NCBI GenBank assembly: GCA_001642005.1
Contig: LWCA01000299.1
Coordinates: 1-33,058 of the forward strand
DNA length: 33,058 nt
Reading direction: 5' to 3'
Origin: Intoshia linei
Taxonomy: Eukaryota; Animalia; Orthonectida
Part shown: positions 1 through 33,058 of the stretch, in pieces
Layout of the letters: each line of letters begins with the position of its first letter
How positions within the stretch are numbered: the first letter of the stretch is position 1
Translations under genes and position numbers: made by a program
The notes under the pieces: model-generated
Told to the model about the DNA's origin: nothing
Seen by the model: only the letters and a program-made list of their open reading frames with translations
Database searches by the model: none

Positions 1-281
1 ATAGAAGTTTTAATTATAGTTATAAAAACGACATTACTTTGTGAATGACCTAATTAGTAAGAATATAATATTATCACGATATTACCTGATTAATAGGTTC
101 AAATTTGACCCCGGTTGAACAAAAGTGGTTTAGATTGTGTTCTTATCTTATTTGTGGATTTACTCACTTATATCAAATTTATCTGTAAACTATTACGATA
201 TTAAACTTTTCGTGCAAAATTAAGGAACAATTCAATGTACTGAGTTCATCGTATGAACTTTATACATGTATTTTACTTTAG

Positions 282-3200
282 TGTCAAATTCTGAAAACAT
301 CTCCAAATTCTGAAAATTGCCTAAAATTACACCATAAAACTGAAGATTGTTCCTATAATTTGATTTCAGAAAAACAACCAGAAAAAATGGAACGCATAAA
401 CGCCAACGAGAAATGTAGCCAAAAAATTAAATTAGAACCTGATATTAAATTGGAAAAATCCAAAAATACAGAAAATCAACACCGAGAAAATGAAAATGCA
501 CCAAAACAATTAAATTTACCTACAAAAGAATCGATTCCATCAATTAAAATTAAAATAATATCTGAAAATGAAATTAACATTAAAAATGACAACCAATACC
601 AAAGAAAATTATTAAAAGTAAATGAACCTTTGGAAAAACCAAACATGTTTTGGGAAGGTGTAAATATGATTAAGAACTATTTAAATGTATTTAAAGGTAC
701 TAACCTCAAAAATGAATTAAACAAAGATGATTATATCAAATCAAGAAGTTTATCTGAAAATGAAATATCAGAATCGGATTCTGATTCTAATTCTGATTTA
801 GAAATTATTAAAATTAATAAAAAGTCTGCATCGTTAAATTGCAAACCAGAATTAATGAAAAATGTTAATAATGATGATAGTCTCATTCAAAATAAAGATT
901 TGATATCTTGTAAATTGTCAATAAATGAAAAATCCGCTAATGACTTTGTTGTACCTAAACCAAAAACTGAAATAATTCAAAATAAACGTGATTACAATTT
1001 TCCAGATAATCAAAAAGCTTGTAAAATTATTATGAATGAAATTATAATTCAAAAATTGAAAATGGAGGTTTTATTTTGTTTTTATTGTAATAACTTTTAG
1101 TCTTTGTTTAATAGTAATGTGGTCCTCAATTTACCGGATAAAGGAGAAAAAATTAAACAGTCTATTTTTGTTTTGAAAGAAAAGGAAAAATTTTTGAAGG
1201 TACATATCAACAAGTTACCAGAGGGTTTGATAAGTGTTGAATTTATAATTTTTTTTATTTAGATATGCCGAGTGTTGATTCTCTTGAAAATGAATTTAGT
1301 CGATTGTCTGTTTCGAAAATACAATGTAAGTCATTGTATTTTTATTTTGAAAGTTAAAATTTGAAAAGGCAATTTCCAATTGTTTATAGTTTAATTTATT
1401 AATGACACGTTCAAATGAATATAATGGATATTTAGCCAGTCAAACTTTGCATAAATTGAAACCTTCAATATTTCAACAAGATAAAAGTATTGATTTTTAT
1501 TTTATTTCTTTATTTTATTTTTTTAGACGTGTATTACGGAGGAAGAATGAACCAGGATCGAAAGGATGAAGCAAATTTAGTTACGAACGACGCACTCGAA
1601 TACTTACATTCGTAATCAATTTTTTTGTTTGCATCGTATTAGTGGAATAATATACTACAAACACTGCGATACATCGCTTCTGTATCATCTAAGGCAGTGG
1701 TTCCCGATTGGGGTCCAAAACTATATGTCTAGGGTTGGTGAAATTCAAATAAAATAACAAAAAACTTTTACAAACTATTCTTTATTTTTATAGGATAATT
1801 TTTAATATTTATTACAGAATTGCCAGATGTTTGGAATTTATCCCAAAGCCGATATGACCGCTACATTGTTATTTCAAAAACCCATCTTTTATTACACATT
1901 ATTAAAATTTACAGTGCCATAAGTGTTAATAAAAAATACCATTTCAAACACCCAGGAAAAATCGACTTTTATTGATATTTTTTTGAAAAACGATTTTACC
2001 AAATTGTATGAGAAAAAACCTTTAATTTTTTCATGTGTCCTTTGAGGTCCAAAAAAATAAATATTTTGAAATGGGGTCTGTACACTATTTGAAACGGGAA
2101 CCACTGATCTGAGGTCATTAGGGTGTCATTAATACAAAACTTTAAAATATTTATTTTTAATTTTAATTCAAAAATTCGAAAGACATTGGGTCATAATATC
2201 AGACATGAACAAGACGGCTCGAGGTCACCCAAAGATGAACACTATGACCCAAAAACAATTTTGCCAACCATGAGTATTTTCATATGACTTTATCCAATGC
2301 TCTCGACTTGACATTTTAAATTATTCAAGATATGTTATTATTGTTATAATATTCAAGAATATACTTTTATTATACTCAATTTGGAAACATGAGACTCATT
2401 TCACCATAATTTTGTTGATGTCCCGAAGATGGTCTCGGGTATGGTAAATTCGGCACCGGATAATATATATTAAGTCATTTTGGCCAGGATTAAGTAGACT
2501 TTTGAGGTTGCAATTTTTGATTCTAGAATCTAGATTAAATGGAATAAACATGTATCTGAATAATCTTTTTATAAATTCTAAGACTATAATTAATTGTTTA
2601 ATATTTTTTGTTATTATATAATTAATATTAAATAATTTTCAAAAAAAAAGAAAAATCATAATTTGTAAATTCGGTTTTTCACCATTAAAGACATAGCTTT
2701 ATGATATTTCTTTAGATTATTAGATTTATGATATTTTTCTTTTTATGTGTCAACTGGAAATAACTATATGCTGTGATTTTTTTTAAAATTCTAGATTTCC
2801 ATTTAGTTTTTCAGGGTTTTAAGGGAATATTTTTTTCTACCAATTTTTAAAGATTTTGAAGATATTTTTGGGATTAAAATTTTGTAGGGTTTTAAGGGAT
2901 TATTTTTTTTATTTTTATTTATAAGATACCATAAAATGTTAAAAATATTCCCTTCAAAACCCTACAAAATTTTGGTCCCAAAAATATCTTTAAAATCTTT
3001 AAAAATTGGTAGAAAAAAATATTCCTTTAAAACCCCGAAAAAATGAATGTCATTGTCATAAAACCACAAAAATATTGTTAAAAAATAAATATTATGATTA
3101 TGTTGCTCAATTGAATGTTAGCCGAAATTTGCGATAAAACATCACTATCGAAAAATTGTTTTAGAAATTGTGTGAATTTTTGAAATTCTAACACTCTTCA

Positions 3201-6200
3201 TTTAAAAAAAAGGTTATTTGACGTTTGACCGTGAATTTTTTCAAGTTTTGAATTTGAATTTTTTTTTAATTTTTGTTATGGAAATTTTTAAGTTGTCTGG
3301 ATTGTTTTTTTCTAAAGGTTTTGATTTTTTAGGTAAAAAAACACCATCCTACTTTTAACATATTTCACGGGTCGCTCATGGTGGAATTAATGTCTAAATC
3401 ACATAAAAATGCAACATTTTTCCAAAAAATTTTTAAATTACAAATTTATTTAAAATTGCTAATAAGCGCACTTTCTAACCTAGTTTAATGTTTTATTTGT
3501 AGTCAATTGGCAGAAATGCCCCCCAAAACTAAAGAAACCCAAAAACCAGAATTCATAATCACGGAATTGATGTCACATCAGAAACAAGCTTTAACGTGGT
3601 TATTGTGGCGTGAAAAGAGTCACCCGAAAGGTGGTATTTTAGGTAATTGTTAGAGTATTTTATTACAAAAATAAGCTAATTATAATTATGCAAAACTTGT
3701 CACTACAATCGTTAAAAAAGAGGTAATAAAAATAAAAAAAATAGTATTGGTTTTATGACAATGACATTCATTTTTTCGGGGTTTTAAGGGAATATTTTTT
3801 TCTACCAATTTTTAAAGATTTTGAAGATATTTTGGGGACCAAAATTTATGGTTTATGTCAATTATTTCAGCGCAACAATTAATTACAATTTTTTATATTT
3901 TCAATATATCTTTCAGAAACGGAAGGGATGATTATTTAAAATGGTGAGAACTAATATATTACAAAAAATAAAAATTTATAAAAATTATTTTAGCTGACGA
4001 TATGGGATTAGGAAAAACATTACAAATGATTAGCTTAATTATTATAAAAAAACCGAAACGAATGATTCATCCTGTACAATTAGATTATGGGAAAAAATTG
4101 GTAGATTCCAATTGCACTCTGATTGTTTGTCCCGCTTCAATTCTTATGCAATGGTCAAATGAGTTTAAAAAACATGTGGATTTAAAGCTCAAAATTATGC
4201 ATCATCATGGACCTAACCGAGAAAAAAATGCATTTGTGTAATATTGCGTTTCACTTTTAATGTTTAAAACTCAATACAGTAAAATTAACTACAATTTTAC
4301 AATATTTACAGGAAACTCGAAATTTTCATTTATTTACATTTTTGGTGTAGTCAAACTTGAAGGAAGTTAAAAAATTCCCGGTTTTTACCTTCACTACTTT
4401 TGAATGGTGTAAAATTTGGAAATTTTTAATTCTGCATTTTAATTATAATTCACTAAAATTTTAGAATTGCTTCTTATGATGTTGTGATAACTACATATGG
4501 AATAGTATCAAGTGAAATAAATTTATCGAAAAAATTACCGAAAAAGGAATATTATATACCAGTGAACGATGCAGTATTAACATTAATTAAAAACCATACA
4601 ATCAATTTGTTAGTTGGAAGATATACAATCTAATGGTCCCATTGGTAGGATAAATTGGAAACGAATAATATTGGACGAAGGACACATTATACGCAATCCT
4701 AGTACTATAAAAGCTAGAACGTGTTGTAGGTTGTTTTCCAAGTATAGATGGATTTTGACTGGTACCCCGGTTCAAAATAAATTGCTGGATGTGTATTCGC
4801 TTTTGAGGTACATTCCAGTAAACTGAAAATTATCCGTCATTTTAATGTAATTAATCCAGGTTTCTGAGGTGTCGACCTTTTGATGAATACAATTTATGGA
4901 AAAAACAAATTGAGTCGTATTCTGGTAGGTATTTTAATTTGGTTATGCTTTATTTTGCACAGAAAAATGTAAGGAAAGATTGTCAATTTTAATGTCTTCA
5001 ATTTTATTGAGAAGAATGAAAACCGATAAACTGTCTAATGGAAACCCATTGGTATTTTAAATGCACTATTTACAGTAATTTAAATTTTTATTTTTTAGAT
5101 AATTTTACCTGAAAAAAAAATAATGGATCATCGTATTGACTTGAGTCGCTACGAGCAAGATTTTTATACGGCATATGAAACTAAAGCAAAGTAATTCACG
5201 GATCATTTTATATTATTTAATTTTATTTTAAGACACAAATTTAAACTGTTTCTTGGTCACAATATATCAATGAGTAATGTTCTCATTATGATATTACGAT
5301 TACGTCAAATTTGTACAAATATCAATCTAATGGTAATGATTTTTTATTTTTTATATTTTATTAACATTTAAAATTTAGAAAAAAAAATCTACTGAACCGG
5401 ATTCAGATACACTAGAATCAACTATAGATGATCTGGTTGATAAAATTTCAAGTGTTAATATAAACGACAAAGAAAAGGAAAAAGAAAATGAATACCCAAT
5501 TGAAGAAATTCCGTCAGATTTTGTGAGTACCAAGGTTTTTTATGTTTTATTTTTATTAATTTATTATTTAATAGATGAAAATGATTTATAACGACATACA
5601 AAAAGTTAGATCTGAATCAAAAAATATAAAGTGGTACTTTTTAAATTTGCAGCTTTATATTTAAAAAAATGTAGCATAATAGTTTCTCAGTGGACTTCAT
5701 TTTTGGATTTAATGTGTGTTTATTTGGATAAAAAAGATGTTGGTTATCAATTTATTTCTGGTAAGGTCACTTTTCAGGATAGATTTGAAATTTCCAGAAA
5801 TTTCAATCAAGACAAGGATGGTCCACCGGTATGATGTTTATCCTAACTATTATAAAACTCTTTTAAAAGCATTTTAAAACGAATCCTAGAACTTCAAAAA
5901 ATATACATTGTAATACATATTTTTAACTCATAAATTACCTTTTTTGTAAAAAATGAAAATAGTACTAAAATTTAATTAAGTTTTAATTAATTAATTAAAA
6001 TTAAGTAAAAACAGTCCAATACTAAAAAGTGTCATACATAGCATAACTTCCAGAAAAAATAAAATTATAAAAACTGGTTGTCCTTTTCAATGTGATAAAA
6101 TATATTCAGTACCAATTTAATAAATATTTAAAAATACCAATTATGTATCAATACCGAAATCACACCGAAAAAGGGTTGAGAATGTATAATTTAGAGTAAG

Positions 6201-8011
6201 AGTAAAAATTTTCAAAATAACAAAATAATAATGAGTAGTTATTTATCATAGAGTATTATTTACATTTGTGTGGGGATGATTCTTCTAATGTTCAATACTT
6301 CAATGCACCTGGATGTATGACACAGAATGATAATTTATTTTTTAATTTTAGATACTTTTACTGTCATTGTTAGCTGGTGGTGTTGGATTAAATTTAGTGG
6401 GTGGTAATCATTTATATCTAACAGACGTGCATTGGAACCCTGCTCACGAAATGCAAGCATTTGATAGAATTTATCGAATAGGCCAAAAACGAAATGTATT
6501 TGTTCACAGGTTTTTTATAATGTATTCCTGTTATTTGAATCTAGATTTATTACAAATAATACTATCGAACAGCGAATAATCCAAATACAAAATCGGAAAA
6601 TGGAAATGATAAACAATGTTTTATATGGGTACTATTTTACCCAGCCATGTCAAACTCAAATACGTGGCGGGCCGTATTATTTTGAAAAATTTTTAGGCGG
6701 GCCGCATCGTAAAAATTTTTATATAGCATGATATTAGTAAACCATTATACTATTACATTATATATCGAGATCATTGTCAAATATACATTGTGTATTTGAA
6801 AGTGACGTTAAATCAGATAATCGAAAACGAGTATGTTTTTGGTTAGAGCGGCCATGGTTTTTTTAATTTTTTAAAATTTTATTCAGTCAATGGTGCTAAT
6901 ATTATTCAATGGATAATAAAGATTATGTGATATTCAAATTCATCGATATTATATATCGCACCGGATTTTGCAATATTATAAATAGTATAATATCATTAAA
7001 TTATAACACTAGACAACACACAATTTTACTTATAAAATATGACTATTAGAAAAGTTAGTATATTAAATTTGAAGCAGAATGATGTATCTCAATTGAGATC
7101 GTCAAAGTTGTTTAATTGTGGGAATTAAAAATTAACATAAAAACCATAGTTTCAATTGAAAATTTTTTGAATTAATAATATTCACTTTAAAATGCATACA
7201 TGTGATCTAATAAATATTCATTAATTCAATTTAATTTATGGATTTATGGAATCATATTAAAATATGGACTCTAAAGTCCTAAAATGCATTTTTTACAATC
7301 TCATATTAATTTATTGTCTTCAAATTGTGGTTCCTGGTCGAATGAACATGGAGAAAGATTTCACCAGCAGTTGCATGTATATGAAGACCTCTATAACAAA
7401 TGACGTCCTTTAAATATGATTTCTGAATTTATTTTGAATATAAAAAATAAATAAAAATTTAATTAATTTGTATTCTTTAAATTAATATTAATTAATTAAC
7501 CTATACATGAAAATATCCATATTTAACTCTAGTTGTACATGTTTGTGATCATTAGAATAAGTAAGCTAATAATATAATATATGTCTAATAATTAAAAAAA
7601 AATTATTAATTAATTATTGTTAATTAATTAATTTTAAAATAAAATGTCTTTTTATTCACACTACTCAATTATTTTAATTTACAATTAACAAAATAATTTA
7701 ATGATATTATCCATTGCATTCCTAACTATATTGTATATGTTGGTTTATAATGTTGACGCATACTCCAAAAAACATAACCTTTTGTGTCATTCCATCATAA
7801 TATCCGTAATCATGGTCCAATGCATAACTCTGATACTTTGTTGTCTTTTTATTATATTTTTATTAGATCAAGTTAATTTTGGGAGCCAAAAAAAAAAATA
7901 ATTTTTATAATTATTCCATATTTATTTAAACTAATTTTTTACTTTAGACATACCAATAAAACCAATAAATTAAACATTCAAGATTTAAAATTATTGTTCA
8001 ACTACAGTTAA
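282..8011 (+). CDS. TTF2: Transcription termination factor 2 / lodestar-like SNF2-family helicase (multi-exon; 5' end uncertain)
   Basis: Spliced exons approx. 282-1067, 1101-1224, 1263-1325, 1527-1611, 3503-3642, 3994-4237, 4465-4573, 4614-4807, 4860-4924, 4963-5051, 5099-5190, 5233-5332, 5379-5534, 5575-5633, 5674-5828, 6352-6509, 6545-6628, 7948-8011. Motifs: [97 protein letters not shown], and C-terminal [11 protein letters not shown] typical of TTF2. A probable further exon ends at 250 (intron 251-281). Confidence 0.92.
1695..2106 (+). mobile_element. hAT-type MITE (family A, 412 bp) in TTF2 intron
   Basis: TIRs CAGTGGTTCCCG / CGGGAACCACTG; 8-bp TSD atctaagg (1687-1694) / atctgagg (2107-2114); homologous copies at 19227 and 29476. 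Confidence 0.88.
2210..2460 (+). mobile_element. Degenerate MITE fragment (family B, right end ...ggtaaattcggcaccgg)
   Basis: Shares acttgacattt..aaatt, caatttggaaa..tgag..cattt and ggtaaattcggcac blocks with 14124-14439 and 25815-25899. Confidence 0.55.
2807..3042. repeat. ~100-bp-arm inverted repeat (hairpin) in TTF2 intron
   Basis: 2807-2907 (ttttcagggttttaagggaatatttttttctaccaatttttaaagattttgaag...) is the near reverse complement of 2941-3042, with a ~33-nt loop. Confidence 0.9.
3748..3847. repeat. Third copy of the same repeat, inverted relative to 2967-3066 and located in the next intron
   Basis: tggttttatgacaatgacattcattttttcggggttttaagggaata...ggaccaaaattt matches the reverse complement of 2967-3066 with about 3 differences in 100 nt. 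Confidence 0.9.
6642..6710 (+). mobile_element. Left end of a hAT/Charlie-like MITE relic
   Basis: cagccatgtcaaactc...ggcgggccg...ggcgggccgc subterminal motifs; right end not found. Confidence 0.45.
7275..7403 (+). pseudogene. DNA-transposase C-terminal fragment in the last TTF2 intron
   Basis: Translates [42 protein letters not shown], resembling the widespread animal transposase motif S.K.HFL.SH.D.F..N.G..SDE.GERFHQ; superfamily not assigned. Confidence 0.7.
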
Positions 8012-8115
8012 ATGTCAATAAATGTATATTATTTGTTTAATATTTATTTATATGTATATATAAAAAATGGTTGGTTACTAAAATATGATGGATTTGTAAA
8101 TATACGTGTTTTAAA

Positions 8116-11100
8116 ATGAACAAATTGAACATTATTAAGATGAAAACTATAAAATCACGAAATAAACTTGATTGCAAAGGAATGAAGAGTAAATATTTAT
8201 TTTTAATTTATTCATTTTTCAAGGTATGTCTGATAGCGATAATTTAAAAATTGAACCGATAAACAAAACTTATGCCGGACTAAATAATATGATACATTTT
8301 GATGGTGATGAATTTGATGAGGATGAGATGAAAGAAATTTTAAAAAGCCGGTATGTAACTTTTTTGAATAGATTGGTGAATAAGTTATTTTTTTGATAGA
8401 TATCAACAGGATATTATGTATACATTTTTGGGAGATACATTGATTTCTATTAACCCGTATACTGAAATGAATATCTACAACGCTAGTTATGTTAAAAAGT
8501 ATAAAACGATTGACTGGACCAAAAAAAATATCAAAACTGTAGCTCACCCATTTGCAATTGCCAATAGGGTTCTCAAGCCAATCAAACATAAGGGGATTAG
8601 TCGGAACAAGTCTATTATTATTACTGGTATATTTTATGTTTCAGTCTTTATATTTATTTTTTCCATTTTAGGTGAATCTGGATCAGGTTTTAATATTTCA
8701 CTTTTTTTGTGGAATTTTATAAATTTTTTTAGGTAAAACTGAAATGACTAAAATATTGATGAAATATCTCATGCTATCAGCATCTACAAATAAACTCCAT
8801 AAAATGTATGTTTTTTTAATTAATTTTAATTTTTTTGGAACTACTACTACTGTCTACTCACTCAATTGATTTTATAAAACGTGTGTATGATGTGTGTATT
8901 ATAATTTTGAAACAGATTCAATTGAAACATTTGATTGACAATTTTTAATTTTTTAACAATTTGAAACAGAAATATGGTGTTTTGATTGTGAAAATTCAGT
9001 TTTTTGATGTTGCCATTTATGAGAATGCTTATGATTTTAAAGACCAAGATTAAATTTTTCGGCTGATTTTTTTTAAAAAAGAAAATTGCGTGTTTGACCC
9101 TGAAGTTTCAATTTGAATAACTTAAACATATATACATCGCCTGCGAAAAACTGCATTAGAAATTGTGGTTTTTAAATTCTAAGACTGTTAATTTTTTAAA
9201 TAATGGGTAACACACAGACATTCAATTTTAACATTAATTTATATCAATTCCCCCAATTTTAATAAAATACTGGAAATTCGACCCTTGTGACCTTTCTATT
9301 TTATTTTGTTTTCATGTGAAACACTTTTTCGACCTTTCAATTGTTGAGTAAAGAGTAATATATGGAATTGTAAAATTCTTATTTTTTATTTGTGTTAGTT
9401 TTTAAAATTATAATTGTAACAATAATGGCATTGTATGGGGTTCTCATAATATTCCATGAGAGGAAGATTGTTGCAACTAATTAGCTGTAGTTTAACATCT
9501 TATTATAATTTTGTAAATGTTATTGTCCGTTTGAAAAATCAGTCATTTTGCTATTTCAAGCAAAGTGAAGTACAGAAGAATGTACTTTGTATTTGGTTTA
9601 AAAAATTTTTAAATATTTGAAGGAAAAATTCAATTTTACCAACCATATAGCGAACAATTTACAGGTCAAATAGTTGAAAAATATTTTTCCGACTTCCAAT
9701 ATAATTGCAGGATGCCAATTTCTCCAAAATCTCATCGGTCTTATTTTTAGAGTGTCTAGTAAACCATTATCGTGTTATTTACATTTCTTTATTTCATATA
9801 TTCACATTTATTTACGTGAAGTAAAAAATTAATTGATAATATTAATAATTTAGAAGCAACGACATTATTAGTAGTTCAAATATGATTTTGGAAGCAATGG
9901 GAAATTCCCGTACTATAAACAATACAAATTCTAGTAGATTTGGTAAACGAATTAAAATTTTACTCGATATTAATTCCAAACCTTGCGCCATCAAAATGGA
10001 CACATTCTTATTTGAAAAATCACGCGCTTCCTCCGTCTTGTTGTCTCAAAGAAATTTTCACATATTTTATAGAGTAATTTTATAATATATTCATTAAATC
10101 AAAATTTATTAATAATAATTAATAACTTATTTATTTACATAGTTTATACATGGATGCAAAAAAATTGAATTGGAATCAATGGCATTGAAAAAAGATGTGA
10201 GAAGCTACAAAATACTAAAAACTCAATATGATTTGGAATTTGAACCGGTAATAATAATATACATACTCTTCATAATATACATGTGTACTTGTGTTAATTT
10301 CTCTCTAAATCAGCGATTTACAAGGAGTCAATATGGACCATTTGTGAATAACGGATTGTAATAGCGGGCCCACCGATAATTATTGACATTGTAAACATTG
10401 ATAATTATCAATGGCCATTTAAGCATTGTTAAATTTAACATTGTCAAACTTGGGATCACCGTGGAGAGCCATCAGTGGGTTTCATATAATTTTTTTTTAA
10501 AAATGAGACGTATATACATTACTTAATCGATCGTTTATTGCAGGGGTGGTTAACCTATGACGCATGCGCAACAAGTCGCGCATTGTGTCATTCCTGATAT
10601 TGGCTATTTTGTATAATTAAAATTTAAATTGTGGGATAATCGAAAACGAAATTTTAAATTGTAAGTAAGATTATTTTCTATAAGTAATCAGTGACGCATT
10701 TAAATCCAAATATTAAAAAACTAGCAAGGTCAAAACAACCCTAAAAGTCTCATTAATTAAGGACCACCATACAGTATATCATAATATTGTAAACAAATTA
10801 AAATGGTTTATATTTCTATAAGTATAAATTCTATTAGTAGCCGGGCTTTCACAAACATTTTTGGCGCATCTGAGATCGCGTGATAAAAATGTGACCATGG
10901 TATGTAAAAGGTTGCCCACTCTTGTTTATTGTCTAAAAATAAAAGTTGGAAATTGCAATGGCCATCATAGAAATGAAATTTTCCAACATTGATTTAAATT
11001 AAAAATTAAATTTAAATTTAAATCTCTTATAGGACGTGAGTTAACGATATATGCATAATTAGGAATCGATGTTAATTCTAGAGTTAAGATTTATTATCCA

Positions 11101-14100
11101 AACAGGGGTGGGAAACCTTATGATGGTATATCTCAGAGGTTCTTAACGGTGGGCGATTTTTCTATTTTATTTAAGAAAATACATAATTTAAATTAATAAC
11201 AAATAGTTCAGAGTTTAGTAAAATGATGGTGAATTAAAAAATAAAAATATAAGATTTGATAAAAATAAATTTTTTAAAAAAAATAAGCGGTTCGGATGAA
11301 ATCAATTGGCGGGACGTAGGTTGCCCATCCTTGATCTAAACCAGGTGGGATAATACGTCCTGTTGGTCTAATACATTCCATAACGTTTTTATCTGGCTCT
11401 TGATATACTGTATTGGTTTTAATTTATTATTTAACTAGCTTGAATTTTATTTACTTTGTACAAACAGCAATTAGCTCTGCCGAGAGGGACCAGAAAATTT
11501 TTTAATCATAAAATTCACACGAATAAACTTAACTTGTAAAATTTAGAAAGCATACTGCACTATCAACTACTAATTTTGATCAATCAGTCAATAATTTAAA
11601 TCAGGGTGGTCCAAAGCGTGGCCCGCGGGCCGCGAAATTGTTTTTAATATTTTTTGGACCCTTTGTACTATCATCAATTTATAAAATACTAATTATATTT
11701 TTAATTAGTGTAATATTCATATTGTAATGCTCGTATTAATTTTCTGATTAATGTGTAAAATTTTGACTTTTTATGGACTCTATAAAATGGGGGCCACAAT
11801 CTGTTGGCTAGATTTAGTATTCGAGTCGTTTGGCATAATTATTTTTTATTTATATTATATATTTGAATGGTACAGTTTACAATTTTTAGAAAGATAATTT
11901 ATCAAAAAGAAAGTCGTATGCTTTACGTCGATCACATAGCCATGTATTTAATTATTTTTATATATATAGGGATATATAATAGGTTTTTTCATTTTTGATA
12001 AAATTCCAGCCTACTCTTAAAATTGTCCATGAAAACCCATAGAAAAAAATGACTATAACTATTTACTATTTTTAAAAGTGGATATTTTAAAATTTTCAGG
12101 TACGCCCACTAATTTCCAAAATATGAAACGATAAGATGTAATTAAAAATAAAATCAGTACAGGTCGTTATTTAGATAAAAATGATATTAATATTTGGTAA
12201 AATTGGTGAATTTGATTATCCTTTAATTAATTTAATTTAAAAAAATAGTTTGTCAAGGGAGAAACAGAACAATTTACAAAAATAATTTGTTTTCTCAAGA
12301 CGATAGTTACTCATCCCGATGATGTGGATTCTTTTAAAAATATTTTGGCGGCTTTAATACATTTTGTAATTGAATGTATCAAACTGAATGCATAAATTCA
12401 TTTAACTATAGGGAAATATAATGTTAGGAAGTCGCAACATGTCAATGTCGCAAGAATCTATGGATGGGTTTAGTATTTTTTGCAATTTAATGAAAATTAA
12501 CATCGACGATGCAAAAACTGCCATTTATACTAAAAATATTCGAACAGTTTCATCATCAGTTAGAGTGGATTATACAAATGAACAAACAATACACATTAAA
12601 ATCGGTATTATTATGGTAAGCATATTTATATATTGTTAAAAGATTACCATCCATTATCCCGGTTAAATTTTGTAGTTTATATCCAGGGTTTATTAGCTTC
12701 ACTAATGGAAAGTTTCGGATTTACATAATTTGAATTTAGAAAATATACTACCGTTTATTCAAATGGGTTGTTTCGCTTGTAAATAAAAAATTGGATGAAT
12801 ATAATGAAGAAATTGGTGAAGATTTCACAACTATAGATATATTAGATATTTACGGTTTTGAAAACAACATGGTTAACGAGTATGTTAAATTACAATTACA
12901 TTTTAAATTTTTTCTAGATTCGAACAATTGTGTATAAATTATTGCAATGAAAAATTGCATTATCTTACTATTGGATCCATTTTGATTAGTGAACAGAATT
13001 TAATGTCTTCAGAGTATGCAGATTATGTCGAGGTTATTTTTCAATTTTCATGTTTTGGGAATTTGGGGAAGTTTGATGATTAAATTAAATTTAAATTTTA
13101 TTTTTTGAATTTAGATACCTTATAAAATTAACGATGTTGTAATTAAAATGATTGAATCAAATTATACCAGTATATTTTCGTCAATTGAAGATTGTTGTGT
13201 TTCTCCTATTCCAAAATCATCAAATGTATTATATTATAGAATTTAAATTATTTTGTAATCTACAATACTTCTCGTCACATATATCTGTCTCTAAAAATAT
13301 AAATACAATTTAATAAGCATTACCAAGATTATCAATTTATTAAATGTATTAATATTATTTTATTGTAATGTGAAATGAGTTCATCATTCCAATATACATT
13401 AGGTAGAAATTTTACATTATGTAGGTTTATTTTAGATAATAAACATTTAATATTTTTAAAATATAGGATTTGATGACAGAATTAAACAAACGTTTTCAAT
13501 ACCATGAATGTTTTAATTCTAATGATGTTATTTTTTTTAATTATTAAAATATACATTTTCATATCAAGTTGTCATTATTATATATTGTAATTAGGTAACA
13601 AGATCAAAAGCCAACAAATCAATTAAACTCAAGTTTACTCAATTTTCGATTATACATTATGCTGATATTGTAACATATGATTCATCCAATTTCATTCAGC
13701 ATAATGTGGATATTTTTCATTTCGATTTTAAAGAAATGCTATATAAAAGGTTGAAATATTTAAAAATAAAACAGAATATTTTTTTGTTTGTTTAATATTA
13801 AAATTATACTAAGTCATTTTACTCTTGAGACAAGTTAATCTCTTAAAAAATAACTTAATTTAAGTACAATAGTAAATTAATTTTTGTTTTAATCCAATAA
13901 ATAGCGTTTGCAAAGGGTTACTGTTATTTTTTTAATGAAATTTGAACAAATACTTATGGAATTTTTTGAACCAAAATTTGAAGATAATTTTTAGTGAAAT
14001 TAAATTTTAACTAATTTCGAAGAATTTTACGGTAATTTGTTGTTTAGCAATTTAAAGATTATTGAAATAAATTTAAAAGATTCTTTTTAGAGAATATTTT

Positions 14101-17100
14101 TATCGATTATTAAAAGGATTTAGCAGAGCCGTATCCACAAATATTGAGGTCATAGGAAAATGAAAAATAGACCCTAAAATGTGTAGTGCTATTTAGCCCT
14201 TGTCACCTCTCCAGGACCGTAGAGAGGTGACTAAGAGGTCACATTACCATCATCTGACCAGGCTTACTGCTTACTTTCCACGGGTCTTAACTTGACATTT
14301 CAAATTAATCACACAAAAATTTATGACATTCAAGAATATTTTAAATACAATGTACTAAATTTGGAAAAATAAGCCCATTTTTACAAAAATTTGGTATAGG
14401 TCTAAAAGAGGGTTTCAGAGTACGGTAGGTTCGGTTCTGGTGTTTAGGGTATTTTATATTTTTATAAATTTAAATGTGTAAAATATTACGTTTATGGAAT
14501 GTTCTTTAACCATATTTAAAAAATAGATGCTTACCGGGATATTTTTTCTTTTCAAAATTTTAAACATATTCGAATCTAAAATTAAACAACGTTTTAGGGG
14601 AATATTTTTTGACAAAATTAAAAAAGGATGCTACCGGGGTATTTTTTTGTGTCTAAATTTTGAAGATATTCGTTTGGGAAAATTAATTTTTAATCTAAAA
14701 TTAAACAAGTTTTTAGGGGATATTTTTTTATTAAATTTAAAAGATTGTTTTTAAGAAAATATTTTTTATCGTATCTTAAAGTTATCAAAGTGCACACGCC
14801 TAATCTATGTATTGAATATTACTTGCCCTAGTATGTTTTATTTGTTTAAATTACCATTTTAGTGAATGCAGCTTAATTCGTCATTTATTTAAAGATGGTC
14901 AAGCCCAAAAAGATGTTACCAAACGTAAAGCTACACTAGCAATTCGATACAAACAATCTTTAATAAAGATAATTAATGAACTATCCGACAATACTGTATT
15001 TTATCTTAAACTGTGTACGTAACTTTGTTTGATTTAGGAAACCTTTAATATCAATTGTTTGAAACCAAATTTGAAAATGTTGCCGCATTGTTTTGAAGAC
15101 AAACAAGTCTCGAAACAAATTAAATATTTGGGTTTAGCTGAATGCTACAAAGTCCGAAAATCTGGATATTCATCACATGTACCATATTCTACATTTCTCG
15201 ACAGGTTTTTATTATTATTACAAATGGCTTTGATCTGATGAATGTAACAAATCATCAATTTTTTTACAAATTTTGACATGGTTTATATACCGATAATTTA
15301 TTACGAGTATTTTTTTCAAAAAAATTTTAACCTTGAATTGATATTTTTAATTGAAATTTTTCAATAGATATATAATAACTTGTCCTAAACTGTGGCCACA
15401 ATGTAAAGACGATTTAACGGATCAAAAAAAAGTTGAAATGATTATAAATAGTGCAAAATTGAATGCTAGTGATCAAAGTTGTTTTGGGTTTGGAAAAACT
15501 ACTTTGTTTATGCACTCTAAAGTTGATATGAATATCTTTGAAAATTTGATGGAAAAACATAAACCCAAAGCAATAGCAATTATACAAAATGTATTGATTT
15601 TTGTTTTAATTTTATTCACTCGTTATATAGGTACTACGAGGTCATATAAATCGACGAAAGAAGAAGATTATTGAATCGGTAGATGAAATTAGAATTTTCC
15701 TTAAACATTACCTTTTGATTAAATTTTTGAGAGAAATTGAATCGAATAATCAGTAAATTTGCCTTTTTCAAATAAAATTTTCATTTTCAGGTTTACGAAT
15801 CCATCCATTGTACTGGGTAAACATTGCAAAAATTGGCCAAAATGCAGTAAATCCATTTTGGACGCTAAACTAGTTTTTTCCAATATATATGGACAGTAAT
15901 ATTTTGTTTTGTGCATTAATTGTATATACTTTGGATCATTGTTTTATAAGTGGTAAATCCCACTTTTTCAACTTTGTATAAGTGCTTTTTATTTTGATTT
16001 CTAACATGTTATATAACAAACTAGTAGGGTGACCAGTGATCACTAATCATGTAAAAAACTTGCAAACGAATTTTCCAATATTTTCAAGTAAATTGGTTAA
16101 AATTGTAACATGAATTTAAAATACCAAAATTTAATTTTTTTTTATTAATATTTTATTGATTAAATTTAGTTCACGTTCAAATCAAATTTTGAACGAAAAT
16201 GATGAATATAAAGAAGAAAGTGTTAAACTGTTGGTTATATGCACATATTATTTTGGAAGCAATAGACACTTTACAGACGATACTAGAAACTGGAAAGGAG
16301 ATTATTTAACTATGGTAATTTTACATTAATCATTAGCCAAATAAAAAATGCATTATTTTCATGTAGACACTAAAGGGAGATGACTTGCAAATGTATAATG
16401 ATAAATTAAAAAAAATCTTTGCTAAATCACCGAAGGCTAGTGTTTTATTTTCGTCGTTCATAATTAAGGTAAGTTCAAAAGTTTCACATTTTACATTTAT
16501 GCTAATTATAATTTATAGATGAATTCCAGAGGTATAAATAAACGTAGAGCGTTTCTCTTAACAAGTGATAATATTTACATAATGGACTCGAAAAAAAAAT
16601 TTGAAACAAATTCCATAATTGATATTCACAAAGTAGAATGTTGTTATGGGTCTATTTAAAAGTTTAATATTTAGATAGAAAGTGTAAATATATCTAAAGA
16701 TGTTGGAGATCAACTCATTTTAATTAAACTTTCGAGTGGTCCATTTTTGATGGGAATAATTGATAGAGATAGTGACGGTGTAGCTGAATTGTTTAGTCGT
16801 TTGTACTTACACGCTCAATAGTACTTTTTAATTATATTGATATTAATTAATTGTATTACTGGAATGCAGAGATTTCTAATGGTTAATATATGTAACATGT
16901 GGTTAGAGCAGGGGTGCACAATAGGGTGGACACAATTTCAATATTTTTGAATTTCTTATGGGCCATTAGCCAGAAAGTTTCATTTTGTTAAGTTAACTTA
17001 AAATACAAAATTTTAACAAAATTTGAAAACTCTACGAGGGTGCTCAAGGATACTGAATTTTAGTATACGATTTATATACATAAATATCTACGAGTAGGAT

Positions 17101-19125
17101 ATACCGAGGGCTTATCTTAGTTTGACCATATTTAAGATAACATTGATTACGGAGACGTTCAGTTTGGCGAAAACTATTGTGTTTAAATAATAACCAAAGG
17201 TTTGTAGGTGTGTCTAATTAAAAAAAATTGAATATTTTTGATATTTCGTAAATGTATAATAGCATGCAAAAAGTTAATATTGTTTCACTTTTCGAATTGA
17301 TCAGAGCCCGAACAGCTATAATTTTAGAAAATCGATCAGAAGTTATACACCGTTAAAAATTCAACAATTGTATTACCATAATCATGAGCCCTTTTCCCGT
17401 CAAATTGCAGAAAAAAATCTTTTTTAAATAACTGAATATCTGAATTTATTTTATTTGTACAACAACAAATTTCTTTGTTCAAAGCACGCATGCACAATGT
17501 TCTACAAGGATGATAGAATTAGTGATTGTTTTTAGAATCGTTCGCATTTTACGTGAAGAAGTTTCTGTCGTTATACATGCCTTGGCAATATCTTTACTAG
17601 ATAATTTTGACTGCTCTCTACCATCAGCTAATTCAGTATTTTCAAAAACTTGATTATTGCAATTCAACTCTATCGAAATAGGTAGAGGTTTTTGAACTTG
17701 AAACGTATTTAATCGGTGTTTCTCTTTTAATTCGCGCTGCAATTGTAATTCCTTACGTTTCATTTTTCTTACATATTTACAACCAAACGCATTATCAAGT
17801 ATACCAAACATCATCTTTCTTTCATTTCTCTGATCACGTAAAAAACACAAGTCTTCAGGATGTGTACATATCAACTCGGCATTTATGTGCGATATATCAA
17901 ACAATTTATCAATTGTATTAATGAAATTATCCTCACGTAATATTTGGGATTTACATCTCCTATTTTTATTCTTTTTTAATAAATTATAGCGTTCGCAGTA
18001 CGTCTTTAACATATTTACAATATGTTTCTTATATAACTTTAATAGAAATTGAACTTGTAAATCCACAAATCTAACACTTTCATCACAGTAATATTCAAAA
18101 CTTTGGAAACCCCATATTCCTTTTTTCTATGATAAAAATAAACCTTCAATACGTCCCGTAATGTTGGGAAGTTATATTTACAAAAATCTTCCATCATATT
18201 GCCTATTATCCAAATATAATCCGCGAATCTTGTTAACTCGTGCATTTCAAAAAAAACTTTATAATTTATATTAATAAAACTGGGCAAACTTAAAACCAAT
18301 TTGAGCACTACATTAAAATTAATCTTGCTTCCTAAAATTTTGCATAGACATACGTATGAATCATAAGAATAAAATTAGAGAATGGCTCATCAGAGAATAT
18401 TAGTAAACAAATATATATGGCCATTCATTCCAATTTTTTGACCAAAATGTCTAATTTTTTAGCTTTGCACGTCATTGAGCACTTCTATGATGTTATTTTT
18501 TTATGTAAAATTTGGCATGTGTGTATGTATTCATAAAATGAACAAAATTATCGAAGGGCCTATCAGAAAATGTAAAAAAAAATTTACTATGAAAATTGTG
18601 TCCACCCTAGTGCACAACCTTTCCACCAATTCAGCCGCAAAGCTACTTTACTCATTGATACTACAGCCGCACCAAATATGATCTGACATTGAGAGAGTTT
18701 AAATCCATTTTGATAAAAATATTTCATTTGAATTTGAAGTAAAATGATTTATTTCATTATAATGGCATGGATTGCCCACGGTCGCATATAAATGTTTTTA
18801 CGGCCGCAGGTTCTGCATCCCTGGGTTAGATGGTTAGACTTTATTTTCATTTTGGTTAAAGTTAAAATAAATAAATAAATCTAAAGGTTTAAAAAAAAAT
18901 TATTTGAATATAGTATAATTATAGTTTTATGTATTGATTGACGTTATTGTTGGATATTACTAATTATAGAATAATTGTAGCCATCTCAATACTGGTCTAG
19001 AATTTGATATATGCGAACAATTGAAAATTGTAAGAAATAATAAAACAATACCAATAATTACAAAAGAAACCAATGAAACTCCTCTCTTTTTCAAAAAGAA
19101 AAAACACATATCTTTTTGTTATTAA
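8116..19125 (+). CDS. Unconventional class I myosin, Myo1D/G-like (motor, IQ, TH1), divergent
   Basis: Exons approx. 8116-8188, 8224-8350, 8400-8626, 8672-8686, 8733-8805, 9854-10073, 10143-10247, 12248-12365, 12412-12615, 12740-12879, 12919-13032, 13115-13224, 13467-13526, 13595-13749, 14862-14995, 15038-15203, 15369-15590, 15631-15752, 15791-15895, 16170-16314, 16368-16468, 16519-16633, 16675-16820, 18981-19125. Motifs: YTFLGDTLISINPY, GESGSGKTE, NSSRFGK, RNFHIFY, DIYGFE, FEQLCINYCNEKL, FGKTTLF, IQNVLRGH, GKHCKNWP, RNWKGDYL, and TH1 LFSSFIIKMNSRGINKRRAFLLT. The start codon could instead be 8226. Confidence 0.9.
10541..10923 (+). mobile_element. hAT (Buster-type) MITE, 383 bp, in myosin intron
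   Basis: TIRs caggggtggttaacct / aggttgcccactctt; perfect 8-bp TSD gtttattg (10533-10540, 10924-10931). Confidence 0.85.
11103..11333 (+). mobile_element. hAT (Buster-type) MITE, ~230 bp, in myosin intron
   Basis: TIRs caggggtgggaaacct / aggttgcccatccttg; TSD atccaaac / atctaaac. Confidence 0.8.
11602..11640 (+). mobile_element. Left end of a Charlie-like hAT MITE
   Basis: cagggtggtccaaagcgtggcccgcgggccgc, a typical hAT MITE terminus; right end not identified. Confidence 0.55.
14124..14439 (+). mobile_element. MITE family B, 316 bp, in myosin intron
   Basis: TIRs cagagccgtatccac / gtaggttcggttctg; imperfect flanking duplication ggatttag / gtgtttag; related pieces at 2210-2460, 22585-22631 and 25815-25899. 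Confidence 0.65.
14524..14770. repeat. Degenerate tandem repeat (~100-120 bp period)
   Basis: gatgc(t)taccggg.tattttt and tctaaaattaaacaa.ttttagggga(a)tattttt each occur twice. Confidence 0.65.
16922..18609 (-). mobile_element. hATm-like DNA transposon, internally deleted, 1688 bp
   Basis: TIRs TAGGGTGGACACAATTT / AAATTGTGTCCACCCTA; perfect 8-bp TSD gtgcacaa (16914-16921, 18610-18617); carries a transposase remnant. Confidence 0.92.
17479..18245 (-). pseudogene. Frameshifted N-terminal fragment of a hATm-type transposase
   Basis: ORFs 18039-18308 (IGN..FPTLRDVLKVYFY) and 17479-18066 (LLKK..RR...Q..RE..F...DKLFDISH.NA...EDL.FL.DQR) overlap out of frame; no catalytic DDE region is present; lies within the TIRs. 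Confidence 0.75.
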
Positions 19126-19226
19126 TATTTTACAAATCCTAGTTCACATTAAATGTATATATTTAGAAAAAAAATATTGGTCATGTCCATCATATTATTA
19201 ATGGTAATTATAATCTCATTTTAATG

Positions 19227-20006
19227 CAGTGATTTCCGATTCTGATCCAAAAATATATGCGGGCGTCCGTGATATTCAAATAAAATATCAAAAAAATTTT
19301 ATCAACTTTCAATAATAATATCAACTTGAATAAAAATTTTTAATATTTATTACAGTTGCCAGATTTTCGGAATTAATCCTAAAAATTAATTATCATTTCC
19401 AAAAATCCCACTTTTATCCTACAATTAATACTATTTAATAAAAATTACCATTTTAAACCCTCAGGAAAAAATCGAATTTTCCAATATTTTCTTGAAAAAC
19501 ACAATTTCACCAAATTTTATGAGAAAAACCTCTTATTCCAACCCAAAATAAAAATCCAATTTTACCAATTCTGAAGGGAAATATCCTCATTTTCTAATTT
19601 TTTTTTGAAAAATTCGATTTTACCAAATCTTTTGAGCAACAATTTCTAATCCTACACTTTAAATAAAAAATACAATTTGATTAAACCTTAAGTAAAAAAT
19701 CCTTTTTTTTCCAATATTTTTTTCAAAAACACGATTTTAACCAATCCTGAAGGGAAATATTCTCATTTTCCAATTTTCTTTTAAAAAATCCCTTTTTTTC
19801 CAATATTTTTTTCAAAAACACGATTTTAGCAACCCTGAAGGGAAATATTCTCATTTTCCAATTTTGTTTGGAAAAATCCGATTTTACCAAATTTTATTAG
19901 ACAAAACACTAAAATTTTTCATAAATATTTTAATTTTCTTGTTTCTTTTGGGGTTCAAAAAATAAATATTTTTAAATAGTCATACACTATTTGAATCGGG
20001 AGCCAG
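19227..20006 (+). mobile_element. hAT MITE family A, 780-bp copy with expanded internal minisatellite
   Basis: Ends cagtgatttccgatt / aatcgggagccag; perfect TSD ttttaatg (19219-19226, 20007-20014); shares tttttaatatttattacag..ttgccaga and tacactatttgaa.cggg with 1695-2106; near-exact ~89-bp duplication at 19694/19783. Confidence 0.85.
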
Positions 20007-20210
20007 TTTTAATGTATTGACAAGTTTTTTATAATTACAGAACAGCAATTGTTGTTATGCCTCCATGTCTCATCCTTGTCTAATTGAAAAATTTGATGTT
20101 TTGTGCATCCTCATTTCGCAAATATTAAAAAAACTTTTTGTTTTTACAAAGTATAAAAATGAAAAAAAATAAAATAAATAATATTGCCTGTTTCAAATTT
20201 TTTAAAAATT

Positions 20211-20218
20211 GCGCCAAA
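20211..20218 (-). promoter_or_regulatory. Candidate E2F site (TTTGGCGC) upstream of PCNA
   Basis: gcgccaaa lies ~215 bp before the PCNA ATG in very AT-rich DNA; weaker E2F-like motifs occur at ~20114 (tttcgcaaa) and ~20389 (ccgccaag). Confidence 0.55.
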
Positions 20219-20431
20219 ACTTTAAATTCAATTTCAAAAATTAAAAAGTTATCAAATTTTGATAAATTTTATCAAGTCAATATATACCACACAATTGTAT
20301 CAAAACGTTCATTCCAAAGTCCAAGAACAAACAAAAATGACCTCTTATACAACACAATTTATGAAACTTTAACTTTATTACACAAAAACCGCCAAGATAA
20401 AAAAGTTAAACGATAATAAATTATATTTAAA

Positions 20432-21482
20432 ATGTTTGAAGCTAAATTAAATGATGGATCAATATGGAAAAAATTGATAGATTCAATAAAAGATTTGTTA
20501 ACAGAGGGTATGTTGGAATGTGGCGAAAATGGAATTAGTTTGCAGGCTATGGACAGTTCCCACGTTAGTTTAGTGTCCTTTAATATGAGTTCAAATGGGT
20601 TTGATACTTATAGATGCGACCGAGAAATGTGTATGGGTGTAACTATTGCAAGGTTTTTTTAATTTTAGAAGGTTTATTAAAATTACAAATATTAGTATGG
20701 CTAAAATTCTGAAGTGTGCTAGCAATGACGATAAAATTAAACTTCAACGGGAGGAAAACAGCAATATTTTGAAATTCACTTTTGAAAATGCTAGTACTCG
20801 CCTTTATATAATAATTTCAATCTTTTTAGCTTTAGAACGAGTTTCTCATTATGAATTGAAATTGATTGATTTGGATACTGATCGATTAGCTGTCCCAGTA
20901 ATTTAAATTTTATGATTCTCAACCTTCTCACTTACTTATTGATCAAAATTATTGAAAATGTTGAGAACCACTACTTTAATCTATCAAAATTACCCTTTTA
21001 ATAGGAAACAGATTACAATTCCAGCATTAAATTACCATCCAATGAATTTACTAGAGTAATACGGGACATGGCTAGTTTAGGCGAATCAGTAATAATTGAA
21101 TGCAGTAAAGGAGAAGTCCGATTTTCCTCATCAGGGGACATTGGAAAAGGTATCTGAAATGACAAAATTTGGATTAATTAAAATTAAATTTCAATAGGTC
21201 AGACAATTTTGCGATCTACAGCTTCAACTGATGAACCTGAATCTGCCATCCTAATAAACGTATCTGAATCACTATCCATGTCATTTAATCTTAAATACAT
21301 GACAATGTTTACCAAAGGAGCAGTGTTGAGCAACAGGGTTGTTTTATCAATGTGTGTCGATGTCCCAATAGGTATGAACTTATCAACGTAGTTATATAAT
21401 AATAGTTATTGAATACGACATTGTGGATTTTGGAAAACTTTGCTACTATCTTGCACCAAAAATTGAAGATGCTGAAGAGTAA
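20432..21482 (+). CDS. PCNA: Proliferating cell nuclear antigen
   Basis: Exons 20432-20652, 20696-20793, 20830-20897, 21005-21149, 21198-21371, 21406-21482. MFEAKL, LQAMDSSHVSLV, YRCDR, SMAKILKCA, ELKLIDLD, K164-equivalent in IECSKG, YYLAPKIED. Confidence 0.98.
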
Positions 21483-21537
21483 AATTACTGTAGTAAATAA
21501 AATTATATTAAAATCAACATTTAAAATTTTAACAATA

Positions 21538-24500
21538 TTAATAAGAAGTAGAATTTAGCAAATTTTTTTGAATTAAAACATTTTGAATGTGCATGTACAG
21601 TTTTACTTGATCTTGATCTGGCAGGTCCATAAATGATGCAATAGTATGATCCAAATGGACAAAGCTAATTTTGTTTATTAATTTAATTTGGTGTATTCTT
21701 ACTTAACTATACTCGTGTAGTAGACATATACGAATACCATCATTATAAATTGACAATCAAATCTATCTGTAACACCACCGTGTCCAGGGATAATTGCTCC
21801 AAAATCCTAAATTGATATTAATTATAATGGATAAGATTTTAAAATACACATCATGTATATCAGTGTTTTTTAAACTGGTCCTTGGGACCGCGAAATATTT
21901 TGTACTAATTATAAATCAAATTAATTTTCTGTATATTCCCGTTTATTTAAAAACTAACATTCTTAGAATTTTTAAAATACAAACTCTAACTTTTTTACTG
22001 AGTGTTTTATCATAAATGCAATTTTCAGAAATTTGTATCTTCACGGTCAAATCTCAAATTACGATTTTATTACCCAACATTTTTCAAATTATCACTGAAA
22101 AAATTTTGTATAATTAAGAGTTTTTGTTCATTTTATATAGAGAAAAAATTTCAACCTCAGAAAGTTGCATCTTACTAACCCAGTGGTTCCCAAAGTGGTC
22201 CACAAGAAAAATTTTAAATTTTCCAAAGAACCTTTGGTTCAATTTTTTTGGACTACATATTTTTTTTAAATTTTTAGAATGTAATGGGCGATTAATAATC
22301 AATGTGTGTATATTTAAAATAGAAGCACTATGTCGCAATTAAAAATATCTAATGATACTTATCCGAGTTGCGCTCATCATTTAAAATATACTTTTAAAAA
22401 TCATATAGAAAAATTTAAATGTAACTTTATTTTTTGCAAAAACAACATTGTTGTAAGTTGTCTTATTTTATGGTCTCAACATCCACGCTTAAGTTCATTA
22501 GTTCATTCAGCCTTAACTATACATTTCAATTTTTAAAATTTGATCCTAGCTCTATTTTTGTGATTTTTATAGACATTTTAAAAAAAATTTCGTCGAGATC
22601 CCTCTGTGGAAGGATCTCGCATACGGCACTGGTAGTTCGCAATAAGTATGTTTGAAATTAAGAATTTTTTTAATTACGCTATTGAAGCTACCTTGTCAAA
22701 ATTAATAAAAAATTTTCGATTTAAGGAGGAATATATAAAAAAATCAAAATATTACCTTAGTGACGTGTTCAGGTTTAAGGGATTTTTTTAAAAAAATTAT
22801 GTGGTCCACACACATTTTTCACTTTTTAAATTGAGCATTAAAATATAATTTTCCTTTTAACTATCATAACTATTTTATGTATCAAATTTAAACTGCCAAG
22901 TCTAGACTCGTGCACGACCGTGGACAGGTGATTCGGACTATATGATATTACACATCGTTTGCAAAAAATTTTTATTTTCAAATGGGCTTTGAACATGGTA
23001 GGTTCATCTGATCAATGGAACACTTTTTACTGATAATTCAAAAAGATTATATAGTGATAATTGTGAATATCACCTATTATTCTGATCATTACCTTAATTT
23101 TATATGCTCTTTTGAATCCACTTGCGAAAAATCCACCGAACGGTGCAAACAAAGATGCAAATGCTGCCAAGGGTATAGCATGTAACATGAACGGATAAGT
23201 ATCTATTGTTGAAAATCCAAATACCTACATAAATCATAATTTTTAACCAAAATTTGAATAGGATTTTAAGGACCATTTAACTAAATGGTCCATTTTTATA
23301 ATATTTATCTGAAACGTTTGATATAAAAATTACATTTTCCGTGAGTACTAATATAGTGGATGGAAGTTGATATTCTGTAACTTTGAACAGTGCAGATCGG
23401 GCTGCTTGAGAGAAAATTTCCAGTTCTGTATCATATGTAAATGAACAAACAATATAATCATATTTAATAAATAAACAACAAGCCTAAATGATTAAATATA
23501 TAATAAAATTACAAATATAACTTTCTACCAGTTGATGTAATTAGTCCCGTAATTCCGCCAGGGCCTTTTATAGAGTCTAGGGACCATAGAACGAACCACT
23601 TAAATAACGAACTAAATAAGTAGGTCATGGTACAAAAATTTCTTAATTTTTAAAAACTGACAAGCGTCATTGAATTCGATTTACATTTAATAAATTAGTC
23701 ATTATTATTACAACACATTCATCTAAAAAAGTTTGCTGGTGCCAGTAAATTTACATGCATTGTATTTGTTGGTAAATCGACCACCCTTGCTTATAATAAA
23801 TAATTATTGGTGAATTAAAGCGGATAGTGGTGAAAATTACGGATCGCAACCAAAAAAAAAAAAGATTTAATTCAAAGACTGATATTGTTGGTCTTCGAAA
23901 TTAAAATTTTTTAATACAAATAAAACTTACAATAATTGAATAGATTATTGTGAAAAAAGCCCCACCAATATATCCCTCCCATGTCTTTTTTGGAGAAATA
24001 TGAATCAGAGGTGTACGTCCAAAAAAGAAACCGCAAAAGTATGCCATACTGTCGTTACATATTATCAATGTTGTTGAAAGGGCGAACCTAAATTATAATT
24101 ACATTATTTTAATTCAAGCAAACCCATTACCATATTATACCATGTAACACATTCATAATAGCACAATGACTGGCAATAACACAAAGAACGGCAGTAATAA
24201 GTGTCCAACCAAACTGAAATTATTAAATTTATAAATAAATTAAAAAATTACCCAAACAAACTGCTTCAAATAATGAGTTTTGACAAGATTAAAAACAAAC
24301 ATAAATATTGAAATGCAAAACGAAGTAAAAGTTATCATTTTATGATATGTAATAATTGGACGAAAGAAGGTCTAAAAATTGAAAAAAATAAACAACAAAA
24401 TTAATTACCAATCGTAGCGGAATAGCAAAATGTTTAAATACAGTATCTCCCAGCATGAAAAAATTGAACCAAAAAAGAAAAAACCAACTTTGACACCTAT

Positions 24501-24882
24501 ACCAAGGCAAATCATAAAACTGGTAAGCCTTATGGCCAATTTTAACAATTTCTTTGAATAATGCCATTTGTATAATTAAAATCTATTCAAAATTAGCAAT
24601 CCAAGTTTTTTCTTACCAATACGACGATAAATAATGGACCCGACATAATTATCATTACAAACCCTAAAAGCATGGCTATACCGAAAATAAATCTTTTTAT
24701 AAAATTTTTCCATCTAAATTTTTGAATTTATTTCATTTTATATTTTACTTTGGAGCAATTGATTTTAGTTGATCGTCCAAAATCTCTTCTGTCGGTTTTT
24801 GTGTCTTTTCAGTTTTATTACTTGGTTTAGTCTACAATTGTGTCATATATACCTCAAATAAACTTACCACATTACGTTTCAT
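21538..24882 (-). CDS. CDS: Phosphatidate cytidylyltransferase (CDP-diacylglycerol synthase, CDS1/2-like)
   Basis: Minus-strand spliced gene beginning with a 15-nt coding exon (24868-24882, MKRNV). Contains [90 protein letters not shown]; last exon 21538-21664 ends ...[11 protein letters not shown]. Confidence 0.95.
22182..22820 (+). mobile_element. Degenerate hAT MITE family pieces in CDS intron
   Basis: Left TIR cagtggttcccaaagtggtccac at 22182; repeated gtggtccac at 22801; family-B right end gcatacggcactg at ~22631; no clean TSD. Confidence 0.5.
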
Positions 24883-25587
24883 CTTTAAAATTAAATTTAA
24901 ATATTAAGCAGTCTATGTTTTACTCTAAGGTTACAGATATTTAAAATGTTTCGATTTACAAATACAGCGTACATTGATTGTGCTCTATAATTATAGAGCC
25001 TCTATTTTAAAATTTAAGAAAATTGTTTATTCTACAACACCATATTTTATAATGTATCAAGTAGATATTATTGGCATAGCTAATGTATTAAATTATTATT
25101 AGTATTTTGAACTATTTTATTTCATATTTTCTACTGCCAATGGATATTTATTTTTATTTCGGAAAATTTTACACTGAAATGATTTTGATTTAAATTTTAA
25201 ATATAAATTTTTTAAAGATTTTGAGGAAGTCAGTCTATGGCAAACTTTATGCCATCGCAGTTTTCCAACTCAATTGAAGAGTTCTCATTCTTAAATAAAA
25301 CTTGAATTAAATTATGTTTAAATTATTTAATTAAACTATGTTACAACTTGTGGCATGGTTTAAATAATTTAAACTTTTAATTTGGTTAATAAAACGTTGA
25401 TTATCTTACAAAATTTGGAATCGTAGTTATGATAGAAGGTTACAGATATGGTTTTAACTAAAATATATAATAAAAATTTTTTTCCGATAAATAATTTTTT
25501 CTAAAAAAATCACTATTGCGTCACCTCAAATTTGGCTAGTATATTAACAATCATTAGTTATATAATTATATACATTGTGTATTAGAC

Positions 25588-25926
25588 TAGCGGTTCCCAA
25601 ATGCCCGTCCGTGAGAAATTTTTAGTAAATTACAACAGAGTTGAACCTTTACACTTGAGACCACCCGAAAATGAAAAATAGGCCCCTGAAATTTTTTTCT
25701 CGAAATATGTAATGTCATATAGCTCTTAACCACCTTTATAAGATATTGATTTGATATTTTAAATTTAACACACAAAATAGTTATGATATTCAATAATATA
25801 ATTTTTTGAATGCTCAATTTGGGAAAATGAGGGGCCCATTTTCCAAAAATTTACTCGATCCACCCCGAAGAACGTCTTGGTAAGGTAGGTTCGGCACTGA
25901 ATTACAGGTCCGTGTAGGAACCCCTG
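25588..25926 (+). mobile_element. hAT MITE, 339 bp, chimeric with a family-B right end
   Basis: Ends tagcggttcccaaa / taggaacccctg; perfect TSD tattagac (25580-25587, 25927-25934); internal ggtaggttcggcactg ending at 25899. Confidence 0.8.
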
Positions 25927-26640
25927 TATTAGACGAATCTAAATTAATTTACTAGTTCTAATCTTACGAGAATCTATATTAACACTATTCGTGTTATATA
26001 CCAATGTAGTTGTAGTTTTAAAATATAGAAATTATAATAATAAATAGCTAACTAATTTCAAATGGCACCACACCTATAGTGTTGATAAAGTAATTTATAA
26101 ATTACTTAAAATAAATGTATTAATAAAAAAGCCTGACATTTAGATTTAAAAACATTAATCTTACTTATTCATGCGTCTTTTTTCCATGTAGTAACGCACA
26201 TGTAATAATAAAATGTACGTCAATCAGATCTTTTGTGGTGTTCAAAGATAATATTTACCGTGTTATAAGATTTTACTACAGTAAACACCCGAAAAGTGAC
26301 CACTTTTTTCACCAAATTTAAAATCGTGACATCAATATAGTTACATATTCTTTAAAGGGTGTCTACTTAAATTCAACCATTTTTACTAAAAATCAAAATT
26401 TACCAGCACTAAAAGGAAAAATATAGTTTTATCAACCCTAAAATGAAAATTTTAGTTTTACCAACCTTTAAGAGAAAAATCCAATTTATTTATCAAATTT
26501 TGCATGAAAATTGTTAAAACAAGAATACAGTATATCTCTGAAATTGAATTAATATCAAAATCTTACAAGAAGACAAAAATACATTTTTTTAAATATTTAT
26601 TGATAAACTAAACAATTTATTTTAGCATGATGATAATGTT

Positions 26641-29600
26641 CTAATGTACAGATTCTCGGAAATAATTTCCTAAATAATCAACACTATTTTTTTTGGGATT
26701 ATATTCTACAACAAACTCTTCGTCATACAATGGCCTATGAGCATGATGATGTGGCATCGTATCAATCATATGAATTTGAGGAATATGAATAAATTTTTGA
26801 TATTCCAATAAATCATTTCTGTACTTGGTCAAATATTTATTTTTGTAATAAATGTGCGGATGATTATGTTGCACATAACGTTGTGCCATCAAATTGTGAT
26901 CAATATTGTGGTGGTCAATCATGTGATTGTGTAGCAAATCATTGTGAACATTATGATAATTGTGTATATTGTAGTCATCGTATAATATATTATTGTGATG
27001 ATTGAACCAATCATTATGTAATATGTTCAAATTGTCATCATAAGTGTCGTAATAATGATCCAAAGCATAATGTTGCATATCACGATTATAGTCATTGTAA
27101 TGATTATCATAATAATGGTCTGTATCTGAAAAGGATTCGTCGTGTGTTAATTGTGGAGTGTAGAAAACATTATTCATTCTGTAGGCGGAAGGGTTGTGAA
27201 AATAATCATTATGGCTGTCATAACCTTGATATCCAAAATGTTGATGTGGTTCATAAATATAACCACTAAAATTATCTGGGTGGTTGTAATTTACAGAATT
27301 ATGATACGGGTGAACATGACGTGAACTATGAGGATAAAAATGATTCTTATCATGAATTTGATCATAATTGTACAAATTTGTATCGTGTACGTGAGGGTGT
27401 ATATCATGGGGATTAGAATAATCGTAATGATTCAGTCTGTTGTGATACTCTGAATGATCGTGATCGTTGTGCATGTGTGGACCATGATAATCATGAATAT
27501 GGTCATGATGATTATGGTTTCGATGACCGTGAGCGTTTCCATTATGATGATTTAAATGGCCACTATAATCGTGAATATCTTGATGGTAATTATTACCGTT
27601 TACTTGCCCGTGAATGTTTCCATGACGATGATCTGAATGGTCATGATAATCGGGAATATCTTGATGGTGAGTATTATGGTGGCTATGAGCGTGTCTGTTT
27701 CCATTATTATGATTTGAATGGTCATGATAATCGAAGTGGCTAAACACGTGTGGAACATGATAATCGTGACTGTTTTTATGGTGATTATTATATTTTCGAT
27801 GATCATGGAAATGCACATCACTTCCGCTAACTGGAATGTGTTTATGGCCATCACTACCAATGTGATTGGCGTGATTATTCCTATATCTATGTAAATTACT
27901 ACTCATGTGTCCTTTATTATGATAGCCAAGTCTATGAATCCCATGATGATCCACGCGATCATTGTGATTATAATGATGCAGGGTATCCTTTATTGGTTCT
28001 TCAGAGTACGAACGAGTATTATGATAATTGTAGTCATTATTTGGTTGATCTGAAAATGCAAGTACATGATTTTCATCATAATGGATGTGACTATTTTTAG
28101 AATCTCCTTCGTTCTTAGAATAAAATCCCGTAGAGTGAGTAGGGTTGTCGACATATCCAAAATTGTAAGGTTCGGGTTCAATAATTCTTCTGAAATATGC
28201 ATTATTATCGTTATTGTGTAAATTTCTAGGGTGGTGTATCCTATTATTATGAACAAATTTATCTGTAGCATCATGGTTTTCGGGCGTTTCATCTATAGTT
28301 TTATTATCACTGGTTTCAGTCTTTGAAATTTTATCATCCAATAACGATTCTCGGTGTATTGCTAAATATAAAATTAAATTAATCATGACAATTCATTAAT
28401 CAACAGAGCTTTGTGAATGTTTACTGACCTCCAATAAGGAATGCTGGCAGCTACCTAACCTATTGTAAACGAGACCTCTCCTCGGGAATAGTGGCTTTAT
28501 TTTTCCAAATTTAAAATTTATATTTTTCAACATCTTTACTGTTTTATGCGACAAATTTAATCTGGTCCTAGGCCCGTGGAGAGATGATTAGGGCTGTACG
28601 ACACACGCATCGTTTTTGAAAATTTTAGGGGTATCTTTTATTTTTAGATATGGTGGGTTTGTTGTCTGCGTTGACCCTAGAGTTAATATATACCAAGGTA
28701 TATTTCACGACATTCCCTGTAAGATAAAATGGTTCAAAAAATTAAAAAAAATAGGATTTGCGAAAAATACGATGTAATTTATTGAATTATTGAATTTATT
28801 TGCGCTAGTGCATAAAGTGCTAGGCCGTTACGGGAGTCGAAAATTTTTTATAAATTATTTGATTATTTTATTATTTGTTTATTTTTACTTTTTTGTGAGG
28901 TATAAATTTAATGAAATTAAGGAAGAATTCTTATTTTAAAGAGAACTACTTACAAATACAAAAAAATTGAAAAAATTTATAGAAAAGAAAGTATTTATTG
29001 AAAAAAATTTAAATTGGAACAATATATGCGGTGTTTGTATTGATGCAGCACCAGCTTTGCTTGGATCAAAATCTGGGTTTCAGGTAAAAATAACAGAAAA
29101 AGTTCCTGATGTCAAAGGGCAAATTTCTCATTAATTTAAAGTAATTTCATATTTTTAATTAATAGAAATAATTTTTTTAAGGTTCAAAATGATTAAAATG
29201 ATTAAAAGTATAATATTTTGTATAATGCATAATAAATTTATTTTAATCTCATTCGAAAATTTTTTTATAATACATGAAATGATCAATGGAATTAAGTAAA
29301 GTTAATATTTTAGATATAAAAAAATTTAGTTTGTTCGTAATAAAGGGAGAGGTCTCGAGGTATAAAAGGTTGAGAACCACTGAGCTAGTGGAATATGAAT
29401 ATTATCTAATATAAATTTAGTATACAAAATATGAATCTGATCTTGAAAGACGTATTATTTTTTAACCTTCTTAGACACTGGTTCTCGATTGGGAGCACAA
29501 AACTACATGCCTGGGTCCGTGAGATTTAAATAGAATATTGAAAAAATTTTTATCAACTTTTATTTATTTTCATAGGAGAATTTTTAATATTTATTACATA

Positions 29601-31329
29601 CATGTAATTGCCAGAGGTTAGAAATTTATCTTAAAGCCTAGACGACCGCTACATTATTATTTCAAAAATCCCACTTTTATCCACCATTAATAAAATTTAC
29701 ATGTTAATAAAAAATACAATTTCAAACCCCAGAGAACAATCGACTTTTACTGATATTTTTTTGAAAAATCTACTCAATCAAACCACAAAATAAAAATACA
29801 ATTTTACCAAAGATTAAAGGAATTCTCCTCTTTTTCCAATATTTTTTTGAATTCTAATTCGAATTCGAACTTCCTAATTCAAAAACAAAAATAAAAAATC
29901 GCCTTATTCTAATATTTTTTAGAAAAACACGATTTTACCAATCTTATGAGAAAACCCTTTAATTTTTTCATGAATATTTTATATTTCATGTTTCCTTTGG
30001 GATAAAAAAAAAATATTTTGAAACGAGGTCCGTACACTATTTGAATCGGGGACCACTGCTCTAAGGTGTCGTGTACTATGAGTTATATACTACTTTCTTA
30101 GAAAAGAGTTTTTATTATTCAAAAAAAAATTTAAATTTCCGATTTTAGCGAATAGTGGAGAATTGAGTGTTTTGGAAAAAATAAAACTTGAAATTAAATC
30201 ATCCCAGTAAATTTTTCAAATATACACAGTAGTGACAGCTCAATTTGAAACCTCTGGTTTAACATAATTTCATAACAAAAAATTTAAAAAAATCAGCCAA
30301 ATATTTTTAAATTTTCTCAATTACTGTGATAAATATCCCGATATTGGACTAACCATTAATTTGAATTTCCCTATGTAAATCTTTCTCTTTGTACAGTACA
30401 AAAACTCTACAAACACTGCAATGCATTGATTATAATTATAATTATTATCAACTTATAAATAAAATATTACATCTTTTATTCCTTAAAGATTGAGATTCTA
30501 AATAGAAAAATTACAAAAGTAATCAAAAAAACATTTACCACAACTTCCAAAATTAACAGTTAAATTTGAAATGGCAATAATATTTCCATTGGTAATAAAC
30601 CCTGTAAAAGAAATCTAAATAAAATTAAAAAAATTCAATAAAAACATAATGTTAATTACATTCTGGATAAATTGATCGTACGTGCTAATTTTTGCATTTT
30701 TCCAGGAATCTGAATCATCTGATGAAGTTTCAGAATCCCAATTTTTGAATTGATTATTTCCGAATCCCAAAGTTAGTAAATTTTCTCTTCCATTGGTAAC
30801 ATAATCAAAGGATATGCATGTGTTTTGAGTAAGAGATTCATTATTTATTTGAAATAAAAGTCTAAAACAAATTGTATTTATTCAAATATTAACTATTATT
30901 AGTAAAGTCACCATCAGAATCAATTTCCACCAACCCAACAAAAACACAACATGTCACGAGAAAGAATATAAATCCTTACTTACATTACTGTATATAAAAA
31001 ACATTTATCAAAATCTAAAAGAAGAACCCATTATAATTTTTTAATTATGCAGTAACATTTAAACATTTAATTATGCAGTATATTTACTTATTATTAATAA
31101 TATATTGAAAATTTACTGAGATCTCGCTGTATCAACGTATGCATAGTTGGTTCTACCGTTAATTTCTTTACCTTGTGAAATTTTCCAAAAATCAGTTTTT
31201 GAATCACACAATGTCTCGAAATTGCATACAAAAAGATCTAAAATTAGGATTAGCATTTTGATTTAAATTTGAACCGTTCGCTTTGGTTGTAATGATGAAA
31301 ATAACGATTGAAAAAATAATTAATTTCAT
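26641..31329 (-). CDS. Secreted proprotein: signal peptide + MAM-like domain + furin site + His/Asn/Asp/Tyr-rich tail (~733 aa)
   Basis: Exons 31329-31275, 31237-31117, 30861-30660, 30614-30539, 30497-30471, 28361-26641. All introns are GT-AG, phases are consistent, total 2202 nt. Protein: MKLIIFSIVIFIITTKA-NDLFVCNFETLC...FWK...YAYVDT...CISFDY...WKNAKI...IIAISNLTVNFGSC-ESQSLRNKR-SIHRES...; AATAAA on the minus strand at 26596-26601 and 26616-26621. Confidence 0.82.
27490..27735 (-). repeat. Coding tandem repeat, ~81 bp / 27 aa x3
   Basis: DYHDHSNHNNGNRHAHSHHNTHHQDIP / DYHDHSDHRHGNIHGQVNGNNYHQDIH / DYSGHLNHHNGNAHGHRNHNHHDHIH / DYH. Confidence 0.85.
28811..29382 (+). mobile_element. Internally deleted Buster-type hAT element with transposase fragment
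   Basis: Right TIR aaggttgagaaccactg; TSD cgctagtg (28803-28810) / agctagtg (29383-29390). Region ~28892-29120 translates FVRYKFNEIKEEFLF*REL... and EKNLNWNNICGVCIDAAPALLGSKSGFQVKITEKVP, the Buster/ZBED5/SCAND3-type W..C.GVCTDGAPAM.G...GF motif. Confidence 0.85.
29476..30058 (+). mobile_element. hAT MITE family A, 583-bp copy
   Basis: Ends cactggttctcgattggg / aatcggggaccactg; extensive colinear similarity with 1695-2106 (gaccgctacatt.ttatttcaaaaa.cc, tcgactttta.tgatattttttgaaaaa); TSD degraded. Confidence 0.85.
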
Positions 31330-32098
31330 GTTTTGTGATACTTTATGTATGTTTAAACTTTAAAGTGTTGATAAATCAGTATCAAAATATTATCATAAAT
31401 ACTCTATTGTTATCTGATTAAAGATGACTAGTTGATTTAGAAATTTATTTTAAATATTTAGATTCTTTCAAACAAGCAACAATTGTGTTTTCGTAATTGA
31501 ATAATTAATATTCATGTCAAGTTTTAATATAATACACCTGAAATTATAATTAATCTTTTTAGTTAATTTGTCGATGGAATATAACTAGCTATTTCGTTTT
31601 ATTTTGTAGTGTACTATTTCATTAAGTGTATTCATGATTAATTAATTTAAATAAAAATGTCAATTCCCTTTGTCACATAATACATTGTTAATTTTTATAA
31701 GAGGATTAAATAAAATTTATTTCATTAACACATGTAAATATTTAGCCATTTTTATTTCCAATAATATTTACTACATATTCTAGTGATACAATGTATTTAT
31801 TGGATTTTCCAGACTACATGTTTATTTCTAATTATAATATAGTGATCGTTCTCAAAAATGGCCACTCATGGGAGGGGTTTTCAGGTAATGACATTACTTT
31901 ATTAAATACATTGTATTGTGATTAATGATTTTATGAAAGATGAACATGAGATTAAAGAGTTTATCTTTTGACAGGTAAAGTATCCTTTACTTATCTAAAA
32001 TGGAATGTATGTGTGTATGTTACCGTATATTTAAAATATTCACAGTCGTAGAATTTAAAAACACCCAATTTTTAATAATTTTTCCCAGGACGTGTTTA

Positions 32099-33058
32099 CA
32101 GTCCCCGACAAAACGTTAGAGCACCCTATAAAAATGCTATCAAAACCATTTTCTGGATAAAAATTAAAATAAAATTTAATAAAAATAGAAAATTTCACTT
32201 ATCTATGACATGTCAAAGTGTATAAATATAATTTATTGCAATTATTCATCGCTAATTACCCCAAAATATTTATTTTCATTATCGATCACGCGACAAAAGT
32301 GCTCTAAGAGATTATATTTTAGGTATTAATTAGCACTAAAGCTAAATTTTTTAATTTCAAAATATACTTAATTAATAAATACATATATAATACACAATTT
32401 TTGATAAAGATGTCTAAAGGAAAATATTTAAATGAGCGGGCAAAGGGAATTATTGATTATATGATAAAGGAAGGGCATAGTCAGTCGAAAATTGCAATAA
32501 TATTAGCAATAAGTAAAAAGTGCATACAAACGTATCTCAATAATCGTTCGTCAAAATAATTAAATAATAAAATTGGATGCCCAAAAACATGAAGTCCATC
32601 TGATAGATACGACTTTTATTGCGAGAAGCGTCTAATTTTTGTCTTAGTCGTAGTTCAATAAAATCAAATTGTTCTTTTAATGACGTTTCCACTCAGACGA
32701 TACAATGGGAATTATGTTCCTCACCGAACATTCAACGAAGAGTCATGATAAAATGACCAAACCTTACAAAACTCCACATAGAGAAAAAATACATTGCTCG
32801 TACCAATATGTCCATTAATTGGAATCATATATGTTTTTCCGATAAAAACGTTTTAACCCGGACGGACCAGATAGTTATTCCTACTATTTCCACGATATTG
32901 GGAAAGAGCAATTATCCAAATTAAAACGATAATGTGGAGGAAGCAGTGTAATGGTTTGGGGAAGATTTGGAAAAAAATTTAAAACTAAATTATGTTTTAC
33001 AAAGGTAAAATTAAACTCTGAAAAATATATAACAATACTAAATGAATTCTTACTTCCT
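32099..33058 (+). mobile_element. Tc1/mariner (Tc3-like) transposon, left part
   Basis: TA target (32097-32098) followed by a CAGTCCCCGACAAAACGTTAGAGCACC putative TIR, then a transposase pseudogene; runs off the window. Confidence 0.8.
32410..33058 (+). pseudogene. Tc3-like transposase pseudogene
   Basis: MSKGKYLNERAKGIIDYMIKEGHSQSKIAIILAISKKCIQTYL (HTH), WNHICFSD, FNPDGPDSYSYYFHDI, GGSSVMVWG, KLNSEKYITILNEFLLP; multiple stops and frameshifts. Confidence 0.9.

What the first reader, a model, noticed from the sequence alone, without database searches (positions are those of the whole stretch)
26641..31329. Secreted MAM-domain proprotein with a furin site releasing a ~570-aa histidine-rich polypeptide
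Seen: five small minus-strand exons not in the ORF track splice in frame to the large His-rich ORF. The product is a signal peptide, a compact four-Cys domain with MAM hallmarks (CNFE..C, W, Y.YVD, C.SFDY, W..A.I, IAI..L.V..G.C), then RNKR encoded on its own 27-nt exon, then a Cys-free tail with ~107 His (hand count, ~19%) and abundant Asn/Asp/Tyr. Established: R-X-K/R-R is the furin consensus; MAM domains mediate extracellular adhesion or oligomerisation; His-rich secreted proteins harden or bind metals in polychaete jaws (Nvjp-1), squid beak and mussel byssus, and bind haem/Zn in Plasmodium HRP2. Inference: this is a processed, pH- or metal-responsive structural, adhesive or metal-sequestering protein (cuticle, granule or host-interface product) with MAM acting as pro-domain. 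I do not recognise this architecture.
Basis: partly seen in the sequence, partly recalled or inferred. Interest (0 to 1): 0.85.

Follow-up and report, generated by a model that had tools for sequence, protein, structure and literature searches.

The report
Orthonectid secreted MAM-like, histidine-rich protein
This is a real gene of the tiny marine parasite Intoshia linei, already in GenBank as a hypothetical protein. It encodes a probably secreted protein with a MAM-type head, a furin-type cutting motif and a long disordered histidine-rich tail; it is one of four copies known only from this species, and its function is untested.

Summary
On the minus strand, small exons splice in frame (all GT..AG) to the 1.7-kb His-rich exon. 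Exons 2-6 reproduce GenBank protein A3Q56_02944 of Intoshia linei exactly (721 aa, "hypothetical protein"; UniRef "MAM domain-containing protein").

Three paralogues have the same layout, which supports it.

RNKR lies on a 27-nt micro-exon, and the genome encodes furin/kexin-type convertases. The strict motif is present only in this copy: KHKR and GKR in two others, none clear in the fourth.

The tail (572 aa, 107 His, no Cys) is predicted disordered and its net charge changes sign near pH 6.5. It ends in a ~105-150-aa module conserved in three paralogues.

An exhaustive protein search found relatives only in Intoshia.

The scan had already reported two paralogues on other DNA (s1-785427, s1-778024). 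The metal- or pH-responsive role is inferred. No RNA evidence joined the MAM exons to the tail exon.

The parts
31275..31329 (-). Exon 1: start codon and signal peptide (18 codons + 1 nt; n-region MK, 11-residue hydrophobic core, TKA before the likely cleavage point). Absent from the GenBank model.
   Evidence: Read. Phase and splice sites. Paralogues B, C and D have an equivalent 52-67-nt signal-peptide exon ending in phase 1, followed by a 38-72-nt intron. The annotated proteins P0002 and P0003 include it. Caveat: the donor is GTTCAA, an unusual form.
31238..31274 (-). Intron 1 (37 nt). The GenBank model's start codon (31256-31254) lies inside it.
   Evidence: Short introns are normal in I. 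linei (median 57 bp, PMC6543705).
31117..31237 (-). Exon 2: first part of the MAM-like domain (CNFE..C, W, YAYVD; Cys 1 and 2).
   Evidence: It matches paralogues at 45-50% identity.
30660..30861 (-). Exon 3: middle of the MAM-like domain (C.SFDY with Cys 3, and the conserved Trp residues).
30539..30614 (-). Exon 4: last strands of the MAM-like domain (IAISNL..G.C, Cys 4).
30471..30497 (-). Exon 5: 27-nt micro-exon encoding the linker that ends in RNKR (codons 30483-30472). Predicted convertase cut between R148 and S149 of P0001.
   Evidence: Equivalent micro-exons of 27 nt (B) and 24 nt (D).
28362..30470 (-). Intron 5 (2109 nt). It contains multi-copy dispersed repeats at about 29480-30160.
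   Evidence: Contig depth there reaches 423.
26641..28361 (-). Exon 6: His/Asn/Asp/Tyr-rich tail (572 aa in frame from 28359) and stop codon TAG 26643-26641.
   Evidence: Predicted disordered, pLDDT about 27. Contigs of runs X1 and X2 cover it, and two contigs end exactly at 28361.
27508..27750 (-). Three tandem copies of an 81-nt (27-aa) unit inside the tail.
26644..27093 (-). Conserved C-terminal module of about 150 aa (core 26644-26955: HNDLLHNH, IH.P, YDEE, VD.LGNY motifs).
   Evidence: Matches paralogues B and D at E 4e-14 and 6e-12. 42 invariant columns. No relative by features or structure.
26596..26621 (-). Two AATAAA polyadenylation-type signals, 20-45 nt after the stop.
   Evidence: Read. 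Contigs extend to 26455.

Best explanation
One six-exon gene of Intoshia linei (GenBank A3Q56_02944, with an unannotated signal-peptide exon added) encodes a secreted protein. Its parts, in order, are a signal peptide, a compact MAM-type beta-jelly-roll head with two probable disulfides, a short basic linker (RNKR), a disordered tail of about 420 aa in which His, Asn, Asp and Tyr make up about half, and a conserved C-terminal module of about 105-150 aa. It is one of four paralogues found only in this species. Shown: the gene structure, the fold class of the head, the composition, the paralogue family, and the presence of furin/kexin-type convertases. Inferred: in the acidic late secretory pathway the tail is strongly cationic and soluble (calculated +58 at pH 5.5), and a convertase cuts after RNKR, separating head from tail. 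Also inferred: outside the cell, at neutral to sea-water pH, the imidazoles lose their protons (calculated net -19 to -36). The His, with Asp, can then coordinate Zn, Cu or Ni, so the tail condenses or cross-links into extracellular material. This would work like annelid jaw protein Nvjp-1 or mussel byssal His-rich domains, without being homologous to them.
Against: No contig of X1 or X2 lies on E1-E5, and no E5-E6 joint was listed, so the join is not shown by RNA. Pfam MAM does not match P0001, P0002 or P0003. hhalign against four canonical Intoshia MAM domains gave probability 1.6%. The strict furin motif is not conserved. Generic jelly rolls (CBM29, cleaved adhesin, reelin) score only 1-2 Z units lower. 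Gly is 3.7% here against 35% in Nvjp-1. Orthonectids have no jaws or other hard parts known to me. H, N, D and Y are all NAY codons (52% of the tail), so codon-repeat slippage could explain part of the composition. There are no data on metal binding, on the life stage expressing the gene, or on protein localisation.
Confidence: 0.55

Rival explanations
1. The protein is secreted but stays in one piece. The MAM-like head does the work (adhesion or oligomerisation, as in meprins and RPTPmu). The His-rich region is a fast-evolving disordered spacer, and the basic motif is incidental.
For: The strict R-X-K/R-R motif is present in only one of four paralogues. The linker is modelled as a helix running straight on from the domain (residues 139-166). 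MAM domains are known oligomerisation and adhesion modules (established knowledge).
Against: A basic K/R pair sits within 11 residues of the last Cys in A, B and D. It lies on or next to a conserved micro-exon. Convertases are present. High His content is kept in all four tails against the AT bias.
Confidence: 0.17
2. The tail is a soluble chelator at the host-parasite interface. It would sequester Zn, Cu, Ni or haem taken from the nemertean host or withheld from it, like Plasmodium HRP2 or vertebrate histidine-rich glycoprotein, rather than being a building material.
For: The trophic stage is a plasmodium living inside host tissue (PMC6543705). The protein has a secretion signal and high His plus Asp.
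Against: There are no stage or location data. There is no sequence similarity to HRP2 or HRG. The conserved C-terminal module is not explained by simple chelation.
Confidence: 0.13
3. The tail's composition is mostly a by-product of slippage and expansion of NAY codon repeats in an AT-rich genome, with no selected role for the His. Only the head and the C-terminal module would be functional.
For: H, N, D and Y are all NAY codons and make up 52-59% of the four tails. Tandem 81-nt units are present. The central tails hardly align between paralogues.
Against: AT pressure should favour Asn, Tyr, Lys and Ile, not His, whose codons start with C. Yet His is the commonest residue in all four copies, and the exon is GC-richer than its surroundings. 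The frame stays open for 572 codons.
Confidence: 0.1
4. There are two transcription units: a small secreted MAM protein (E1-E5) and a separate 581-aa His-rich ORF starting at ATG 28386 inside 'intron 5'.
For: Contigs cover E6 and read through the acceptor into the intron (28332-28448 and 28436-28599), while none lies on E1-E5. An in-frame ATG at 28386 opens the ORF.
Against: Head exons lie upstream of the His-rich exon, on the same strand and with fitting phases, in A, B, C and D. The ATG is not conserved in paralogue B. Contigs in both runs break exactly at 28361, as expected where spliced and unspliced RNA diverge. The E5 reading frame has no stop of its own before the donor. The genome authors' models fuse the parts in three paralogues.
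Confidence: 0.05

Closest known systems
MAM domains of meprin alpha/beta, Limulus LAST-MAM, neuropilin-1, RPTPmu/PTPRK and enteropeptidase (Pfam PF00629)
   Different: About 130 aa instead of 160-170. Below Pfam's detection. A single domain directly after the signal peptide, not embedded in a protease, receptor or adhesion molecule. Followed by a His-rich disordered tail, which no characterised MAM protein was found to have.
Nvjp-1 / Nai11527, His-rich jaw proteins of nereid annelids
   Same: Secreted, disordered, rich in His, Tyr and Asp/Glu. Soluble when His is protonated and Zn-coordinating when it is not (PMC9465683, PMC13120676). Paralogue B even carries a (GHHGHN)n array. Orthonectids are placed near annelids (PMC6543705).
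   Different: No detectable sequence similarity. Gly is 3.7% here against about 29-35%. Asn replaces Gly as the filler residue. The jaw proteins have no MAM head, convertase motif or conserved C-terminal module. Orthonectids have no jaws.
Plasmodium falciparum HRP2 and vertebrate histidine-rich glycoprotein
   Same: Secreted His-rich proteins, from an AT-rich parasite genome (HRP2) or from plasma (HRG), that bind haem and Zn. This rests on established knowledge and was not tested here.
   Different: HRP2 is a regular Ala-His-His repeat and HRG has cystatin domains. There is no sequence or domain relationship.
Furin/kexin-processed secreted proproteins
   Same: An R-X-K-R motif directly after a folded domain, and the convertases are encoded in the genome.
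   Different: Cleavage is unproven and the motif is only partly conserved in paralogues. A MAM domain acting as a pro-region has no precedent that I know of.

Membership tests
MAM domain (PF00629 / PROSITE MAM) | Beta-sandwich jelly-roll fold superposable on solved MAM domains | tested here: met
MAM domain (PF00629 / PROSITE MAM) | Four conserved cysteines in the pattern C..FE...C ... C.sF.Y ... G.C | tested here: met
   C11, C17, C62 and C139 of P0001 are invariant in P0001, P0002 and P0003 and present in paralogue B. Disulfide pairing was not checked.
MAM domain (PF00629 / PROSITE MAM) | Significant match to the family's sequence profile | tested here: not met
   No Pfam hit at E<=10 for P0001, whole or exon by exon, and none at E<=0.01 for P0002 and P0003. 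PF00629 finds seven other loci in the genome but not this family. hhalign against four Intoshia MAM domains gave probability 1.6%. UniRef's name 'MAM domain-containing protein' points to a match in another profile library that I could not run.
Furin/proprotein-convertase substrate | R-X-K/R-R motif in an exposed linker | tested here: met
   RNKR at residues 145-148 of P0001, directly after the domain. In the model it lies in a helix protruding from the domain.
Furin/proprotein-convertase substrate | Motif conserved in relatives | tested here: inconclusive
   D has KHKR-S and B has GKR-L at the same position. C has only RKK there and KSKR further on.
Furin/proprotein-convertase substrate | Convertase present in the organism, and cleavage observed | tested here: inconclusive
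   S8 catalytic plus P domains lie together on contigs C3070 and C65, and there is a third P-domain locus. Cleavage itself cannot be tested with these tools.
Nvjp-1-type Gly/His-rich jaw proteins | More than 25 mol% His and about 35 mol% Gly; sequence similarity to Nvjp-1 | tested here: not met
   His is 18.7% and Gly 3.7%. The exhaustive phmmer search returned only Intoshia paralogues. Composition figures for Nvjp-1 come from PMC9465683.
Secreted protein (classical signal peptide) | N-terminal n-h-c signal peptide | tested here: inconclusive
   E1 encodes MK, an 11-residue hydrophobic core and TKA. Equivalent exons exist in B, C and D. No signal-peptide predictor was available. The E1 donor GTTCAA is atypical, and there are no RNA reads on E1.

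The most novel reading that the evidence does not exclude
Orthonectids, extremely reduced annelid-related parasites without jaws or other hard parts, may keep a private four-gene family of convertase-processed His-rich polymers. These would be delivered by a MAM-type head and would assemble through a conserved C-terminal module into a Zn/Cu-cross-linked or pH-switched extracellular coat (cuticle, or the envelope of the plasmodium). That would be a new protein-material system, convergent with annelid jaw and mussel byssus chemistry.
Probability: 0.2. Interest if true: 0.65.

Novelty: new variant of a known kind. Interest (0 to 1): 0.42.

Why it matters
Orthonectids have one of the most reduced animal gene sets, so a lineage-specific secreted family kept in four copies probably serves their unusual biology: either the plasmodium living inside host tissue or the short-lived free-swimming adults. 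If the tail is a metal- or pH-responsive polymer, it would be a new and simple sequence design (His/Asn/Asp/Tyr, nearly Gly-free) for metal-coordinated biomaterials. It would also be the first protein known to link a MAM domain to such a tail. On the practical side, the report corrects the public gene model by adding the missing signal-peptide exon. It also defines the family (A on C1721, B on C2317, C on C1518, D on C2183 plus probably C952) and its conserved C-terminal module.

Tried and rejected
- Pfam on each exon and on P0001, P0002 and P0003: no family.
- Profile of the family against PDB sequences: 0 hits at E<=10.
- AF2 on the single sequence: pLDDT 33, unusable.
- hhalign and hmmsearch of the family N-terminus against four canonical Intoshia MAM domains: co-linear but not significant.
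- Word-indexed protein searches with the tail and with residues 1-150: only the protein itself.
- ESM Atlas on residues 560-721: no usable hit.
- Tyrosinase (PF00264) in the genome, as a test of a quinone-tanning idea: no match, but the controls did not ring either, so this is uninformative.
- Rfam on 26000-31600: nothing.
- Papers holding 'histidine-rich' with 'MAM domain', or 'orthonectid' with 'histidine': nothing relevant.
- Reads: the only two runs found are contig sets of unknown kind from one study. They cover E6 but not E1-E5, and no E5/E6 joint was listed.
- MAM exons upstream of the C952 His-rich ORF: none found within the contig. Its 5' part is probably the truncated gene at the end of C2183.
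- All whole-protein work used the public protein P0001 by its id, and paralogue B was used only as separate exon pieces.
Full report
**What is there**

The window is AT-rich (about 26% GC). It carries ordinary animal genes: PCNA, a CDP-diacylglycerol synthase type cytidylyltransferase and a myosin head.

I read the minus strand of 28300-31500 and checked it by script.
- E1 31329-31275
- E2 31237-31117
- E3 30861-30660
- E4 30614-30539
- E5 30497-30471
- E6 28361-26641

All introns are GT..AG. The phases are 1,2,0,1,1. The intron lengths are 37, 255, 45, 41 and 2109 nt, and the coding total is 733 codons.

A protein search with the E6 translation returned one protein, P0001 (721 aa). It is named 'hypothetical protein A3Q56_02944 [Intoshia linei]' in GenBank and 'MAM domain-containing protein' in UniRef.

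**Is exon 1 real?**

The GenBank N-terminus has only about nine residues before the first domain cysteine. That is too short for a signal peptide.

E1 gives a textbook n-h-c signal (MK, an 11-residue hydrophobic core, TKA). All three paralogues have the same arrangement: a 52-67-nt signal-peptide exon ending in phase 1, a 38-72-nt intron, then the CxF..C exon. The annotated paralogue proteins P0002 and P0003 include such a signal.

Introns of this size are normal in I. linei, where the median is 57 bp (PMC6543705).

Two caveats remain. The E1 donor is GTTCAA, and no RNA contig lies on it.

All whole-protein work used P0001 by its id.

**The family**

Searches of the window's own genome found three further loci.
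- B, on contig C2317 (L006). It has the same six exons and phases, a 27-nt exon 5 and a (GHHGHN)n tail.
- C, on C1518 (L007; protein P0003, 513 aa).
- D, at the end of C2183 (L025; protein P0002, truncated by the contig end). Its 3' part is probably the His-rich ORF on C952 (L012).

An exhaustive phmmer search of 1.84 billion representative proteins with P0001 returned only P0002 and P0003 (E 2e-12 and 2e-11, both through the head). As far as public data show, the family is confined to Intoshia.

The scan had already reported two of these paralogues on other DNA (s1-785427 and s1-778024). My results agree with those notes, and I re-derived the count of four paralogues independently.

**The head**

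Sequence profiles fail to recognise it:
- Pfam finds no MAM match.
- PF00629 finds seven other loci in the genome but not these.
- A PDB sequence-profile search is empty.
- hhalign against four canonical Intoshia MAM domains gives a co-linear alignment with probability 1.6%.

Structure is clearer.
- AF2 on the single sequence was useless (pLDDT 33).
- With an alignment of family members only, and no canonical MAM sequences in it, residues 5-165 reach pLDDT 60-91 as a 9-10-strand sandwich.
- The top Foldseek hit is the MAM domain of Limulus LAST-MAM, followed by enteropeptidase, neuropilin-1 and meprin.
- Independently, the ESM Atlas places residues 1-150 among MAM clusters. 24 of 30 feature hits are MAM, with score 0.94 and 182 shared features. 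Its own model aligns to nephronectin and MDGA1 MAM domains at TM 0.77.
- Four cysteines (C11, C17, C62, C139) and the motif order of MAM domains are invariant in the family.

I conclude that this is a compact, divergent MAM-type domain. It meets the fold and cysteine criteria but not the Pfam sequence criterion.

**The basic linker**

RNKR (residues 145-148 of P0001, codons 30483-30472) ends the 27-nt exon 5. The next residue, S149, starts the tail (SIHRESLL).

The same position in the paralogues:
- D has a 24-nt exon 5 and KHKR-S.
- B has a 27-nt exon 5 with GKR-L.
- C has RKK there and KSKR further downstream.

So a K/R pair close to the last cysteine recurs, but the strict furin consensus is specific to this copy.

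The genome encodes the enzymes. Subtilase catalytic domains and P domains lie together on C3070 and on C65, and there is a third P-domain locus. Cleavage is therefore plausible but not shown.

**The tail**

E6 encodes 572 residues: 107 His (18.7%), Asn 13.8%, Asp 10.3%, Tyr 9.4%, Gly 3.7%, no Cys. It contains three tandem 81-nt units.

AF2 confidence is about 27 over residues 168-560, which fits disorder.

All four paralogue tails share the composition (His 19-28%), although their central parts barely align.

H, N, D and Y are all NAY codons and make up 52-59% of the tails. This suggests that codon-repeat slippage helped build them. However, His codons begin with C, and this exon is GC-richer (33-41%) than the surrounding 26% GC. 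His is therefore maintained against the mutational bias.

The calculated net charge is +58 at pH 5.5, about +5 at pH 6.5, -19 at pH 7 and -36 at pH 8.1.

- It is 38-44% identical to B and D (E 4e-14 and 6e-12).
- It has 42 invariant columns, with motifs HNDLLHNH, IH.P, YDEE and VD.LGNY.
- It has no relatives by features or fold.
- It is modelled as helices at only pLDDT 50-58.
- Paralogue C lacks it.

**RNA evidence**

Only two runs hold the stretch. Both are contig sets of unknown kind from one study.

Their contigs cover about 87% of E6 but only about 17% of the non-repeat intron and upstream sequence. Depth is highest at the 3' end. This looks like RNA with some unspliced molecules.

In both runs a contig ends exactly at 28361. 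In X1 it overlaps an intron-reading contig (28332-28448) by 30 nt, which is k-1. That is the signature of a branch at the predicted acceptor, as expected where spliced and unspliced forms diverge.

No contig lies on E1-E5 and no E5/E6 joint was listed. The partner exon is therefore not demonstrated.

The case for a single gene rests on four points: the conserved architecture in four paralogues, the fitting phases, the public models, and the evidence that the acceptor is used. I put it at about 0.9.

**Mechanism**

Most likely (overall confidence 0.55; the material and metal part alone about 0.35):
- The protein enters the secretory pathway.
- The MAM-type head folds with two disulfides.
- The cationic tail stays soluble in acidic compartments.
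- A furin/kexin-type convertase cuts after RNKR.
- At neutral or sea-water pH the deprotonated His, with Asp, coordinates divalent metals or self-associates. The conserved C-terminal module would provide specific assembly.

This works like Nvjp-1, for which pH-dependent Zn coordination by His is documented (PMC9465683; PMC13120676). It is not a member of that family: there is no sequence similarity, and Gly is 3.7% against about 30-35%.

The rivals are an uncleaved adhesive or oligomeric protein with a disordered spacer, a soluble metal or haem chelator at the host interface, a largely neutral low-complexity expansion, and two separate transcription units. They are listed with their odds in the rival explanations.

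**Verdict**

The gene is public but uncharacterised. The architecture (MAM-type head, basic micro-exon, His-rich disordered region, conserved C-terminal module) matches no characterised family. It is best called a new variant built from known kinds of parts.

Interest is moderate. The family is a lineage-specific secreted family in a very reduced parasite, and its biochemistry is suggestive but untested. The scan had already found it twice on other contigs.

Noticed in passing
window 29480-30160 and 26400-26570: Multi-copy dispersed repeats lie in intron 5 and just 3' of the gene. Contig depth reaches 423 against about 5-18 on the exon. Contig joints link 26487 to 29828/29830, so both places carry the same repeat family.
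   Followed up: no
window 31254-31256: The GenBank model A3Q56_02944 starts at an ATG that lies inside intron 1 of the better-supported model. The public protein therefore lacks its signal peptide.
   Followed up: yes
window 26644-28359 (and the tails in L006, L007, L012): His, Asn, Asp and Tyr are all NAY codons and fill 52-59% of the four tails. The opposite strand therefore reads as long Ile/Met/Val-rich pseudo-ORFs.
   Followed up: partly
L012 3946-4134 and 5808-5963: Two copies of a roughly 150-190-nt element with near-identical ORF translations flank the His-rich ORF on contig C952. There is a single N at 5773. No MAM exons occur within the 3.9 kb upstream before the contig ends, so this is probably the 3' half of the gene truncated at the end of C2183.
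   Followed up: partly
L006 about 5900-6500 (contig C2317): Paralogue B carries a long (GHHGHN)n array, the most Nvjp-1-like member by composition (His 28%, Gly 10.7%). The protein searches returned no public protein for it.
   Followed up: partly
window 20432-21400 (+), 23000-24100 (-), 8416-8736 (+): The neighbouring genes are ordinary housekeeping genes: PCNA (PF00705, E 1e-30), a cytidylyltransferase of the CDP-diacylglycerol synthase type (PF01148, E 4e-20) and a myosin head (PF00063).
   Followed up: partly
G000 contigs C3070 (9929-12647, +) and C65 (26111-30317, -): Two furin/kexin-type convertase genes (S8 catalytic domain plus P domain), and a third P-domain locus on C2278.
   Followed up: partly
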